Source: a virus (taxonomy: Duplodnaviria; Heunggongvirae; Uroviricota; Caudoviricetes). Taken from it: a stretch of DNA of 64,000 bases. The notes below the pieces were generated by a model that had not been told where the DNA came from, searched no databases, and saw only the letters and a program-made list of their open reading frames with translations. Shown here piece after piece: positions 1 to 64,000 of this stretch. A program made the position numbers and the translations under genes. The number at the start of each line of letters is the position of its first letter. Within the stretch, counting starts at the first letter, position 1. The stretch lies in the IMG/VR virus record IMGVR_UViG_3300028833_000055, positions 46,446-110,445 of that record. One strand, written 5' to 3'.

Positions 1-593
1 TGTTTTTTCGTTGTAAAGATTTTAAAGGAGACCTTTCCAGATGGAATACGAGAAATGTGACCGATATGGAAGGAATGTTTTACGGATGTTCAGACTTCAA
101 TAGTGCAATAGGGGGATGGAATGTGTCCAAATGTCTTTGTTTCAACTATATGTTTAGTGATTGCAAAAAATTCAATCAAGATATAAGCAACTGGCAACTA
201 AATACGGACGAAAAGAAAAAGATAGAAATGAAAGCTATGTTTTATGGTGCAACCATTTTTGACCAGCCGATTGGAAAGTGGAATGTTTCAAGGGTAAAAA
301 GAATGGAAAGCATGTTCAGAGACTGTGTAAATTTCAATCAGCCGCTCGGGGACTGGGACGTATCCAATGTCGGTGATATGTTTGCGATGTTCTCCGGATG
401 TACAAATTTCAACCAGCCGATTGGAAAGTGGAATATGAAGAAAGTGGAAGATGTATCCGAAATGTTCAAGGACTGTATAAATTTCGAACAAGACATAAGT
501 GAATGGAAAATCAGTCCAAAAATAAGAAAGCAAGCGGTTTTCGTCAACTGTCCTATATTAAAGAGAAATGTACCGGAAAATTTAAGGAAATAA
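1..593 (+). CDS. DUF285/BspA-like repeat protein (5'-truncated by window)
   Basis: Repeats of the type FNQPIGKWNVSRVKRMESMF; the frame is open back to the window start (FFRCKDFKGDLSRWNTRNV). Confidence 0.85.
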   Translation, partial: FFRCKDFKGDLSRWNTRNVTDMEGMFYGCSDFNSAIGGWNVSKCLCFNYMFSDCKKFNQDISNWQLNTDEKKKIEMKAMFYGATIFDQPIGKWNVSRVKRMESMFRDCVNFNQPLGDWDVSNVGDMFAMFSGCTNFNQPIGKWNMKKVEDVSEMFKDCINFEQDISEWKISPKIRKQAVFVNCPILKRNVPENLRK

Positions 594-596
594 GCA

Positions 597-1289
597 ATGG
601 GAATATTATTGAATTTAACAAAGGAATATTTCGGTGAAATTGAAAGAACAGAGGATGAACTTCCGATGTTGGAAAGAACACCGGATGGTGTTCAAATACA
701 TAAGTTCAGGGATGCAAACGGAAAAATACACAAGAACGGGTATTATATTCCAACTGGAAGAAAAGATGTTTTTTACCATTTAGTATCGGAACTTATACGC
801 TTGAGAGGTGTGGGGGCAAACCTCAATGACATAGATGTTTCAAATATCAGAGATTTAAACAGTGTATTCGGATATGAAGACTTCCGTGGTGATGTGTCGG
901 GTTGGGATACATCAAATGTCATAAGTATGTATCGTCTATTCAAGAGATGCAATAAATTCAACTGTGACTTAAACAACTGGGATGTTTCAAATGTGGAAAA
1001 TTTTGAGGAGATGTTCGATGGTTGTGAAACGTTCAATGGAAACATAAGTAACTGGAAACTAAGTACCGAAAAGGATATACAAGCCGAATATATGTTTAGG
1101 AACTGTTATAAGTTTAATTGTGATATCAGCAAATGGAATGTTTCAAAAATAACCAATCCATATGGGATGTTCTGGGGTTGTCATGCCTTCAATAGAGATT
1201 TGAGCAATTGGGAAATGACCGATGGTAATGCGTTTATAAATTCCAAGGTGGATATGAAGAACCTGCCAAAAAAAATTAAAGTAAAATAA
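597..1289 (+). CDS. DUF285/BspA-like repeat protein with MGILLNLTKEYF leader
   Basis: FNCDLNNWDVSNVENFEEMF-type repeats; paralog of the next gene. Confidence 0.85.
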   Translation: MGILLNLTKEYFGEIERTEDELPMLERTPDGVQIHKFRDANGKIHKNGYYIPTGRKDVFYHLVSELIRLRGVGANLNDIDVSNIRDLNSVFGYEDFRGDVSGWDTSNVISMYRLFKRCNKFNCDLNNWDVSNVENFEEMFDGCETFNGNISNWKLSTEKDIQAEYMFRNCYKFNCDISKWNVSKITNPYGMFWGCHAFNRDLSNWEMTDGNAFINSKVDMKNLPKKIKVK

Positions 1290-1299
1290 TAAATATCTT

Positions 1300-2025
1300 A
1301 TGGGAATATTATTGAATCTGACAAAGGAATATTTCGGTGAAACGGAGAGGGAAGAGGACAAACTCCCTATGTTGGATGAACTGCCAGGTGGAGTGGAAAT
1401 ACACGATTTCACCGATATGAACGGGAAAAGACACAAGGAAGGATATTATATTCCCAGTGGGAAAAAAGTACATCTGGCCCGTCTGATTGGTTCTCTAATA
1501 GATTTGAGAGGTTTTGACTGCAACTTGAACGATATTGATGTATCAAATATCAAAGATATGTCCGGATTATTTTCTCCATATGAAGACTTTCAAGGCGATG
1601 TGTCCGGTTGGAATACATCGAGTTGTACAAATATGAAAAGTTTGTTTAGTGGTTGTGTTCACTTTAACTGCAACTTGAACAAATGGAATGTATCAAAAGT
1701 AAAAAATTTCGAAAAAATGTTTTATCATTGCTACAATTTTAACGGAGATATAAGTGATTGGAAACTAAACACCAAAAAAGTACCCAAAGGTTCACCTTCA
1801 TATAAACAATCAACCATAGTAACCGATAATATGTTTGAAGACTGTCATAGATTTAATTGTGATATCAGTAAATGGGATGTTTCAAATATCATATCGGCAT
1901 ATCATATGATTGCTTGGTGTATTGATTTTCACCAAGATTTAAGTGGTTGGAATTTAGCTTATAAAAATGAAGAGATAGTCTACGCTTGTGTCAAAATGAC
2001 GGATGACTTGATGCCCAAACATTAG
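1300..2025 (+). CDS. DUF285/BspA-like repeat protein with MGILLNLTKEYF leader
   Basis: Same repeat type; alignable by eye to 597..1289 along its length. Confidence 0.85.
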   Translation: MGILLNLTKEYFGETEREEDKLPMLDELPGGVEIHDFTDMNGKRHKEGYYIPSGKKVHLARLIGSLIDLRGFDCNLNDIDVSNIKDMSGLFSPYEDFQGDVSGWNTSSCTNMKSLFSGCVHFNCNLNKWNVSKVKNFEKMFYHCYNFNGDISDWKLNTKKVPKGSPSYKQSTIVTDNMFEDCHRFNCDISKWDVSNIISAYHMIAWCIDFHQDLSGWNLAYKNEEIVYACVKMTDDLMPKH

Positions 2026-2645
2026 AATAGTCTCTTCTTTTCACACGGTTCAAGTGTTTCAAGAAAATCCACTATCGAATCAAACCTTTCAATCTTAACT
2101 TTCTTATCCTTCGTATAGACATATTCACCCGTATCCACACAAGGATACTGCTTCGTGTCCTTGTTGTATGAACGGTTTATCAGCACACATCTGTCTGCAT
2201 TTATTTCCTGAAAATACTGTGGGTTGTCGTCCACCATCACATCGACATCGGGAAGATTTTTCGCCCTTTTGGTGCAGAATGTAACCGAATCATAAGGTAT
2301 TCTTGCATCTTCAAGCCACATAAGGGTATGCAGTTTGTTCTTATATGAAGGCTGGTATGTGATGATGTGTATGGAGTGTCCGTTCTCCATTGCCTTGGTA
2401 ATCGCCCCTATCACATCCGGAAAAGTGTCCGAGAACCTGTTCACGGTCTCACCGTTCTGATGTGAAAAGAAGAACTCGTGGGCGGCCATTTTAAGTCTTT
2501 TCTCCACAAGTGGAAACGCTTCATTCACAGCATAGAATTTAACATCTTCGGTCTTCATATTTTCACCGAAACTCGTATTGTATATATTTACCATAGTGTT
2601 CACACTGTCTCGAAGAACACCGTCAATATCAACTGCTATTCTCAT
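2022..2645 (-). CDS. HAD-family 5'(3')-deoxyribonucleotidase (NT5C-like)
   Basis: N-terminal IAVDIDGVL (DxD) motif and VMVDDNP motif. Confidence 0.8.
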   Translation of the reverse strand: MRIAVDIDGVLRDSVNTMVNIYNTSFGENMKTEDVKFYAVNEAFPLVEKRLKMAAHEFFFSHQNGETVNRFSDTFPDVIGAITKAMENGHSIHIITYQPSYKNKLHTLMWLEDARIPYDSVTFCTKRAKNLPDVDVMVDDNPQYFQEINADRCVLINRSYNKDTKQYPCVDTGEYVYTKDKKVKIERFDSIVDFLETLEPCEKKRLF

Positions 2646-2646
2646 T

Positions 2647-3159
2647 TTACCAAGTTATTATAGGAATATTCAAATTCTTGTTCTCATTCTTAAAATCATA
2701 CCATAGGAATGCTCCTATCTTGCCCGTTGCCGCAACAACACCACGCAAATACCTCAAACTCAATTGTTCGGTTTCATACTGCAAAGTGTACTTTATTATT
2801 GCAAAATTGTCATAACCATCCACTGGAACATCTTTGAAGTTTCTTTCGGTTTCCTTCAGTCTCTCTTCACGTTTTTTGTTCAGTTCGTGCGGCGTAAGGT
2901 CACAACCACCGACTTGTTCATATATATATCTCTTGTATGCAGCTCTATTGACAAGTATGTCGTAAGTAAGTACTCCCAATGGAGCATCCATAGTATCCAT
3001 TATTTCGGCCAATTTCCTTCGTGTCTGCCTTAAAAAATAACAATAGTGTTTTTCATTGACTTCGGAAATCATATATGCAGAATTGAATTGAAGCATCTGC
3101 TTCGCCATATCAAGAATCTCACATACAGTAAGATTGTCATACATATTATAATTACTCAT
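2647..3159 (-). CDS. hypothetical protein
   Basis: 170-aa ORF tightly packed in a minus-strand run. Confidence 0.7.
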   Translation of the reverse strand: MSNYNMYDNLTVCEILDMAKQMLQFNSAYMISEVNEKHYCYFLRQTRRKLAEIMDTMDAPLGVLTYDILVNRAAYKRYIYEQVGGCDLTPHELNKKREERLKETERNFKDVPVDGYDNFAIIKYTLQYETEQLSLRYLRGVVAATGKIGAFLWYDFKNENKNLNIPIITW

Positions 3160-3742
3160 TCTTATCCTCCATTTCCTTTGTCATTTCAATAATATCCTTA
3201 ATCATCTCATCCGTAACATAGATGTCGTTGACACCAACAATTTTATATTCCACACCCGCTTCACTCGGAATCCACAAGCAAGATATGTCGTCAAAAATAT
3301 CACTCCATACCTTTTCTCTAAAATACCAGTCACGATTTGATATACCCTCCGGTTTGTCGGTCTGGTCCTGATAGTGATAGTCAACCGCTATACCACGGTC
3401 GAACAACATCTCATAGTTATCACGACTCTGGTCGTAATATATTCCATAAAGTTTGTTCTTCCTTTCGAATATTGACACTCCAAATTCAAAATAGAAATCG
3501 TTGTATGGTCTTCTCAATTCATTACGAAGCAGCCTTTCAAAATCCCAACAGGAGATTTTCTCATTTTCATTCTTCGCCTTGTTGTAGAGAAACGACATAT
3601 GGATGAAATTCAAGGATTCCTTGTCTTGAAAGGTTTTCATCACATTTTTCTTAGCCTCTTCCTTCAAACCGTGAAGCTGTCTTATTACTTCACTGAGTTT
3701 ATTCGACTTGAATTTAATTCCATTGTAAAGTTTCGTACTCAT
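3152..3742 (-). CDS. hypothetical phage protein
   Basis: 196-aa ORF preceded by the TTTTGTTATATTTA motif. Confidence 0.75.
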   Translation of the reverse strand: MSTKLYNGIKFKSNKLSEVIRQLHGLKEEAKKNVMKTFQDKESLNFIHMSFLYNKAKNENEKISCWDFERLLRNELRRPYNDFYFEFGVSIFERKNKLYGIYYDQSRDNYEMLFDRGIAVDYHYQDQTDKPEGISNRDWYFREKVWSDIFDDISCLWIPSEAGVEYKIVGVNDIYVTDEMIKDIIEMTKEMEDKNE

Positions 3743-3763
3743 AAATTTACATTTTATTCAAAT

Positions 3764-3789
3764 TAAATATAACAAAAAATACATAAATA
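3764..3789. promoter_or_regulatory. divergent promoter pair: TTTTGTTATATTTA (minus) and CATAAATA (plus)
   Basis: Both motifs recur upstream of many genes; same pairing at 19627-19657 and 36473-36497. Confidence 0.65.
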
Positions 3790-3812
3790 AAATATATAAT
3801 CCAATATTTTCT

Positions 3813-4670
3813 ATGAGTAAAGTAAGTACACTCGTTGATTGCAGTGAAGCGGAAGAAGTTGAATGCTTAAATGACTTTATCGAAAGTATTCAAGCCGAAA
3901 TGTCTGTAAACTGTTCTCTTCCGTTCAGTATTCCGGCGGAATCAATAGCACAGTTGGCAAAAAACGCAAAGCAGTTATTCTACAAGATGTATGAGGATGC
4001 ACACGAAGAAATGTTCATAGCAATCCCACACAAGGAGATTATGAAGAAACAGTTCGGTCACGGTGTTGCCCATATGGAAGGTGAAAGTGACAAGAAGGTT
4101 TTGAAAGACAGAAGAGGTACATATATGTTACCCGAAGGAGTGATTTCCGTCGTAGGAGTATACGAAATAGGCGGATGGTCCGGTGAAGCGGGCTGGAACT
4201 CGGGTCTTCTCGGTAAGACTTCCGGTGATATTTCCCTTCACAGGATGGTGTATCAGTCGGTATACGACAGGACGATGGCGATTTCTGCCGACAACACTAT
4301 GTATTACATCTGTACGGAGGCTTTTCTCGATATGTCAAGACAGATATTCCAGAATATGATTTCGTTCAGATACAACCGTCTGACAAACAATTTGAGGTTT
4401 TTGGGTGAACTTCCGAAGGACGATGTTGTCATCGATGTTCTTGTCAGAGTTCCGGATTGTGACCTGTATAACGATGAAATGTACCGTAGATATGTCATAG
4501 CGAGCTGCAAACAGCAACTCGGTAGAATACTCAACTCGTTCACATACAATCTTCCTGGTAATGTTTCCATAAACTCGGAAGCGATAGCGGACGAAGGAAA
4601 ACAGGAGATGGAGAACATAATGCAGGAGTTGAGAGATATGTCTGGTGCTTGGTATATAATGACTACATAA
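3813..4670 (+). CDS. neck protein, T4 gp13-like
   Basis: C-terminal YVIASCKQQLGRILNSFTYNLPGNVSINSEAIADEGKQE matches the gp13 pattern; CATAAATA upstream. Confidence 0.7.
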   Translation: MSKVSTLVDCSEAEEVECLNDFIESIQAEMSVNCSLPFSIPAESIAQLAKNAKQLFYKMYEDAHEEMFIAIPHKEIMKKQFGHGVAHMEGESDKKVLKDRRGTYMLPEGVISVVGVYEIGGWSGEAGWNSGLLGKTSGDISLHRMVYQSVYDRTMAISADNTMYYICTEAFLDMSRQIFQNMISFRYNRLTNNLRFLGELPKDDVVIDVLVRVPDCDLYNDEMYRRYVIASCKQQLGRILNSFTYNLPGNVSINSEAIADEGKQEMENIMQELRDMSGAWYIMTT

Positions 4671-4686
4671 TAGTTGTTATCATAAC

Positions 4687-4714
4687 AAAAAAGAGAGTCG
4701 ATTGACTCTCTTTT
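4687..4714. terminator. bidirectional intrinsic terminator
   Basis: aaaagagagtc-gatt-gactctctttt between convergent genes. Confidence 0.8.
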
Positions 4715-5627
4715 ATATTAAAGGATAATTTGTTTCCTCCTTTGGTTTGTTTTTCTTATTCTTGTAGTAGTGTTTTTCTTTTTTCATCTCTTTTCTTTTG
4801 AATTTCATTTCTTCAAAAGAAAAATCTTGTTCCTTCATATCGTCACCAAAAAGATTTTCACCATATGTTTTTAATGACTCATTCTTTATTCTTCTTTCTG
4901 CAATCTTTTTATATTTTTCGGACAATTCAAATCCAATCCAATTACAACCGTATTTTTCAGCGGATATAGCAGTTGTACCACTACCTATGAACGGGTCTAA
5001 TACAATTATATTTCCAAGTTCCTTTATCATTTCTTCTGTACCAAGAATACTTGGAATAATCCTATCGACAAGTTCTATCGGAAAAGATGCCGGATGTTCA
5101 TTTTTTATATCAATATTAACAGGCCATATTTCATTAAGTACACTAATTTTACCACCGTTATTATATCTTTGACGACTAAATCTAACATTTTTGTTCCCCT
5201 TTGTCATCCAATAAATTAGTTCGGTATTTGGGAGATAGTGTGATAGATTTACATTAATAGAACGTTTTCTATCCCAAATTATAAGTTGTCTAAATACCAA
5301 TTTACTTTTTAATAACCAAACAGAAGGAAGAATACCAATATTATTCCTTGAACGAACTTTATGATTATAAAACAAACTACCACCCTCTTTTAATACACGA
5401 TGAATTTCATTAAGTATCTCTATCTGCCACTGCTGATATTCACTTTCTTCTTTATTGTCCGAATATGTATCATAATCAACTTTTGATGACCACATAGCAG
5501 TTTTACCCGATATTTTGTCTCCCATATTATATGGAGGCGAAGTGATAACCAAATCAATACTATTGTCATCAAGTTCTCTTAATCCATCAAGACAATCGCA
5601 TAAGTGTATTTTATTTAGCTCCAACAT
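4713..5627 (-). CDS. DNA amino-methyltransferase (N4-C/N6-A, beta class)
   Basis: TSPPY (motif IV) precedes HPASFP and DPFIGSGTT (motif I). Confidence 0.9.
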   Translation of the reverse strand: MLELNKIHLCDCLDGLRELDDNSIDLVITSPPYNMGDKISGKTAMWSSKVDYDTYSDNKEESEYQQWQIEILNEIHRVLKEGGSLFYNHKVRSRNNIGILPSVWLLKSKLVFRQLIIWDRKRSINVNLSHYLPNTELIYWMTKGNKNVRFSRQRYNNGGKISVLNEIWPVNIDIKNEHPASFPIELVDRIIPSILGTEEMIKELGNIIVLDPFIGSGTTAISAEKYGCNWIGFELSEKYKKIAERRIKNESLKTYGENLFGDDMKEQDFSFEEMKFKRKEMKKEKHYYKNKKNKPKEETNYPLI

Positions 5628-5665
5628 ATCTTATTTAATTTATAACATACTGTATTAAATATAAC

Positions 5666-5696
5666 AAAAAAGGCGAACCATTGATTCGCCTTTTTT
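5666..5696. terminator. intrinsic terminator overlapping a TTTTGTTATATTTA motif (5656-5669)
   Basis: aaaaaaggcgaa...ttcgcctttttt. Confidence 0.75.
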
Positions 5697-5713
5697 GAAA
5701 ATTAACCATCTCA

Positions 5714-7516
5714 TTATTCTTTCAATGCAGAAACTTTTGTAATTATAACATCTTTTATTCCCACAACTTCTTTCAAAAGTGAAATTTCCTTTGGAAGGTC
5801 ACCCGTCCTAACATCCTCATCCTTTTCATAAAAAATAAAAGCACAAATATCTTTAATATGACGTGGACAAATTTCAACAAGTCTAGTTGGCGGGTTTGAG
5901 TTACCATAAAATGTCCAATATCCGTCACCAAATATGAATATTACTGCATCTTTATCTTTTGATTTTATTCTATTTATTTCATTACCAACATCACTGAAAT
6001 TCTCGATGCCACCACCAATATAACCTCTTTGACTATTAAAATATTCCAATGTATTTGCCAACACTTTTTCATAACCGTCTTCTTCTAACATCTTATGATT
6101 AATAATTCTCGGTAACGATAAATTATCACCAAATACATAGGTGCAGATGTCGGTATATTCAAGTCTAAAACACAAATGTAATATTCTACCTAAAAATGCA
6201 ACGATAAGACCAGGTTGTGAAGCGACAGAACCGGAATAGTCAACAAAGCAATAAATTGATTGTGTTTCAGCACCGCCCTTTTCATATTTTTTAAAATATC
6301 TCACATCTCTTCTCCACAAATGATTCTTATCACCCAATCTTACTTTTTTTACCTTCTCGTCTTCAATCTCACCCTTGTGTATAGATTTATCTTTAAGTAT
6401 TTTTTCCACAAGTTTTTCCCAATCATCATCTTCTATTTTAGCGGCTTTCAAAGAATGATATAATATAGATGTTTTTAGTGATGAGTATCCTTTACATTTT
6501 TTATCCAGTTCAACCATCGCCTCCCTTCTTATGGAATCCAATTCTGAATCTGACGGTGGTTCTGCGGAAAGAGCACCTTCCACGGTTGATTCTTTCATTC
6601 TTTTTATTTCTTCAGGAGAAAGTTTTGCCGCTTCTATTTCTTTTTCAATTTCTTCTTTCGATGGTGCAGTTTCAAGTCTTCCAGCCAACGATTTTAATTT
6701 GTCAAATTTTTCCTTTTTTCTTGATTTATCACCGATAATTTCTTCTTCTTTCCTTTCTATATCATCAACAGTACTATTATCGTCTTTAAGTGCTTCAATA
6801 AGGTCTTTTAAATCTTCTTTTTCTATATCCGTTCTTTCTTTCAATTTTTCCAAAGCATCTCCGATGGAACGTTCAAGTTCACTTTTCTTTTTCTCACTAT
6901 CGACATCATCTTCTCCACTACCCCATTCAGTTTCAGTATCTTCTTTTTTCATTTTTTTTCTTGATGATTTTTTTGATTCATCATCATCTGTTGAATCATC
7001 ATCAATATCACTAGATTCGTCGTCTCCATCACCGTCACCAGAACCTTCTCCACCTTCCGAAGCACTACTAACACTTTTTTTTGATTTGTCTAAAAAGTCA
7101 TCATAGTCATCACCGGTTTTATAGTCGGAATCACCATCATCTTCAATCTCATCTAGTGCTTCCGCCTCCAATTCGAGTCTTTTAATAAATTCATCCTCAC
7201 CCCATTCAATTTCTTCACTTTCCCAATCTTTTTTTGCGTCTTTACTATCATCAAAAATTGGCAAACGTCTTCTTATGATAGGAGGAAGTGGTGGCTCTGG
7301 TGGTAAAATTCTTGGGTCTTCCGAATCTTCATCGGAATCATCATCACTCCCACCATTATCCAAAAGTTGTGACTTAACATAATTCCTAACATAAATTATC
7401 GCTTGTTCTGCGGTTTCCATATCTTTGGAAATAGGAACATCAGAATAAGAGACTTCGGTCTCTTTTGATTCCTGTATAGAATTTAACAATACATCTAATT
7501 CTTCAAATATATTCAT
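5714..7516 (-). CDS. vWA-like (MIDAS) domain protein with long acidic low-complexity N-terminal half (DUF2201 C-terminal-like)
   Basis: CFVDYSGSV (DxSxS) and IFIFGDGY in the C-terminal domain. Confidence 0.7.
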   Translation of the reverse strand: MNIFEELDVLLNSIQESKETEVSYSDVPISKDMETAEQAIIYVRNYVKSQLLDNGGSDDDSDEDSEDPRILPPEPPLPPIIRRRLPIFDDSKDAKKDWESEEIEWGEDEFIKRLELEAEALDEIEDDGDSDYKTGDDYDDFLDKSKKSVSSASEGGEGSGDGDGDDESSDIDDDSTDDDESKKSSRKKMKKEDTETEWGSGEDDVDSEKKKSELERSIGDALEKLKERTDIEKEDLKDLIEALKDDNSTVDDIERKEEEIIGDKSRKKEKFDKLKSLAGRLETAPSKEEIEKEIEAAKLSPEEIKRMKESTVEGALSAEPPSDSELDSIRREAMVELDKKCKGYSSLKTSILYHSLKAAKIEDDDWEKLVEKILKDKSIHKGEIEDEKVKKVRLGDKNHLWRRDVRYFKKYEKGGAETQSIYCFVDYSGSVASQPGLIVAFLGRILHLCFRLEYTDICTYVFGDNLSLPRIINHKMLEEDGYEKVLANTLEYFNSQRGYIGGGIENFSDVGNEINRIKSKDKDAVIFIFGDGYWTFYGNSNPPTRLVEICPRHIKDICAFIFYEKDEDVRTGDLPKEISLLKEVVGIKDVIITKVSALKE

Positions 7517-7543
7517 ATTAAAATATTTTTTATTTAATTATGT

Positions 7544-9415
7544 TTAATCTTCTGTCGGTAATTTGAATTCTCGTCTAAGACCTTTTTCACCTAATTCTTC
7601 ATATATTTTGTATAATCTTTTATACTCTTCATAATATGCTTTTTTATACTCCTCTGAAGGTCTTACTTTCGCTTGTCTATGAAATTCTGTTCCGATTCTT
7701 CTTAAAGAAGAAAGTGCAATTTTAACAACACTTACATATTCTGTTTCCGTGTGTTCTTCTTTTAAAAAGTCAAACATATGTGTCGTATCCTCATAGAACG
7801 CATCAACCAAACCTGTAAAAAAACGGTCATCTCTGTCAATAAGTATCTTCTCTTCTCTCAATCTTTTCAAATTTTCAAAGAACGATTCTTTTAATTTTCC
7901 TATCACCACATAAATTTCAGTCAAATCACTTTCATTAATATCGTGTATTTCTTTTTCCAATAGAGGTTTTACCAAATCTGCATATTCATTACACAACTCA
8001 AATGACTTTTCATCCAACCTTTCGTGATAATAAATGGCCGCCATATCTTTTATTCTTAAATAGTAATTGTGAAGAATATGTTTTTTTCTTTTTTCTTCTC
8101 TAAGTTTTTCCGCTCTTTTTTTACGCCTCTCTTTCAATTCCTTCATCTTTCTCTCAAACTCTTCCTTTAACTTATCCTTTTTCAGATTATCGGCAATAAG
8201 TTTACTGATAGAATATATGATTTTTTCGGATATTTCATCCCTTTCGTCATAAGTTAATTTGGTTTCTCTATTCAAACGAACAACACCATCAACCAAAGTA
8301 GTCCAACATTCTTCATTGTCCTTTAAAAAGACATCTTCATCCAAAGTAAATTTCTCACTGATTTTTGTAACACATCTCTCCATTTCTTTTTTTAATGTGT
8401 CAACATCATCAATAAAACCATTAAGGTCACTACTTGTCATATTAACGGGACTTACATCAAGGTCATCTATAACTTTTTTCAAATACGGTCCAATTTCACC
8501 AATTTCTTTTATTCGTGTTTTTTGGAGCATTTTAAGTCTCTTTCTTATTGTCATTTTTGTTTTACTTTCACCAAAAAGTTTTTCAATAATGTCTCTAAGT
8601 TTTGTGGAGGCAATATCTTTATCTCTTTCTGTGGAATTTGGGTCACGAAGTACTTTTAATGCTTCAAAAATTGCCTTCAGCGCCTCTAAATATTCCGGTG
8701 GTAAAACTGTACCACCGTTAGATAAATATCTTTTTAATAGTTCATCACCATTTTCTCTATATATGTCCTCATACATTTTTCCAAAGTAATCTTTATCGAA
8801 TACGCCTTTCATTTCTTTCCAGAAATCTGCTGTTACAACACCATCGGCAACCATATTGCAGTTTACTTCCATATCTGCACATATATTTTGTTTGGTTATT
8901 TCCAACTCATATAATTCTTCACTTGTCATTTTCAATTTTCGTCTATCTTCCATAGGTAAAATTTTTAGACCTATTGATAAATGATTCAGAAAATTATGCA
9001 TCAACTCGTGGAATAAAATACCAAAGATTTTTTTTACATCACAATCCAAATTATTGTATATAAAATGTACATTTAACCACAAATTACCAAGATTATCCAC
9101 AGACATTGTTTTATGAAAACAATTTTTATCTTCGGGATTCGCTAAAACATACATTGGTCTACAATGTTGAATATATGAATACATAAAACTATACTTACTT
9201 CCAATTAGTCCAAGCGCTTTATCCACAGACTGTATTATCGTTTTTAATTCAACATCAACAATTTTATCCAAAGACTCTACATACATTGGAATTTTACCAA
9301 CCCTTAAAGTTGCCAATTTGTTTCCTGCCGATTTATCTGTTACCGATTCAATCAGTCTATATCCTTGCTTGTTTCTGATATTGTATCTATCATATATCAA
9401 ATCATTATATACCAT
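7544..9415 (-). CDS. putative HEXXH metallopeptidase (DUF2201_N-like) with helical C-terminus
   Basis: KTMSVD..LWLN..F, ILFHELMHNFLNH, NICADMEVN. Confidence 0.75.
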   Translation of the reverse strand: MVYNDLIYDRYNIRNKQGYRLIESVTDKSAGNKLATLRVGKIPMYVESLDKIVDVELKTIIQSVDKALGLIGSKYSFMYSYIQHCRPMYVLANPEDKNCFHKTMSVDNLGNLWLNVHFIYNNLDCDVKKIFGILFHELMHNFLNHLSIGLKILPMEDRRKLKMTSEELYELEITKQNICADMEVNCNMVADGVVTADFWKEMKGVFDKDYFGKMYEDIYRENGDELLKRYLSNGGTVLPPEYLEALKAIFEALKVLRDPNSTERDKDIASTKLRDIIEKLFGESKTKMTIRKRLKMLQKTRIKEIGEIGPYLKKVIDDLDVSPVNMTSSDLNGFIDDVDTLKKEMERCVTKISEKFTLDEDVFLKDNEECWTTLVDGVVRLNRETKLTYDERDEISEKIIYSISKLIADNLKKDKLKEEFERKMKELKERRKKRAEKLREEKRKKHILHNYYLRIKDMAAIYYHERLDEKSFELCNEYADLVKPLLEKEIHDINESDLTEIYVVIGKLKESFFENLKRLREEKILIDRDDRFFTGLVDAFYEDTTHMFDFLKEEHTETEYVSVVKIALSSLRRIGTEFHRQAKVRPSEEYKKAYYEEYKRLYKIYEELGEKGLRREFKLPTED

Positions 9416-9441
9416 AAGATATTATTTTATATATATTTATT

Positions 9442-9521
9442 TGGGATTATCTACTTTTTGTTATTATACTGCAAAGATACTATTTTTTTGGAATTTTTGC
9501 AAGTTTAAGTAGATAATTCCA
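9442..9521. repeat. 15-bp inverted repeat (one mismatch) enclosing a Bacteroidota-type promoter
   Basis: tgggattatctactt (9442-9456) versus aagtagataattcca (9507-9521). Confidence 0.8.
9472..9502 (-). promoter_or_regulatory. Bacteroidota sigma-A-type promoter (TTG-N20-TATCTTTG)
   Basis: Matches the -33 TTG / -7 TAnnTTTG consensus; the 16-mer AAAAATAGTATCTTTG also occurs at 33629-33644 (minus) and 53156-53171 (plus). Confidence 0.75.
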
Positions 9522-9525
9522 TATT

Positions 9526-9533
9526 TATTTATG
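9526..9533 (-). promoter_or_regulatory. late-type promoter CATAAATA
   Basis: Recurrent motif, one base from T4 late TATAAATA. Confidence 0.6.
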
Positions 9534-9569
9534 AAAAAAAAAAGTGTCAGATTACTGACACTTTTTTTT
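9534..9569. terminator. intrinsic terminator
   Basis: A-tract gtgtcag-atta-ctgacac T-tract. Confidence 0.8.
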
Positions 9570-9575
9570 CATTTT

Positions 9576-12542
9576 TTAATTCATATCTGCATAATCAATA
9601 TCATAAGTTTCACCAACAAAATTGATATAATCAGCCAAATTCTGTCTTATCGGTTCATCTTCGGGATATTCTTCACTTCTTATTTTAAGAATATTGGACA
9701 CAATATCAGTATGAAGTTTTATCAAATGGTCCGAACTCAGTTCACCATATGCTTTGTCAAGGTTTTTCGCCATTTGTAAAAACATTTCACCTATTTCCGG
9801 TGTTCCTTTTGCAACAGTACTTCTTTTGTATTTTGACATAATGTAGTTTTCAACAGACTTCACTGCTTCCGTAACGTGATATACGGTCGTGTCTATATCT
9901 ACCGGACCTTCAAATAAAGATTTTGTCGAAGGTCTAGATGAACCAAGTTTCCTGATTCTATCCATATAAGTACAATATTCATCGGCTATCGGTAATCCAA
10001 TTGTTGCAATGGCTTGTTTTTTCAATAAACCTGGGTCAATTTCAAGAATACTATCCAAATCAAATTTGACAAGCATATCGTGAACCCAAGACATTAAATT
10101 TGACCAAGAACGTGGTGATGCAAAAATCATTTTATTTTCCGAACCAAGTTCGTGGAACTTTTCTGGGTCTAAATCGTGCCACCTTCTATATACTCTTGTT
10201 TTACTTAATCTACCTTTTTTACCGATTGTTTCTACATCTTCAAAATTGTCTGGTGAATCGAATGAAATAAATTGCAATGTATCTTCATCAAAATAACCAC
10301 TTTCTCTTGCCCATTTAGACCAAACTGCAAAATCTGGAACAAAATTAAATGCACCACCAGATATTCTGTTACCAAACGCTGGAGCAAGTTTTGCAAAACG
10401 CTTTTTAACTTCATCGTCATCACAAGGTCTATTTGAACAAGCTATAATAGACCACTTTGAACCAATTCTATATCCACCAGAAGTTTGTCTTTTTGTTATT
10501 AACTGCATAATTGTTTTGAACAATTCGTCATCAGCACGTAAAAATTCATCAAACATTATTATACCGCCTTCATAAGTTGCTTCATCAACCGGTTCAAATT
10601 CTTCAAATGCATCATTCCAAACCATATCCTCAACATAATATGTATTGGCATATAAGTTTTTTGCTCTATTGACTTTTATATCGGTACTTGGTTTATAAAC
10701 AGGAAGCCAAGTTTTTGGAGATTCTTCTGTTTGTAGAATACGAACTTTTTCCAAATTTGCAATGTCTGTACTATCAAAACCTAATTCCACCAATTTTTTA
10801 GCAAGACCACTTTTCTCTCCTATAACTTTATCCATAGTTGTATCATCTGGCATAGGAAGATAAAGACCACCTAATTCCAAATCACCACATTCAATAACAA
10901 TAACCGATTTCTTTTTATTTGGATTCGACTTATTGTATTCTTTAATGATTTCTTGAGGTATTGTTGTCTTACCAATACCCGGTGCTCCAAAAATAAATGT
11001 TGCTCTTGAAGATTTTCTACCTGTTGTGGAAGGATTATCTTCCATAATGGATTTCACCATTGTTTCAAAATCTTCACTTGAAATATCTGGAATATTATCA
11101 AGAAAACTTCCCTTTGCCGAAAGAGGAACTCTTGCTTCTTCTACCGCACTAAGTTTATATCCATCATCAAACGCCAAATCTGGATTTGCCATCATATCAA
11201 TCCATTTCAAAAAGTTTTTATATTCTTGTGATTTTTTGTCGATAAAATCATAAAAACCTTTTTTCTTATCGAGATATGCGGTTGATTCAACATTTTTATT
11301 AAGTAATGGTGAATCAATCTTTGTGAATGCACTAACACCTTTCACATTACCTCCGGCAAGATAATTAAGTGTCGTATAGACATTGGTCTCATCTTTCATT
11401 TCACCATCTTTTGTGAAAGTTGCAACATAGAAGTTATTGAGTTTTATCATAAAAGAATTTATCTTCTGTTTAATTTTCTTAACACCTCTCTTCACACCGC
11501 TTTTAATGGTGTCATATAGACCTTCGTTTACAAATTCGTCTATTGTTAAAACGTGTTTATTTTCTTTCATAGTTTTTGTTTTTGTTTTTTTATCCAATTC
11601 ATCGAGTTCTTTTAATTTTTTTAAAATTCTTTCATTTTTTGTTGCGTTTATATCAACAAGACGAGCACCTATTTTTGGTAACTCTGCACTTTCCCATCTT
11701 TTGACAACTCTATGTCTTCCGGTCTCAACACCAGTTTTAGGGTCAATCTCGGGTTCTATTTTTGCATGTCCACGTTCGTCAAATACTGTTACGAGAACTT
11801 TACCGGGATTCCATCCGGAAATATCGTGTGAAAACCTAGATTCGGTAAACATATTTTTAAAATTTATACACGAACTAACATCCCAATTTTCTATTGATGG
11901 ATTGTCGAATGTTGATTTATAAAACATACCTTCCATATTCTTGACATTAGAAACATCCCAACTAGATAAATCCAAATTAGGAATGTTTGCAAATGCAAAC
12001 AATGCCGCCATATTCTCAACATTGGATGTATCAAGAAGACAAATCATAGGATTTGTTTGTTCGTTTTCTTTATTGTCTTCAGAAATACATCTATTATACC
12101 AGGCATTTACAACAACGAATATATTATGTTCATAATCCTTACCATTATTTACATAATATCTTCCCCTTATCTTGGAGACTATTTCCTTTTCTTCACTAGA
12201 TGGAACAAGAGTAACTGGTTCTGGTTCAATTTCCAAATCGTCGTCTACTTCAAACCCTTCTCCCTCATCATCGTCATCGTCGATTTCATCACCGGTTTTA
12301 TCGTCAATTTCATCTTTTACTTTTTCGATTCCTGGTTCTTTTTTAACGACTTTCATCCCCTCATCCAATTTACAATATTCACTTAAATCTATAGACTCAT
12401 TTAATTCTATAAGATTTTCGTTTTTTTCGAACCATTCATCAAACATCAGAAGAAACTCTTTATTACTAAGGTTAGGATATTTTTTATTTGTTTCGTTAAC
12501 CCAATTCCTAACATCTTTACTGAAAAATTGTTCTTTTGTCAT
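9576..12542 (-). CDS. MoxR/AAA_5-like AAA+ ATPase with N-terminal acidic region and DUF285 repeats
   Basis: GAPGIGKT, IIMFDEFLRA, ACSNRP, LAPAFGNR, SPRSW; LSSWDVSNVKNMEGMF repeats in the N-terminal third. Confidence 0.8.
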   Translation of the reverse strand: MTKEQFFSKDVRNWVNETNKKYPNLSNKEFLLMFDEWFEKNENLIELNESIDLSEYCKLDEGMKVVKKEPGIEKVKDEIDDKTGDEIDDDDDEGEGFEVDDDLEIEPEPVTLVPSSEEKEIVSKIRGRYYVNNGKDYEHNIFVVVNAWYNRCISEDNKENEQTNPMICLLDTSNVENMAALFAFANIPNLDLSSWDVSNVKNMEGMFYKSTFDNPSIENWDVSSCINFKNMFTESRFSHDISGWNPGKVLVTVFDERGHAKIEPEIDPKTGVETGRHRVVKRWESAELPKIGARLVDINATKNERILKKLKELDELDKKTKTKTMKENKHVLTIDEFVNEGLYDTIKSGVKRGVKKIKQKINSFMIKLNNFYVATFTKDGEMKDETNVYTTLNYLAGGNVKGVSAFTKIDSPLLNKNVESTAYLDKKKGFYDFIDKKSQEYKNFLKWIDMMANPDLAFDDGYKLSAVEEARVPLSAKGSFLDNIPDISSEDFETMVKSIMEDNPSTTGRKSSRATFIFGAPGIGKTTIPQEIIKEYNKSNPNKKKSVIVIECGDLELGGLYLPMPDDTTMDKVIGEKSGLAKKLVELGFDSTDIANLEKVRILQTEESPKTWLPVYKPSTDIKVNRAKNLYANTYYVEDMVWNDAFEEFEPVDEATYEGGIIMFDEFLRADDELFKTIMQLITKRQTSGGYRIGSKWSIIACSNRPCDDDEVKKRFAKLAPAFGNRISGGAFNFVPDFAVWSKWARESGYFDEDTLQFISFDSPDNFEDVETIGKKGRLSKTRVYRRWHDLDPEKFHELGSENKMIFASPRSWSNLMSWVHDMLVKFDLDSILEIDPGLLKKQAIATIGLPIADEYCTYMDRIRKLGSSRPSTKSLFEGPVDIDTTVYHVTEAVKSVENYIMSKYKRSTVAKGTPEIGEMFLQMAKNLDKAYGELSSDHLIKLHTDIVSNILKIRSEEYPEDEPIRQNLADYINFVGETYDIDYADMN

Positions 12543-12555
12543 ATATTAAAATTTT

Positions 12556-14568
12556 TTATTTATCTCTTGTTGCATCAATCTTCATATTTCCGAGAATTTT
12601 TTCTCTCCATCTTTTTTGTCCAAAGAACAAATATTCCCTGATATTTTTAATGATACCCCAATTCATCAATCCATATATCTCGTATTCGGTATTATAGTTA
12701 CCCTCTATAACATCATCAATCATATTCAAAACTTCTTCTAGATTATAATCTGGAATTGAAGATTCTGTTGGTAAAAGTTTTAAATCATTTGGTATACTTT
12801 CATCGTTCATATCACTAACGATTTTTCTTCTTAACCAATACCAGACAACTTTTCTTGTAGGACTGATGTCTATTGGTTCCATTCTCCTTTGTAAAGCACC
12901 CCAGTGGTCTTTTGCAGTTTTTATAAATGTTGTTAATGTCTGATTAGATATATATACGATAATACCATTAAAATAGAATCCGTCCGGTATCAAGACTTTT
13001 GCATTTTCTTCTTCAAATTTTTCAAAGTCTCTTAATGCAGTTTCTTTGACACTCTCGTCACTTATCATCGCTTCCCATTCTGGAGATGTTCTTGAAAGTT
13101 TTTCTTTTTTTCTATAATAATCACGAATTTCACTCTCTTTCTTTTTTAACCATCTTTCCTTTTCATATGGTGTAAATTTACCAACTTCTCTGAAATATGA
13201 TTCTTGTCTTGTTACATCGGCCTTCTGTGCGGCATAATATATATCACTTTTTCCTCTAACTTCACCATCGGGTGATACAATCCAGCGTTTCTTTTCTTCT
13301 GCCTCCATTGCACCTTTCCACAAAGAAATTTTCGATTCTGTATTGAACATTTCTGGTGTATCATCATAAATCAGCAACATATTATTATTTTCGTACAATT
13401 CTTTATAGACCTCTCTTGCACTTGTAGTTGCATTACCCATCCTCTTATAATGAACACCGTTAATAAGACCCGTATCTACTATTGCCTTATCCAATGAATA
13501 AGATTTACCTATACCAGCGACACCTGTGATAAGTAAACCCCTATGTGTACCAATTTCTCTTCTAATCGAAATATCCCTACCACCACTCTTAATATATTTA
13601 CAAATCGCTTCCGATGCATCATAAACAGAGTCCATTTTTTCTTGTAATTCATCAACTCTTTTTTCCACAATGCCTTTGGCTTCTTTGACGACGTGTCCTC
13701 GTCCAGCTATAACTTCAACCGCTATTTCACCAGATGCACCAGCACCCCAGAACCAAAGGTTAGGTAATTTTGATGCGATTGCCGCTGGCGCATCACCAAC
13801 ATTACCACATATAACAAAATGTATAAAGACAACAAATCTCATTGCCGATACATAGTCGATTGTTCCATCGTGTTTTTTACCAATAACCGCTCTTACCGTT
13901 TCAAGATATTCATCATCCTCTTCCAAATCTTGAATCTTTAAAACGATTTCATTATCCGTTTTATCATTATAATTTTTAATAAATTCTTCCATAAGGTCTT
14001 GGTTGAACTTATCGACAGAAGCAGAATCATCATAAAGATTTTTATAAATCTTTTGCCAAGCTATTGCTTTATATGGTACGGGTGCCGTAACCTCTTCATT
14101 TAAACCAGCATTCGTATTATCAAGAGTTAAAATGGAAATCAATGTACTCACAGCTTTTGTTATTCCGAACTTACTTGTTGAAACGGAAAATTCAGACTTT
14201 AAGTCTGGAAAATCTGCTGGATTTTTTGTAAAAAATGTAATAACTTTATTGATACCTTCTTTATATATAGCAAAATATTTAGTACCGCTTTCAGAAGAAA
14301 TCAACGAACAGTCTTTACCGTCAATTTTGAAAACAAAAGGAGAAACCAAAAAATTATCATTTATATTTTTTCTTAAATTATTAAGTACAAGAAGTGTCAT
14401 TTTTGAAAGAATTTTGTTATCATAAACCATTTCCAAATCTGGTTCACCATAAGTTTCCAATTCTTTCTGTTCCACTGAATCAAGAACAACATCGTTTCCA
14501 AAACTTTCGTTGCTCTCCATAATTCTGGAAGTTCCTCTATTCAAAAAACTGTTAAAACTTTCAATCAT
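12556..14568 (-). CDS. P-loop AAA-like ATPase with unknown N-terminal domain
   Basis: LLITGVAGIGKS, LLIYDD, IVYISN, ALQRR; start moved to MIESF (14568) because the ATG at 14592 abuts the promoter motif. Confidence 0.7.
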   Translation of the reverse strand: MIESFNSFLNRGTSRIMESNESFGNDVVLDSVEQKELETYGEPDLEMVYDNKILSKMTLLVLNNLRKNINDNFLVSPFVFKIDGKDCSLISSESGTKYFAIYKEGINKVITFFTKNPADFPDLKSEFSVSTSKFGITKAVSTLISILTLDNTNAGLNEEVTAPVPYKAIAWQKIYKNLYDDSASVDKFNQDLMEEFIKNYNDKTDNEIVLKIQDLEEDDEYLETVRAVIGKKHDGTIDYVSAMRFVVFIHFVICGNVGDAPAAIASKLPNLWFWGAGASGEIAVEVIAGRGHVVKEAKGIVEKRVDELQEKMDSVYDASEAICKYIKSGGRDISIRREIGTHRGLLITGVAGIGKSYSLDKAIVDTGLINGVHYKRMGNATTSAREVYKELYENNNMLLIYDDTPEMFNTESKISLWKGAMEAEEKKRWIVSPDGEVRGKSDIYYAAQKADVTRQESYFREVGKFTPYEKERWLKKKESEIRDYYRKKEKLSRTSPEWEAMISDESVKETALRDFEKFEEENAKVLIPDGFYFNGIIVYISNQTLTTFIKTAKDHWGALQRRMEPIDISPTRKVVWYWLRRKIVSDMNDESIPNDLKLLPTESSIPDYNLEEVLNMIDDVIEGNYNTEYEIYGLMNWGIIKNIREYLFFGQKRWREKILGNMKIDATRDK

Positions 14569-14595
14569 ATTTTTATGTTTTATTTTATACATAAT

Positions 14596-14603
14596 TATTT
14601 ATG
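14596..14603 (-). promoter_or_regulatory. late-type promoter CATAAATA
   Basis: Recurrent motif directly upstream of the ATPase pair. Confidence 0.6.
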
Positions 14604-14612
14604 AAAACACTT

Positions 14613-16259
14613 TCAGCATTTATTCAAATGACTGAAAGTGTCTTTCTTCGTGGTTTCAAAAACATTGTCAAACATAATATTCTCCAATCTAGCGTGATGT
14701 ATGAGGAATATGTTGAGTTTTAACTCTTCGCCCAGTTCCTTCAACAGTTGGAGCATATCCGACACACCGTCTATGTCTATGTTACTGAAAAGTTCGTCTA
14801 TGAAAAGCAGGTTTAATTCACCATATTGTAATTTCAATAGTTTCACAAAACTTATTATGGTGGCGAAATCGACCCTTTTCTTCTCACCCATACTCAAAGT
14901 GTTGTATCCGACCTTCATACCGTTCTGCATAATCGTAGTGTTGAAACTATTGTCGAACACAACGGAATATGGGAGATTCATAAATTCTATCGTTGATGCT
15001 ATTATACTATTAAGGTCTTTTATATAGGATTTTGCTATCCTCTGTTTTATTCCGTTTTCGTCACCGAGAAGTTTAAGGAGTATGGCGTATTCCGTCCTTT
15101 TCTCTGTAAGGGTGTTCTGTTCATCCGTAAGCTTTATTATGTCCTTTTCAATTTGTTCCTTTGTTCTCAAAAGGGGGTCTATCTTCTCCCCGTTTATCAT
15201 CATCTTACTTTTGAGGTCGGACTTCAGTTCCAGTATTTCAGACCTTTTACTATTGTTCTTAAACTTCAATATATTGCTGTCAAGGAGTTTTATCTTCTTA
15301 ACGGTATCCTCTATTATAGTGTTCACCTTCCAGATTGTGTCTTCACATTCACCCCTCTCTTCAACGAGGTTCTGTCTTTCCTTTACAAATTCCTCCGTTT
15401 CAAGGGAACTTCCACAAGTGGGACATCTTCCGGAATCAATAAGGGCTATCTTTTCGTCTATCTCTGAAATCCGTTTTCTGGCACTTTTTATGTCACCGTT
15501 GTTCTCGATGGCGTTTTTCTTCATCTCATCGAGTTTGGTCTGGAGTTTCTCGATATTTTTATCGTTAATCCTCTCACTCTCCTCGTTCTCGTTTATCTTT
15601 CTTGAAAGTTCATCAAGTTCATCCTGTGTCACGGAGTTGTTCTTCAACTCTTCAATCTGTTGTAGAATCCTCTCCTTTGAACTACTGTTTGTCTTCAACG
15701 AACCTGATTTCTCGGAAATCTCACCGTCGAGGTATTTGACATCCTCCTTCACCATCTTCAACATATCGTTGAAAATGGTGAACCCGAAAATACGGTCTAT
15801 AATGTTCCTCTTGTCCGCTGCACTCAGATTGACAAGAGACTTGAAATCGTTTATCGAAAGGACGATTATGTTCTTGAATACGGAATAGGGGATACGGAAA
15901 TAGTTCTCCTCCAACATAGACTGGACATTGTTCTTTCCGGCTGTGTCTATTTCATTTCCGTCTATCGTAACCTTGAACATCGACGGTGCAAGACCACGCT
16001 CTATTATTACTTCGTGTCCGTCACAGTCAAGTTCAAGTTTACCATAGAAGTTCTTGTTTGTCCTGTTGGGGATTTCAGATGAAGTGAACCCTTCAATCTT
16101 ACCGTACATCAGATATGTTATACATTCTGAAATACTGGTCTTTCCGGTTCCGTTTGAACCCACTATCAAGTTCAGGCACGCTTCATCTGAAAAGTCAAGT
16201 TCTGTCATCGCATTGGAATACGACTTGAAATTTTTCCAGCACAGTTTCTTTAATTTCAT
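14613..16259 (-). CDS. gp46: Rad50/SbcC-like recombination ATPase (T4 gp46-like)
   Basis: NFKSY, GSNGTGKTS, coiled coil with CPTCG hook, LSMGEKKR signature, LFIDE. Confidence 0.9.
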   Translation of the reverse strand: MKLKKLCWKNFKSYSNAMTELDFSDEACLNLIVGSNGTGKTSISECITYLMYGKIEGFTSSEIPNRTNKNFYGKLELDCDGHEVIIERGLAPSMFKVTIDGNEIDTAGKNNVQSMLEENYFRIPYSVFKNIIVLSINDFKSLVNLSAADKRNIIDRIFGFTIFNDMLKMVKEDVKYLDGEISEKSGSLKTNSSSKERILQQIEELKNNSVTQDELDELSRKINENEESERINDKNIEKLQTKLDEMKKNAIENNGDIKSARKRISEIDEKIALIDSGRCPTCGSSLETEEFVKERQNLVEERGECEDTIWKVNTIIEDTVKKIKLLDSNILKFKNNSKRSEILELKSDLKSKMMINGEKIDPLLRTKEQIEKDIIKLTDEQNTLTEKRTEYAILLKLLGDENGIKQRIAKSYIKDLNSIIASTIEFMNLPYSVVFDNSFNTTIMQNGMKVGYNTLSMGEKKRVDFATIISFVKLLKLQYGELNLLFIDELFSNIDIDGVSDMLQLLKELGEELKLNIFLIHHARLENIMFDNVFETTKKDTFSHLNKC

Positions 16260-16642
16260 AACACAATTCCCTCTTCTGATGTAATGAATGAAATCTTATC
16301 ACCCATTATACTAGAATAATATTCATAAGTTTTAAGTTCCTCCTCATTCATACCAGGTGTAACAATAAACACCCTGTCTATATTGACGAGTGAAGTTATG
16401 ACAATCTGCTCGTATACATCAAGAAGATTTTCGTCAATATCACCCGTAAGGAACTGAAGGACACATCCGTCATACACAACATTGTTCCTCTTGTTCTGTC
16501 CATATGTCTCCTTCGCCATATCGACTATGCCGTGTACTTCACCTATTTTCGGTTTCACCGCTTCCGTTTTAAGAAACCTGTTCAACCTCCTGATGACTCT
16601 TTCAACCACCTCTCTGTCCTTGCCAAATACTGCTACCTTCAT
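16256..16642 (-). CDS. hypothetical protein
   Basis: 128-aa ORF overlapping the gp46 start by 4 nt. Confidence 0.7.
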   Translation of the reverse strand: MKVAVFGKDREVVERVIRRLNRFLKTEAVKPKIGEVHGIVDMAKETYGQNKRNNVVYDGCVLQFLTGDIDENLLDVYEQIVITSLVNIDRVFIVTPGMNEEELKTYEYYSSIMGDKISFITSEEGIVL

Positions 16643-16658
16643 AATCTTATTCCTTAAA

Positions 16659-18611
16659 TTACCTTAATGTTATTTTATCGTTTTCAATTACCGCTTCAAG
16701 GATATCCTCCTTCTTTCCAAGTATCTTGGATTCATTGACCACAAGGTTGGCGACCTCTTCCTCTATCTCCTGTTCAAGAAGTCTTATAATCGGTCTTGCA
16801 CCATTGTGTTCCTCCTCCACCTTGTTTAATATCCAGTTTTCCACTTCGTCACTCAATACAATATCCTTGTGGATTATATTTCTGATATTGACGTTCATTT
16901 CCTTCATTTCCTTCTGTAAGATTTTCTTCAAAACATCACGACCTAGATTATTGAAATAACATACGGAGTCAAGTCTGTTCAAAAATTCCGGAGAGAACCT
17001 CTTGGCGAGAGCCTTCCTCATAATACTCTCCTCCTTCTTGTTCTTCAATTCCTCGTAATTTTCGGTGAAACCCATAGGATTGGAGAGTTCCTTCGCCGAC
17101 TTTACTCCGATATTCGATGTAAAGATTATGAGAGCCTTGCTTCCATCCACCTTCACGCCATCGGAACCGGTTATACTACCTTCATCGAGAAGCTGTAACA
17201 AGACATCGTAAATCTTCGGATGTGCCTTTTCAATCTCATCGAAAAGACATACACATTCGGGTTTTTTGGACAGACCCTTGACAAGAAGACCACTCTCCTT
17301 GTATCCGACATAACCGGGGGCGGAGCCGAGAAGTTTAGAAACATCGACTTCCGACTGAAATTCGGACATATCGAACCTTATTATATTCTCTTCACTGCCA
17401 AAAAGGTTCTTGGCGAGAGACTTTGCAAAGGCCGTCTTTCCGACACCGGTAGAGCCTATGAACATATAGTTGCCGGCCGAATGTGCCTTCTTTCTCAATC
17501 CGAGACGGTTTCTCCTTATGTTCTTCACAATCTTGTCGATAGTTTCATCCTGTCCTATGATATCCTTCCTTATTTCATCCGGAAGGTTTCTCAAAAATTC
17601 GGTCTTGTCTTTCGAAAGTTTTGTCATAGGAACATTTACTATGAATCCTATCGCTTCAAGAACATCATTTTCCGTAACCTTGACTTTCCTTTTGTTCCTG
17701 TTCAACTGCTTTATTTTATCTTCTATAACTTCCGATTGATTATTAAGTTCCTTAAACTTGTGATAATCACCTTTTTGAGCATAAACACTCATTTCATTCC
17801 TCAATTTGGAGTTTTCCATTGCCAGTTCTTCCGCCTTTCTGCTCCCCGCTCTTTTGTTACGGTACAGATATGAACAAACCTCTTCGAGAAGGTCTTCCCC
17901 TTTCTTCGGGAACGGGAATCTCTTTATGTACTTGTCTGCGTTTTCACACACCATTTCACAGACTCCTTCCGGAAATATTATCTTGTACTCGTCTTCGAAA
18001 TACGGGATTAAATCCGTGAGGATTTCACAAGTCTGCTCTTTATTGAGTTCAACTGGTCTTATTATGGTGAAATAGTCGAGAACTTTCTTGAAATGCTTGT
18101 CAAGTTCGTTGTACTCGTCGTTAGTGGCCGTTGAAATAACCCTCAAACCTTCATATTCTATGTGTTTCAAGAACTCGTTCAAGAAAATATACCCTCCGTT
18201 TTCAAAACAGTTGGTGTTTATCACGTGTCCGAGATTTTCCACGAATATTATATTGTCCCATCTCTCGTCCGTCTGAACATACCTGAACACTTCCTTCAAA
18301 CCCTCAACATAGTCCTTCTTGCTGTTGACATAGTTCATAATGGTCGTGAAGTCAAAATGTATCACCCTGAAAGACGGATTTTTCTCAACGAAAGCCTCGA
18401 TTATGCTTCTTTTTCCACAACCGTAGTCACCCACGAGAAGCACGGACTTGTTGTTGCACTTGTCCATTATGTTACGGATTCTCTCTATTTCATTGTCCCT
18501 GAATTTCACTTCAAAATCCGACCTCTGGACAATATCACCTATATAAAGTTCAATCTTTTGATTTTCACCTTCTTTTGAATTCGGTTTTATTTCCCTATAA
18601 ATTTCACCCAT
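16659..18611 (-). CDS. ClpC/ClpA-like Hsp100 ATPase lacking the N-domain
   Basis: D2 motifs GSTGVGKT, RFDMSEF, GSAPGYVGY, LFDEIEKAHP, PEFLNRLD, GARP; degenerate D1. Confidence 0.9.
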   Translation of the reverse strand: MGEIYREIKPNSKEGENQKIELYIGDIVQRSDFEVKFRDNEIERIRNIMDKCNNKSVLLVGDYGCGKRSIIEAFVEKNPSFRVIHFDFTTIMNYVNSKKDYVEGLKEVFRYVQTDERWDNIIFVENLGHVINTNCFENGGYIFLNEFLKHIEYEGLRVISTATNDEYNELDKHFKKVLDYFTIIRPVELNKEQTCEILTDLIPYFEDEYKIIFPEGVCEMVCENADKYIKRFPFPKKGEDLLEEVCSYLYRNKRAGSRKAEELAMENSKLRNEMSVYAQKGDYHKFKELNNQSEVIEDKIKQLNRNKRKVKVTENDVLEAIGFIVNVPMTKLSKDKTEFLRNLPDEIRKDIIGQDETIDKIVKNIRRNRLGLRKKAHSAGNYMFIGSTGVGKTAFAKSLAKNLFGSEENIIRFDMSEFQSEVDVSKLLGSAPGYVGYKESGLLVKGLSKKPECVCLFDEIEKAHPKIYDVLLQLLDEGSITGSDGVKVDGSKALIIFTSNIGVKSAKELSNPMGFTENYEELKNKKEESIMRKALAKRFSPEFLNRLDSVCYFNNLGRDVLKKILQKEMKEMNVNIRNIIHKDIVLSDEVENWILNKVEEEHNGARPIIRLLEQEIEEEVANLVVNESKILGKKEDILEAVIENDKITLR

Positions 18612-18633
18612 CTTGAATATTTAAGATTAAAAA

Positions 18634-19599
18634 TTACTTCTGAATTTCCTGCTGAAGTTCGTATATGTTGGCGAGAAGCACAATGACCGGGTCTATGCAC
18701 TGCTTCAAGTTCATCTGATACTTTGCGTTAAGTATGGCGATGACAGGTATCCTTCCGACCACATTCGGTCTGTTTTTCAAGATATACTGTACAAACGGAT
18801 TACCAAGAGCCGATATGGCGTCATCCACACAGTTGGAATAGTTCTTCATAACGAACTTGTAGTTTTCAACGGGGTTGTCCTTTGTAAGTACCATATCGTA
18901 GAGTTCTGCATATTCACTTACATTATCCTTTACATCATCAACGTCAATGGTCTCCTTACCTTCCAGCTTGTATCTCTGCAAATGGTTGACTATCGAGCGG
19001 AAATCCGGAAAATATGTCTGAACCATCTTCAATGCGGCCTCCTTTGTGATTTTGAGACCTTCCTTCGAGCATATTTCACACACTCTCTTGAACTGTCCGA
19101 TTTTTATCTCCTTCATCTCCTCGTTGGTGAAATTGAAGTCGATAACTTGGAAACGAGACTGTATGGGGTCCGGAATCTTTTCGAGATAGTTACAAGTACC
19201 GATAAAACGAGTGTTCTTCGCACATTTCTCCATAGTGGCACGGAGGGCGTTGTACGCCTGCTGGCTCATACCGTCCATCTCATCCATAATGACAACCTTT
19301 ATGGGATTGTCGTAATGGATTACTGAAGTGTTCATAGCGAAGTCCATAATCGTATCCCTGATGGTATCGACACCGGTTGTCTCCGACATATTAAGATAAA
19401 GGGTGTTGTGTTTGAACTCCTTTGTAATCGCCTTTGCCGCCGATGTTTTTCCGATACCCGCCGTACCGTGAAGAAGGATTGACTGAACCACTCCGTTTTT
19501 CAACATTTCACTCACCCGCTTCGGAACAATGAGTTCCTTTATGCAAGTTGGTCTGTACTTCTCTGTCCAGAGAATCGTATCAATATTGTTTACTGACAT
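18634..19599 (-). CDS. gp44: sliding-clamp loader ATPase subunit (T4 gp44/RFC-like)
   Basis: LWTEKYRP, GTAGIGKTS, IMDEMD, IQSRF, YFPDFR. Confidence 0.9.
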   Translation of the reverse strand: MSVNNIDTILWTEKYRPTCIKELIVPKRVSEMLKNGVVQSILLHGTAGIGKTSAAKAITKEFKHNTLYLNMSETTGVDTIRDTIMDFAMNTSVIHYDNPIKVVIMDEMDGMSQQAYNALRATMEKCAKNTRFIGTCNYLEKIPDPIQSRFQVIDFNFTNEEMKEIKIGQFKRVCEICSKEGLKITKEAALKMVQTYFPDFRSIVNHLQRYKLEGKETIDVDDVKDNVSEYAELYDMVLTKDNPVENYKFVMKNYSNCVDDAISALGNPFVQYILKNRPNVVGRIPVIAILNAKYQMNLKQCIDPVIVLLANIYELQQEIQK

Positions 19600-19684
19600 A
19601 TATTATAATTTTTAAATCTTATAATCTAAATATAACAAAACAAAATCCCCATAAATACAATATGATAAAAAAGATTATGATTTT

Positions 19685-19715
19685 AAAAAGGGTGTCCGTC
19701 AAGACACCCTTTTTT
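19685..19715. terminator. intrinsic terminator
   Basis: aaaaagggtgtc-cgtcaa-gacaccctttttt. Confidence 0.8.
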
Positions 19716-20172
19716 AACATTTTATCATTTCCTTGAAAAAACTGCTCATAACATCCACGACAATCGAATTTCCAGCGAGTTTCAACATCTGTGCATCCGA
19801 CAGACCCGTTTCCTTTATCCGGTCGGCTTCATCCCTTTCAAGCCCCATAAGGAGAAGACCTTCATAACCACTTAACTCCCTGACCTTGTATTCACCCTCG
19901 TCCGTTATCAGAATTTTAGGTGCCATACATAATGTGAGTGTAGTACAACACCCCTTGGCAGAATACACCCTTCCGTCCTGAGGATTTCGAAAATTCTTCC
20001 TGTTGATTCTCAAATTTCCGAGTTGAATAAGATGTGGGGTTTTGTCGATTTCAACATCATCAGTCTTTTCACCAAAAAGATTTTCATCCGCCATTATTTC
20101 CTCGTCTAACTGTTTGACGAGAGTGTTGACGTGTTTACTTTGTTTTCCCTTCTTTATTTTACTTACATCCAT
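19714..20172 (-). CDS. C5-cytosine methyltransferase, C-terminal part (motifs IX-X)
   Basis: RELSGYEGLLLMG and LKLAGNSIVVDVM. Confidence 0.8.
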   Translation of the reverse strand: MDVSKIKKGKQSKHVNTLVKQLDEEIMADENLFGEKTDDVEIDKTPHLIQLGNLRINRKNFRNPQDGRVYSAKGCCTTLTLCMAPKILITDEGEYKVRELSGYEGLLLMGLERDEADRIKETGLSDAQMLKLAGNSIVVDVMSSFFKEMIKC

Positions 20173-20181
20173 ATCAAATTT

Positions 20182-20376
20182 TTAATTTCCGTTATGAAAA
20201 TAGACACTCATTCTCCAACGCAAGAAACCGAATATGATTTCAGAACCGAAACCCCGTTCAAGATTCTTTTTACGGAAAGATATACACGGAAGAATAAGAT
20301 AGTCTGCGTTTTTGAAAAAAATCAAATGAAAAGGCATCCGTTTCGGACAACCTTTTGTTAAAAATACTTCCTTCAT
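20182..20376 (-). CDS. small hypothetical protein
   Basis: 64-aa ORF filling the gap between the two methyltransferase halves. Confidence 0.5.
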   Translation of the reverse strand: MKEVFLTKGCPKRMPFHLIFFKNADYLILPCISFRKKNLERGFGSEIIFGFLRWRMSVYFHNGN

Positions 20377-20385
20377 AATAATCTG

Positions 20386-21105
20386 TTATTTTTGTTCCAC
20401 TGCGAATTTAAGAAAATGTTTGTTGTAATGAATATAATTGTCAACGATTTCCTTATTGACACACAATTTATTGTACAAGTCTTCACCAAGTTCCTCCTTT
20501 GTAAGCATATAGTCCTCCATCGAAGTCTTTACGCCGGTCGGTTTCGGGAACTCGAACTCGTTCTCCGGATTCATAATGGAAACCATATAAACCCTCCTTC
20601 TGTCTTGTGGAATACCATATTCAAGACCACATAGAACTTTCCAGTAAGATGTATATCCTATCGAATCAAGGAAATTTACCCACTTCATAAAAGTTGGTAT
20701 AAAGTTCCTTGAAACCAACATCTTCACATTCTCCAACATCAGATATTTCGGTTTCTTGATTTCAATCGCTTTCTTGCATTCCCACAAGAGAGAGGATTGT
20801 GTTCCCGAACCTTCCTCACCGCCCAACATCCTGCCGGCAATACTGAACGAAGTGCAAGGCGAACTGTAAGTAAAGAAATCAAAATCAGGTACTTGTGTCC
20901 AGTCAATCTTGCAGATGTCTCCGTAGTTTCTGTCCTTGTATTCGGGAAACAAGGCATCGTGTGCTATAATGGCTCTCTTTTCTATCTCACTCCATCCGAC
21001 CAAATCAAATGGTATCCCCGCCTTCCGTAAAGCGAGACACTGACTGTCGTAACCGGAAAATGTAGTAAACACCCTCAAAGGGTTTTCTTCAGTGTATTTC
21101 ATCAT
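20386..21105 (-). CDS. C5-cytosine methyltransferase, N-terminal catalytic part (motifs I-VIII)
   Basis: FSGYDS, GDI, SSPCTSFS, ENV, PQDRRRVY. Confidence 0.88.
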   Translation of the reverse strand: MMKYTEENPLRVFTTFSGYDSQCLALRKAGIPFDLVGWSEIEKRAIIAHDALFPEYKDRNYGDICKIDWTQVPDFDFFTYSSPCTSFSIAGRMLGGEEGSGTQSSLLWECKKAIEIKKPKYLMLENVKMLVSRNFIPTFMKWVNFLDSIGYTSYWKVLCGLEYGIPQDRRRVYMVSIMNPENEFEFPKPTGVKTSMEDYMLTKEELGEDLYNKLCVNKEIVDNYIHYNKHFLKFAVEQK

Positions 21106-21148
21106 ATAATTACAATCTTATACACTAAATATAACAAAATAAGAAGTT

Positions 21149-21412
21149 CTACTCCTCTATTTTTTCACCGAATTTAATTATGTATGCATCCATATTGTAA
21201 TTCACAAGTCTCCCTTTTTTTATCCACTCGAACTTATATCTCACCGGTTTTATATTACTCTTGAATCTGTGGTAAAATTCAACTATGTCATATTCCTTGT
21301 CTTCAAGGCGTTTTGTCCAATATGGTTTTATTTCACGATAATCGTGTGTAAGTTGTCCGGAAACAATCAGATTGTACCAGTATTCGTTCACCGGAAGTCT
21401 CAAAATTCTCAT
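21149..21412 (-). CDS. ASCH/PUA-like domain protein
   Basis: LPVNEYWYNLIVSGQLTHDYREIKPYWTKRL pattern; ATG at 21412 preferred. Confidence 0.6.
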   Translation of the reverse strand: MRILRLPVNEYWYNLIVSGQLTHDYREIKPYWTKRLEDKEYDIVEFYHRFKSNIKPVRYKFEWIKKGRLVNYNMDAYIIKFGEKIEE

Positions 21413-21432
21413 ATTCAATTTGTATTATATGA

Positions 21433-21449
21433 TATTTATGACATAAATA
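21433..21449. promoter_or_regulatory. back-to-back late-type promoters (TATTTATG-A-CATAAATA)
   Basis: Perfect 8-bp inverted repeat between divergent genes. Confidence 0.65.
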
Positions 21450-21468
21450 AGATATAGTAATACACTTT

Positions 21469-22179
21469 ATGGGAATATTAAAGAATTTAACGGACGAGTA
21501 TTTCAAGAACACCGCCAGGGTCGAAGACGGAAGATACATAGACTTCTACGGTATTAGGATACTAGTACCGGCGGATTATGATACCTATGATTTTTTGAAA
21601 AAGGTCGAGAGCATATATACCGAGTCATTCAAGCACGGTATGGTGAGTTTGCCAGATGATGACACCGACCAGACAAAATTTAAAATCAAACTCAAATCAA
21701 AAAACAAGTATATGCTCATACCGGTTTTCGAAAAATTCAAGGAAATTTCCCAAGAAAATGAAGATGTCGACCAGAAACTGTATGATACATATGTTCTGGT
21801 TATGAGACATTTCCTCAAAGATGTGGAATTGATGAAAAATACGAACTGGCCGTGCATAGTGCTTCAAAACATAGACTTCATATACGACGAACTGTCAGAC
21901 AACGGAGAGATAGACAACGGTTATGAATTAGAAGATATTATGCAAAAAACAATAAATGAATTTTTCAATGAGTTCAAGAAGAAAGCGGACATAATAAAGG
22001 ATGAATTTCATATCACAATAACACACAGTTATAAATGTATCACCTTTATGGACCTGACCAACGAGTCAAGTTATTTTGAGTTCAAGACACTTATATATGC
22101 AAATGAGATGGTTGAGTGGTGGAAAAACAAGACCGATGAAATAAGAAAGAAAGGTGTTCTTAACTATTTTGGATTATAA
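21469..22179 (+). CDS. hypothetical protein with MGILKNLTDEYF leader
   Basis: Shared leader; distant paralog of 22918..23670. Confidence 0.8.
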   Translation: MGILKNLTDEYFKNTARVEDGRYIDFYGIRILVPADYDTYDFLKKVESIYTESFKHGMVSLPDDDTDQTKFKIKLKSKNKYMLIPVFEKFKEISQENEDVDQKLYDTYVLVMRHFLKDVELMKNTNWPCIVLQNIDFIYDELSDNGEIDNGYELEDIMQKTINEFFNEFKKKADIIKDEFHITITHSYKCITFMDLTNESSYFEFKTLIYANEMVEWWKNKTDEIRKKGVLNYFGL

Positions 22180-22193
22180 TTAAATGATGAATT

Positions 22194-22907
22194 ATGGGAG
22201 TTTTAAAGAATTTGACAGACGAGTATTTCGGAAACGGGATAAGAACCGAAGACAATATGATATCTAATCTCATCAGAAGATGTGTGGATGAAAACAGAAG
22301 AGACATATTCGTAAGACTCAACAAAGAATGGGGTGAAGATGGCAAGGAGATTCTGGTTTATCACAAAGACGCCACAATAAGTGAAGCGAAACTTATGAGT
22401 GTCGATGAGGCATTGGGGTTCTTCAAGCACGATAACAATATATTTAGGACTGACTACCGGTGTCTTCACATAGAGAACTTTATGGCCACACCGGACACAT
22501 ACAAGGTAAGTACCTTCCATATGCTTCCGGAAAACATACAAGAATCTTTGACCGAAATGTTCGAGTTATACTGCAAATATCCCGAAACTATCAGTTTCTT
22601 TACACATATTATCTATAACCACAAGGAAGGCATAATAAACAATATTTTTCCTGGAGAACTCTGTAATTATAAAGGAGATGAATATTTTGAAGGTTTTGAT
22701 GAATATGAGAATGGTGATGATGTTGTTGAATTTATAACGACTGACGGAGATTTCTTCTGTTATGATGACGAGAAGTATTCGTCCGAATGGGGAAATATCT
22801 TTAACAAGATATGCGAGGCGTTTGAGAACGAAGGATTCAAAGAGGCTTTGGATATGTGTGACATAACTTCAAGCGAAAAAAGATTTTTCTTCGGAAAGAT
22901 AAAATAA
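22194..22907 (+). CDS. hypothetical protein with MGVLKNLTDEYF leader
   Basis: Shared leader; body unrelated to neighbours. Confidence 0.8.
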   Translation: MGVLKNLTDEYFGNGIRTEDNMISNLIRRCVDENRRDIFVRLNKEWGEDGKEILVYHKDATISEAKLMSVDEALGFFKHDNNIFRTDYRCLHIENFMATPDTYKVSTFHMLPENIQESLTEMFELYCKYPETISFFTHIIYNHKEGIINNIFPGELCNYKGDEYFEGFDEYENGDDVVEFITTDGDFFCYDDEKYSSEWGNIFNKICEAFENEGFKEALDMCDITSSEKRFFFGKIK

Positions 22908-22917
22908 AATACTGAAA

Positions 22918-23670
22918 ATGGGAATATTAAAGAACTTGACAGACGAGTATTTCGGAGAAATCGCAAGAACCGAAGATGGAAAATACATCACTGTACATGG
23001 ATGTAAGGTATTGGTTCCAGTGGACTATGATGAGGAAAAGTTTCTTTCATATGTGGATGAACTGCTTGACACTGAATATTATGACAGTTATCCGGCGGCA
23101 TTGATTGTACCATCGAGTTATATAAGAGAGTATGATGATAAAACAATAGTGAATTGTGACGGAGCATATCTTGTACTGTATAATTTTTCCGACATCGACA
23201 GTGAATATATACCGGAAGGTACGGATGAAAAACTATATGACTCGTTTATAAAATTCATGAAACATATCGCCGATGGTGTTAGTCTTATGATATACAGTTC
23301 CACCGGTCACATCTGTCTTGTGGATGAAAGTACTATGTATAATGACTTTGATATGCTGTTTTATGAAGCAGGTGTCGATGGGGATGAAAGTTATTGGTGT
23401 TTCAATGACCTTGTGGATATGTTCATTGAAGAATTTGGCGGCAAGGTTGACATAGACAAGGACGACCTTGTGTTTATGTCATATAACAACTATGCATCAA
23501 ATATTCTTTTACCGGTAGAAAGTTCGGATGATATCATCAATTTGAAAAGACTTATGTACGCAAAGGAAATGACGGAATGGTGGGAAAGAGAATTTAAAGC
23601 CATAAAGGACGAAGGTGTATCGGATTATTTCGGTATCGACCCGCCTGAAGACGAACCAGAAGACGAATAA
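22918..23670 (+). CDS. hypothetical protein with MGILKNLTDEYF leader
   Basis: Shared leader; C-terminal YAKEMTEWW..GVSDYFG resembles 21469..22179. Confidence 0.8.
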   Translation: MGILKNLTDEYFGEIARTEDGKYITVHGCKVLVPVDYDEEKFLSYVDELLDTEYYDSYPAALIVPSSYIREYDDKTIVNCDGAYLVLYNFSDIDSEYIPEGTDEKLYDSFIKFMKHIADGVSLMIYSSTGHICLVDESTMYNDFDMLFYEAGVDGDESYWCFNDLVDMFIEEFGGKVDIDKDDLVFMSYNNYASNILLPVESSDDIINLKRLMYAKEMTEWWEREFKAIKDEGVSDYFGIDPPEDEPEDE

Positions 23671-23705
23671 TCACATAAATAAATGTAGATAAAATATTTT
23701 GTTAT

Positions 23706-25523
23706 ATGGCAGCTGATAATATTAGAGAGATATTCAGAACCGACACTGTTGGTGAATTTATGGATAAGTGCAACTGGAACTTCGGTATCATTTCAAGACT
23801 CGGCGGACCGAGAGGTCTTCAGGGTGAACAAGGTGAGACCGGAGCGAGGGGAAGACGAGGAGCTATGATGCACGTCATAGACGGAGAGTCTATGTCCGGT
23901 ATGGACTTTGACACGGATTCGGCCAATGAAATCCTTGAAAATCTCGACGAGGATTTGAGAAACGAGATTGAAGACGGTGATGTCGCCGTTTTCAGTAACG
24001 GATGGGTATGTGGTGTCAATGTCGAAAACGACTCCATAACCGTAAACGAACCCTTGTTCTCGATAGTGGGTCCACAAGGTGAAAGGGGAGCCACGGGTGC
24101 AAGTGGTGATACCTTGTTTACAGACACCGAAGATATGGCATCATTGAATGGCCGAAGACAACTGTTGATTGATAACACCATTTATTTACCATCAAATAAT
24201 TCCAATAGTGGTGGTATTGTATTTTCCGAACTTGAAGAAGAAGGCGGTGTTTATAATGGAATGACTAATACAAAGGCACATATCAACTTTAAAAACGATG
24301 GGTTGAGTATAAATTCAAATAATAACATCAGAATAGGTACAAGTAGTTCAATCAATGAAATCAACTTTAATATTGGGAATGGTAATGATATAATGAAAGT
24401 TAACAATAACGGAGTTAATCTTTATAAGAGTTTGAATTTTAGTGCATCTACGGGTAAAATAACTAAAAGTGGTAATATAATAACTTTATACCAAGATAAG
24501 ACACAATTTAACAAACCTATATGGTCTGATTCCATAATATCACAATATAATCAATTCAGACTTAATAATTCTGTGGTGGGTACTATTGGTGCATATAGTA
24601 ATAACGGTTTACTTATTTATAATCAAGAAAATGCATTTGTTATAGGTCCGCAGGCTAATGCACCTTATAGTTCAATCGTTTTTTCAGAACGAAATGATAA
24701 TACGATGAATGGTTTAATTTTTACTAGTAAAGATTTTTCGGAATTTATTTATGATTGGAGTCTCAATAATAGTAATTCTACAATAATATTTCAAGATAAA
24801 AATCTAAATAACCTTAACATAATAAAACATAATAGTAATAATCCCACCAATATCATAACCATACAAAATAATTTAACAAATTTCTCAACACCTGTCAAGG
24901 GTATAGTCAACGGTGAATCTGTTTTTCTCGGAGTACCGACATACACTATGATGACATATCCGGATACACTTCCTGCACCGCAGGGATGGGCAAGATTTGA
25001 AGATAACTTGATTCTGTTTACCGATGGTACAAGTTATAATACAACAAGTTTTGATATTAATGCATATAATGACAGTGACTCGAATTTTTACATATATTAT
25101 AACGATGGTGAAACTACTGGTTATCAAAGAATAATAGCGGTAAATACATTACCTTCCGACTTTGATGTCCAACCATCAAATAGTCAAAAAATAAGTTATA
25201 ATTCCACACCAAAAAATACTGCCAGTTCAAAGGAATCTATGAGTGAAGTTCTTAATATGTCAAGTAAATTAAATATCACCGAAAATAGTTTCGAAGCCAT
25301 TCTTGCTTTTGCAAACACCAACGATAAAGGAACACCTGGTAGTGGAAATACTCCCTCGACAATTCCCGTATATGAAAATTTACTCAGAAAGATATTCAGA
25401 GACAGACATACTAATACTTACGAATTTGGTATGGGAAAAATAGTTTCCGACAATCAATTTGCATTCTATTTCCCAATGCCCGTTGCCCCGACCGGATTTA
25501 CATATATCTTCAAGACGGCATAA
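23706..25523 (+). CDS. putative tail fibre/receptor-binding protein with short collagen-like segments
   Basis: GPRGLQGEQGETGARGRRG and GPQGERGATGASG; Asn-rich distal part; CATAAATA at 23674-23681. Confidence 0.65.
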   Translation: MAADNIREIFRTDTVGEFMDKCNWNFGIISRLGGPRGLQGEQGETGARGRRGAMMHVIDGESMSGMDFDTDSANEILENLDEDLRNEIEDGDVAVFSNGWVCGVNVENDSITVNEPLFSIVGPQGERGATGASGDTLFTDTEDMASLNGRRQLLIDNTIYLPSNNSNSGGIVFSELEEEGGVYNGMTNTKAHINFKNDGLSINSNNNIRIGTSSSINEINFNIGNGNDIMKVNNNGVNLYKSLNFSASTGKITKSGNIITLYQDKTQFNKPIWSDSIISQYNQFRLNNSVVGTIGAYSNNGLLIYNQENAFVIGPQANAPYSSIVFSERNDNTMNGLIFTSKDFSEFIYDWSLNNSNSTIIFQDKNLNNLNIIKHNSNNPTNIITIQNNLTNFSTPVKGIVNGESVFLGVPTYTMMTYPDTLPAPQGWARFEDNLILFTDGTSYNTTSFDINAYNDSDSNFYIYYNDGETTGYQRIIAVNTLPSDFDVQPSNSQKISYNSTPKNTASSKESMSEVLNMSSKLNITENSFEAILAFANTNDKGTPGSGNTPSTIPVYENLLRKIFRDRHTNTYEFGMGKIVSDNQFAFYFPMPVAPTGFTYIFKTA

Positions 25524-25553
25524 AAAAAGAGGTGAAATTCACCTCTTTTTTTT
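25522..25553. terminator. bidirectional intrinsic terminator
   Basis: A-tract gaggtgaa-a-ttcacctc T-tract between convergent genes. Confidence 0.8.
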
Positions 25554-28500
25554 CTAAATCTTCTTTATCGTGAAACTGAAACCGAAGTCCTCCTTACATC
25601 CTTTCTTCAGATTATATGTTATACATCTGTCGAACTGGTTCTCCGTCATCTTCTTTATCGAGAAAGTATTGACTTTCTTCATATCCTTCGTGACCTTCAC
25701 ACTGTTATCTATAAGTATGAATTTCTTGTAGTTGTTCTCTATACGACTGTCGTGGATACCGACCTTCTTCTCCTTCACCCACATTTCTATCTTGTCGAGG
25801 TAATAGAGTTTCATTATGTTCTTTTCTATGTATGAGGTTATGTCATCCGATATAGTGGTCTTGTCACCGTATGAATATTCCGGATTAACATATTCCTCGA
25901 AGACATACTTCAGACCACTCTCCCTTGCAAAATACCTCACTATTCTGTTATAGAGGAAAAGATAGAAACTTACAGATGTACCGTTGACCTCCTTACACAT
26001 AATGTCGGACAACGATATTTTCGAACTCGTTATGAAGTCATCGTTCCAGTCTATGCATCTGTTGAATGTTTCTATGGTTATCTCCTCCGGTACATTCAGG
26101 TATTTGCTTCCGAACATAGACATCTTGTTGAGGGAACCGGATGTTCCAGCACACCTTTCCGTAGTCTTCTTGTCAACCTGTGTGGTGAAGTACTTGTCGT
26201 CCCAGTTGCTTTCAAAAATATTATAGTCCCTGTAGTCGAGTGCAAACTCACCTATCGCCGGATAGAGCGGGTTCATAAGTTTTATTATCTTGTCCGGATA
26301 ATATTCGTTCACCTTATGGAACCAGAGGTTCTTAATGAGTGCAAACTGTCCGTAGAAATCCTTGTATCCCAAATCGAAGGATGTGTTTGAATATTTGTAT
26401 GTCGGAAAATCGTTATCTTCGAAGACCTCTTTTTCCACGAGTTTATAATATTTTCTGATACAAAAATATGAACTACTATATTGATTCACTTCCGATGGTA
26501 GAAATGGTCCATATGCGGTATTCCCATAGTCAAAATCATCCTCATTTGTCAATTCATAACTATAACTTGTATATGTATCTGATTGAAGTTGATAATATTG
26601 CTCATTGAGATATATGTAGTCCTCATCTTCTGCGGTTACATTTTGAATATCCGCTCTATATGATGGAGAATATCCTTGCGGTATTTCTCCAAGTCCAATG
26701 GATTCATATGAATATTGAAGTCCATAAACACCCGTGACATAATAATATACAACCCCATCGGTGTAGTAATCGGAATCCGAATCACTTTCCGAACTCGGTC
26801 TTTCATATACCCTGACCAATTCCTGTCCATCAAGTTCATCTTCGTTTATTAGTATAAAACCATAATTTGTCTCATAGACAAGTTTATATAACTTATCTAT
26901 ATAAAGTAAATATTCATTTTCATATGAACTATGTGTAAAATAACCATTATGGTCGTTGTCTTCGGTGAGTGGTGTATATATCACAGATGCATTGTTGGGA
27001 AAATCATCGTTTATTTTTTGATATCTATATACCGCTCGATAAAATTGATTAACAATATATACAAACTCATCTGAATCTGAATTGGCGTCATAATAATCAT
27101 CCGAATCACTCGAATCAATTAATGAATCCACTCTTACCGCTTCTGATGTGAACCCACACTGTTCATAATAATATGATATATGTCTTTTGTAAAATTTAGA
27201 ACTGTTAATACAAATATATTCGGGAGGAGGAGGGGTAGTAGTTATACTAGTCCAACTATAATATGAAAGTAAATTATTATCATTCACTCCCAATTCAGCA
27301 TATATACCACTATTCTCACTACTTGAAACTATTGTATATTCTTCACCTTCAATTTCTCCCTTTTCTATTTCAACATACCAATATTTAAGTTTACGTTCAT
27401 AATAACTAGCATATGCTACATATTCATCAGAATTATCTTTTGGATTAGGTTTTTTATCTAAAAATGTAGGTTCTTCACTCGAATCAATATCACTTTCATC
27501 TATCTCTTCATAATCAACCACCACACGCTTATAATATACTCTTTCACAGTATATATAGTCCGGGTCTTCGGGTGTCGGGTCATTTGGAACATTCTCCATA
27601 TATACATAATTGTCATTTTCTTCATTCGTTGGTACATAGTGATATGCCATATCACCACTTTCTTTACACAAATAAAGTTCTCTGGTATATACATATTCAG
27701 CGGGGTCTTCCGAAGATGATGTGGGGTCATCGGGCACAGTTACAACCGGTTCCATTACTTCTGCAATTTCAGTAGTTTCTTCCACCGTTTCATATGAAGA
27801 TATTTTCTTATAAAAATCACTGATAATCGTCACATGGTCGGGACTACCCTCTGCCGCTACAGGCAATGTATAGTACTTATCACTGGTGTGACCTTCCGTA
27901 TCAATTTCATCATACCAATAACTGGTCGTTGATGATTCCACAAGTTTATACAGTTCATCGGTATATATAAACGGACTGTCGTCAATAGAAGGTGATTCCG
28001 GTACAGAATCCCTTTTATCACAAAGCGATTCATTTACATCACTTTTGTCAACCGGAACATATTTATACTCCTTCCTGCTCATATATTCGGAATCGCTGTC
28101 AGAATCTTCTCCCGAGTCATCTTTCATACGATAGTCGTTATACATAAGTACCGGATTGAAAATAGGATTGTAGTACCCCGAGTATCTGTTTATTGTCTTC
28201 AACACTATGTCGTTGGTATTGTTCTTCAAAGTTATTTTCGAACTTGCCGGTACATTCTCGTTACTCTCCTGTACGATATACGGATTACCCATAAAAATAT
28301 CATAGGTGTTGAATGAAATCGGGTCTTCTATCTCAATCTTGTATTTTCCATCGGTTGTGGAATAATAGTGTGTCATAGTCTCGTCTTCGAGTCTCTCCTT
28401 TATGGCACAAGTTGACAACGATTCATATATGCTGTAAAAATCCTTGAATACAAGTGAATCACCGGTTTCATCGGGTTTATCCTTGAATGTCAAGTCCACA

Positions 28501-31500
28501 ACCAGTTTGGACAAATCCTCCGTCCTCATTGACTGGTTGTTCTCTGAATCGAATCCAATGGTATTATTTTCGACTTTTATACCGGTATATTCACGACCAT
28601 ATTCATAATCACTATTACGTATGACCATACTTGATATGCAATACTCATCGTCAAGATTGTCTATTATTCTTATAATGGACTGGTTTACAATAACAAGACC
28701 ATTAATTTTAAACCAATTATATTCATCTCTTTCAATTTCTTCAAACAAGGATTCAATAGGAATATTCCTTAAAGTGATAAAATGATTATCACTTTCACTT
28801 TCACTGTCACTTTCACCTTCATCGAAATCGGGCAAAGTCAATAGTCCGTAACATCCCCCGTATATATACGCCTTACCGAAGTTATCTATGTTATATTTTG
28901 AACTGACATTGGAAGTATCCTTATCGAACATATTGACCAGTATGAAACCGACTATGAACTTGAATGTATCGTTCTTTACGAAGTAAATGTCATCACTGTT
29001 GAATATCGAATTGAGTGCCACGGGTATGTATATGAAGGAGAACTTATAGTCGTTGTAATCCGTTCCTTCCATTTCCATATCATCGTCATTGACCTTCTTT
29101 ATGTTGAATTTGACACCTCTGAACAAAGTGGTGGCGAAATGGTTCTCGTCACCGAACTTCATCCTTGAATACTTCTTGTTGAACCTCTTGTCGTTGTCGG
29201 TCTTGTATGAGAAAAGTCTGTCGAAATTATCAACTTCGGTATCTTCAAAAAGTTCTATACATTTTTTCACACATTCATTATATACACCCCTTGAATCGTG
29301 TGTATAATTAATCATATCCAATATACCAATAGTGTCATTCACATACTGGTAGTCCATATTTTCCTCCGTACTTTCATCCTCCGATGTCTTTTTCTTCACA
29401 AGATAATAGGGCATAGAATGGGTGTGTTCATTGATTGAATACTGATTGGAGAAAGTGTTTGAGGACAGATTGCTCGTTCCGAAAATCTTACTCATATTCA
29501 AACGGTACGGATTCTCACAACTGTCCTTCTCGTCGTCATAATAACCCCATTTGGTTATATAAGGAACACATTTGCTTACCGTTGAGAGTTCGGGTATGAA
29601 ATTCTCCATAAAGTATTCGTATTCCGTGTCTATCGGCCTTCCACCATAGTCTTTCATATAACCTTGTGCAAGTGTGGTGATTTTACCTCTGTTGTATTCA
29701 CTACCACCATCATCGTTTTCCAACGAGTGTTCTTCAAGTTTCGCACATTCATTATAAAACGCTTGGTAGATACCGTATGAAGAGAATACGGTGTCGAAGT
29801 CGAAATCCATAACCGGGAAGAAACTCAACACACCGAACTTCGGATAGAACCTGTCTATGATTTCAACCATATTGGTGTTAGACACATTCACATTCACACC
29901 CTTTTTATCCGTTGTCAATTCAAAGTAGTCAGACTCGACCTCACCGTTTTCGTTCACATACGGAACACAGGAGAGTATCCTTGAATTTATCTTGTTCTCA
30001 CCAATGGTCTTCAAATATCTGGTATCAAGGAATATGTCCTTGTCCTCCTTCTTGACCTTGAACACACAGTCTTTCTTCTGGAAATCCTCATCCACATTGA
30101 TGTCACTCTCATATACAGTGACTCTTCCGTTGTTTACCAACGACTCGTCCAACTCGATAACAAGGTCGGTGTGGTTGTATCCGACATAACTTATACACCT
30201 TATCACGACCATATTCTTGTCATACAAGGCCTGATACAACGCAAAACCGTCTTCATATGATGTGTTTATACATTCACAGAGGGCTCTCACCATATCCTCG
30301 ACCGAACCTTCGGCGGAAAACTTGGTACCCTCAAACTGTCCGACTGGCAGCGGATTCTCATCATCGTCAGTAACCGCCGTGAACTCCTTGTATATTCCGT
30401 CTCCGAACCACAGTCTTATCTGCTCGCCCTGCTTGAAATTCTTGTTGACTTCAAACGAGAACTTGCCGGACCTGTTAAAATTGTCAACCCTTTCACAGTA
30501 TGAAGACACTCCGGTTTTTTCGAAACCACATACCGTTGACAAGTCAAAAATCTTGTCCACTATCTCTATGTCCAAAGTGTCGGTTTCACTGTCGCTTTCA
30601 CCGACATAGTTCTTTATACTTGAAATCTGGTGCAAATCGTTGTTCTTGTCCTTTATGTAGAAGAAAGTCTTTTCCTTTTCATTACCTTCGATATCAAGTC
30701 CACACAGTTCCTCGTCATAGTCCACGGTAAGTTCCACGGGATTTCCGACCAGCAGAGGACTGACTATATTCTCGGGTTTGTCCACCAGGTCGTGACGGAC
30801 TTCAAATTCATAGAGGTCTATGTCATTGCAGTACATACCGAAATATCTTGAAAACTCATAGTTTTCAGTATCATCGTCGTCAAACAGGAACTCCATATTG
30901 AAGATATACGGATATATAAGACCATTTCTCTTGTAACCGCTTGTAATCCACTCGTCGGAGTGCATTATCGTATTGTCGTTTTCAAGGAGTTCCCTCTTGA
31001 AATTCTCCTTCTTGGTGGTGAGTACGCCGTATATCTTGTCTATACCGTAGTACACTATCTCATTCGTGGTGAAATTCACATACACCGACTTGTCGTATTC
31101 GAAATTTGACTGCTCGACATATTTCTTGATATAGCTTCCTATCGGAGTACCCTCCCTCAAGTCGAAGGACTTTATAATCTTGGCGTTCTTGAAAACATCT
31201 TCATAGAGCTTGAACTCAAAGTCCTTGAACTCTTCCGAATTCTCCTTACGGGTAAGATTGTAGTTACTCGGTCCGTCAACCTTGAATATGACGAAATAGT
31301 TGGGAAGTTTCTTCCTTATATACAACGGAGCTATGAAACCGAGCTCCTGCGGGTACTGCTTCGAGTTTATACTCTCCACCCCGCACCAGTACATAGTCTC
31401 GAACTGCTTGTCGTAACTATCACAGATTGACATATCAGATTCCTTCTCAAACACATCGTATGCAGAATCACCGCTGTCCGTCAAGAAATTACGGATATCC

Positions 31501-31706
31501 ATATTGAACGGAGATGTTCTCTTCACCCTGAAATTCTTATATCTCTGTGTGGTCAGAAGTGGATTTGCATCGTATGATTCAAGATACAAATTCTTGCCGT
31601 CATACATCAGTTTTGTATTCGTGGTTAAAATAGGATTTGTTCTGACAAGCTGGATACTGACATCATCGTCAAGTCTCGTATAGTTTCCGTTGAATATCTT
31701 ACTCAT
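25554..31706 (-). CDS. very large putative virion protein (2050 aa) with an internal acidic Tyr-rich repeat block
   Basis: Long uninterrupted ORF; CATAAATA at 31730-31737 (minus); function not recognised. Confidence 0.6.
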   Translation of the reverse strand: MSKIFNGNYTRLDDDVSIQLVRTNPILTTNTKLMYDGKNLYLESYDANPLLTTQRYKNFRVKRTSPFNMDIRNFLTDSGDSAYDVFEKESDMSICDSYDKQFETMYWCGVESINSKQYPQELGFIAPLYIRKKLPNYFVIFKVDGPSNYNLTRKENSEEFKDFEFKLYEDVFKNAKIIKSFDLREGTPIGSYIKKYVEQSNFEYDKSVYVNFTTNEIVYYGIDKIYGVLTTKKENFKRELLENDNTIMHSDEWITSGYKRNGLIYPYIFNMEFLFDDDDTENYEFSRYFGMYCNDIDLYEFEVRHDLVDKPENIVSPLLVGNPVELTVDYDEELCGLDIEGNEKEKTFFYIKDKNNDLHQISSIKNYVGESDSETDTLDIEIVDKIFDLSTVCGFEKTGVSSYCERVDNFNRSGKFSFEVNKNFKQGEQIRLWFGDGIYKEFTAVTDDDENPLPVGQFEGTKFSAEGSVEDMVRALCECINTSYEDGFALYQALYDKNMVVIRCISYVGYNHTDLVIELDESLVNNGRVTVYESDINVDEDFQKKDCVFKVKKEDKDIFLDTRYLKTIGENKINSRILSCVPYVNENGEVESDYFELTTDKKGVNVNVSNTNMVEIIDRFYPKFGVLSFFPVMDFDFDTVFSSYGIYQAFYNECAKLEEHSLENDDGGSEYNRGKITTLAQGYMKDYGGRPIDTEYEYFMENFIPELSTVSKCVPYITKWGYYDDEKDSCENPYRLNMSKIFGTSNLSSNTFSNQYSINEHTHSMPYYLVKKKTSEDESTEENMDYQYVNDTIGILDMINYTHDSRGVYNECVKKCIELFEDTEVDNFDRLFSYKTDNDKRFNKKYSRMKFGDENHFATTLFRGVKFNIKKVNDDDMEMEGTDYNDYKFSFIYIPVALNSIFNSDDIYFVKNDTFKFIVGFILVNMFDKDTSNVSSKYNIDNFGKAYIYGGCYGLLTLPDFDEGESDSESESDNHFITLRNIPIESLFEEIERDEYNWFKINGLVIVNQSIIRIIDNLDDEYCISSMVIRNSDYEYGREYTGIKVENNTIGFDSENNQSMRTEDLSKLVVDLTFKDKPDETGDSLVFKDFYSIYESLSTCAIKERLEDETMTHYYSTTDGKYKIEIEDPISFNTYDIFMGNPYIVQESNENVPASSKITLKNNTNDIVLKTINRYSGYYNPIFNPVLMYNDYRMKDDSGEDSDSDSEYMSRKEYKYVPVDKSDVNESLCDKRDSVPESPSIDDSPFIYTDELYKLVESSTTSYWYDEIDTEGHTSDKYYTLPVAAEGSPDHVTIISDFYKKISSYETVEETTEIAEVMEPVVTVPDDPTSSSEDPAEYVYTRELYLCKESGDMAYHYVPTNEENDNYVYMENVPNDPTPEDPDYIYCERVYYKRVVVDYEEIDESDIDSSEEPTFLDKKPNPKDNSDEYVAYASYYERKLKYWYVEIEKGEIEGEEYTIVSSSENSGIYAELGVNDNNLLSYYSWTSITTTPPPPEYICINSSKFYKRHISYYYEQCGFTSEAVRVDSLIDSSDSDDYYDANSDSDEFVYIVNQFYRAVYRYQKINDDFPNNASVIYTPLTEDNDHNGYFTHSSYENEYLLYIDKLYKLVYETNYGFILINEDELDGQELVRVYERPSSESDSDSDYYTDGVVYYYVTGVYGLQYSYESIGLGEIPQGYSPSYRADIQNVTAEDEDYIYLNEQYYQLQSDTYTSYSYELTNEDDFDYGNTAYGPFLPSEVNQYSSSYFCIRKYYKLVEKEVFEDNDFPTYKYSNTSFDLGYKDFYGQFALIKNLWFHKVNEYYPDKIIKLMNPLYPAIGEFALDYRDYNIFESNWDDKYFTTQVDKKTTERCAGTSGSLNKMSMFGSKYLNVPEEITIETFNRCIDWNDDFITSSKISLSDIMCKEVNGTSVSFYLFLYNRIVRYFARESGLKYVFEEYVNPEYSYGDKTTISDDITSYIEKNIMKLYYLDKIEMWVKEKKVGIHDSRIENNYKKFILIDNSVKVTKDMKKVNTFSIKKMTENQFDRCITYNLKKGCKEDFGFSFTIKKI

Positions 31707-31746
31707 AAAATTGTGTGTTTATGTATAGTTATTTATGGTATTAAAT

Positions 31747-31779
31747 AAAAAACGGGGTTTGCAAACGCAAACCCCGTTT
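31747..31779. terminator. intrinsic terminator
   Basis: aaacggggtttgc-aaac-gcaaaccccgttt. Confidence 0.75.
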
Positions 31780-31799
31780 CGGTTTTTCAATTTGATAAG

Positions 31800-32642
31800 T
31801 TACTTTTTCAGTTTGTCGATAATTCTTTCTATGAAACTCTTTTCGTTCTCAAGTTTTTCCTTGTACTTGTTCAGAAAATCGGACAACATCACACCATACC
31901 TTCTGTCAATTTCATCGAAAGTATTCGTAAGGTTCGATGTTATAAGTTCCTTTTTCTTATACTCCTTGAACCTCAATATAAGACACTGCATAATAAGTAT
32001 GAATTGAGTGTAGTCCATCATTCCGTTCATACCTCTGTAACGACATTCATACGACTTCAATGTCTTCAAGAAGGAATCTTCCGATATATAAGGTTCGTCG
32101 TCCAAGTTACACTCGACTTTCAGTTCGGACGTTTCCGGCAGATTTATGGTGTAACCGACGACAACATCCATTTTTCTATCGTTGATGATAAGTTTACCGA
32201 TTCTTTTCAGATATTCACTTACTTCATACATATCACGTGAATAATCCGTTTTCCAGTCATCGGAAACTTTCTTTCCTTTGAAGATTTTCAGAAACTCACC
32301 TTCAAACGGAAAAGTCAATGTAAAGTCTTTTGGTGGTTCTTCACGAAAATACCTTCTTATACGAATGGTAATAGTAGATGAAGATTTTCCATTCAAATGT
32401 ATCGACTTTATCCTTTCAAACTCCTTGTTATGCTCTTCTGTGGAATCAAATTCAACACGCTTATACTTTGCATACTTGTTCCATCCACCACCATCGGGGT
32501 TGCCGATATATGTACCACTATCCGCTTCCACGAAATTACCGTACTCGTCATAGATGTTGTGTGTGTCACAACTGTCATTTATCAGGTCGAACATTATCCG
32601 ACCGTCAGTCTTTCTTCTTATTTTTTCAAAACTCCAACTCAT
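31800..32642 (-). CDS. hypothetical protein
   Basis: 280-aa ORF in a minus-strand run. Confidence 0.7.
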   Translation of the reverse strand: MSWSFEKIRRKTDGRIMFDLINDSCDTHNIYDEYGNFVEADSGTYIGNPDGGGWNKYAKYKRVEFDSTEEHNKEFERIKSIHLNGKSSSTITIRIRRYFREEPPKDFTLTFPFEGEFLKIFKGKKVSDDWKTDYSRDMYEVSEYLKRIGKLIINDRKMDVVVGYTINLPETSELKVECNLDDEPYISEDSFLKTLKSYECRYRGMNGMMDYTQFILIMQCLILRFKEYKKKELITSNLTNTFDEIDRRYGVMLSDFLNKYKEKLENEKSFIERIIDKLKK

Positions 32643-32654
32643 ATACTGTTATTT

Positions 32655-32876
32655 TTATTCCGTTTCGTTCTGCACAGCGGTCAAATCAGATATAACGCTG
32701 TTTATTTCACTCCTCTGTTTCCTATATGCTTCTTCAAGTTCATCTTTTGTGAAATCGTCCTTGTTCCATACTTCACGAATAGTCCAGCACCAACCAATTC
32801 CAAGAATCCATTCGACTTTTTCAACATAATCTTCTATGAACTTCAGTCCGTTACTCGATATTTCATTTCTTGTCAT
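32655..32876 (-). CDS. small hypothetical protein (start revised to MTRNEI)
   Basis: ATG at 32876 avoids a large overlap with the upstream gene. Confidence 0.55.
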   Translation of the reverse strand: MTRNEISSNGLKFIEDYVEKVEWILGIGWCWTIREVWNKDDFTKDELEEAYRKQRSEINSVISDLTAVQNETE

Positions 32877-33138
32877 AAGTCGTATTTTTGAATTTATTAC
32901 GCCAGAACTTATATACAAGACGATGATACGAAACCCAAGTGGTGTAGTCACAACATTTGCAGGTCCATCCTTCACCACCCTGTGAATCGGTGTCAAACTG
33001 CTTCATTTCCTTTCCACACACCGGACATATTCCGTTGTTCCACCTCTTGTATTCATAATAGGAAGCGATATATGAGATTGCTATCATAATCACAAGTACG
33101 ATGAGTACCATCGCTAAAAAAATCAAAAATTTAACCAT
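32863..33138 (-). CDS. membrane-anchored zinc-ribbon protein
   Basis: N-terminal hydrophobic helix, CPVCG..CKCC. Confidence 0.65.
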   Translation of the reverse strand: MVKFLIFLAMVLIVLVIMIAISYIASYYEYKRWNNGICPVCGKEMKQFDTDSQGGEGWTCKCCDYTTWVSYHRLVYKFWRNKFKNTTYDKK

Positions 33139-33164
33139 ATTAACTATACTTTTCCAATGTTAAA

Positions 33165-33611
33165 CTATAACAAAACCGTATATCCCATACTTGTAAGAAA
33201 TTCAATGGATTCTTCTATCTTATCCATTTCTTTCTTTTCTCCCATTCTTTTCTCTCTTTCTATTTTTGAATCTATCTTTTTCTTCTCCGATTCTATTCTC
33301 CTTTCATGTTCTTCGTCGGATTCCATTTCATCCCACACCACATTGATGTCCATACATCCCGGTGTATTCTGCTCCGGATAGTCATCGTTATAGTACGGTT
33401 CACAAGAATCAAATTCTATGGCGAAATTCTTGCAGGAATCCTCCCTCCTGTAAAGTTTTTCCTGAAATTCCTTTTCATACACCTTTACTCTCTCACGAAG
33501 TTCATCCAAAAAGGATGTGGACATATATGTCGGGTTGTTTTCAAGATGAAAAAGATTTCTTCTTATGTTGTTAAATACAACATCCGGTATTACATTGCCT
33601 TTATACTCCAT
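33165..33611 (-). CDS. hypothetical protein (start revised to MEYKGN)
   Basis: In-frame ATG just downstream of the TATCTTTG promoter element. Confidence 0.65.
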   Translation of the reverse strand: MEYKGNVIPDVVFNNIRRNLFHLENNPTYMSTSFLDELRERVKVYEKEFQEKLYRREDSCKNFAIEFDSCEPYYNDDYPEQNTPGCMDINVVWDEMESDEEHERRIESEKKKIDSKIEREKRMGEKKEMDKIEESIEFLTSMGYTVLL

Positions 33612-33628
33612 TGCTATCTTGTTTTTTA

Positions 33629-33644
33629 CAAAGATACTATTTTT
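33629..33644 (-). promoter_or_regulatory. Bacteroidota-type -7 promoter element AAAAATAGTATCTTTG
   Basis: Identical 16-mer at three sites. Confidence 0.65.
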
Positions 33645-33945
33645 TTTCCAAAACATCTATATCAGTATAAAGAGGCATCTTTTTCATTTCATATTTTTCA
33701 ATCACATCAGAATCCACAAACTCTATTTCATTCGTGGTAATCCTATCTACACTCATATTCGTCGGTCCCTTGTCAATAAGTCTTCCGAAATACAATGAAT
33801 TTTCACAATCTGCATCAAAGCGGTTTCCCACTTTGACCTCTACCGTTCCGGAAAATTTCACATACCTCTGCAAGTCGATTGAAAAGTATGCCTTTTCCGG
33901 ATTTAAGGAGTAACATTCTCCCGTCTTTATTTCTTTCCTGTCCAT
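33637..33945 (-). CDS. hypothetical protein
   Basis: 102-aa ORF coupled to the upstream stop codon. Confidence 0.65.
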   Translation of the reverse strand: MDRKEIKTGECYSLNPEKAYFSIDLQRYVKFSGTVEVKVGNRFDADCENSLYFGRLIDKGPTNMSVDRITTNEIEFVDSDVIEKYEMKKMPLYTDIDVLEKK

Positions 33946-34301
33946 TATAAATTAAGTTTAGTTTCAAGTTCATCATACAAGGCGTTCTCCATCATCTTGA
34001 ACATTTTCGTCCTTGAATCCAGAATACGTCTGTCCACAACCATATTGTTATTGTTATAAAGTTCCTTGCAGTCGTCACAGACGAAATTCTCAACATCGTT
34101 CCGTCTCTTGTCCGTAAATATCTTCTTACCGCAGATGGCACACTCCCATTCTATTATGCCTTTGTTCCTCTCATATGTAACACGGTCACATATACAGTTG
34201 AACAGAGGGTCAAGAACCAAGTCAAGTTCTTGGTTCTCAATCCTCTGTATTATAGTTTTCTTGAACTTGTTCAGTTCGAGGTCATCTATTATACCAGACA
34301 T
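33945..34301 (-). CDS. zinc-finger hypothetical protein
   Basis: CAICG...VCDDC. Confidence 0.65.
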   Translation of the reverse strand: MSGIIDDLELNKFKKTIIQRIENQELDLVLDPLFNCICDRVTYERNKGIIEWECAICGKKIFTDKRRNDVENFVCDDCKELYNNNNMVVDRRILDSRTKMFKMMENALYDELETKLNL

Positions 34302-34726
34302 TTCAGAATTAAAGTTATAATTCCACCTATCAGTCCGAGTGTCAGGAACGACAATACCAATACACTCTTCACAGTTAGATACTGCTTGTCAAGTCTATAC
34401 GCCGGTGTGAATACTATAAGATAACCGTGTTCGTAGGTTTCACCGTCATCTTCTTCAAGGGGCTTGAGTTCATAGGCGAGCAGGTCGATTATATTGTGCT
34501 TGACCAGCAACTCCTGTATTTCGTCAAGTTCCTTCCTCAACATAATCTCATCCTCAACAGTTCCGAGTTCTATATTCACATCCCTGTTTATCACCTTGTA
34601 CATACGGCCAATCCAGTCCATCTTCAACCCAACCTTCTTGAAATCATCGGCGGTATTCTTATAGACCTTCTTTATCTCGTGCCATACTCTACACTCCCTT
34701 ATAAAATTCACTATCCACATATTCAA
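34289..34726 (-). CDS. hypothetical protein with C-terminal transmembrane helix
   Basis: VLVLSFLTLGLIGGIITLIL; true start probably the ATG of MWIV. Confidence 0.65.
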   Translation of the reverse strand: MNMWIVNFIRECRVWHEIKKVYKNTADDFKKVGLKMDWIGRMYKVINRDVNIELGTVEDEIMLRKELDEIQELLVKHNIIDLLAYELKPLEEDDGETYEHGYLIVFTPAYRLDKQYLTVKSVLVLSFLTLGLIGGIITLILKCLV

Positions 34727-34740
34727 GTCTTTTTTATTAT

Positions 34741-35361
34741 TTATCCCAAGTCATCGAAGATTATTGGAATACGCCTCTTGAACTCACTTAAAAGGGGAAC
34801 CGCTATTTCTCTCATCTGAGGATGGGCGGCCTGTGATGTCCTCATAGTGAAGAAATGTCTCCACTCTCTCAAGTTCATAGTTATAACGATTTCGGTCTTC
34901 AACGAATTTGGAAGCACGCTTCTCGCCTCCTGAGGCGTAGCACCGAGTTCAATCAGTCTGTTATAGCAGATTTCACTGTGCTTCATAGCACTTCTCCATA
35001 CTTTGTACTTCTCATCATCCTTGTCCCAGAAGACTGGTTCTATCACTGTGATTTCATTTCCGAACTTACCTTTGGAGTAGTTACAGTATCTTGTCGATTC
35101 CTGTGTGTAGGCAGCGAGGCGGTGTCTAACTATCTCGTGCGATACACCCCTGTCACATATGATACGGACAGTCACCGACTGGTGTTCTATCACCGAAAGG
35201 TGTCCTCTTTTGAGTATCATACCAACAAAGTCCTTGCTCGAATCCTCCGTTATCTTGTCTTCACTCTTGTATGCCGTCCTTCCGGCAAGTTCAATCTGTT
35301 TCAGAATATAGTCCTCGTCTATATTCGACTCAATCACGAAATAAGGTTTTATTATATTCAT
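34741..35361 (-). CDS. thyX: flavin-dependent thymidylate synthase
   Basis: GHLSVIEH, SHEIVRHR..YTQESTRY, EARSVLP, NLREW. Confidence 0.95.
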   Translation of the reverse strand: MNIIKPYFVIESNIDEDYILKQIELAGRTAYKSEDKITEDSSKDFVGMILKRGHLSVIEHQSVTVRIICDRGVSHEIVRHRLAAYTQESTRYCNYSKGKFGNEITVIEPVFWDKDDEKYKVWRSAMKHSEICYNRLIELGATPQEARSVLPNSLKTEIVITMNLREWRHFFTMRTSQAAHPQMREIAVPLLSEFKRRIPIIFDDLG

Positions 35362-35376
35362 ATCTAAAAAATTAAA

Positions 35377-36468
35377 TTACTTCTTTATCTTACTCAACCA
35401 TTGTTCCCATATATTACTTGCGATATGTGCCATCATAACCGGAGGAACTGACATCCCGCAAACATAACATACACTTTGTCCAAGGAAGTTATAGTCAGAA
35501 GGGAATGTGGAAATCTTCTTCAGTTCACTGTCACTGTATAAACGAGGCTGCTCGTAATGCACATTGGTGTGAATCGCCGAAGTTATGGTCTTTGACACAT
35601 TCTCCTTATGGTTCAACCTTTCCGAAAAATGTGCCCACTTTCCATTGAGACGGTGGTTTATTTCACCGAGACTGTTGTCACCGGCAGTCCTTTTCTCCCA
35701 CAGTTCATATCTTGAAGTACCCTTTTTCAGTTCCTTCCCCGTATAGTCGGAAACTTCACCGAGTGTTATCGGCTTCTCCTTGAAATCCATATTCAGAATC
35801 GGTTCCTTTCCGAACATCATATCAATGTTCGAGACTTGTTCCACGAGGTCTTTCCTCAGACAAATGAAAAAGACACGCTTTCTTTTCTGGGGGACACCCA
35901 TATTCTCACCGTTCAAAAGAAACTCCGAAACGGTATATCCGGCGTCATCGAATGAATTGTAAATCCGGTTGACATACTTGCTGGCCGAACCTATCAGAAT
36001 ACCTTCGACATTTTCGGCCACAACGACCTTCGGCTGAAGTCTCTTCGCTAGTGATATGAAGTCGAAGAACAAAGTGTCGAGGACTTGTTCCTTCTGTCCT
36101 TCCCTGAACTTCTTGCTCTTCCCCCAGTCCTTCTCCCTGTTTCCGAATATGGAAAACGAACTGCAAGGCGGACTTCCATCGAGAATATCCAATGAATACA
36201 AGTCTTCTGGAAGAGTGTCCATATTCACCATTTCACGGATATCACACATATAGTTGTATGCGGGATGATTGTTTTCGACATAGAGCCTGTTCATCCTCTC
36301 GTCTATCTCGTTACATCCTATCACATCGAATCCGGCGAGCTTGTAACCCATAGTGGAACCACCTCCACAGGCGAAACAGGAGAACACCTTTCCCTTGTCC
36401 TTTGTGAAGGAAGTACCGGAAAAACTCCAGTCGTAAGGAAATTTGTGAATGTCTTTTTTATTCTCCAT
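35377..36468 (-). CDS. C5-cytosine DNA methyltransferase (complete)
   Basis: FACGGG, GSPPCSSFS, ENV, PQKRKRVF, GMSVPP. Confidence 0.92.
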   Translation of the reverse strand: MENKKDIHKFPYDWSFSGTSFTKDKGKVFSCFACGGGSTMGYKLAGFDVIGCNEIDERMNRLYVENNHPAYNYMCDIREMVNMDTLPEDLYSLDILDGSPPCSSFSIFGNREKDWGKSKKFREGQKEQVLDTLFFDFISLAKRLQPKVVVAENVEGILIGSASKYVNRIYNSFDDAGYTVSEFLLNGENMGVPQKRKRVFFICLRKDLVEQVSNIDMMFGKEPILNMDFKEKPITLGEVSDYTGKELKKGTSRYELWEKRTAGDNSLGEINHRLNGKWAHFSERLNHKENVSKTITSAIHTNVHYEQPRLYSDSELKKISTFPSDYNFLGQSVCYVCGMSVPPVMMAHIASNIWEQWLSKIKK

Positions 36469-36515
36469 ATTCTAAATATAACAAAATATCATAAATAAGT
36501 TATAGTATTTTTCAT

Positions 36516-37082
36516 ATGATACAGAAATTCGACGAATATATCAAATCAAAGACTTGGAGGGATTTTGAAAAGGAACTTGTTTCAATATCCGTAAACTATA
36601 TAGACTTTGACGGTAACGAGAAGACTGGTGAAATCATCTGCCACAAATCCATCAAGAACGATTTGACGGAGATTTTCGACAGACTTTATCGTGAAAAATA
36701 CCAGATATTCAACATTTCTCCGATTTCAGAGTATGGCAACGACGATAAACTTTCAATGGCATCAAACAACACATACTGCTACTGCAAGAGGATAGTCGCA
36801 AACTCAAACAGACTTTCAAAGCACTCGATGGGTCTCGCCATCGACATAAACCCCGTCAACAACCCATGTCTCTATATAGGTGAGGATGGTAACATAGACC
36901 GTATTTGTCCGAACACAAGTGACGCCAAGAAAAACATAGAAAGGAAACAGAGTTCCGAACATCAGATAAACAAATCCAGCATAATATACAAACTCTTCAT
37001 AGAACACGGATTCAGATGGGGAGGTGAGTTCAAGAACAAAAAGGACTACCATCATTTTGAAAAGATAACAGAAAACGAATAG
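36516..37082 (+). CDS. M15-family peptidoglycan peptidase (candidate endolysin or virion lysin)
   Basis: SKHSMGLAIDINP, WGG, DYHHFE. Confidence 0.85.
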   Translation: MIQKFDEYIKSKTWRDFEKELVSISVNYIDFDGNEKTGEIICHKSIKNDLTEIFDRLYREKYQIFNISPISEYGNDDKLSMASNNTYCYCKRIVANSNRLSKHSMGLAIDINPVNNPCLYIGEDGNIDRICPNTSDAKKNIERKQSSEHQINKSSIIYKLFIEHGFRWGGEFKNKKDYHHFEKITENE

Positions 37083-37084
37083 AA

Positions 37085-37684
37085 ATGAAAAACATATTAG
37101 ATTTTGACGATTATACGAAATCAAATAATTGTGATTGCTGCAACTCCGGCGAAGACAAAATGTGTGACATAAACGAACTTGCCGACGGGATATACAAGGC
37201 GAGGTTCTACGACTGGATTTTCGAATTAGAGGACGGAAGAAAATACAAGACACACTATGGTGTGAGATGTAGTCGGAAATGTTCAAAACTCACTCGTTAT
37301 GAAGTAAAGAACGGTGAATTTACGGAAATGGACGATGAGTTGAGTGAAGGCAAGGTGACAAACGGAAACGGAAGGAAAATGATATACAGATTCTGGAAAC
37401 ATTTCCAGAAAAAATGGGACGAATCAAAGTGTGAACTCATATCATATACGGACAAAACGGCGAGGGTAAGACTTCTTGGATTCGGACCACACAACGAGAA
37501 ACCCGGAACAATATTGCAGAAAGTATCTCTAAATTCACTTAGACCCGTGGATTCGGAGGATAAAGAGGAGGCACAGAACACTCCTCCACAAGAGGAGACC
37601 GGTTACGGTCCAGCAAGGGATTTGACACCCGAAGAACTAGATGATTTATATAAAAAAGACGAGGATGACCACTGGTGGATATAA
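37085..37684 (+). CDS. hypothetical protein with NILDFDDY leader
   Basis: 199-aa ORF; leader resembles that of 46883..48361. Confidence 0.7.
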   Translation: MKNILDFDDYTKSNNCDCCNSGEDKMCDINELADGIYKARFYDWIFELEDGRKYKTHYGVRCSRKCSKLTRYEVKNGEFTEMDDELSEGKVTNGNGRKMIYRFWKHFQKKWDESKCELISYTDKTARVRLLGFGPHNEKPGTILQKVSLNSLRPVDSEDKEEAQNTPPQEETGYGPARDLTPEELDDLYKKDEDDHWWI

Positions 37685-37685
37685 T

Positions 37686-37719
37686 AAAAAAGGAGAGTTT
37701 CAAACTCTCCTTTCTTTTT
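37686..37719. terminator. bidirectional intrinsic terminator
   Basis: aaaggagagttt-c-aaactctccttt. Confidence 0.75.
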
Positions 37720-38068
37720 ATTCTATGAAATATTCTGAAAATTCATCCCAGTCCATCTTGATGTTTTTGTACTCCTTCATATCTTCATCGTAATATATGA
37801 TAGTAAAACCCAAATCTTCATCCGTCTCACCGTTTATATTACTATATGAAAACACTCCGACAAATTGGGCTCTCTTTTCGGACAGTTTATCCTTTATGAG
37901 TTTTTTCACATCATACTGATGACCATCCTCCTTTTGCAGAGTGAAAACACCTTCGTCATCTGTATAACCTTCCTTTTCAATCGTAAGTGTTTTGAGATAT
38001 TTGGACAAATTTTCCTTATAGTTGCTGTAATTCTCCCTTACAAATTCATTGAATTTCTTAACGCACAT
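37718..38068 (-). CDS. hypothetical protein with KKFNEFVRE leader
   Basis: CATAAATA at 38091-38098 (minus). Confidence 0.7.
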   Translation of the reverse strand: MCVKKFNEFVRENYSNYKENLSKYLKTLTIEKEGYTDDEGVFTLQKEDGHQYDVKKLIKDKLSEKRAQFVGVFSYSNINGETDEDLGFTIIYYDEDMKEYKNIKMDWDEFSEYFIE

Positions 38069-38093
38069 AGTTAAATATTTTTATATGATATAT

Positions 38094-39446
38094 TTATGAT
38101 TTTATTTTCCTTTTCAGTTCATAGAGGTCTTCTAGATACATTTCCTTCGTATCTTTCCTTGAATACTCGTCTATCTGCTCCTTTTTCACCTTCGTCTTGT
38201 TCAGCAGTTCATCATACTTCTCCTTTGTAAGAGAATGAATGGGCATATTCAGAAGATAACTGTAACTTCCATCCATCCTGTCGAACTTGTTTTCGTCCAG
38301 CCAAGATACGATTTCATCCTTCGGTACATTGTTCACCACAAGTTTCCTGCTTATTATCGCCTTTATGAACTTCGCCCTCATAATCATCTCGTTGAGTTCT
38401 TCCGTCCATTTTCCAATCAGATAATCCTTCCTCTTCTGGTAGTATCCCATCCTGAAATCCACGAAATAGACAAGCATATCCTCCACACAGTCGAACACTT
38501 TCAGTTTCTCGTTCTCGTCTATCGTGGTGAGGTTTTCCGTAACGGAATCGTTTATCTTCAAAAGTTTTTCAAGTTTCTCCTTGTCTGAAATGATTTTATC
38601 GAACTCATCCTTCTTGAACTTCAACAGATAGTCGATATTTGACGATGAATTGTTGTCATAGTCACGGAGTATCTTTCCATCCACAAGAGAGTCAAGATAC
38701 GCCTCATATTTTTCAAAAGTCATATCCGGCGGAAGTTCCGTGATGTGGATTTCCGGTTTTGTATTCGAAATCTCATATTTTCCGTGAATATACCATTTCT
38801 TCTTGTTGTCTGCATCACGAACCCATTCACCGGAAAATTCCGACAACCAAGGTTTCAATTCCTTCACCTTCTTTCCCTCGATGTGGTTGATACAGTTGTC
38901 GATGACATCCTTCGGATTACGGTTGAGAATATTTGAAGCGAAACCGACAGCGATACCGGAAGAACCGTTCAGTATGATTGTCGGTACTATCGGAAGAAAA
39001 TACTTCGGTTCAATCTCGACACCTTCGTCAATCTGATTCTCGAGTAATTCGAAATCCTTGTAAAGGTTTCTGAAATTCTGTGATAATTTTGTTGATATGT
39101 AACGGGGAGCACCGGCTTCCGGTGAACGAAGTGTTCCGTATTGTCCGATACCGTCGAGAAGTGGAAGGGAATTCTTGAAAGTTTGTCCCATACCAGTCAC
39201 AACTTGGTTGGCGGAAGCGTCACCGTGATGATAGTAAGCGTCGGCAGCCATCTTACCGACAAACTGGAACACCTTCATCGGTTTCTCGCTTCCTGTCTTC
39301 CATATCTTATCGGCAATGTATACGACCTTTCTTGCAGTAGGTTTCAGACCGTCTATCACAGAAGGGATTGCACGGTTCTCAACCACATCCATTGCATATT
39401 CCTTTACCTCTGTATTGAGGAAATCTGTTATGTTTTTAGTTCTCAT
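38094..39446 (-). CDS. gp52: type II DNA topoisomerase, GyrA/ParC-like subunit (T4 gp52-like)
   Basis: RAIPSVIDGLKP, YHHGDAS, AGAPRY (catalytic Tyr), NGSSGIAVGF. Confidence 0.95.
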   Translation of the reverse strand: MRTKNITDFLNTEVKEYAMDVVENRAIPSVIDGLKPTARKVVYIADKIWKTGSEKPMKVFQFVGKMAADAYYHHGDASANQVVTGMGQTFKNSLPLLDGIGQYGTLRSPEAGAPRYISTKLSQNFRNLYKDFELLENQIDEGVEIEPKYFLPIVPTIILNGSSGIAVGFASNILNRNPKDVIDNCINHIEGKKVKELKPWLSEFSGEWVRDADNKKKWYIHGKYEISNTKPEIHITELPPDMTFEKYEAYLDSLVDGKILRDYDNNSSSNIDYLLKFKKDEFDKIISDKEKLEKLLKINDSVTENLTTIDENEKLKVFDCVEDMLVYFVDFRMGYYQKRKDYLIGKWTEELNEMIMRAKFIKAIISRKLVVNNVPKDEIVSWLDENKFDRMDGSYSYLLNMPIHSLTKEKYDELLNKTKVKKEQIDEYSRKDTKEMYLEDLYELKRKIKS

Positions 39447-40569
39447 TTAATTTACATTTTAGAGCACTTATACAATCTTCTAATTTTATTGAATAAATCT
39501 GTAAGTAATTTAAGTTGTTTTCTTTTGCAGTTTTAATTTTTCTAACATCCAAATTCGTCCAAACATCTATCGCTTTATCATAATACTTACCATTTTTTGA
39601 TTTCCATACATTCAATTTCTCAATATCTTCTTTTGAATTTTTATCAAATGGATGTTTACCGTGTGTCCAAGAACCATTTATTTCAATATATAAATCATAT
39701 TTTGGTAAATAAAAATCACAAGAAAATGGATAAACATCAGATTTATATTGTCTTATATAATCAATATTATTTTTGGTAAGATATTCGGAAAACAACTCTT
39801 CTATTTTTGATGTTGAGAATGTTTTTTTATCAACCAATGTATTCAACCTTTTATTGAATATTTCGTTATTTTGAAGAGCGTTTTCACACCCATATTTTTC
39901 TTCCATTATTTGCTTAAATTTATCGGAATGTAAAAATGATTTATTACCATATTTTTTCAAACAAGTTTCCATTTGTTTTTTCTTAGAAATATCTGATTGT
40001 GCATTACTCTCACACCCAAATCTTCTTAAACATGTATCTTTTCTTTTTTGTGTCTGTTCTTTTGTTTCATACAACCCACCATTGTTTCTTCTTCTTGTTT
40101 CTGTCATTTTATCCCTAACTTCTTTTCTCTGTGATGAATTTCTTACACCATATAATTTCATATTCGTTTCAAAATTTTTCTGTGGGTTGTTGTAATTTTT
40201 ATCACCATACCTTTGTTCTTTTGTAATTGTTGATTTTATGTATATATTTTTTCTATCTTTCAAATCACATTCCTTTGAACAATATGTAGAATATCCTGTT
40301 GAAAAAGAATCAAATTTACATCTATTTCCACAAATGGGACATTTACCAAAAAGTAAATTCTCATCGTTTTGTAAAAAATGCCACAATAATTGTCTAAATG
40401 GTAATTCTTCTTTAAAAGAAACTAATTTAAAATCCAAATATAAAACATGGAATATTTTTGAAAATTTAGACTCTCTTACGATAGGATTTTGCTTTGTTGA
40501 ATATCTCTTCAAATATTCAAAAACTTCTTTTTTAGAAGTAATGTTGATTTCATCAATTTCCATAAACAC
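39436..40569 (-). CDS. free-standing putative homing endonuclease (Vsr/DUF559-like PD-(D/E)XK domain, Zn motif, KYG repeats)
   Basis: CPICGN..YCSKEC, TCLKKYG-type repeats, CDFYLPKYDLYIEINGSWTHG; very AT-rich and inserted between topoisomerase genes. Confidence 0.7.
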   Translation of the reverse strand: MFMEIDEINITSKKEVFEYLKRYSTKQNPIVRESKFSKIFHVLYLDFKLVSFKEELPFRQLLWHFLQNDENLLFGKCPICGNRCKFDSFSTGYSTYCSKECDLKDRKNIYIKSTITKEQRYGDKNYNNPQKNFETNMKLYGVRNSSQRKEVRDKMTETRRRNNGGLYETKEQTQKRKDTCLRRFGCESNAQSDISKKKQMETCLKKYGNKSFLHSDKFKQIMEEKYGCENALQNNEIFNKRLNTLVDKKTFSTSKIEELFSEYLTKNNIDYIRQYKSDVYPFSCDFYLPKYDLYIEINGSWTHGKHPFDKNSKEDIEKLNVWKSKNGKYYDKAIDVWTNLDVRKIKTAKENNLNYLQIYSIKLEDCISALKCKLNEN

Positions 40570-40665
40570 AATTTATTATATATAATTGAATAAAATTTCA
40601 ATACATCGTTTATTCAATATATTTATGAAAAATTCTTGAAGGTCTTTCTGTGGTATTGGATAATA

Positions 40666-42543
40666 TTATTTTAATAATTTTTCTTTTCTTTTTTCACTAT
40701 CTTTACCAAACCACACTTCTAGTTCATCTATTGCAGCATCATCAAGTTCATAATAGTAAATATTAGGATTTTGTATAAGTTCTTTATAATCAAAATCTTC
40801 TAAACTACTCAAACCCTTGTAATATTCAATATCCCACTTCGACGGGTCGTTTTTCTCACACCATTCGTCAAAGTCACTCTTACAGTAGAACTTCTCCGAT
40901 TTTCTTCCCTGTCTTGCTATCAAGACGGGTGTCTCGATTCTTGCAATCCTGTGTTCCTTGATGAGTTCCGGCCAGTAGTAGGCGAAGATGTTCAAGAGAA
41001 GCCCGGCGATATCCGCCCCGTCCGTATCGGCATCGGTCAATATATGCACCTCGTTTATACGGAGACTGTCATTGAACACTTTGGTACCACGATATATAAA
41101 CGGACTTCTACCGAACTGCAAACCCATAGCCGCCATAATCCCCTTCAATTCCTCGTTTGCACGAACTTTATCCTTGGATGATACTCTGACGTTCAATATC
41201 TTTCCCCTGATAGGGAACAATGCCTGTGTGTTCGGGTCTCTAAACTTACGGAAACCTGCGGCGGCGGAATCACCCTCCGTGATGGAAAGTGATGTCTTGC
41301 TCTTCTTCAGGGTACCCGCCCATCTGCAATCAACAAGTTTCTCAACTTTCACTTTGGTAATCGCCTTGTTGGCTTCCCTCTCCGCCTTGCTTTCATCGGC
41401 GACTTTCTTTTTGTCGAGCCAGTCGGTGATTGAGTTGGTTATCTCGCTCTTGTAAATCTGTGAAAGGAACTTTTCCGGAAGTTCAATGTTCGTACCGAAG
41501 TTCTTGACATCGGAAATCAGTTTCTCCTTTGTCTGTGATGAAAAACTCGGCCTGATAATCGTAGAGTTCACGAAAAGGAAAATATGGTTTCTTATCTGAC
41601 CAGATAGAATATCCGTCTTGTATTTCTTCGATATTTTCTCCCTCATATAAGGGACAATCTGGTCCATTATATACCAGATATGTGTGCCACCGTCATATGT
41701 ATAGACGGAATTGACATAACTAACAAACTGGAAGTTGCCCGTGGAACTCAACGCAACACCGACCTGCCAGTTTTCATTCTCCGTATACATCAACGGGTTG
41801 TTCTCGTCAAGGTACATATTGCAATAGTCCTTGAACGAGTTTATCATAACTCTTTTTCCTTGAAAGTATATTGTAAGTTTCGGATTGCATCCAGCGATTT
41901 CATAAACCCTCTTCTCCATAATCCTTATGTCATCGTCCGAAATCTCCTTCATACCGAAGCGTGACAGTTCGGGTTTATATGTTATCCTTGTGAAGTGTTT
42001 TGAAGTGGATGTGATTTTCTCCTTTGAGTGTTTCTTCATATTATTTGTCCACTCCATTTCGAATTTCTTCTTCCCATCGGCGGTCTCGACAAGAAAGGAT
42101 GTGGAGAAAATATTCGAGATTTTACTTCCGAGACCATTCACACCAACCCAACTTCTGTCTTCCTCATCATTATAGTTGGATGAGCTTCTCAAATTTCCAA
42201 AAATCATCTGTGGAACATACATCTTCGTATCCTTGTGCATCTCAACGGGAATACCTCCGTTGTCGAATACGGATATGGTACCTTTTGATTTGTCTATCTC
42301 GACCTTTATGGTGTTGAGGGTTGTATTCGGTCTTTTGCTTTCATCCACCGAATTGGATATGATTTCGTCGAAGAGCTTGTGGAAACCGGGATTATACAAT
42401 ACCTCTTTCAACACAAACTTACCGTCTTCGAGTATATACTGGTTTGACTTTTCCGAAACTACACTTCCAAGAAACGAAGCGGGTCTCAGAAGGGTATGGT
42501 CTATGTCGGAAAGTGTTTTATAAATTTCATTGACATCTTTCAT
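40666..42543 (-). CDS. gp39: type II DNA topoisomerase, GyrB/ParE-like subunit (T4 gp39+gp60 equivalent, unsplit)
   Basis: EIISNSVDE, DNGGIP, GVNGLG, TEGDSA, PIRGKILN, DADTDG, YYKGL. Confidence 0.95.
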   Translation of the reverse strand: MKDVNEIYKTLSDIDHTLLRPASFLGSVVSEKSNQYILEDGKFVLKEVLYNPGFHKLFDEIISNSVDESKRPNTTLNTIKVEIDKSKGTISVFDNGGIPVEMHKDTKMYVPQMIFGNLRSSSNYNDEEDRSWVGVNGLGSKISNIFSTSFLVETADGKKKFEMEWTNNMKKHSKEKITSTSKHFTRITYKPELSRFGMKEISDDDIRIMEKRVYEIAGCNPKLTIYFQGKRVMINSFKDYCNMYLDENNPLMYTENENWQVGVALSSTGNFQFVSYVNSVYTYDGGTHIWYIMDQIVPYMREKISKKYKTDILSGQIRNHIFLFVNSTIIRPSFSSQTKEKLISDVKNFGTNIELPEKFLSQIYKSEITNSITDWLDKKKVADESKAEREANKAITKVKVEKLVDCRWAGTLKKSKTSLSITEGDSAAAGFRKFRDPNTQALFPIRGKILNVRVSSKDKVRANEELKGIMAAMGLQFGRSPFIYRGTKVFNDSLRINEVHILTDADTDGADIAGLLLNIFAYYWPELIKEHRIARIETPVLIARQGRKSEKFYCKSDFDEWCEKNDPSKWDIEYYKGLSSLEDFDYKELIQNPNIYYYELDDAAIDELEVWFGKDSEKRKEKLLK

Positions 42544-42632
42544 AACCTAAATATAACAAAAAAAAGTTCATTTTTATGGCTCATTTGTAATATCAAAATA
42601 TAATGTTTAGAAAAAAAAGATGATTTCTTTTT

Positions 42633-43373
42633 TTGTTATTTTTATACTATAAAATATCTTTAATTATGGAAGTTATACTTGATGAACTTACTCCTAAAGA
42701 GTTCTTTTCCAATGGAGGAGTAGTAAAAATCAAACTCGTATCAGAGTTGTTGAAGAAAAGGTTTAAAGGCAGAAACAAGTTCCTTTTCTATGAATACAAG
42801 ATGTATTTGCGTTTCCTAAGGGAACTGTATCTTAAATACATAGACATTTATCCGGATTTGAAACCGGATGAAGTTTACAAGGAGATTCTAGAATCACTGG
42901 AAATATCCTGTTCAATCGGAACGAAGGAATATACAATAGACCCGAATTTCGACAAGGTTCATTCACTTGAATTTTGCAATTTCTATTACTGTTACGATAA
43001 TCTTCCGTCAAGAAAAAACGAAGAGAAGATTGACATATACGGAATGGAGAATGTCAATTTCTCTCTGGTGAACATAGACGATAGCAGATGGGAGAAGTTC
43101 AAGGAACAAAGGATGAGCAGGGGTTTTGACGATTCGGAACTCTGGAATCTGTTTGAAACATTTGCTATGTTCATCCTTCCCAGACTCAAGGTGTTCAGGG
43201 ATAAACATTTCAGTACCCCCGCCAATATGAGCAAGGAGGAGTGGAACGGGATACTCGACGGTATGATTACCGCCTTTGAACTCATAACAAGTGAATATTC
43301 CGATAATGAAGACGAAAGGATAGATTTGGGGTTGAAACTTTTTTCGAAATATTTTTTAAACTTATGGGACTAA
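42633..43373 (+). CDS. hypothetical phage protein
   Basis: ORF with GFDDSELWNL..ILPRLK C-terminal region; start probably MEVILD. Confidence 0.7.
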   Translation: MLFLYYKISLIMEVILDELTPKEFFSNGGVVKIKLVSELLKKRFKGRNKFLFYEYKMYLRFLRELYLKYIDIYPDLKPDEVYKEILESLEISCSIGTKEYTIDPNFDKVHSLEFCNFYYCYDNLPSRKNEEKIDIYGMENVNFSLVNIDDSRWEKFKEQRMSRGFDDSELWNLFETFAMFILPRLKVFRDKHFSTPANMSKEEWNGILDGMITAFELITSEYSDNEDERIDLGLKLFSKYFLNLWD

Positions 43374-43374
43374 T

Positions 43375-44052
43375 ATGAACAAGATAACATTTATATCGGA
43401 TACACATACAAGAAACGGCTGTTTGAAGGATTTACCCGGAGGTGATATCATCATCTTTTCCGGTGACTGTATGAGTTCGGGGTACAAGGTGAAGGAACTG
43501 TCGGAATTTTCAAAATGGTTCTCCAAACAGAACTACACATACAAGGTCTGTATCGCCGGAAACCACGACAGATACTGTGAAAATACCTCGAAGGATTTCG
43601 TCAAGGAGATGTTCTTCGACGAGAATGGTATAATCTACCTCCAAGACGAACTCGTTGAAATCAACGGACTGAAGATATACGGTACGCCATACCAGCCATA
43701 TTTCTGCAACTGGGCGTTCAATGTCAATGACAGCGACAAGCTCAAAAGCATATACAAGATGATACCGGACGGTGTGGACATACTCGTCACACATTGTCCA
43801 CCATACGGAATACTCGACAAAAGTCATATTCCGAGACCTTGGTCTGGACGGACCGGTGAGGAACCACTTGGAAGCAAGGAACTCCTCGAAACCATAAATG
43901 AAATGGAAAACAAACCGAAGGTATGTGTATTCGGACATATACACGGGGACGGAGGCAAAATGATAGAAATTGATGGTGTCAAATATATAAACGCATCCGT
44001 CTGTGACGAGGACTATGAACCGGTCAACGGTATAATTTCAATAGAGATATAA
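43375..44052 (+). CDS. calcineurin-like metallophosphoesterase
   Basis: SDTH, GD, GNHD, THCPP, GHIH. Confidence 0.9.
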   Translation: MNKITFISDTHTRNGCLKDLPGGDIIIFSGDCMSSGYKVKELSEFSKWFSKQNYTYKVCIAGNHDRYCENTSKDFVKEMFFDENGIIYLQDELVEINGLKIYGTPYQPYFCNWAFNVNDSDKLKSIYKMIPDGVDILVTHCPPYGILDKSHIPRPWSGRTGEEPLGSKELLETINEMENKPKVCVFGHIHGDGGKMIEIDGVKYINASVCDEDYEPVNGIISIEI

Positions 44053-44055
44053 AAG

Positions 44056-44083
44056 AAAAGGTGAGGATTTCCTCACCTTTTTT
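44056..44083. terminator. bidirectional intrinsic terminator
   Basis: aaaaggtgagg-attt-cctcacctttt. Confidence 0.8.
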
Positions 44084-45104
44084 ATTCCGTTATCATCTCC
44101 TTGACTTTCTTATAGCTGAATTTTACTTTTGCACCATTTTCTGCATAAATCTTGAACATATTTGTTAGAATCTCTTCAAACTTCTCTTTTCCGAACAGTT
44201 TTTCGAAACCTTCAATATTTTTTCTCAACTTCTTTATATTTTCAGAATCTAACACTTGCGGGTCGTCGTCTCCGAACAATAATGCCGGTTGATATCGCTG
44301 ACCTATATGACCGAGTGATATGACACAGTTTCCATTCTCGAAATGAAGATTCGTTTCCAGCATATAGAGATTGTCTTCATCGTTCCAGAAGGTTGACCTC
44401 ATAATCGGACGGCTCACATCGTTGAATCTGTCGTTACCGTTGAATGTATCACCGACTTTGAGTACAAATTCCGTTAATATTACGAGATTTTTCTCCTCCT
44501 TTCCATATTTATCCATTTCCTTATAAATGGACTTCATATCCACTCCACTTCTTATAATTGCATCTATGGTATTTTTTCTGGATTTCTCGGAATCTTTATC
44601 TGTTTTCCTAATAACTCTTTCCACTTTCAATACATATTCGGCAAACGAGGCGAAATCAACTTTATCCTTGTTCTTCGTCTTCTTATAGTGGTCGAGAATT
44701 TCTTCGATGGCGGTTATTGCTTTTTTTTCACTTTCACTCTCTTCCTCATATACCTCACGGTCGTAACCGTATTTTTTTACTTTATTACCGTTATATTTCA
44801 GCATCTCCTTGTAAGTCTCTATCGCCTTATCCATATCCAGCTCGCCGAGTAATTCCTTGTCTGTAAGTATGTCGTCACGCTGTGCGTAGCTTGTACCACG
44901 TTTTTGTTTACTTTTTCTTGACAGATTGTCTATCGTTGACTCGCTTGCGTTGGCATAGAGGATGTACAGCAGTGCAAATTCCAGATGACTGTACTGACCC
45001 AACCCTTTTGTAATTTTTTTAAGCGACTGGTTTACGTCTTCAAGTTTCCTGGATGAAGTCTCCAGAATAAATTGTTCAAAAAGTTTAATCTTTTCCATAT
45101 TCAT
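44082..45104 (-). CDS. hypothetical protein with KLFEQFILE leader (candidate internal head protein)
   Basis: Leader plus CATAAATA at 45120-45127 (minus). Confidence 0.7.
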   Translation of the reverse strand: MNMEKIKLFEQFILETSSRKLEDVNQSLKKITKGLGQYSHLEFALLYILYANASESTIDNLSRKSKQKRGTSYAQRDDILTDKELLGELDMDKAIETYKEMLKYNGNKVKKYGYDREVYEEESESEKKAITAIEEILDHYKKTKNKDKVDFASFAEYVLKVERVIRKTDKDSEKSRKNTIDAIIRSGVDMKSIYKEMDKYGKEEKNLVILTEFVLKVGDTFNGNDRFNDVSRPIMRSTFWNDEDNLYMLETNLHFENGNCVISLGHIGQRYQPALLFGDDDPQVLDSENIKKLRKNIEGFEKLFGKEKFEEILTNMFKIYAENGAKVKFSYKKVKEMITE

Positions 45105-45119
45105 TTTTTTATCATATTA

Positions 45120-45136
45120 TATTTATGTCATAAATA
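45120..45136. promoter_or_regulatory. back-to-back late-type promoters (TATTTATG-T-CATAAATA)
   Basis: Same palindrome as 21433-21449. Confidence 0.65.
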
Positions 45137-45160
45137 ATATATAAATACAACTAAAGAAGA

Positions 45161-46870
45161 ATGGCCATTTATAATTTCGGCTCCGGTGGTTTTAACGGTA
45201 TGTATCCGTATAATACGGGTGTGTACAATTATAACAATGGAACATATTCATATTCCAACGGTGCTTTGTCATCAAGCACAACGTTTGTGAATGGTATTCC
45301 ATATACACAGAATATAATGATGCTCAACGGCACCGGAGCCGGTTGCGGTGACTCACCGTGCCCGCAGGGATACTCATTGTACTTCCCTTGTCTGAAAAAC
45401 ATAACGAGGGGCGAAGATGTCTGCTTCGAGTTCTATGTCGTGAACAACGAGACGAGGGATGTGGTGGATTTGAGAACCGTGGAAGCCCTCACGATAACTT
45501 TGACTGGAAATTTCGGCTGTGTTCTCGGAACATATATGTATCCAAGTGATGACGGATATATAAGACCGCTTCAATCACAGGAATACAAGCACCTTATAGA
45601 TGAGAATTTTACAGAAAGACCTTTCCGTTATCTTTCCGTGACACTTGTTGACGAAAATCTAGACGAGATTTCCGAGAAGGGTGTGGACGGAAAGATTGGA
45701 AAATACTTTGACGGCGATACTGTGGAACTCAACGCCTATGACACTTCATCGTATATTTTCGTAGGATGGATTGACATAGATGCAGACTATGACGAGGAGT
45801 GTGACGACTTTTATCTGTCAACCGACCGTAGATTTACTTTCGAAATAAAACGGGATATAAACATAGCCGCAGTTTACAGGAAAAGAAAGAAATTCAAGAT
45901 TTCCCTATATCAGGGAAACTCCACATTCAGTTATTTAAAGAACGGCGAGGAGAAACCTCTGTATGACGGATATAATGTGGAGGAAGGAAAACATATCATA
46001 GTAAGGGCGATACCGTACAATGAGATGTTCTTGAACTGGGATGCAAGTGATTTTGGAGAATCCACACATTCGGAAACTGAAAACATAATATTGAAAATAG
46101 AAATGTTGTCCGATGTATTCTTGAAGATAAACGGAATTCCTTTGAATGATATTGGTGAAAGTGATGAACCGGACCTTTATGATTTGAACTTCATTGAATT
46201 TTCGTTCAAGGAACTTATGCGTAACTTGAATATAGAGGAGGATGATGATGTCTTTGAAGACCACGAACTTGTCGAAAACGACCCGAACTACGAGATAACC
46301 TTCTTTGAGAACACGGACATTTCAAGTGTGTTCGATGAATGTAAACCTACGGACTACGACAAGTTGTACTGTTATTATTCCGGCGGTAACTGCATATTGA
46401 GGTTCGGTGACAACGAAGACAACGGATTTGTTGAATTTTCAAATCCTGGCATAGAGACCGAAACAATATTGGAAGTATATTGTATGAAATATGGAGATGA
46501 CAACAGTTCAATTTCCGTATCACTGGACGGTCTGGAATCACAGGTGCAGGAAATAGAGACGGAAGGTTTCAACAAACTTATCTTTGATTTCGAAAAAATT
46601 GACTTCAACAAGATAAAAATATCGTCATTGGGGGATATCTTTCCGGAGGAAAAACCAGGTCAATGTTTCGTAGACAGATTTACCTTGTCCGATATGATTT
46701 TCATCGACAAGGGTAAGGCGGCGTTATGTCTGCCGGGTTCGGAGACGGCCAAATTCTACAGAGGTAAGATTACGGCGACCGGAGCGATAAGGATAAACGG
46801 TGCAAATCACGGACTTCCATGTGCGATGGTTGGAAATGTTATAAATATTCCGATAATAAATATAATATAA
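45161..46870 (+). CDS. putative virion protein with InlB B-repeat-like domains
   Basis: YFDGDTVELNA..YIFVGW..INIAAVY and VEEGKHIIVRAIP..FLNW; late motif upstream. Confidence 0.5.
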   Translation: MAIYNFGSGGFNGMYPYNTGVYNYNNGTYSYSNGALSSSTTFVNGIPYTQNIMMLNGTGAGCGDSPCPQGYSLYFPCLKNITRGEDVCFEFYVVNNETRDVVDLRTVEALTITLTGNFGCVLGTYMYPSDDGYIRPLQSQEYKHLIDENFTERPFRYLSVTLVDENLDEISEKGVDGKIGKYFDGDTVELNAYDTSSYIFVGWIDIDADYDEECDDFYLSTDRRFTFEIKRDINIAAVYRKRKKFKISLYQGNSTFSYLKNGEEKPLYDGYNVEEGKHIIVRAIPYNEMFLNWDASDFGESTHSETENIILKIEMLSDVFLKINGIPLNDIGESDEPDLYDLNFIEFSFKELMRNLNIEEDDDVFEDHELVENDPNYEITFFENTDISSVFDECKPTDYDKLYCYYSGGNCILRFGDNEDNGFVEFSNPGIETETILEVYCMKYGDDNSSISVSLDGLESQVQEIETEGFNKLIFDFEKIDFNKIKISSLGDIFPEEKPGQCFVDRFTLSDMIFIDKGKAALCLPGSETAKFYRGKITATGAIRINGANHGLPCAMVGNVINIPIINII

Positions 46871-46882
46871 TAAAGATAAATT

Positions 46883-48361
46883 ATGAAAAATATATTAAGT
46901 TTTGACGATTTTATTTTGAAAGAATCGGTTCAACTGAATGAAGGACTTCTGCAAAATCTTTTCGGAGCTTTACTCGGACGTGATATGTGGAGTATTATAA
47001 AAGGTGAAAAAGTCATAAAGGATGAGTTCAAGAAGATTGACGATAAATTGAGCGGATTTTATCTGACAAAGATAAAGAATCCGAATGCTTCACAAGATGT
47101 ACGCCAGACTCTTGTCGACTGGGCTGATGAGATATATAAGGCCAAGAAAAAATTAAAGGAAGAAACGGATAAAGCTAAGGAAGGTGACGATAAAGAAAAG
47201 GACAATAAAGAAGATGGAAACAATATTCTTCCGGTATTGATTGGTTCGTTTAAATTTGAAGGCAAGACAGAAGAGGAAATAAAAAAAGAAATAGAAAATA
47301 ACGAAGAACTTAAAAAATTGTCGGAGGATACCAAAGGGAAAATTCTATATGCTTGGAAAAAGGTTCAAGACGACAAGGAACTTTCAAAGAAATTCGATGA
47401 ACTCAAGTCCGAAGTTAAAAAAATAGATGAGAAATATCAGAAAACCCTCGATGATGTAACTGGCAGTTCCGCCGACTTAAAGAGATGGGCGAATATTTTG
47501 AAGGACAGAATGAATGACATTATCGACAAGATTCTTTGCGGTAAATACGGTGAAGACAGTGAACTCGCAAAAGACCTTGAAAAGATACAAGATAAGAAGG
47601 ATAAAAATTTGGAAAAAAAGAACAAAGATGAGTTAAAAGACGAAAACGACCAGTTGAAGAAAATCAACGACGAAAGAAACTCCGTTTTGAAAAAATGTGG
47701 TGTCGATATAGTCGCTGACAATGTAAATGCAGAGGATGTCCTTAAATCTGTGATGGACGAGATAACAAAAAACAAAATAATCGAAGAAAGTATTCTTCTT
47801 GAAAAGAAAATTTCCATAGAAGACTATTCAAAGACAAAACTTCCAAAACTCATAGGACTTAATGTCGAAAATGACAAAAACGGTGAGAGTAAAAACTACG
47901 ATTCTCTCAACAAAACTTTGAAGACTTTGAGTAATGTTGTTCTGAAAACCGTTAAAGAAAAATTCAAGACGTTTGATTCATTGAGTGGTGTGAATTTTCA
48001 AGCGATGCTCACCGCTTATGCAAATCTTCTTTATGCTTGTTATTCAGAAAAAACGGATATGATTACTGATGATATGGTCACTTTGATGGCGAGATGTGCC
48101 ATATACAACAACACCGTGATTGGTTTCGGTCTTCCTTGTCCGGATGAGGATTTGAAAAAGAAAGACGATGAAAAGGTTTCTATGTTCGGATTCTACACGA
48201 ACCAACTTCTTGAATATATAAAGAAACAGAAAAAAGGAGGACAACCGATTTTCAAGAAAATCTACGATGATGTCATGAAGAAAGCGAAATCACTCATAGA
48301 TGAAAACAACAAAGAGGATGAACAGAAACTGAAAGAAGAAGAAAAGGAAAACAAAAAATAA
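46883..48361 (+). CDS. Lys/Glu-rich helical protein with NILSFDDFILKE leader (candidate internal head protein)
   Basis: Leader followed by QLNEG. Confidence 0.7.
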   Translation: MKNILSFDDFILKESVQLNEGLLQNLFGALLGRDMWSIIKGEKVIKDEFKKIDDKLSGFYLTKIKNPNASQDVRQTLVDWADEIYKAKKKLKEETDKAKEGDDKEKDNKEDGNNILPVLIGSFKFEGKTEEEIKKEIENNEELKKLSEDTKGKILYAWKKVQDDKELSKKFDELKSEVKKIDEKYQKTLDDVTGSSADLKRWANILKDRMNDIIDKILCGKYGEDSELAKDLEKIQDKKDKNLEKKNKDELKDENDQLKKINDERNSVLKKCGVDIVADNVNAEDVLKSVMDEITKNKIIEESILLEKKISIEDYSKTKLPKLIGLNVENDKNGESKNYDSLNKTLKTLSNVVLKTVKEKFKTFDSLSGVNFQAMLTAYANLLYACYSEKTDMITDDMVTLMARCAIYNNTVIGFGLPCPDEDLKKKDDEKVSMFGFYTNQLLEYIKKQKKGGQPIFKKIYDDVMKKAKSLIDENNKEDEQKLKEEEKENKK

Positions 48362-48376
48362 CTCTCATTTGATGTC

Positions 48377-48413
48377 AAAAAAAAAAGGTTCCGAAATTCG
48401 GAACCTTTTTTTT
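48377..48413. terminator. bidirectional intrinsic terminator
   Basis: A-tract ggttccgaa-a-ttcggaacc T-tract. Confidence 0.8.
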
Positions 48414-48424
48414 GATTGAGTCTC

Positions 48425-49027
48425 TTACATCGGAATTGCCGGACCCATCTGTGGTGCCGGAAGACCGATTGTCTCTTCTGCCCAGTAGTCACAGTTGAAT
48501 GTGATTTGAAGTTCGTTTGCTTCATTGACGGAATCATAGTTCCTGTCACCCATACCGGTTATCTGACCCGTCGGGAAGATGTCATAGCAGGTAATTTTTC
48601 TCCAAACGGAACCGTCACGGTTGTATTCAACTATAATCATAGTTCCACAGTAGATTACCTTCAAACCCTGTGAACCCGTTGCCGGATTGTAAATCAAGTT
48701 TGTCCAGTTACGGAGAGCTGTGTAGATGTAGTTCTCGTTGGCGTTGTTCAAGTTCAATGAGAATGTTATACCGAGTTCCAAGTGTGTCTGGTCTGGACCA
48801 CCGGCATAACTTCTTTCAGCAAATTTGAACTTTTGTCTTGCAACACCTACCGCCGGATTCAGACCGTCAAGACCCGAAATGCTACGGACATGCTCAAGAA
48901 GAAGAGCCGAATTGGCTGTCACTTGCTGCTCCAAAGGAGATAAAATCGTAACCTCGAACAACGAGGGGTTTACAACTTCCCATTTATTCGTGGCAGCATG
49001 TGAGTTTCTATAATGCGATAAAGACAT
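48425..49027 (-). CDS. gp19: tail tube protein (T4 gp19-like)
   Basis: NWTNLIYNPATG, EYNRDG..RKIT.YDIFPT, ITFNCDYW; adjacent to sheath. Confidence 0.75.
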   Translation of the reverse strand: MSLSHYRNSHAATNKWEVVNPSLFEVTILSPLEQQVTANSALLLEHVRSISGLDGLNPAVGVARQKFKFAERSYAGGPDQTHLELGITFSLNLNNANENYIYTALRNWTNLIYNPATGSQGLKVIYCGTMIIVEYNRDGSVWRKITCYDIFPTGQITGMGDRNYDSVNEANELQITFNCDYWAEETIGLPAPQMGPAIPM

Positions 49028-49172
49028 ATTATATAAAGTTATTTTATATGTTGTGAGGAGAAACTATCCCTCACTTTATTTATGTTTATCCTTTTGTGGT
49101 TTGTTTCGGACCACAAAAACTCCAAAACATTTTTTTCATAAATAATATATATAAAAATAAAATGCAATAATT

Positions 49173-52100
49173 ATGGCTTTAGATGCAGAATTAAGTAATT
49201 TGAAATCAGCCGGTACCTATCGTTTTGAAAGAGACCTTAGTACCATTTCAAATGACACAACATCTTTCTCCAATTTGAGACTTGTTGTCGGCTTCTCGAA
49301 GACAGGTCCGTTCAACACGCCTATGCTTGTTACAAATTCGGCACAGTTTATCAAATTGTACGGTCCAATCGACCGTTCTCTTGAGAAAAGAGGTTCATAC
49401 TTCCACAGAAGTTGTCTCGTGGCGTTAAGTGCGGGTCCGATTCTCTGTTTAAATCTTTTAAACCTTGACCCGGACATCGACCAGGTGACACAGAAATCAT
49501 TTTCCGTCAATACAAAGTATTTTAACAAACCACTGATTACATTACCATTAATATCTATCTATGACACGGATAAATTCTGGTTTGCCAGTGAGCAGAGTTA
49601 CCTCGACGGAATAAACACATATCTTAATTCAACGGTTTCTCCTAATGTTCAGTCTTTTACAGAGGATTTGGATGAAAAACTTGTAGAAAGATACACCAAT
49701 GACTACAGTGATGATATTCTTCACTTCACCAATGTGGGAAAAAAACCCATTTCAATCCTTGTAAAGAAGGCGAGCAGTTACGCCACTATGAACTATGAAT
49801 GTACCTTGAACGACTGGTATGGAAAGGACAATGTTCCTGAATATCTCAACGGTACTTCATTCGTAAGTGACTATATGGTTGAAGTCTATGTAATAGGTGG
49901 TGATTTCGGTCCGGCTCTTGACCCAGATAGAGTAAATACAATACCTTCGTTTATGGATTTGGATGACGATGGTGAGACTGAAGTATTGAAACAGTATATG
50001 GAAGTTGAGGCAACCGATGATAAGAACCCTTATGAAAGATTTACTTCGGACATCATTTTCCAGAAGTATTTCGACAAGAACGGTTTCATCCGTAAGGAGA
50101 ACGATACCGATACAACGGACACCAAACTTTCAAGATTCTTGAACCTCTCGTCTGTAAATCTTATCGGAAAGTACACTGGTTCTCTTATTCCTAATTTCGT
50201 AACGAAGTTCGGACAGAACATCTGGATTCAGAAACTTGTTAACGACGATACGAATACAACAGGTCTTTTCTGTGTGGAGAATATTGAGAAACTCGAAGAT
50301 GTAACCGAAATCAACGGTGTAATCAACGAAAAGATTGACTTAATCGGTAACAACATACCCGCCATTATGAAAAAAGAGATGGAGGAAGGTGATACCAATG
50401 ATGAAAAGATAGACTTGAACTTCTTGTCATACAAGGCTTCATACACCGCTCCAACACAGCAGTTGTATTTCTACGCCGAGATAAACAACGATGCAAGTGA
50501 AATAGACGATGACAGCAGGGACGGTTATGTAATTTATGACAGATACTCAGAAGGAGATAAGGATGGTTTGACAACTCCTTACAAATACGCTTGGAGACTT
50601 AATAAAGTAGTTATTGAAAAGGGTAATTTGGCGGGTGAATATGAAGCAAATCAAACACTTCCTTTACCTGGTGCTGAAAGTGACCCGACAGACGCTCTAG
50701 GATATATGAGTTTACCCGGAAACACAGACGGAGATTTGACCGAAATCATATACACCTATGAAAGTAATTTCAGTGCTGGTGTTATTCCTAGCAAGATAAA
50801 GGTCTTCAATAGTCAAGATGAATCTATAACTGTTACGAAGTTCTCTTATAACGAAACACCAAACCCATTGATTACAAAAATAACTATGTTCAATGATAAT
50901 GTGGTTAAATTCAATGGACACGATTATAAACTCGATGTACTTCACACTACAAACAGACCCGATAGTGATTTGGTTACTCTTCGTGGAAATGAAGTTCTTG
51001 TACCGGCGGGTGCAAACATCGTAGCGGGAGACTATATAATCTCCGGTTATTACTATGCTGAAAACGAGGAAACTGAAACTTCCAATATCGAGTTTTCACG
51101 TCTCACTCGTATCATCGAGGTTCGTGGTGTGTATGCAGACACTTCGGCAGACAGTGACTTTGAAAGCATTCCTTCAAGACTTAGAAAAGTCGGTTTGAAG
51201 GTTGTCTGTGCAGATGTTGTGGACAGAAGCTACGACTATATCCAGAAGTTCAGAACTGTTGACCAGTTCGCAGACCGTTTCCAGTGGACTTGTTTGAAGG
51301 GTTATCAAATCCGTGAGGAATTGATGCCTAACGGTACAAACGAAAGACAGAACGAGATACTTGACCTTCTCCGTGAAAATCCTAAATATTCGGCAATAAA
51401 GTCAAGTCTCTACAAATCTCTCTGTGACAACGACTATATCCAGTGGAGATACCTCATCGACACATTCGGAGGCGGTATCGAGGAAAACAGCAAGAGTGTA
51501 TATACACTTCTTTGCCAGGGTCGTAAGAGTGCCCTTGCAATCATCAACTGTCCTTCACAGGTTGAGTTCAAGAAGTCAACAGACCCGTCATTTGTAAACA
51601 GAAGAAATTCCGTTGAGGCCGAGTTTATCGCAAAGGGTGGTGATGCTACAAAGACTCCTTCGTTCCTCTATTCACTCCCGACAGCCGAGCAGGGTGCTTC
51701 ATTCGGTGCATACTACTATCCGTTCCTCAAGATTTCGGATTTGAGTGCTCCTAAGAGTGTTCCACCGGCACCTTATGTATCCAACCTCTTCATATCCAAG
51801 TACAATAACGCAAACGCTTGGTCTATCGTAGCAGGTCAGAGAAGAGGTGTTATCTCGGGTAACCAGATTATCGGTGTTGAGGCTACTCTCGTACACGACA
51901 ATCGTGACTGGTTGGAACCTATGGGTATCAACTCAATCATCTGGGAAAACGGTGTAGGTGTTGAAATCTATGCAAACAAGACTGCAAAACAGACGCCTAA
52001 GTCTGCATTGAGTTCAATACACGTTCGTGAGTGCTGCATCTATATTCAGGACAATATCGAATCTATACTCCGTAGATACATATTCGAAATGAATACGGCA

Positions 52101-52337
52101 CAGACCCGTCTTGAAATCAAGACTCTGGTTGACAACTTCCTCGAAGGTGTCAAGACAAACGGCGGTATCTATGAATACAAGACCGTTATGGACACTACAA
52201 ACAATACACAGGAGGTTATCGACAACAATATGGGTGTCATCGACATCTATATCGAACCTGTAAGAGGTCTTGAAATCTTGACACAGAGACTGACGGTTAT
52301 GAAGACCGGAGGTATCACTGCCGGAGCTTTTGAATAA
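49173..52337 (+). CDS. gp18: contractile tail sheath protein (T4 gp18-like) with large insertions
   Basis: SAGTYRFERD, VVGFSKTGPFNTP, WSIVAGQRRG, LSSIHVRE, FEMNTAQTR, IDIYIEP. Confidence 0.92.
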   Translation: MALDAELSNLKSAGTYRFERDLSTISNDTTSFSNLRLVVGFSKTGPFNTPMLVTNSAQFIKLYGPIDRSLEKRGSYFHRSCLVALSAGPILCLNLLNLDPDIDQVTQKSFSVNTKYFNKPLITLPLISIYDTDKFWFASEQSYLDGINTYLNSTVSPNVQSFTEDLDEKLVERYTNDYSDDILHFTNVGKKPISILVKKASSYATMNYECTLNDWYGKDNVPEYLNGTSFVSDYMVEVYVIGGDFGPALDPDRVNTIPSFMDLDDDGETEVLKQYMEVEATDDKNPYERFTSDIIFQKYFDKNGFIRKENDTDTTDTKLSRFLNLSSVNLIGKYTGSLIPNFVTKFGQNIWIQKLVNDDTNTTGLFCVENIEKLEDVTEINGVINEKIDLIGNNIPAIMKKEMEEGDTNDEKIDLNFLSYKASYTAPTQQLYFYAEINNDASEIDDDSRDGYVIYDRYSEGDKDGLTTPYKYAWRLNKVVIEKGNLAGEYEANQTLPLPGAESDPTDALGYMSLPGNTDGDLTEIIYTYESNFSAGVIPSKIKVFNSQDESITVTKFSYNETPNPLITKITMFNDNVVKFNGHDYKLDVLHTTNRPDSDLVTLRGNEVLVPAGANIVAGDYIISGYYYAENEETETSNIEFSRLTRIIEVRGVYADTSADSDFESIPSRLRKVGLKVVCADVVDRSYDYIQKFRTVDQFADRFQWTCLKGYQIREELMPNGTNERQNEILDLLRENPKYSAIKSSLYKSLCDNDYIQWRYLIDTFGGGIEENSKSVYTLLCQGRKSALAIINCPSQVEFKKSTDPSFVNRRNSVEAEFIAKGGDATKTPSFLYSLPTAEQGASFGAYYYPFLKISDLSAPKSVPPAPYVSNLFISKYNNANAWSIVAGQRRGVISGNQIIGVEATLVHDNRDWLEPMGINSIIWENGVGVEIYANKTAKQTPKSALSSIHVRECCIYIQDNIESILRRYIFEMNTAQTRLEIKTLVDNFLEGVKTNGGIYEYKTVMDTTNNTQEVIDNNMGVIDIYIEPVRGLEILTQRLTVMKTGGITAGAFE

Positions 52338-52353
52338 TCCGTTCACACTTTTT

Positions 52354-52386
52354 AAAAAAGCGGTGGTTTCCCCACCGCTTTTTTTT
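52354..52386 (+). terminator. intrinsic terminator
   Basis: aaaaaagcggtgg-tttcc-ccaccgctttttt. Confidence 0.8.
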
Positions 52387-52427
52387 ATTCAAACATAAAT
52401 AATATATAATGACACGATTATATAACT

Positions 52428-52733
52428 ATGAAGAAATTTTCTGACGATATGGTCATATTGACTGAAGAAGAGATGAAAACTGTCGATGTACTTTCCGAAA
52501 AAATAGTTGAACTGTTAAAGGAAGGAAAATCAACGGATGATATATTAAACGGAAATATCGACGAGGGTATTCTCGGAGGTATAGTAGGTGGTATCGCCGG
52601 TGCTACCATCGGTCCCGCTCTCGGAAGGGCTATATGCAGGGCTCTCGGTATAGAACACGGAATACTATACAATTTCTTGAACAGTAGAGTATTTCTCGCC
52701 GCAGTATGCAGTTATGCAGGATTGAAGTATTAA
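52428..52733 (+). CDS. small protein with Gly-zipper hydrophobic C-terminal half
   Basis: IDEGILGGIVGGIAGATIGPALG; CATAAATA at 52394-52401. Confidence 0.7.
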   Translation: MKKFSDDMVILTEEEMKTVDVLSEKIVELLKEGKSTDDILNGNIDEGILGGIVGGIAGATIGPALGRAICRALGIEHGILYNFLNSRVFLAAVCSYAGLKY

Positions 52734-52751
52734 AAATAAATTTTTATATAT

Positions 52752-53087
52752 ATGGATAACAATTTAATTAAAATAGGTCCCGAAACAAGTATAGGAGCAC
52801 AATTTCCGAATGTTTATAATGAAAACAACCAGAAGATAGTGGAGGCTATAAGTGATGTGGAGGACAATGTGGAGAACATCAAGTCCATACAACTCACAAG
52901 AATACTTCCTGTTCTACAAAACAACGAGACTAAATATCAGCAGATGAAGGTGAGTTATGACAACTTGAAGAGCAAGTATGATGAACTTTTTTCCAAATAC
53001 AATGAGTTCTCACAGAAATATGATGCTCTTCTGAACGCCTTCAATCAAGTTAACGAAAAGATAGATGAGATTATAAACAACCAATAA
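52752..53087 (+). CDS. coiled-coil hypothetical protein
   Basis: Heptad YDNLKSKYDELFSKYNEFSQKYDAL. Confidence 0.7.
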   Translation: MDNNLIKIGPETSIGAQFPNVYNENNQKIVEAISDVEDNVENIKSIQLTRILPVLQNNETKYQQMKVSYDNLKSKYDELFSKYNEFSQKYDALLNAFNQVNEKIDEIINNQ

Positions 53088-53111
53088 CAATCTGAACAAC
53101 CTCTATATATG

Positions 53112-53142
53112 AAAGAGACTGTAATTTTACAGTCTCTTTTTT
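53112..53142 (+). terminator. intrinsic terminator
   Basis: aaagagactgtaa-t-ttacagtctcttt followed by a T-tract. Confidence 0.75.
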
Positions 53143-53155
53143 TAATTCTATTCAT

Positions 53156-53171
53156 AAAAATAGTATCTTTG
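53156..53171 (+). promoter_or_regulatory. Bacteroidota-type -7 promoter element AAAAATAGTATCTTTG
   Basis: Identical 16-mer at three sites; heads a plus-strand operon. Confidence 0.7.
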
Positions 53172-53186
53172 TAAAAAAAAGATTGT

Positions 53187-53444
53187 ATGAAAAGGATATT
53201 ATTGATTTTATCGGCGATTGTATTGCTTACTTCTTGTACAAGAAATTTACACGATGAAAACCCGGTCAATCAACAGGTCAATATAATGAAACGTATCAGT
53301 AGAAATACTGATGGTTGTTTTTATAGTGAAGTCTGGGTAGATACGGAGACTGGGTGTGAATACTTTTTTGTCAGATGTTCCACTACTGGTGTAGCGATGG
53401 TTCAACTGACAGACACAGAAGGGAAACCAAAAATTAGAAAGTAA
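53187..53444 (+). CDS. small lipoprotein (DUF6440-like)
   Basis: Signal peptide with LLTSC lipobox; VDTETGCEY...LTDTEGKP. Confidence 0.7.
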   Translation: MKRILLILSAIVLLTSCTRNLHDENPVNQQVNIMKRISRNTDGCFYSEVWVDTETGCEYFFVRCSTTGVAMVQLTDTEGKPKIRK

Positions 53445-53461
53445 AATTAAATTATAACAAT

Positions 53462-53791
53462 ATGGTAATCCAGTATCAGAAATTTCCATTGTGTCAGATG
53501 ACCGGATACGAAGAGAAGACAACCTTCTGGAACGACTTCACGATAGCGGACGCTTTCGGAAAATCCGCCATACAAGATACATTTAACCGTGCTTTCGAAG
53601 AATGGAAAACAAATCTGGAATATGTTACGGAACTCGTTCTCGTCTTAAACTGGAAGATGTGGTATCATTCTGACAATGGAAACATAGAGTTTGGAAAATT
53701 GTACGAAAAGTTATGGAGAAAGAGTGATAACTTTTGTATGAAGAACCTTAAAGGTGATGAATTGAGTTATTATTTAAGAACAATAGACTGA
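53462..53791 (+). CDS. hypothetical phage protein
   Basis: TTFWNDFTIADAFG..DTFNRAFEEWK. Confidence 0.75.
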   Translation: MVIQYQKFPLCQMTGYEEKTTFWNDFTIADAFGKSAIQDTFNRAFEEWKTNLEYVTELVLVLNWKMWYHSDNGNIEFGKLYEKLWRKSDNFCMKNLKGDELSYYLRTID

Positions 53792-53799
53792 TTGCCGCT

Positions 53800-53967
53800 A
53801 TGTCCGATAAAGAAAAAAGAATTAAAGAACTTGAAGAACGGATTGAGAAGTTTGACAAGATAATTTATGACCTTTACAGTATCCAGAACGATACGGAGAC
53901 CGCAAGTATATTTCTTACGAAGCTTGAAGAAATGGAGGAAGAATTAAAGAAATTAAAGGGTGAATAA
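53800..53967 (+). CDS. small coiled-coil protein (55 aa, below ORF-track cutoff)
   Basis: MSDKEKRIKELEERIEKF...LKKLKGE*, with the stop abutting the next ATG. Confidence 0.65.
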   Translation: MSDKEKRIKELEERIEKFDKIIYDLYSIQNDTETASIFLTKLEEMEEELKKLKGE

Positions 53968-54723
53968 ATGAAAAACATAGTATTTTTTGACTTGGAGACT
54001 ACGGGAGCTCCAAAGAATCCGGCGTTGACGAGAATCATTGAGATTTCCGGTATCAAGGTGAATGAGAACCTTGAAATCATAGACAAGATTTATTTCAAAT
54101 GCAATAACGATGGTGTTCCCATTGAACCGGACGCTTTCGAAAGACACGGTATTCCGGAATCCGATTTGGTGGATTGTCCGACATTTAATGAAGTTGCACC
54201 CGCCGTATTCAAGTTCTTTGAAGGATGTGACATCGGAGGACACTACTGCACCTTCTATGACGCACCTATTCTCTACGAAAGTTTCCTGAGAGCAGGTCTG
54301 ACTTGGAATTTCCGTGACTTGAAGGTGTATGACACATATAGCATATACAAGAAGTTCAATTCGGGCAAACTCGGTGAACTCTATAAGAAATATACGGGGG
54401 AAGACCTTGAGAATGCACACAGCGCCGATGCAGACACGTTGGCGACACTCGAAGTGTTCAAATACCAGTCGAAACACGGTGAGACACTCGATGAAACCGA
54501 ACTCTCTGCGTATTCTGACCGCCTCGACATTATGGGTAACTTCAAGGTCGGTCATAAACCGGACGGAACAAGATATGTGTATCTCCCCTTCGGAAAATAC
54601 AAGGATAAGCCGGTGGATGAGATTGACCCGAGTTATCTTGAATGGATGGCGAACAACGATGAAGGTTTTCCGACCGACACGAGACTTTATGCCCGTAAAC
54701 TTGCAGACAAACTTAAAAGATAA
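53968..54723 (+). CDS. DnaQ-like DEDDh 3'-5' exonuclease with C-terminal PFGKYK (ExoX/DUF3820-like) domain
   Basis: FFDLETTG, HGI, FYD, AHSADADT, LPFGKYK..YLEW. Confidence 0.9.
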   Translation: MKNIVFFDLETTGAPKNPALTRIIEISGIKVNENLEIIDKIYFKCNNDGVPIEPDAFERHGIPESDLVDCPTFNEVAPAVFKFFEGCDIGGHYCTFYDAPILYESFLRAGLTWNFRDLKVYDTYSIYKKFNSGKLGELYKKYTGEDLENAHSADADTLATLEVFKYQSKHGETLDETELSAYSDRLDIMGNFKVGHKPDGTRYVYLPFGKYKDKPVDEIDPSYLEWMANNDEGFPTDTRLYARKLADKLKR

Positions 54724-54726
54724 GAT

Positions 54727-55467
54727 ATGAAAAGAAAATTTACAGACAAATACACGGGAAGATTAAAGAAAGACAAGAGTGTGTTCTTTGAACCGATACC
54801 CGATAACAATCGTATCGGAGGTGGACTTTCAAGAACCACTAAATTCTACGCTATAATCGAGTCGATGACATACTATAAGACGGAGGATGACAACTACGCC
54901 AATTTTGAAGATTTATTCGAAAGAACTCCGGAGTTTAAAAGTATGGATGAACTCAAAGAATATATGAACACCAATAACATCCGTATCGGTTCGGAAATGA
55001 CCAGAGTCGTTCCCATAAACGACGGTGAACACAAGGTGTATAAAAGAGAGGTGAAAGTGCCTATAACGGACATATCGTACCGTATGAAGTATTCCATCAA
55101 CATAGACGCCTTTGTAAATCTTTCACACGAATCTGATGAAATGCCGGGTATCGAAATTCCGGAGTATATCGGAAATTTGGAGACAGCGGAATGTGATGCA
55201 CATTCATATGCTATGCAAAGTCTTTATTCGGTCATAAAGAGTGAAAACGCAAAAAGAAATCATCTTGAAGAATGTAAGGTTGATGTGAACGAGATGTTAA
55301 GTGTCAGAGACGCTATGAGACTTGAACTTTCACCCGAAACACTCGACAACACCATAGAATTTCTGGAAACGAAAAAGGCGAACATAAATGAAAAGTTTGT
55401 AGTGAAATATGACAATATGATTAACAAACTCAAAATGATAAAGGAAATAAAGGCGAAGGGGTTATAA
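54727..55467 (+). CDS. hypothetical protein
   Basis: 246-aa ORF ending at a terminator. Confidence 0.7.
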   Translation: MKRKFTDKYTGRLKKDKSVFFEPIPDNNRIGGGLSRTTKFYAIIESMTYYKTEDDNYANFEDLFERTPEFKSMDELKEYMNTNNIRIGSEMTRVVPINDGEHKVYKREVKVPITDISYRMKYSINIDAFVNLSHESDEMPGIEIPEYIGNLETAECDAHSYAMQSLYSVIKSENAKRNHLEECKVDVNEMLSVRDAMRLELSPETLDNTIEFLETKKANINEKFVVKYDNMINKLKMIKEIKAKGL

Positions 55468-55498
55468 AAAAAGGAGTGAACTTCACTCCTTTTTTTTT
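55466..55498. terminator. bidirectional intrinsic terminator
   Basis: A-tract ggagtgaa-c-ttcactcc T-tract. Confidence 0.8.
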
Positions 55499-55502
55499 GA
55501 TA

Positions 55503-56291
55503 TTAAATAAAATCTCCGATACTCACTCCGTTGTATGTGTAATAGTCTGTTACTGCGTCATATTTGATTTCAAACTCACTTTTACCGTTATATAAAATGT
55601 CATCATCAAATTCATATTCCTTGTCATCGAAATAGAACGACATTTCTTCCAAAAATCCACTTATAGTAACTTCTTCATATCCACCTCTTCTTGGGTATGA
55701 ATCGGAAGATAATTCTAATTTCACATAACAAGTTATCTTTTCACCGGATACTTCCATATTGATTTCGAATTCCACATCATTCTGGTCGGAATATTCGGCA
55801 AGATTTTCTTCTATGTAATGTTCTACATTTCTTGTTATTTCACTTATGTTTTCCTTTGTGGCGAATCCTTTTAAAAATTTCCTTTTTTCCTGTTCGTCAT
55901 AAACGGTGTTTTTTGGTTTCGGGTGCAATATACCTTGGTTATACTTCCTTCTCTCCTTCTTCAATATTTCAAGTCTTTGCTTTAATGTTTCCTTATCCAT
56001 AGACTCGACCGAATCCTTCAGTGTATCGAAATTTTTCAATACGAGAAGTTTTCCGTTTTCAAGTTCAATATAGAATGTGGGTTCATCATCACGAAATCCG
56101 GAGTTCTTATATTTTTCCTTATATTCATCCCTGTCTCTCACCAAACCCAGTATATCACTGTCTTGTGTGTCATATAATATCCTCTTATCCCAATTATATT
56201 TCGGATAACCGTTCTGTTTTATTATGGTACGGAGTTTATTACTCTGGAAAGCCTCGTTTATGAACTCTTCATATTTTTTTATGTATCCCAT
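55503..56291 (-). CDS. hypothetical protein with KKYEEFINE leader (candidate internal head protein)
   Basis: Leader plus CATAAATA at 56314-56321 (minus). Confidence 0.72.
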   Translation of the reverse strand: MGYIKKYEEFINEAFQSNKLRTIIKQNGYPKYNWDKRILYDTQDSDILGLVRDRDEYKEKYKNSGFRDDEPTFYIELENGKLLVLKNFDTLKDSVESMDKETLKQRLEILKKERRKYNQGILHPKPKNTVYDEQEKRKFLKGFATKENISEITRNVEHYIEENLAEYSDQNDVEFEINMEVSGEKITCYVKLELSSDSYPRRGGYEEVTISGFLEEMSFYFDDKEYEFDDDILYNGKSEFEIKYDAVTDYYTYNGVSIGDFI

Positions 56292-56312
56292 ATATGTTAT
56301 TTTTTATTTACA

Positions 56313-58172
56313 TTATTTATGGATATTTTTTTCAATCATTTCATCCGTCCAGAGCATAATTCCGTATTTTTTTGAAAAAAGTCCATTGATACGGTTTTCG
56401 TTTTTATCCAACCCCTTTATACTTCCATTTTCACCATTTATTTCCGGTCCTATTATTATATAGGCTGGTGCTTTGACATATTCCTTTATTAACCTATACC
56501 ATTCGACAAAGGGAATATCACTCATATCATCGGGTGTTCCGTCCCAATGCTCGAATTTTCTACCAAACGGAGGACAACACAAGCATACTTTATCCGTCTT
56601 GATTTTCTTGGAAAGTACATTTCTTTTCTTCCATCCGTACCATTTGCAAAACCTCTCGTTCATATCATAACACTCACATTCAATGTCCTTTCCGTGTTCA
56701 TCACCCCACATCTTGACAGCTTTGTATATACCTCCGAAACCAGCCATAGGTATAAATACACCCGGTGTCAAGTCGATACCCGACTCGTCTATTATGGCTT
56801 TCATTGTGTCTTTTGAAAGCGCTGTGACTTTGGGGGCGATTTTCGCTATTGTAAAACGGTCTTGTATCTGTCTTAAAAATCTGTCGGTTGAAAATGTCAT
56901 ACGGTTGTTTTCAATCTTGCATTTTAGAAATTCGTTGATATGTGCAATCTTGAAATCCAAGTTGGACTTGCAGACGGAAATTATGTTCCTGACGGCTTTT
57001 TTCAAGTATATTTCATTCGACCAGGCGTCACGTGGTGAAATCTTCCCTCCCACCCAGCAGTCCCAGATTGGATGGTTTTCCGGCCATCTTGAATTTCCGG
57101 GAAGTTTCTGTGTCAGACAATATCCAACCACAATGTTTGTAATGTAATTCTCAAAAATAGAAATACACTCGTCAATATTACTGGAAAATATTTCAAGATA
57201 ATTCAGACCGTTTTCTTCTGCGAGTTTTCTTTTTCTCACATCAAGGTCAGTCCAAGTATATACGGCGTTGTCATAATAGTCGTTATCCTTTGATTTCCAA
57301 AAATCAAGTGTTTCGACATCATTTTCATCCGCCGGATTGAAAGGATGTCTTCCGTGTGTCCAGTTTCCTTGTATTTCAATAAACAGATTTACATTCCGTA
57401 TGTAGAAATCACAAGAAAAAGGATATGATATTTTATCAAAATACTGGGGTTCTATATTTTCAAATCCGAATAATTCTACAAGGTATCCATAAAATTCTAT
57501 TTCAACTTTCGATGAACATCCAGTTGTCTTGTTTGAAAAATCCTTGAACTTCCGTATGTTTTCCTTTATTGTATTTTTTATTTTTTCATTTCTTTTCTCC
57601 TTGTTTTCAAGATATGACTTACGCAGTTTCTCACATCTTTCCACATTGTCCTTGTATGGTCTCCTTATTTTCTCAAGATTTTCCTCCGACCAGAAGTTTC
57701 CTCCGTTTTTCTTCCGTATTGTATCCACAGCCTTCTTTCTCGATTCGATACTATTCGATTCCTTCTGTGCCTTCTTTAAAGTTTCCTTGTTATGTTCCAA
57801 GACACAAGGACAATCCTTTGAACAATATGTCCTGTATCCCTTCTTGAAATCTATGAAATGAAGTTCATTACCACATTCACATCTGTGAATCGTAAAGTCG
57901 TCTTGAAGGAAATGCCACAGTTTCTGTGTAAATGAATAATTTTCCGGAAATTCACATTTTTCCATTTCGTTAAAGATTTCCGGATAATTCTTTTTTATGG
58001 AGTCTTGTTTTTTTAATCCACCGGATTTGTCTTCAACATTGAGTAGATATTCAAATAAATCTATTTTATTTTTTATCTTTTTTATATCGTCTTCAAGCAA
58101 AATAATTACACTGTTATTGATTAAACATTCTCTTTTCACTTCATAATAAAATATAACAAAAAAGGAACTCAA
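56313..58172 (-). CDS. putative homing-type endonuclease fused to a methyltransferase-like C-terminal domain (start uncertain, possibly GTG at 58139)
   Basis: N-terminal two-thirds paralogous to 39436..40569; C-terminus has FIPMAGFGG, YDMN and CCPPF. Confidence 0.65.
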   Translation of the reverse strand: MSSFFVIFYYEVKRECLINNSVIILLEDDIKKIKNKIDLFEYLLNVEDKSGGLKKQDSIKKNYPEIFNEMEKCEFPENYSFTQKLWHFLQDDFTIHRCECGNELHFIDFKKGYRTYCSKDCPCVLEHNKETLKKAQKESNSIESRKKAVDTIRKKNGGNFWSEENLEKIRRPYKDNVERCEKLRKSYLENKEKRNEKIKNTIKENIRKFKDFSNKTTGCSSKVEIEFYGYLVELFGFENIEPQYFDKISYPFSCDFYIRNVNLFIEIQGNWTHGRHPFNPADENDVETLDFWKSKDNDYYDNAVYTWTDLDVRKRKLAEENGLNYLEIFSSNIDECISIFENYITNIVVGYCLTQKLPGNSRWPENHPIWDCWVGGKISPRDAWSNEIYLKKAVRNIISVCKSNLDFKIAHINEFLKCKIENNRMTFSTDRFLRQIQDRFTIAKIAPKVTALSKDTMKAIIDESGIDLTPGVFIPMAGFGGIYKAVKMWGDEHGKDIECECYDMNERFCKWYGWKKRNVLSKKIKTDKVCLCCPPFGRKFEHWDGTPDDMSDIPFVEWYRLIKEYVKAPAYIIIGPEINGENGSIKGLDKNENRINGLFSKKYGIMLWTDEMIEKNIHK

Positions 58173-58187
58173 AAGAGTTCCTTTTTT
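58158..58187 (-). terminator. intrinsic terminator after the capsid gene
   Basis: aaaaaaggaactc-aaaa-gagttcctttttt. Confidence 0.8.
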
Positions 58188-58206
58188 GAATTATTTAATC
58201 TACTGA

Positions 58207-59940
58207 TTAGTAGAGATTTACACCCTTACCACATCTTACTTCAAAAGCATAGTAGTAAAGTTGTGGGTGATGTCCTGCACGAACAATAGCATAACGTGAC
58301 TTCAATGAAGTTACAGGAGCACCTTCCATACCTTCTGCCGGATAAGAGAGCTTATCAGCCATCAAGTAAGGCATGAAAACGATACCTGGTTCATTGTCCT
58401 TACCCTTACGACCTACTACGATGTGACCATCTGTATAAGGCATATTCGGGTCAACATAGATGCTTACACCTGAAATTGCACCGATTGGGTAGAGAGAACC
58501 AGCGGTCTGGTTGATGGTGTTAGAAAGTGGATAAGCTGTGAAACCAGCACAATCCTGGATAGCGGCTGCGATACCTGCTGCACAAACAGCGAAAGTACCA
58601 GCACCTCTACGACCTCTTTGAGCGATGAGTGTAGAAGCAGCGAGAATCTTCGAGTACAGTCTTCTCTGGATTGTACCGAGAGTTTCAGCACCACCTGCTA
58701 CGAATACGGTTTCGTATCCTTCTGGTTGAGTTTCAGTCGGGTCAACGAAGAAGAATGTGTTAAGGTTGATACCTTCAAATGCAAGAGCTTCCTCGTGGTT
58801 CTTCCAACCAAGTTCGAAGATATTGTTCAACAACTCACGGTTGATGTGCTGTGTCAACTCGTTTACGAGTTCTGCTTCAACCTGTGCGAGAGCGTCAATA
58901 CCGTAAGCCTTGAGGTCCTGAATCTGTTCACGAGTGATAGCACCCTTAACCTGGATGGTCTTGGCTTCTACCTTCTCGGTGAATACGTTCAAAGACATCA
59001 TATTGCTTGGAGTAGATTCACCAGTTGCTCTGTCATAAGACTGTGCAGACATTGGTTTACCGTTCTTGAATCCAGCACCTGTGAAACCAGGGATGAAATC
59101 TTCGAGAGCCTTTACAGTGTCGATGTCAACAACATAGTAAGACTTTGATTCACTTCCATCTTCAAGTGTGAAGATAGGTTCACTACCCATCATAAGAGCT
59201 TCAGCGAGAGTCTGTGAAGCACCTTCACCACCATTCCAAAGTTGATTATTTGTTCTCATCTTTTCCTTTACCTGGAAGATAGGACGACCGTCGATACGAC
59301 CGAGTGCTACGAAAGTGAGTTCATAATTATCATCAATTGGGAATACGGCGTTTGGTTGGAACAACTTCTGCATATCCTTGAAATTTGCAGAATGACTGAT
59401 TTTGTCATCAAAATCAATATCCTTGTCGGAATCAGTGTCACCTTCTGCAAGTGTCAACTTGACCATAAGAGGTGCAGTTGTTGATTCATTACCTTCTGGC
59501 CAAGTACCTTGGAAACGTGGGTTGATGTTAGTCTTACCACCTTCGTAAACATAGTCCATATACTGAAGGATTCCGAGAGGACCCTGCATTGGAACTACTG
59601 GAACCAAGTCCAAAGCGATAGTCTGAGCTGCTACCTGTACTGCGAGAGGAAGGAGTGAAAATGGATTATCACCGCTACCACGCTGTCCATCGTAACCGTT
59701 GTTAGGGTTAGCACCTGGGAAGAACATATCACCCATACCACCAACGTTCATACCTGGGTTAAGGTGAGCATATCCCATTACTGACTCATTAAGTTGTTTC
59801 TTTTCGTACATATCGTGATAAGCACAATACTTACTCATCCAAGTCAACTTGCTTCTATCAGTAATGCCAGTTGACTCGGTAATAAAACCTGACCAAGCCT
59901 TCATTGTTTCGGCCTCGTTCAAAATAACATTTTGTAACAT
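58207..59940 (-). CDS. gp23: major capsid protein (T4 gp23-like)
   Basis: DLVPVVPMQGPLG, VEAKT..ITREQIQDLKAYG.DA, INRE, RRGAGTF, VYVDP, FMPY, LKSRYA; strong codon bias; two CATAAATA upstream (60023-60030, 60090-60097). Confidence 0.93.
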   Translation of the reverse strand: MLQNVILNEAETMKAWSGFITESTGITDRSKLTWMSKYCAYHDMYEKKQLNESVMGYAHLNPGMNVGGMGDMFFPGANPNNGYDGQRGSGDNPFSLLPLAVQVAAQTIALDLVPVVPMQGPLGILQYMDYVYEGGKTNINPRFQGTWPEGNESTTAPLMVKLTLAEGDTDSDKDIDFDDKISHSANFKDMQKLFQPNAVFPIDDNYELTFVALGRIDGRPIFQVKEKMRTNNQLWNGGEGASQTLAEALMMGSEPIFTLEDGSESKSYYVVDIDTVKALEDFIPGFTGAGFKNGKPMSAQSYDRATGESTPSNMMSLNVFTEKVEAKTIQVKGAITREQIQDLKAYGIDALAQVEAELVNELTQHINRELLNNIFELGWKNHEEALAFEGINLNTFFFVDPTETQPEGYETVFVAGGAETLGTIQRRLYSKILAASTLIAQRGRRGAGTFAVCAAGIAAAIQDCAGFTAYPLSNTINQTAGSLYPIGAISGVSIYVDPNMPYTDGHIVVGRKGKDNEPGIVFMPYLMADKLSYPAEGMEGAPVTSLKSRYAIVRAGHHPQLYYYAFEVRCGKGVNLY

Positions 59941-60114
59941 AATTTTATTCCTTTTTTATTTTATATATAGTCAACTGAAGTACATTGCTTCTATTTACTT
60001 CAAGTTTCTTTTTTTCTTACGGTATTTATGTAAATTTATTTTACACAAATCCTTTCGCTAAAAGTGTGGATAAATAAATCTCCACACTGTATTTATGAAA
60101 ATCTATTTTCAAAA

Positions 60115-61293
60115 TTAATCAATCAACGAAAGATTAAAATTATAAAGGTTTTCGTTCAACATTACATTACCGTAACGGTCACTGTACAATGACTCGTTAT
60201 ATGCGTTAGTTACCATATCAATAACCTTGTCAAGAGGATAGTTCTTCTTGTTCAACGCCTTGACACCTTTCTTGATAACTGCACTTGCGGTTGCATCCTT
60301 TACTGAAATCAACTTGTCACCGGCCTTGTCTGCGAGGTCTGAAATCTTCTCACCAATCTTGTTCATAAGAACCTTGATGTCATTCATCCAGTCTGCGAGC
60401 TTATCGGTAACTTCCTCATATGCTTTACGGACACCTCTACTAAAACTGTTCCAAGCTTCTTTTACTCCGTCTGCAATGTCACCAGCGGTTTCCTTCACAT
60501 AGTTTTTCACTTCATCGGCCTTTGTTGACAACCATTCCTTTGCTATCATTACGGCTGCCGTAACCTTTTCCTTTGCATCGTTGAAAATCTTCTTAATGAA
60601 ATCACCGAATGCTTCGGCCGCTCCAGAAACTTTCTTGCCGACCAATAGCAATATTGCCCAACATACCTTTGTGAAGATATAAATCTTATCCTTTATTGAA
60701 TTATATGCGTTTTCCAAAGCGTCACCTGCCTTTTGAAGTTTATCCTTTATTTCCTCATAGGCCTTTTCTACAAATTCAACAATCTTTGAATAAACTTTCT
60801 TCAAAGCATCTTTTGCAAGGTCAAACCCAGAAACACCGAGTTTAATAAGGAAACCTATTGATGAGACTATGATATTGGGAATGGCAGTAACCACCTTTTT
60901 TGTAAATTCATAACCACCTTTCATAGCCTTGACAATAGCACTACCAACACCTTCAAAAAACTTTTTTGTAGCGTCTGCGTCAGATTTGATTTCATCAAGA
61001 ACACTTACCAAACCTTCCTTCATAGCTTCACCACCTTTTTTTGTACCATTGATAACAGCATCTATTGCAGAACCAACATTGTATCCAAATTTGGCCATTG
61101 CATATGCCATAGTTTGTGCAAATACATCACCTACTTTTTCGGCTGAATTTTCACGGATAAAATCGGCAGTAATCTTAACTTTAGGTTCTTCAGGTTCACT
61201 TTCCCTATTGAACAAACCTTCGTTTACGGAATTTTCATATCCGTAGTTACTGTAACGGTTTTCATTTATAAATTCTTCAAAATTCTTAATCAT
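60115..61293 (-). CDS. amphipathic helical protein with MIKNFEEFINE leader (candidate internal/ejection protein)
   Basis: Leader; Ala/Lys-rich helical repeats; located in the head gene cluster. Confidence 0.7.
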   Translation of the reverse strand: MIKNFEEFINENRYSNYGYENSVNEGLFNRESEPEEPKVKITADFIRENSAEKVGDVFAQTMAYAMAKFGYNVGSAIDAVINGTKKGGEAMKEGLVSVLDEIKSDADATKKFFEGVGSAIVKAMKGGYEFTKKVVTAIPNIIVSSIGFLIKLGVSGFDLAKDALKKVYSKIVEFVEKAYEEIKDKLQKAGDALENAYNSIKDKIYIFTKVCWAILLLVGKKVSGAAEAFGDFIKKIFNDAKEKVTAAVMIAKEWLSTKADEVKNYVKETAGDIADGVKEAWNSFSRGVRKAYEEVTDKLADWMNDIKVLMNKIGEKISDLADKAGDKLISVKDATASAVIKKGVKALNKKNYPLDKVIDMVTNAYNESLYSDRYGNVMLNENLYNFNLSLID

Positions 61294-61306
61294 AATTTAT
61301 ATTTTT

Positions 61307-62011
61307 TTATTCTTGTGTATTAAAAATGTTTTCAAGTTCGTGCATACAGTTTATGAACTTTTTAACATTCAGTTCTTTATATGATAGAACCATTACTGCA
61401 CCCAAGAGTTTTCCTTCATAATAGAGGTTGAATGTGTATATCCATTTGACCGATTCGTTGTGTGACATCATATGGAAAAGTTTCACATCAACCTTCTCGA
61501 ACTCCTCCCTTGAACAGTATGCGAACTGTTGCTGGGTGAACTCCGGATTGTCGAAAATGTCATATTTGGTAATATGCTCATCCTTCAACGGAGACGAGTC
61601 TATGTAAGGTTCACCTTCCTTGCACATATCTATGGTCACGTCAAATTTTCTGAACGGGAACGAAGTCGCTATATTCGTAGAACCGTTATGGTATTCTATA
61701 AGATAGATATACTCACAACCGGTCTCCCTCATAGTTGAACGTAGTTTCTTCTTGACCTCCGTATAGACCTCCTGTGATTTCACTAGTTTCTCCTGATGTT
61801 CCTCATCCTGTTCCTTTATGGATTGGTCTATTGCATTTTCGACTGTTTCAGGGACTACCTCCTTAATCTTATAGTCGACAAAGTAACCTATTCCAAATAT
61901 GGTCATACCGATGAGAAGCACAGTCAAGACGGTTTTTATACCATATTTCTTGATGAGTCCCAATAATAGTACCCCATATTCTTTTAACCAGGTAAATATT
62001 GACGAAAACAT
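61307..62011 (-). CDS. putative holin (single TM plus soluble GAF-like domain, T4 T-like topology)
   Basis: TVLTVLLIGMTIFGIGYFV helix followed by a globular domain (YIYLIEYHNG...LLGAVMVLS). Confidence 0.5.
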   Translation of the reverse strand: MFSSIFTWLKEYGVLLLGLIKKYGIKTVLTVLLIGMTIFGIGYFVDYKIKEVVPETVENAIDQSIKEQDEEHQEKLVKSQEVYTEVKKKLRSTMRETGCEYIYLIEYHNGSTNIATSFPFRKFDVTIDMCKEGEPYIDSSPLKDEHITKYDIFDNPEFTQQQFAYCSREEFEKVDVKLFHMMSHNESVKWIYTFNLYYEGKLLGAVMVLSYKELNVKKFINCMHELENIFNTQE

Positions 62012-62023
62012 TTTTTATTCAGT

Positions 62024-64000
62024 TTAGTTCTTTCTCATACGGTATTTAATCTGCTCCGACATTGCAAGAAGTCTGTCCGACATACCTTCGTTAATCTTGT
62101 TGTCTTCACTCTTGTTTGCAGTAACCGTTTCGTTTATTTTCTTCATAGGAACTTGTTTCTCCCTCATATCACGGGTGTTCCAGAAATAAGTTGCCGTTTC
62201 GGCGTTATTTATAATGAACATCTTTGATTCTGAAAGGATTTCCTGCTTTCTTTCATCCGAAAGGTTAGCCCATCTCTCTTTGAGTCTCGCCGGTATGTAG
62301 TTTACAAGTTTAAACTCGTTTGCGTTTTCAAGAGATTTCCTTGATTCTTCAATCTGTTCGGCTTCCTTCTGCTTCAATTCGGCATACTGTGTCTTTACCG
62401 TTGAAATGAGATTTCCAAGTTTTTCGGTAAGTTCAGTCTGGTATTTCTTAGCGTCAAACTGTGGTTTCTTGTTTGTTTCCTTGTTTGCCGGAACCGTCTG
62501 TTTGGTTTCATTGCTTTCGTTTATCTTTTCAACACCTTCCATATTGTTGATACTTTCAACTATATAGTTGTTGTGTGAAACGATGTTGTTCATACCTTCG
62601 GAAATATAGTTGCTGTAAGACTTCAATTGGTCGAATTTCTCGTTCAATGAATTTGTCTCGTCAATCATCTTGTTGCAGTTTTCAGCGATGTAGTCTTGAT
62701 GTTCTATCGCCTGGTTCAACTTTTCAACGAGATAGTTTGAATGTGCTATATTCTTGTTCTGCTCTTCTGCAAGCATATTCGAGTAGTCTATCGACTTGTC
62801 GAGCATTTCGGAGATGTAGTTCTGATAACCGATTGTGTCGTTCAAGTTCTCGACTATGTAATCTTGATGTTCAATCATCTTGTTGCAGTTCTCTGCAATG
62901 TAGTCTTGATGTTCAATCATCTTGTTGCAGTTCTCTGCAATGTAGTCCTGGTGAGAAATTGCATTGTCGAGTTGTTCTGCAAGATAAACAGTGTATTTTT
63001 TAAGGTTGTTGTATCTTTCTTCAACCTCGCCCATCTTTGCATCAACACTATTTGCCACCAAGTTTGAAATAAGCTTGTTATCTGTCTTTCCATCCTCGAA
63101 GGTTTCAGTTGGTTTCAAACCTTCCTTTTCCTTTTTGAATGAATCCAATTCCGTCCTATAGTTGGTGATAGCGGATTGCAAATCGGCTATAATTTCTGAA
63201 AGATTTTCCGTGTATTTCTGGAAATCTTCAAAAGAAATGTAATTTGCATTATCCATATTATTTGTATTGTTTGTATCGTCTATTGTACCATTGGTTGCCC
63301 TGTTGTTTGAATTCTTGTACTGCTGGTCAGCACCAAACTTGTCGGTTTTGAATCCTTCTGAACCAGGTTCGGGCAGAAGTTCGGTATTCGTCTCGTAGAT
63401 TTCAAAGTTGTCCGACTTTGAAAGGAGTTTCATACCTTCATTAATTTTATTGTAACTTTCGTTCAATTCGTTGAGGGCTTTTCTTGAAGTTTCTGAAATC
63501 AATGATGAACCATATCCTTCATTCACTCTCGATAAGACTGCGTTGGCGAAACCTGGGTCTGCAACCAAGTCATATGTGAAAAGCTGCTGAAGTCTTACAC
63601 GTCCTGTTGATTCGTCAACGGTTCCGGCTGCTCTTGAACTAATATGTAAAGGAATACCGTCCTTTACGAGTGCTTGTGCCTCCTTACCCTTCGTAGTATT
63701 CAGAAGACGAATCTTTCCGATGATGGCGTTTTGCTGCGGGTCATATTCAAGACTCTCTATCACATGTGAAGCGTTTGTCAATGAAATCTCATATCCGTGA
63801 GGATGGTCCAGTTCACCGAGAAGGGCGTGATTCTTTATCGTTTCCTTCAATGCTTCTATATGTGGAAGAAAGTCTGCACTTTCATAAATTCTACCATTAC
63901 GGTTTTTCTGGTTGAAAGTTGTAAAAATACCGGTAAGAACTATCGAATTTTCGGGAGTACCGAGATTGTTGACAACAGTCTCATTACTATATTTTATATC
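62024..64000 (-). CDS. gp21: prohead protease (T4 gp21-like) fused to a coiled-coil scaffold-like region; 5' end beyond window
   Basis: Frame is open to 64000 and includes LTGIF..KNRNGRIY; LGELDHP, ISSRAAG, TYDLVADPGF. Confidence 0.9.
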   Translation of the reverse strand, partial: DIKYSNETVVNNLGTPENSIVLTGIFTTFNQKNRNGRIYESADFLPHIEALKETIKNHALLGELDHPHGYEISLTNASHVIESLEYDPQQNAIIGKIRLLNTTKGKEAQALVKDGIPLHISSRAAGTVDESTGRVRLQQLFTYDLVADPGFANAVLSRVNEGYGSSLISETSRKALNELNESYNKINEGMKLLSKSDNFEIYETNTELLPEPGSEGFKTDKFGADQQYKNSNNRATNGTIDDTNNTNNMDNANYISFEDFQKYTENLSEIIADLQSAITNYRTELDSFKKEKEGLKPTETFEDGKTDNKLISNLVANSVDAKMGEVEERYNNLKKYTVYLAEQLDNAISHQDYIAENCNKMIEHQDYIAENCNKMIEHQDYIVENLNDTIGYQNYISEMLDKSIDYSNMLAEEQNKNIAHSNYLVEKLNQAIEHQDYIAENCNKMIDETNSLNEKFDQLKSYSNYISEGMNNIVSHNNYIVESINNMEGVEKINESNETKQTVPANKETNKKPQFDAKKYQTELTEKLGNLISTVKTQYAELKQKEAEQIEESRKSLENANEFKLVNYIPARLKERWANLSDERKQEILSESKMFIINNAETATYFWNTRDMREKQVPMKKINETVTANKSEDNKINEGMSDRLLAMSEQIKYRMRKN
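62862..62945. repeat. perfect 2 x 42-bp tandem repeat (14-aa unit HQDYIAENCNKMIE)
   Basis: tcttgatgttcaatcatcttgttgcagttctctgcaatgtag occurs twice, with degenerate copies nearby. Confidence 0.9.

Follow-up and report, generated by a model that had tools for sequence, protein, structure and literature searches.

We found in the genome of a giant rumen phage a four-gene module that is best read as a late-expressed, duplicated and enlarged phage MoxR-AAA+/DUF2201 pair, the proteins of which probably enter the prohead core and undergo trimming. A MoxR ATPase with a peptidase-vWA protein has already been described for T4-like (group 2.2) jumbo phages, according to the available part of Iyer et al. 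2021 (PMC7824862). The module is a variant of this pair, in which the peptidase and the vWA are split, DUF285 is fused to the ATPase and a second AAA+ protein is added. In the window (the whole stretch of 64,000 nucleotides that was analyzed), the four large co-oriented genes of the original prediction were all confirmed at their positions, each as an open reading frame on the minus strand (Table 1). The true start of P0001 is most likely M9, with its ATG at 14568, and the CATAAATA motif thus lies 28 nt upstream of the gene.

Table 1. Genes, domains and signals of the module (positions in the window)
Feature	Position	Strand	Basis or detail
CATAAATA late-promoter-like motif heading P0001-P0002	14596..14603	-	
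P0001, AAA+ ATPase	12556..14568	-	longest ORF from 14592; M9 aligned with ortholog starts
P0002, DUF285 repeats and MoxR-like AAA_5 ATPase	9576..12542	-	Pfam, invariant columns
DUF285 (BspA/PARCEL-type) repeats of P0002, aa 161-249	11796..12062	-	PF03382, E 7.6e-18
Putative internal CTS-like leader/cut site VLTIDEFVNE↓G at the DUF285/ATPase junction, P0002 aa 331-341	11520..11552	-	PSSM 15.8
AAA+ core of P0002	10263..11015	-	Walker A GAPGIGKT, Walker B IIMFDEF, sensor N704/R705
Bidirectional hairpin with T-runs, ends P0001-P0002 unit	9536..9569	.	
CATAAATA motif heading P0003-P0004	9526..9533	-	
15-bp inverted repeats around Bacteroidota-type promoter (TTG..N20..TATCTTTG), aimed at P0003	9442..9521	-	
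P0003, DUF2201_N HExxH zincin	7544..9415	-	invariant residues, family Pfam matches
HExxH zinc-binding motif of P0003, aa 136-145	8981..9010	-	HELMH; invariant residues
P0004, acidic linker and vWA	5714..7516	-	structure model, Foldseek, hhalign
vWA domain of P0004, aa 419-600	5717..6262	-	AlphaFold pLDDT about 80, Foldseek
Intrinsic-terminator-like hairpin, end of P0003-P0004 unit	5665..5697	-	

The two ATPases differ in architecture. P0001 begins with a leader (MIESFNSFL..IME↓S, the arrow marking the predicted cut), followed by a small N-domain, a GLNE↓E site, a disordered linker and a C-terminal AAA+ fold whose Walker A is GVAGIGKS; its Walker B, LLIYDD, ends in DD instead of DE. The GLNE↓E site falls at the edge between domain and disordered linker, and its E166 is invariant in the ortholog alignment. 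The ATPase core (aa 303-436) matches phrog_1250/T4 NrdC.10 (797 T4-like records). P0002 starts with a conserved segment of 50 aa that closes with LNE↓S (at residue 47) and is followed by an acidic stretch, the DUF285 repeats, the internal leader and the AAA_5 ATPase, and its residues G519-K525, D665/E666, N704/R705 and R726 are invariant across 24 sequences. Its AAA_5 (PF07728) score is 21.5 bits at a Pfam cut-off of 22, and that of the paralog ATPase is 28.2 bits; PF07728 is present in many P0002 relatives, two of which are named MoxR-like by JGI, and the ATPase also matches the phrog_1297 ATPase. A single-protein viral scan matched the DUF285 repeats only. The vWA partner P0004 is encoded two genes downstream of P0002, and a DUF2201_N peptidase gene adjoins the ATPase gene in nearly every locus.

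P0003 has an RLIE↓S site at its N-terminal end, then the zincin domain of DUF2201_N type (HELMHNFLNH, DMEVN), and closes with a long helical tail rich in K and E. P0003 itself gave no Pfam DUF2201_N match at E 0.1; 13 of the 14 members of its family match DUF2201_N (PF13203), the family HMM recovers canonical DUF2201 proteins in two loci (L022, L025), and E23, H136, E137, H140, H145, D181 and E183 are invariant. The vWA that DUF2201 proteins carry in the same chain (PF13203 plus PF09967) is not in P0003 and sits instead in the separate P0004. This last protein consists of a leader-like MNIFEELDVLLNSIQE↓S, a long acidic linker, a helical region and the C-terminal vWA; the linker ahead of the vWA is presumably BchD- and CobT-like. 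Foldseek returned 222 PDB matches for the vWA at E <= 1e-3, and the top matches listed were almost all vWA/MIDAS. Of the MIDAS vWA protein with an acidic linker that had been proposed, the fold, the linker and the DxSxS motif (FVDYSGS, aa 426-430, with D426, S428 and S430 invariant, as is D531) were upheld, but not the MIDAS Thr, a position occupied by Ile in P0004 and, in some orthologs, by Ser or Thr. PDB sequence profiles run on the module proteins gave generic AAA+ matches and weak vWA matches only, and NCBIfam yielded nothing useful for them.

The module has kept its synteny in relatives at 25 to 44% identity, which are more distant than the closest relatives (98 to 65%). The four-gene order is the same in seven loci (L002-L007, L013), and four more (L008-L010, L052) have fused or otherwise split forms, so that fused, differently split and fully split arrangements of peptidase and vWA all occur. 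An unsplit two-gene form is present on the same genome (G000 209263-213940), and the C-terminus of P0004 is homologous to the C-terminal vWA of a fused DUF2201_N-vWA paralog (hhalign 98.6%, E 5e-16). These forms bear out the proposal of a split and expanded machine. The expected co-occurrence in relatives is seen in the conserved order but is incomplete, as P0001 is not present in one lineage that carries the module. In a phage collection, neither megablast nor tblastn brought up a cultured relative that was close, the best matches having about 22 to 28% identity over part of the ATPase.

Late expression of the module is supported indirectly, by a conserved motif resembling the T4 late promoter. 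CATAAATA is similar to the T4 late promoter TATAAATA, a box situated about 20 to 30 nt before late genes, and 64 of its 81 genomic copies precede a co-oriented ATG by no more than 60 nt. It is found ahead of the sheath, MCP, adaptor and protease genes and not ahead of those for SbcC, Lon, clamp loader, topoisomerase and methylase. Nearly all P0001 orthologs have a late-promoter-like motif 24 to 33 nt upstream: CATAAATA is there in 7/7 close loci, and in L008 and L009 it is replaced by exact TATAAATA. CATAAATA also precedes six of the seven P0003 orthologs. The claim that the motif heads each gene pair and precedes capsid, sheath and tube genes thus stood for both pairs, the MCP and the sheath, but not for the tube, as no family matched the putative "tube" gene that follows the sheath gene. 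The genes surrounding the module are replication and repair genes; among them, an SbcC-like gene ends in a hairpin, and the CATAAATA of P0001-P0002 comes after that hairpin.

For P0003 the motif is 111 nt from the start, because a host-type promoter flanked by inverted repeats lies in between. The arms of these repeats are unique in the genome, and the P0002-P0003 spacer measures 160 nt here versus 63 to 88 nt in relatives. This second promoter is probably early. A metagenome scan revealed no close relative covering the spacer.

The phage encodes both a gp21-type S77 prohead protease (PF03420, 41.7 bits) and a gp23-type MCP (PF07068, 100.8 bits), each over the cut-off, and the MCP has a QLNE↓S conserved at residue 50. 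A simple leader pattern, drawn with the targets in view, fitted 20 of the 385 N-termini versus 4.3 ± 2.2 in shuffles. In its place, a PSSM was trained without the four target proteins, to which 19 N-termini score at least 10 (0.8 expected), 15 of the 19 being its own training sequences. Four independent proteins reach that score, with the P0001 leader just below at 9.6 (rank 21 of 385 N-termini). The protease's own C-terminal region scores 13.4, the inter-domain site of the fused paralog 22.4, and the P0002 internal leader 14 to 22 in most orthologs. The stand-alone paralog ATPase has an N-terminus homologous to this internal leader, and paralog ATPases align with P0002 from about residue 329. 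The canonical leader PSSM does not pick up P0003 or P0004, which have only a short N-terminal h-x-E-S site. All four protein families share an invariant Glu in an h-x-E-small context, and [LIVMF]NE[SAGDN] occurs in the first 60 aa of 43/58 system proteins versus 8/184 flanking proteins, Fisher counts that rest on homologous and therefore non-independent proteins. The peptide strings quoted in the original prediction are all present, though KLDEG is unconserved.

Given these T4-CTS-like leaders and gp21-type sites, recruitment into the prohead core and gp21-type trimming are the most likely fate of the proteins. The predicted loading into the head and maturation by the prohead protease have comparative support, short of proof, from the protease, from leaders of the CTS kind and from the conservation of hxE↓S sites. 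It is very improbable that cleavage at the h-N-E↓S sites is the work of the zincin P0003 instead of the gp21-type protease, which would make the module a second maturation protease system of the giant head. The active-site residues of P0003 are invariant, and extra zincins of jumbo phages may process virion proteins according to the accessible text of PMC7824862, but the motif agrees with the rule known for gp21, which cuts after Glu where P3 is L or I. The motif also recurs in the MCP and in the tail of the protease itself, and T4 follows the rule although it has no DUF2201 protein for it.

Several observations count against packaging and trimming: the leader mismatch of P0003 and P0004, the replication and repair neighbours, the host-type P0003 promoter, the lineage that lacks P0001, and the DD of P0001. 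In other phages, moreover, the pair is leader-less and without structural annotation. As a contrast that speaks for packaging, the leaders and cut sites of the module are missing from the small classical DUF2201 pairs and from gp212/213 of Serratia phage BF. We also weighed an unpackaged, cytoplasmic virion-assembly chaperone that folds or processes structural proteins, with the h-x-E-small motifs being pro-sequences removed in passing or having another role. A part in virion assembly was proposed for the pair in the available portion of PMC7824862, the leader-less Serratia homologs lie beside virion genes and are themselves unannotated as structural, the family occurs broadly across phages of many sizes, and its long-term conservation suits a core function. 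We nevertheless regard this role as unlikely, since it leaves unexplained why every component has gained a leader or cut site in this clade only, why canonical leaders stand exactly at fusion junctions, and why a perfect MIKKFDEFINE↓A opens the P0001 orthologs.

If the proteins are packaged as we propose, the CTS-like leaders or h-x-E↓small sites would most likely bring them into the prohead core, and trimming by the gp21-type protease would detach DUF285 from the ATPase while the enzyme bodies stay whole inside the head. Judging from the known families, the vWA protein could be the adaptor through which a protein substrate reaches the AAA+ ring, and the zincin would cut this substrate. Action at the prohead stage may be slightly more likely than action after ejection into the next host, but either falls short of probable. 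For the proposed injection, whether to disable host defence or to help ejection, the data speak neither for nor against, and a role inside the prohead fits them equally well.

The processed ATPases, peptidase and vWA adaptor might instead enter the next host with the DNA and dismantle a defence or other complex, with DUF285 as target binder, which we consider about as unlikely as the unpackaged chaperone. T4 proteins with a single CTS cut (IPs, Alt) remain in the head and are then ejected, the enzyme bodies here hold no further strict cut sites, and the duplication and domain accretion (DUF285, extra AAA+) are reminiscent of conflict systems. Set against this are the lack of defence or counter-defence family matches to PADLOC models (only a chance-level mad8 match, E 0.013), a deep conservation of synteny unlike that of fast-evolving counter-defence genes, and the need for large ATPases to unfold, cross the tail, refold and assemble into rings. 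The more specific picture of packed ATPases, zincin and vWA adaptor ejected with the DNA as an ATP-driven unfoldase-protease that dismantles a host complex at the start of infection is slightly less likely still; if true, it would be the first AAA+ machine known among phage ejection cargo. The gain of leaders or cut sites in nearly every component gives the MoxR/DUF2201 pair a testable site of action, as a prohead component or as ejected cargo. The leader-bearing genes are fused and split at putative protease sites, which suggests a simple route by which T4-like giant phages may add large head enzymes.

In its three domains, its adjacent genes and its occurrence in T4-like large phages, the module resembles the jumbo-phage pair, from which it differs by separate peptidase and vWA genes, a DUF285-fused ATPase and an extra AAA+ gene; CTS-like leaders and cut sites are not described in the accessible part of PMC7824862. 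Staphylococcus phage DC4, with an AAA ATPase beside a DUF2201 protein and the ATPase in virions, was rejected as support (one peptide; HMMs show no link). T4 NrdC.10 is matched by the P0001 ATPase core, but P0001 has twice the length, adds a leader, a disordered linker and an N-domain, and belongs to the MoxR module. As in the T4 gp21 system, the phage has a protease of gp21 type and a capsid protein of gp23 type, and the T4 CTS MKTYQEFIAE has the same spacing as the leader family (aromatics at i and i+3, Ile/Val at i+4, Glu at i+6, a small residue next), whereas here Asn is favoured at P2 and some leaders are internal. Unlike the small basic IPI-III/Alt of T4, the putative cargo would consist of large ATP-driven enzymes. 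A viral MoxR-vWA pair is also found in Acidianus two-tailed virus (p618 and p892), where the ATPase forms part of the virion and is presumed to reshape the particle; this virus is archaeal and has no peptidase, head protease or leader. Among cellular systems, RavA-ViaA, CbbQ-CbbO, NorQ-NorD, BchI-BchD and CobS-CobT likewise couple an AAA_5 ATPase to a vWA partner, but they have neither a peptidase nor a second AAA+ protein, and their substrates are metabolic enzymes.

The virus record that holds the window (363,334 bp; completeness rating, 96%) encodes a T4 gp23-like major capsid protein (MCP), a gp21-type (Peptidase_S77) prohead protease, a tail sheath, and T4-like replication genes. No close cultured phage was found, and the top tblastn matches to the module's ATPases were in Lak phages (22 to 28% identity, partial coverage). 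ORF calling recovered the four predicted minus-strand genes, P0001 to P0004, at exactly the expected positions, and they are firmly identified as an expanded MoxR/DUF2201 module. The GC content of the module region (window 6001 to 14000) is 0.30 to 0.33, compared with 0.40 for the genome.

Features of the module, its transcription units, and related genes (window positions unless the whole record, G000, is named)
Feature	Position	Strand	Description
P0001	12556-14592	-	Longest ORF; AAA+ ATPase
Bidirectional hairpin	9536-9569		After P0002
Second CATAAATA	9526-9533		After P0002, ahead of P0003
Inverted-repeat element	9442-9521		~80 nt between CATAAATA and P0003, flanked by 15-bp inverted repeats
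Strong terminator	5665-5697		End of P0003-P0004
Prohead protease ORF	62024-64042	-	~670-680 aa; S77 domain N-terminal, long tail
Second, unsplit MoxR/DUF2201 pair	G000 209263-213940 (L031:4264-8941)		781-aa peptidase-vWA protein + 764-aa ATPase

The most likely start of P0001 is M9 (ATG at 14568), since all orthologs begin there and the late-promoter-like motif CATAAATA then lies 28 nt upstream, the usual spacing. Its predicted structure comprises a small N-domain (aa 60 to 156), a disordered stretch (aa 158 to 290), and a confident C-terminal domain that matches the AAA+ modules of dynein, McrB, Rpt, and p97. This ATPase core also matched phrog_1250 and the NrdC.10 gene in 797 T4-like records. 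NrdC.10 (e.g., L047, Edwardsiella phage PEi26 nrdC.10) is a conserved T4-like gene with no assigned function, labeled "thioredoxin" in many records. P0002 combines DUF285 repeats (E = 7.6e-18) with a borderline AAA_5 match; its relatives carry PF07728, and the P0002 Walker and sensor residues are invariant. P0003 contains the motif HELMHNFLNH, and the catalytic residues are invariant in its family, 13/14 members of which matched DUF2201_N. In P0004, a long acidic linker is followed by a C-terminal domain with a predicted vWA fold; of the MIDAS claimed for it, DxSxS and the Asp are kept, but the Thr position is Ile.

The ATPase part of P0002 matched 193 proteins at an E value of ≤0.001. Among the 120 matches listed, nearly all carry DUF285, and several lie on contigs of 250 to 390 kb. 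The four-gene order is identical in seven viral loci (25 to 44% identity). In one lineage (L050:5306-13901), CATAAATA and P0002 to P0004 come immediately after the same SbcC-like gene, and P0001 is missing; the extra AAA+ protein is therefore either dispensable or encoded elsewhere. The view of the module as split and expanded was likewise borne out: the P0004 C terminus aligns to that of the fused protein of the unsplit pair (probability, 98.6%), and other arrangements occur among relatives. L008 and L052 encode P0001-like and P0002-like proteins with a fused peptidase-vWA protein, which in L009 is split at a different place, while L010 encodes DUF285 separately. The two-gene form, a fused DUF2201_N-vWA protein (~770 aa) and then an ATPase (~720 aa), occurs here as well as in 3/5 relatives checked. 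Small phage pairs (ATPase of ~340 aa; 389-aa DUF2201_N+DUF2201 protein) are canonical family members. The module core is therefore the MoxR-vWA/metallopeptidase pair of group 2.2 jumbo phages described by Iyer et al. (PMC7824862), who proposed a role in virion assembly. A 513-aa protein with SPFH/Band 7 and flotillin domains is encoded ~2 kb ahead of this second pair (L031:669-2210, minus strand). The DUF2201-type peptidase adjoining a MoxR-like ATPase in Serratia phage BF (L076, gp213; phrog_1314) is labeled "HNH endonuclease" in PHROGs and phage records, apparently an inherited misannotation.

P0001 is headed by a hairpin with CATAAATA after it, and the motif recurs between P0002 and P0003, so that it heads each gene pair as claimed; the gaps within the pairs are 13 nt (P0001-P0002) and 27 nt (P0003-P0004). 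Of 81 genome copies, 64 lie ≤60 nt ahead of a start codon in the same orientation. In the window, the motif precedes the adaptor, fibre-like, sheath, MCP, and protease genes and is absent ahead of the methylase, SbcC-like, Lon-like, clamp-loader, topoisomerase, and polymerase-exonuclease genes. The predicted association with capsid and sheath thus held; the putative tube gene, located after the sheath gene, matched no family. CATAAATA also occurs 57 nt ahead of a homing-endonuclease-like gene (39436-40569, minus strand) that separates the two genes for topoisomerase II subunits. Ahead of P0001 orthologs the motif is kept at 24 to 33 nt, reading CATAAATA in 7/7 close loci and TATAAATA in L008 and L009; the motif also precedes 6/7 P0003 orthologs and each gene of the two-gene paralog. 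Since the conserved motif resembles TATAAATA, the T4 late promoter, late expression of the module, as originally proposed, is likely and a reasonable inference.

The P0002-P0003 spacer is 160 nt here, compared with 63 to 88 nt in relatives. Its inverted-repeat element is specific to this genome, with no further copy of the arms elsewhere in it, and may represent a promoter that was inserted or can invert. It carries a Bacteroidota-type promoter, TTG..TAnnTTTG, directed toward P0003, and therefore P0003-P0004 may also be read by the host polymerase.

T4 internal proteins reach the prohead core via a 10-residue capsid targeting sequence (CTS), MKTYQEFIAE, in which residues 4 and 7 serve targeting and residues 8 and 10 serve processing by gp21, a protease that cuts after Glu. 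N termini with the same spacing occur in this phage, including MIKNFEEFINE/N (slash, predicted cut) on a scaffold-like gene product adjoining the MCP, MGYIKKYEEFINE/A, and MKILDYIEYINE/A. A simple leader pattern, drawn with the targets in view, matched 20/385 proteins versus 4.3 ± 2.2 in shuffles. With a leader matrix (PSSM) trained on nontarget leaders only, against a background of internal windows, 19 N termini scored at least 10 versus 0.8 expected, 15 of the 19 being training sequences; four independent proteins reached this score, and P0001 came next (MIESFNSFL; 9.6, rank 21/385). Few internal matches reach 11 (eight in 108 kaa); among them is the protease's own C-terminal region, where the leader-like LKSYSNYISE/G at aa 473 suggests C-terminal self-processing, as known for gp21-type proteases. 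In the MCP, QLNE/S at residue 50 is kept in relatives. A 639-aa protein (L037; G000 240354-242273, minus strand) combines a canonical leader, MRLIPSFNEYIRE/N, with DUF285-type repeats at its C terminus, and thus provides a second tie of DUF285 to a head-address leader.

The leader- or cleavage-like strings predicted on the ATPases and peptidase are present. One P0001 ortholog begins MIKKFDEFINE/A, and P0001 has an invariant Glu in GLNE/E at a domain/disorder boundary. P0002 has a mostly conserved (I/L)NE/S near residue 47 and an internal canonical leader, VLTIDEFVNE/G (PSSM score, 15.8; 14 to 22 in most orthologs), which aligns with the N terminus of the stand-alone paralog ATPase; a cut there would free the DUF285 part. 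Both proteins of the unsplit pair have leaders, and in relatives their genes are preceded by CATAAATA-type motifs. The fused protein of this pair has, besides the N-terminal leader, a second canonical one, LKTFEEFINE/S (aa 302; 22.4), between peptidase and linker-vWA, and the architecture of P0004 equals the part downstream of it. P0003 and P0004 showed no fit to the canonical leader PSSM; LNE/S-type sites at their residues 23 and 16, respectively, have a Glu invariant in all relatives. Within large-phage loci, [LIVMF]NE[SAGDN] occurs in the first 60 residues of 43/58 system proteins versus 8/184 flanking proteins, a comparison whose P value overstates independence, the proteins being related to one another. 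System proteins lacking it mostly carry a relaxed h-x-E-[SA] (h, hydrophobic). Such N termini are absent from small canonical pairs and from Serratia phage BF gp212/213.

The proposal that the machine is loaded into the head and matured by the prohead protease agrees with the leaders, the hxE sites, and the gp21-type protease, and we consider it the best-supported account of the leaders and somewhat probable. The module proteins matched no defence-related family among the PADLOC models. Ejection of the machine into the next host is possible by analogy with T4 IPs and Alt. Because the module is deeply conserved, we slightly favor a role at the prohead stage, where it might clear or mature core proteins. 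Such a role would fit the MoxR of ATV, which resides in the virion, and the virion-assembly proposal of Iyer et al. (PMC7824862).

Follow-up and report, generated by a model that had tools for sequence, protein, structure and literature searches.

A hydrophilic peptide of 20 residues, MG[IV]L.NLT.EYF....R.ED, is carried at the N-terminus by 16 proteins of one rumen phage, the bodies of which fall into five unrelated classes, and it is highly probable that this leader is a docking motif for one common, putative partner. The more specific reading, that it is a portable tag which docks to a common late partner in the virion, has in our opinion about an even chance of being correct. We infer the existence of the common partner, its location in the virion and its site from the distribution of the leader, its genetic context and its likeness to known addressing peptides.

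Leader genes in the phage genome

The rumen phage is represented by a single contig of 363,334 bp with 40% G+C, and the window analysed here is a stretch of 64,000 nt of it (positions 46446-110445). The leader genes of the window and the elements next to them are listed below; the body classes A, B and C are described in the following section.

3..593, + strand: C-terminal part of a class-A (DUF285) leader gene (genome 46103-47038), the start and leader of which lie 343 nt before the window
597..1289, + strand: class-A leader gene, 230 aa; leader codons 1-20 at 597-656; DUF285 repeats (PF03382, E 2e-38)
1300..2025, + strand: class-A leader gene, 241 aa; leader at 1300-1359; DUF285 repeats (PF03382, E 1e-37)
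21442..21449, + strand: CATAAATA, late-promoter-like motif, 20 nt ahead of the first cluster gene
21469..22179, + strand: class-B leader gene, 236 aa; leader at 21469-21528; entire cassette missing from the close relative L015
22194..22907, + strand: class-C leader gene, 237 aa; leader at 22194-22253; without a family match
22918..23670, + strand: class-B leader gene, 250 aa; leader at 22918-22977; AlphaFold2 model; acidic C-terminal tail
23674..23681, + strand: next CATAAATA, heading the collagen-like, tail-fibre-like gene downstream of the cluster
23706-25523: collagen-like, tail-fibre-like gene (phrog_5073 tail fiber, E 5e-6), adjoining the leader cluster

The original prediction, made from the letters of the window alone, was that the genes starting at 597, 1300, 21469, 22194 and 22918 share an N-terminal leader and encode proteins of 230-250 aa. 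The alignment confirmed the pattern at the N-terminus of all five ORFs, and their measured lengths are 230, 241, 236, 237 and 250 aa, respectively. Twelve of the 20 leader positions are invariant in the five proteins (M1, G2, L4, N6, L7, T8, E10, Y11, F12, R17, E19 and D20), and past residue 20 only four columns of the alignment are. R17 and E19 are the invariant residues at the boundary between the tag and the body, and an acidic residue at position 20 is nearly invariant. The motif said to precede the cluster was found at 21442-21449, 20 nt before the ATG at 21469.

The invariant residues are encoded by two to five synonymous codons each: GGA or GGT for G2, TTA, CTT, CTG or CTA for L4, TTG, TTA, CTG or CTT for L7, ACA or ACG for T8, GAA or GAG for E10 and E19, and AGA or AGG for R17. 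Over the first 20 codons of the 16 paralogues, 741 synonymous differences were counted alongside 877 identical codons. Since several synonymous codons are used for each invariant residue, it is the peptide and not the DNA that is under selection, as had been claimed.

The genome-wide profile scan that had been suggested together with the prediction was run with a 22-residue leader HMM against the six-frame translation of the whole genome. Fifteen matches had E values from 1e-15 to 3.5e-13 and one had 1.3e-6, whereas the next best hit had E 0.37; this wide gap excludes chance. All 16 matches start at residue 1 of an ORF, and the leader is thus N-terminal in each of the 16 genes.

The leader is hydrophilic (mean Kyte-Doolittle hydropathy −0.4 to −0.95), has a net charge of 0 to −3, contains no Cys, and its longest hydrophobic run is two to three residues. 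A Sec or lipoprotein signal was therefore ruled out, in agreement with the earlier statement. An amphipathic helix was also considered and dropped, as the helical hydrophobic moment of residues 2-13 (0.24-0.45) was matched by 11-49% of shuffled sequences. N-myristoylation of the eukaryotic style, which the MG...N pattern would fit, was rejected because the genome is that of a tailed phage of bacteria. No conserved protease site was found directly after the leader, where a folded domain begins at about residue 21.

Body classes and structure

The 16 leader proteins were sorted by all-against-all BLAST into five classes. Class A comprises ten DUF285-repeat proteins (PF03382, 129-131 bits against a cut-off of 25), class B three proteins including those encoded at 21469 and 22918, and class C the protein encoded at 22194; classes D and E are represented by one gene each outside the window. 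The prediction of five genes with three body types holds for the window, where classes A, B and C occur, and falls short of the genome total of 16 genes in five classes. BLAST alignments between classes end after 20-26 residues. In profile-profile comparisons with hhalign, classes B and C share 22 columns, B and A 21, and C and A 23, and nothing beyond these columns was similar.

The AlphaFold2 model of class B, based on an alignment of nine sequences, reached pLDDT 83 and pTM 0.81. In the model, residues 1-13 are free (pLDDT <50), and the body folds from about residue 21 onwards into a compact alpha/beta domain; the predicted fold is globular and is neither a DUF285 repeat nor a fibre. The claim that the bodies are unrelated thus withstood the objection that all the proteins might be full-length homologues, as the class-B fold is not that of DUF285 and the profiles share only 21-23 columns. 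These comparisons support the view that the leader is a separable module grafted onto unrelated bodies. Class B had no relatives in PDB at E<=0.001 by Foldseek (the top Z of 5.5 in VIA-align is within noise) and no usable match in Atlas. The model of class C (pLDDT 49, only three sequences) was too poor to use.

No recognisable function was found for the bodies of classes B, C, D, E and H. Class G, which occurs in relatives and outside this window, resembles Lcl_C/Fib_succ_major proteins, with weak Pfam matches: PF07603 was detected in five of seven scanned members (best E 0.0076) and PF09603 in three (best E 6.4e-5). Its alignment contains the motifs W-R-L-P-T and V-R-L-V-K-D, and class G looks like a lectin-like module. 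The bodies that can be identified are binding modules, namely DUF285 repeats and the lectin-like Lcl_C/Fib_succ_major type, and the term effectors, which had been proposed for the whole family, finds no support in them.

Late-promoter motif and a separate N-terminal tag

The phage, with about 425 proteins, is a jumbo myophage with a T4-like core that includes a tail sheath, a gp44-like clamp loader and the topoisomerase II large subunit. Its head genes are arranged in the order portal-like, protease, small gene, scaffold-like and capsid, with a gp21-type prohead protease (PF03420, E 1.6e-11) and a gp23-type capsid protein (PF07068, E 8e-30). The closest deposited relatives, at 27-40% identity, are metagenomic huge phages, Lak phages of Prevotella and Flavobacteriia phages.

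The motif CATAAATA is present 81 times in the genome, and its variants with the other three first letters occur 19-38 times. Of these 81 copies, 59 are located 4-56 nt upstream of a gene start on the same strand, including those of the sheath, protease and portal-like genes. The co-directional runs to which the leader genes belong are all headed by CATAAATA. The consensus of the T4 late promoter is TATAAATA, and CATAAATA may be regarded as its late-promoter-like analogue.

Another N-terminal tag, K.FEEF[IV].E, was found at the start of the scaffold-like gene and of at least six others (0.4 expected), besides several looser cases. It resembles the capsid-targeting sequence (CTS) of T4 and terminates in I/V-x-E, the site expected for a gp21-type protease. 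Since this tag is carried by the scaffold-like and other genes, the phage already makes use of N-terminal addressing. The N-terminal region of the capsid protein contains three L/I-x-E sites, which suggests that the specificity of the protease is T4-like. In the leader, the P3 residues are T8 for the invariant E10 and R17 for the invariant E19, and there is no L/I/V-x-E site; the leader is distinct from the CTS-like tag of the same phage and may be called a second tag, as had been predicted. Because the leader has no site for the prohead protease, it probably stays on the mature protein. The isoelectric point was discarded as a clue to location, as the leader and CTS-like sets are both acidic, like the whole proteome.

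Distribution and exchange of cassettes

Viral, metagenome and genome collections were scanned for the exact pattern at the DNA level and then with an HMM, which provided 63 further leader proteins. When a 32-column profile of the leader was run on 1.84 billion representative proteins, 156 clusters matched at E<=0.001. The match begins at residue 1 in nearly all of these clusters, and the few offsets resemble differences in start calling. Their bodies fall into eight classes and two singletons, among them the DUF285 repeats and the lectin-like domain; seven of the leader classes are phage classes and one is a host class. When class B and the 32-aa leader were used in tblastn against 50,697 deposited phage records, nothing was returned even at E 10. 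The leader string was not found in the literature either, and the leader can still be described as apparently new.

In the close relative L015, the flank upstream of the cluster is 93% identical to that in this phage, and the slot order is C-A-B instead of B-C-B. The alignment of the flank breaks off within the first leader, after 36 nt of it, and alignment resumes 2 nt before the second leader; these breakpoints indicate that exactly one cassette differs and that the leaders are the junctions. A more distant relative (L009/L020) has the order B-A-B-A-B between the same flanks. The slot corresponding to 597-2025 is occupied by a class-C-type gene and a class-A gene in L018 and by two class-A genes in this window. 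Whole cassettes are thus gained, lost and swapped at leader boundaries among related phages, which supports the interchangeability put forward in the original prediction.

A host protein family with the leader

Class F, which is absent from this phage, consists of proteins of 320-460 aa in which an HExxH motif precedes an acidic E-E-P motif. Its genes were found on bacterial contigs of up to 660 kb, next to genes for a TolC-like efflux protein, AAA_14/DUF4143 ATPases, a cytidylate-kinase-like protein, RmuC, an AddAB-like pair, cytoplasmic BspA-type LRR proteins and DUF2779. No gp23 was detected in five class-F-bearing Bacteroidales genomes. Class F is chromosomal in Bacteroidales, and the leader is therefore not confined to phages. 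In the same five genomes, the leader profile detected only class F, with one copy per genome and one weak paralogue.

The members of class F are 44-99% identical, and their leader is better conserved than the body. The codons of the leader vary synonymously in this class too, which implies long retention of the tag. In a few members the called start falls directly behind the leader, which may be an artefact of gene calling. Class F had no match in Pfam, PADLOC or the PDB sequences, and Atlas provided only sub-threshold leads to zinc proteases. Among homologues of class F and of its island neighbours, a BspA-type LRR gene was the only one found in the phage. The CRISPR array of the phage, with eight or nine spacers, had no match longer than 12-13 nt among the comparison loci, including the class-F loci.

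Comparison with known addressing peptides

By analogy, the leader seems to work most like the CTS of T4 and the signal peptides of PVC/Afp payloads, and it does not appear to belong to either group. The T4 CTS is carried by the internal proteins IPI-III and by Alt (Mullaney and Black 1996; reviewed in PMC9026906, PMC3012670 and PMC5694885). Its protease site has L or I at P3 and Glu at P1, residues 8 and 10 in the processing of the IPIII CTS (PMC9026906), and the genes for T-even internal proteins are plastic, with only a CTS as their common feature (PMC3012670). In both cases a short N-terminal peptide is the sole common part of unrelated, fast-changing, non-essential late proteins encoded in plastic arrays, and the head machinery is the same, with a gp21-type protease, a gp23-type capsid protein and a scaffold-like gene. 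The leader occupies 20 residues from residue 1, and similarity between classes ends at columns 21-23, as expected for a tag of this kind. In contrast to the CTS, it has no L/I-x-E cleavage site and no sequence resemblance, and other proteins of this phage carry a separate tag that does look like a CTS. Further differences are that the bodies behind the leader are of the binding type and mostly acidic and that a host chromosomal family is tagged as well.

The payloads of the PVC and Afp extracellular contractile injection systems carry N-terminal signal peptides (PMC9054023, PMC11495950, 10.1101/2023.11.13.566157), and the loading of PVC payloads requires the AAA+ ATPase Pvc15 (PMC11495950). 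These peptides are disordered, occur on diverse payloads and direct them to a T4-tail-like particle; the leader likewise precedes diverse bodies and has pLDDT <50 in the class-B model. No loading ATPase linked to the leader was found, although late AAA+ genes are present in the window. The PVC/Afp leaders differ from the one described here in their length of about 50 aa and their unrelated sequence, and the particles that they address contain no DNA. In a phage, the lumen of the tail tube should be filled by the tape measure protein.

The head paralogues gp53 and gp54 of phage SPN3US have 15 conserved N-terminal residues and a diverged remainder, which was read by the authors as an assembly or maturation signal (PMC5694885). 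They resemble the leader proteins in that a giant phage keeps a conserved N-terminus on otherwise diverging proteins. However, gp53 and gp54 have homologous bodies (34% identity) and protease motifs in the peptide, whereas the bodies behind the leader are unrelated and the leader has no such motif. Exchangeable receptor-binding proteins of tailed phages also possess conserved N-terminal anchors that attach to a tail or baseplate hub; as a rule these anchors are folded and belong to trimeric fibres or spikes. Encapsulins and microcompartments use cargo-loading peptides, mostly C-terminal in encapsulins, to join many modules to one scaffold. The anchors and the encapsulin peptides share with the leader the combination of a conserved terminal docking element and a swappable module, with no resemblance in sequence. 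The variable binding-type bodies and the adjacent tail-fibre-like gene would suit a receptor-binding anchor, but the class-B model is globular.

A docking tag and its alternatives

We propose that the leader would act as a short linear motif held away from the folded body and recognized by one partner. Recombination of cassettes at the leader would graft the tag onto unrelated accessory proteins that are expressed late. The partner would most likely be a late assembly component of the phage, so that the tag would load the proteins into the virion or attach them to it, at a docking site different from the head core, which is addressed by the separate T4-CTS-like tag. A partner in the virion is suggested by the late-promoter context, by the N-terminal addressing already existing in this phage and by the seven phage classes against one host class. 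It is also suggested by the binding-type bodies, the adjacent tail-fibre-like gene and the detection of DUF285 proteins in a giant algal virus, the particles of which had been purified (PMC7507832). The adhesin-like or ligand-binding bodies (DUF285, lectin-like), taken together with the absence of a protease site, make us lean slightly towards peripheral display on the particle over internal cargo. On the other hand, the class-F copy in the host would make a host-encoded partner simpler, and a late-promoter context is common to many non-structural genes; both points count against docking to the virion.

The leader might instead be a second capsid-targeting sequence, by which the proteins would be packed in the prohead core and ejected with the DNA as anti-host effectors. 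This is unlikely, but it would agree with the T4-type head genes, with the position of the leader genes in late-promoter-like runs and with the cassette arrays, which are hypervariable like the genes for T-even internal proteins (PMC3012670). The length of the tag, 19-20 aa ending at an invariant Glu, would also be suitable, since prohead proteases of the gp21 family cut after Glu and T4 propeptides have 10-19 aa (PMC9026906, PMC5694885). However, the phage already has a CTS-like tag with an I/V-x-E site, E10 and E19 of the leader are preceded at P3 by T8 and R17 and not by L or I, the L/I-x-E sites in the capsid protein suggest T4-like specificity, and LRR-like and lectin-like bodies are atypical of ejected effectors. 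A little less probable still is a tag for a hub of the host: a Bacteroidales component that normally serves class F, be it a chaperone, protease adaptor, export route or regulator, would be bound by the peptide, and the phage would have copied the peptide to direct or shield its own proteins or as a competitor for the hub. The chromosomal location of class F in genomes without gp23 and the leader that is better conserved than the body across 44-99% identity, with synonymous variation, are in favour of this. A general host address would nevertheless be expected on many families, whereas the five host-type genomes have the leader on class F only; moreover, seven leader classes occur in phages and the leader has no secretion-type features.

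We regard as improbable, and clearly more so than either of these, that the leader is a regulatory peptide linked to a protease, i.e. a pro-peptide or degron that would time activity or turnover, with the host zincin as an infection sensor. Invariant R17 and E19 and the near-invariant acidic residue 20 at the tag/body boundary would fit such a role, as would the class-F members that begin exactly after the leader, and the activation of host immune proteins through cleavage by a phage prohead protease is documented (PMC12991175). The leader nevertheless mismatches the L/I-x-E preference inferred for this phage, there is no clear reason for such control of 16 binding-type proteins, and the leaderless class-F starts may be gene-calling artefacts. 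The last alternative, a nucleic-acid signal in which 60 conserved nucleotides would act in recombination or in the initiation of translation while the peptide itself would have no role, is largely refuted and has very little probability left. Bacteroidales seldom use Shine-Dalgarno sites, and the 5' coding sequence can matter in them, which together with the cassette junctions at or inside the leader would speak for a signal of this type. The use of two to five codons per invariant residue, with 741 synonymous differences against 877 identical codons, and the synonymous variation of the bacterial copies speak against it.

If the docking tag is accepted, its use may be considered from the practical side as well. 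The T4 CTS and the PVC leader are handles for loading foreign proteins into phage heads and nanosyringes, and another tag, unrelated to these and used by a T4-like jumbo phage of Bacteroidales from gut and rumen, would provide a new handle. The tag would also explain the large and quickly shuffled accessory sets, as any body that gains the 20 residues would join them. About 150 orphan protein clusters thereby receive a name and a role that can be tested.

The presence of the peptide on one protease-like family of the host raises the question of whether hosts or phages are exploiting each other's addressing code. One answer, which we consider unlikely, would be that class F acts as a 'Trojan horse', a zinc protease of the host that is recruited to the assembling phage particle or activated there, with the leader being a second, CTS-independent label for cargo or display in T4-like jumbo phages. 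Host immunity would then be exploiting the viral address code, and the 16 phage genes that carry the label would make it hard to change.

A second N-terminal tag and the head genes

A second N-terminal tag, K.FEEF[IV].E, which is distinct from the leader and terminates in a protease-type I/V-x-E, was found in seven genes against 0.4 expected: besides the scaffold-like gene, no fewer than six further late genes carry it. This tag resembles the T4 capsid targeting sequence (CTS). The genes carrying it at the N-terminus are the following:

window 60115-61293 (-), CTS-like tagged gene
window 55503-56291 (-), CTS-like tagged gene
window 44082-45104 (-), CTS-like tagged gene
window 37718-38068 (-), CTS-like tagged gene
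genome 139327, 152770 and 240354, CTS-like tagged genes

Looser cases include a 988-aa DUF285-AAA fusion and a 678-aa ATPase.

The prohead protease ORF (window 62024-64042, -) encodes 672 aa, of which only residues ~33-150 match Peptidase_S77; the protein thus has a C-terminal extension of ~500 residues. The T4 protease gp21 has ~200 aa. Two further late genes share a short motif:

window 58207-59940 (-), gp23-like capsid gene
L054:316-630 (L054, a stretch of the phage genome; genome 122815-123129), 104-aa late protein, directly upstream of a leader gene

The motif M-N-V-G-G-M-G-D, which the gp23-like capsid protein has at about residue 65, recurs in the 104-aa protein. The latter may imitate the capsid's N-terminal arm or be a fragment of it.

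Late-promoter-like element and flanks of the leader cluster

The element CATAAATA occurs in 81 copies genome-wide, against counts of 19-38 when A, G or T takes the first position. Fifty-nine of the 81 copies lie 4-56 nt 5' of a gene start on the same strand, those of the sheath, protease and portal-like genes among them. The element is T4-late-promoter-like with C in the first position. Examples are:

window 21442, 23674 and 49137, CATAAATA
64077, CATAAATA, just past the window end

The leader cluster is flanked by two genes, each with its own CATAAATA, whose products are candidate docking hubs:

window 23706-25523 (+), 605-aa protein with collagen-like G-x-y runs and weak tail-fibre likeness
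window 25554-31706 (-), 2050-aa protein (phrog_31887)

Relatives in other phages and in Bacteroidales chromosomes

A search of phage records showed that many jumbo phages, including Lak phages, have multiplied DUF285 bodies. Vibrio phage pir03 reached at least 40 DUF285 places; Sphingomonas phage PAU had 12, and Aeromonas phages D6 and D9 had 9-10. The leader was absent from all DUF285-rich jumbo phages found in these records (pir03, PAU, D6, D9 and the Lak phages included).

In Bacteroidales chromosomes, the leader-bearing HExxH gene of class F stands last in co-directional arrays of small unknown genes (L048:6438-7355, -, and the arrays of L013, L032 and L044). RmuC is interspersed in these arrays, and AddAB-like genes, cytoplasmic BspA LRR proteins and DUF2779 adjoin them. 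The leader of a second class-F paralogue has diverged (MGALTNMTEESF...), and one family neighbouring class F weakly matched the defence candidate PDC-M08B (E 2.7e-4). The sole homologue of the class-F island neighbours found in the phage is a BspA-type LRR protein (genome 308550-309280, -), which shares 31-48% identity with the cytoplasmic LRR proteins adjoining host class F.
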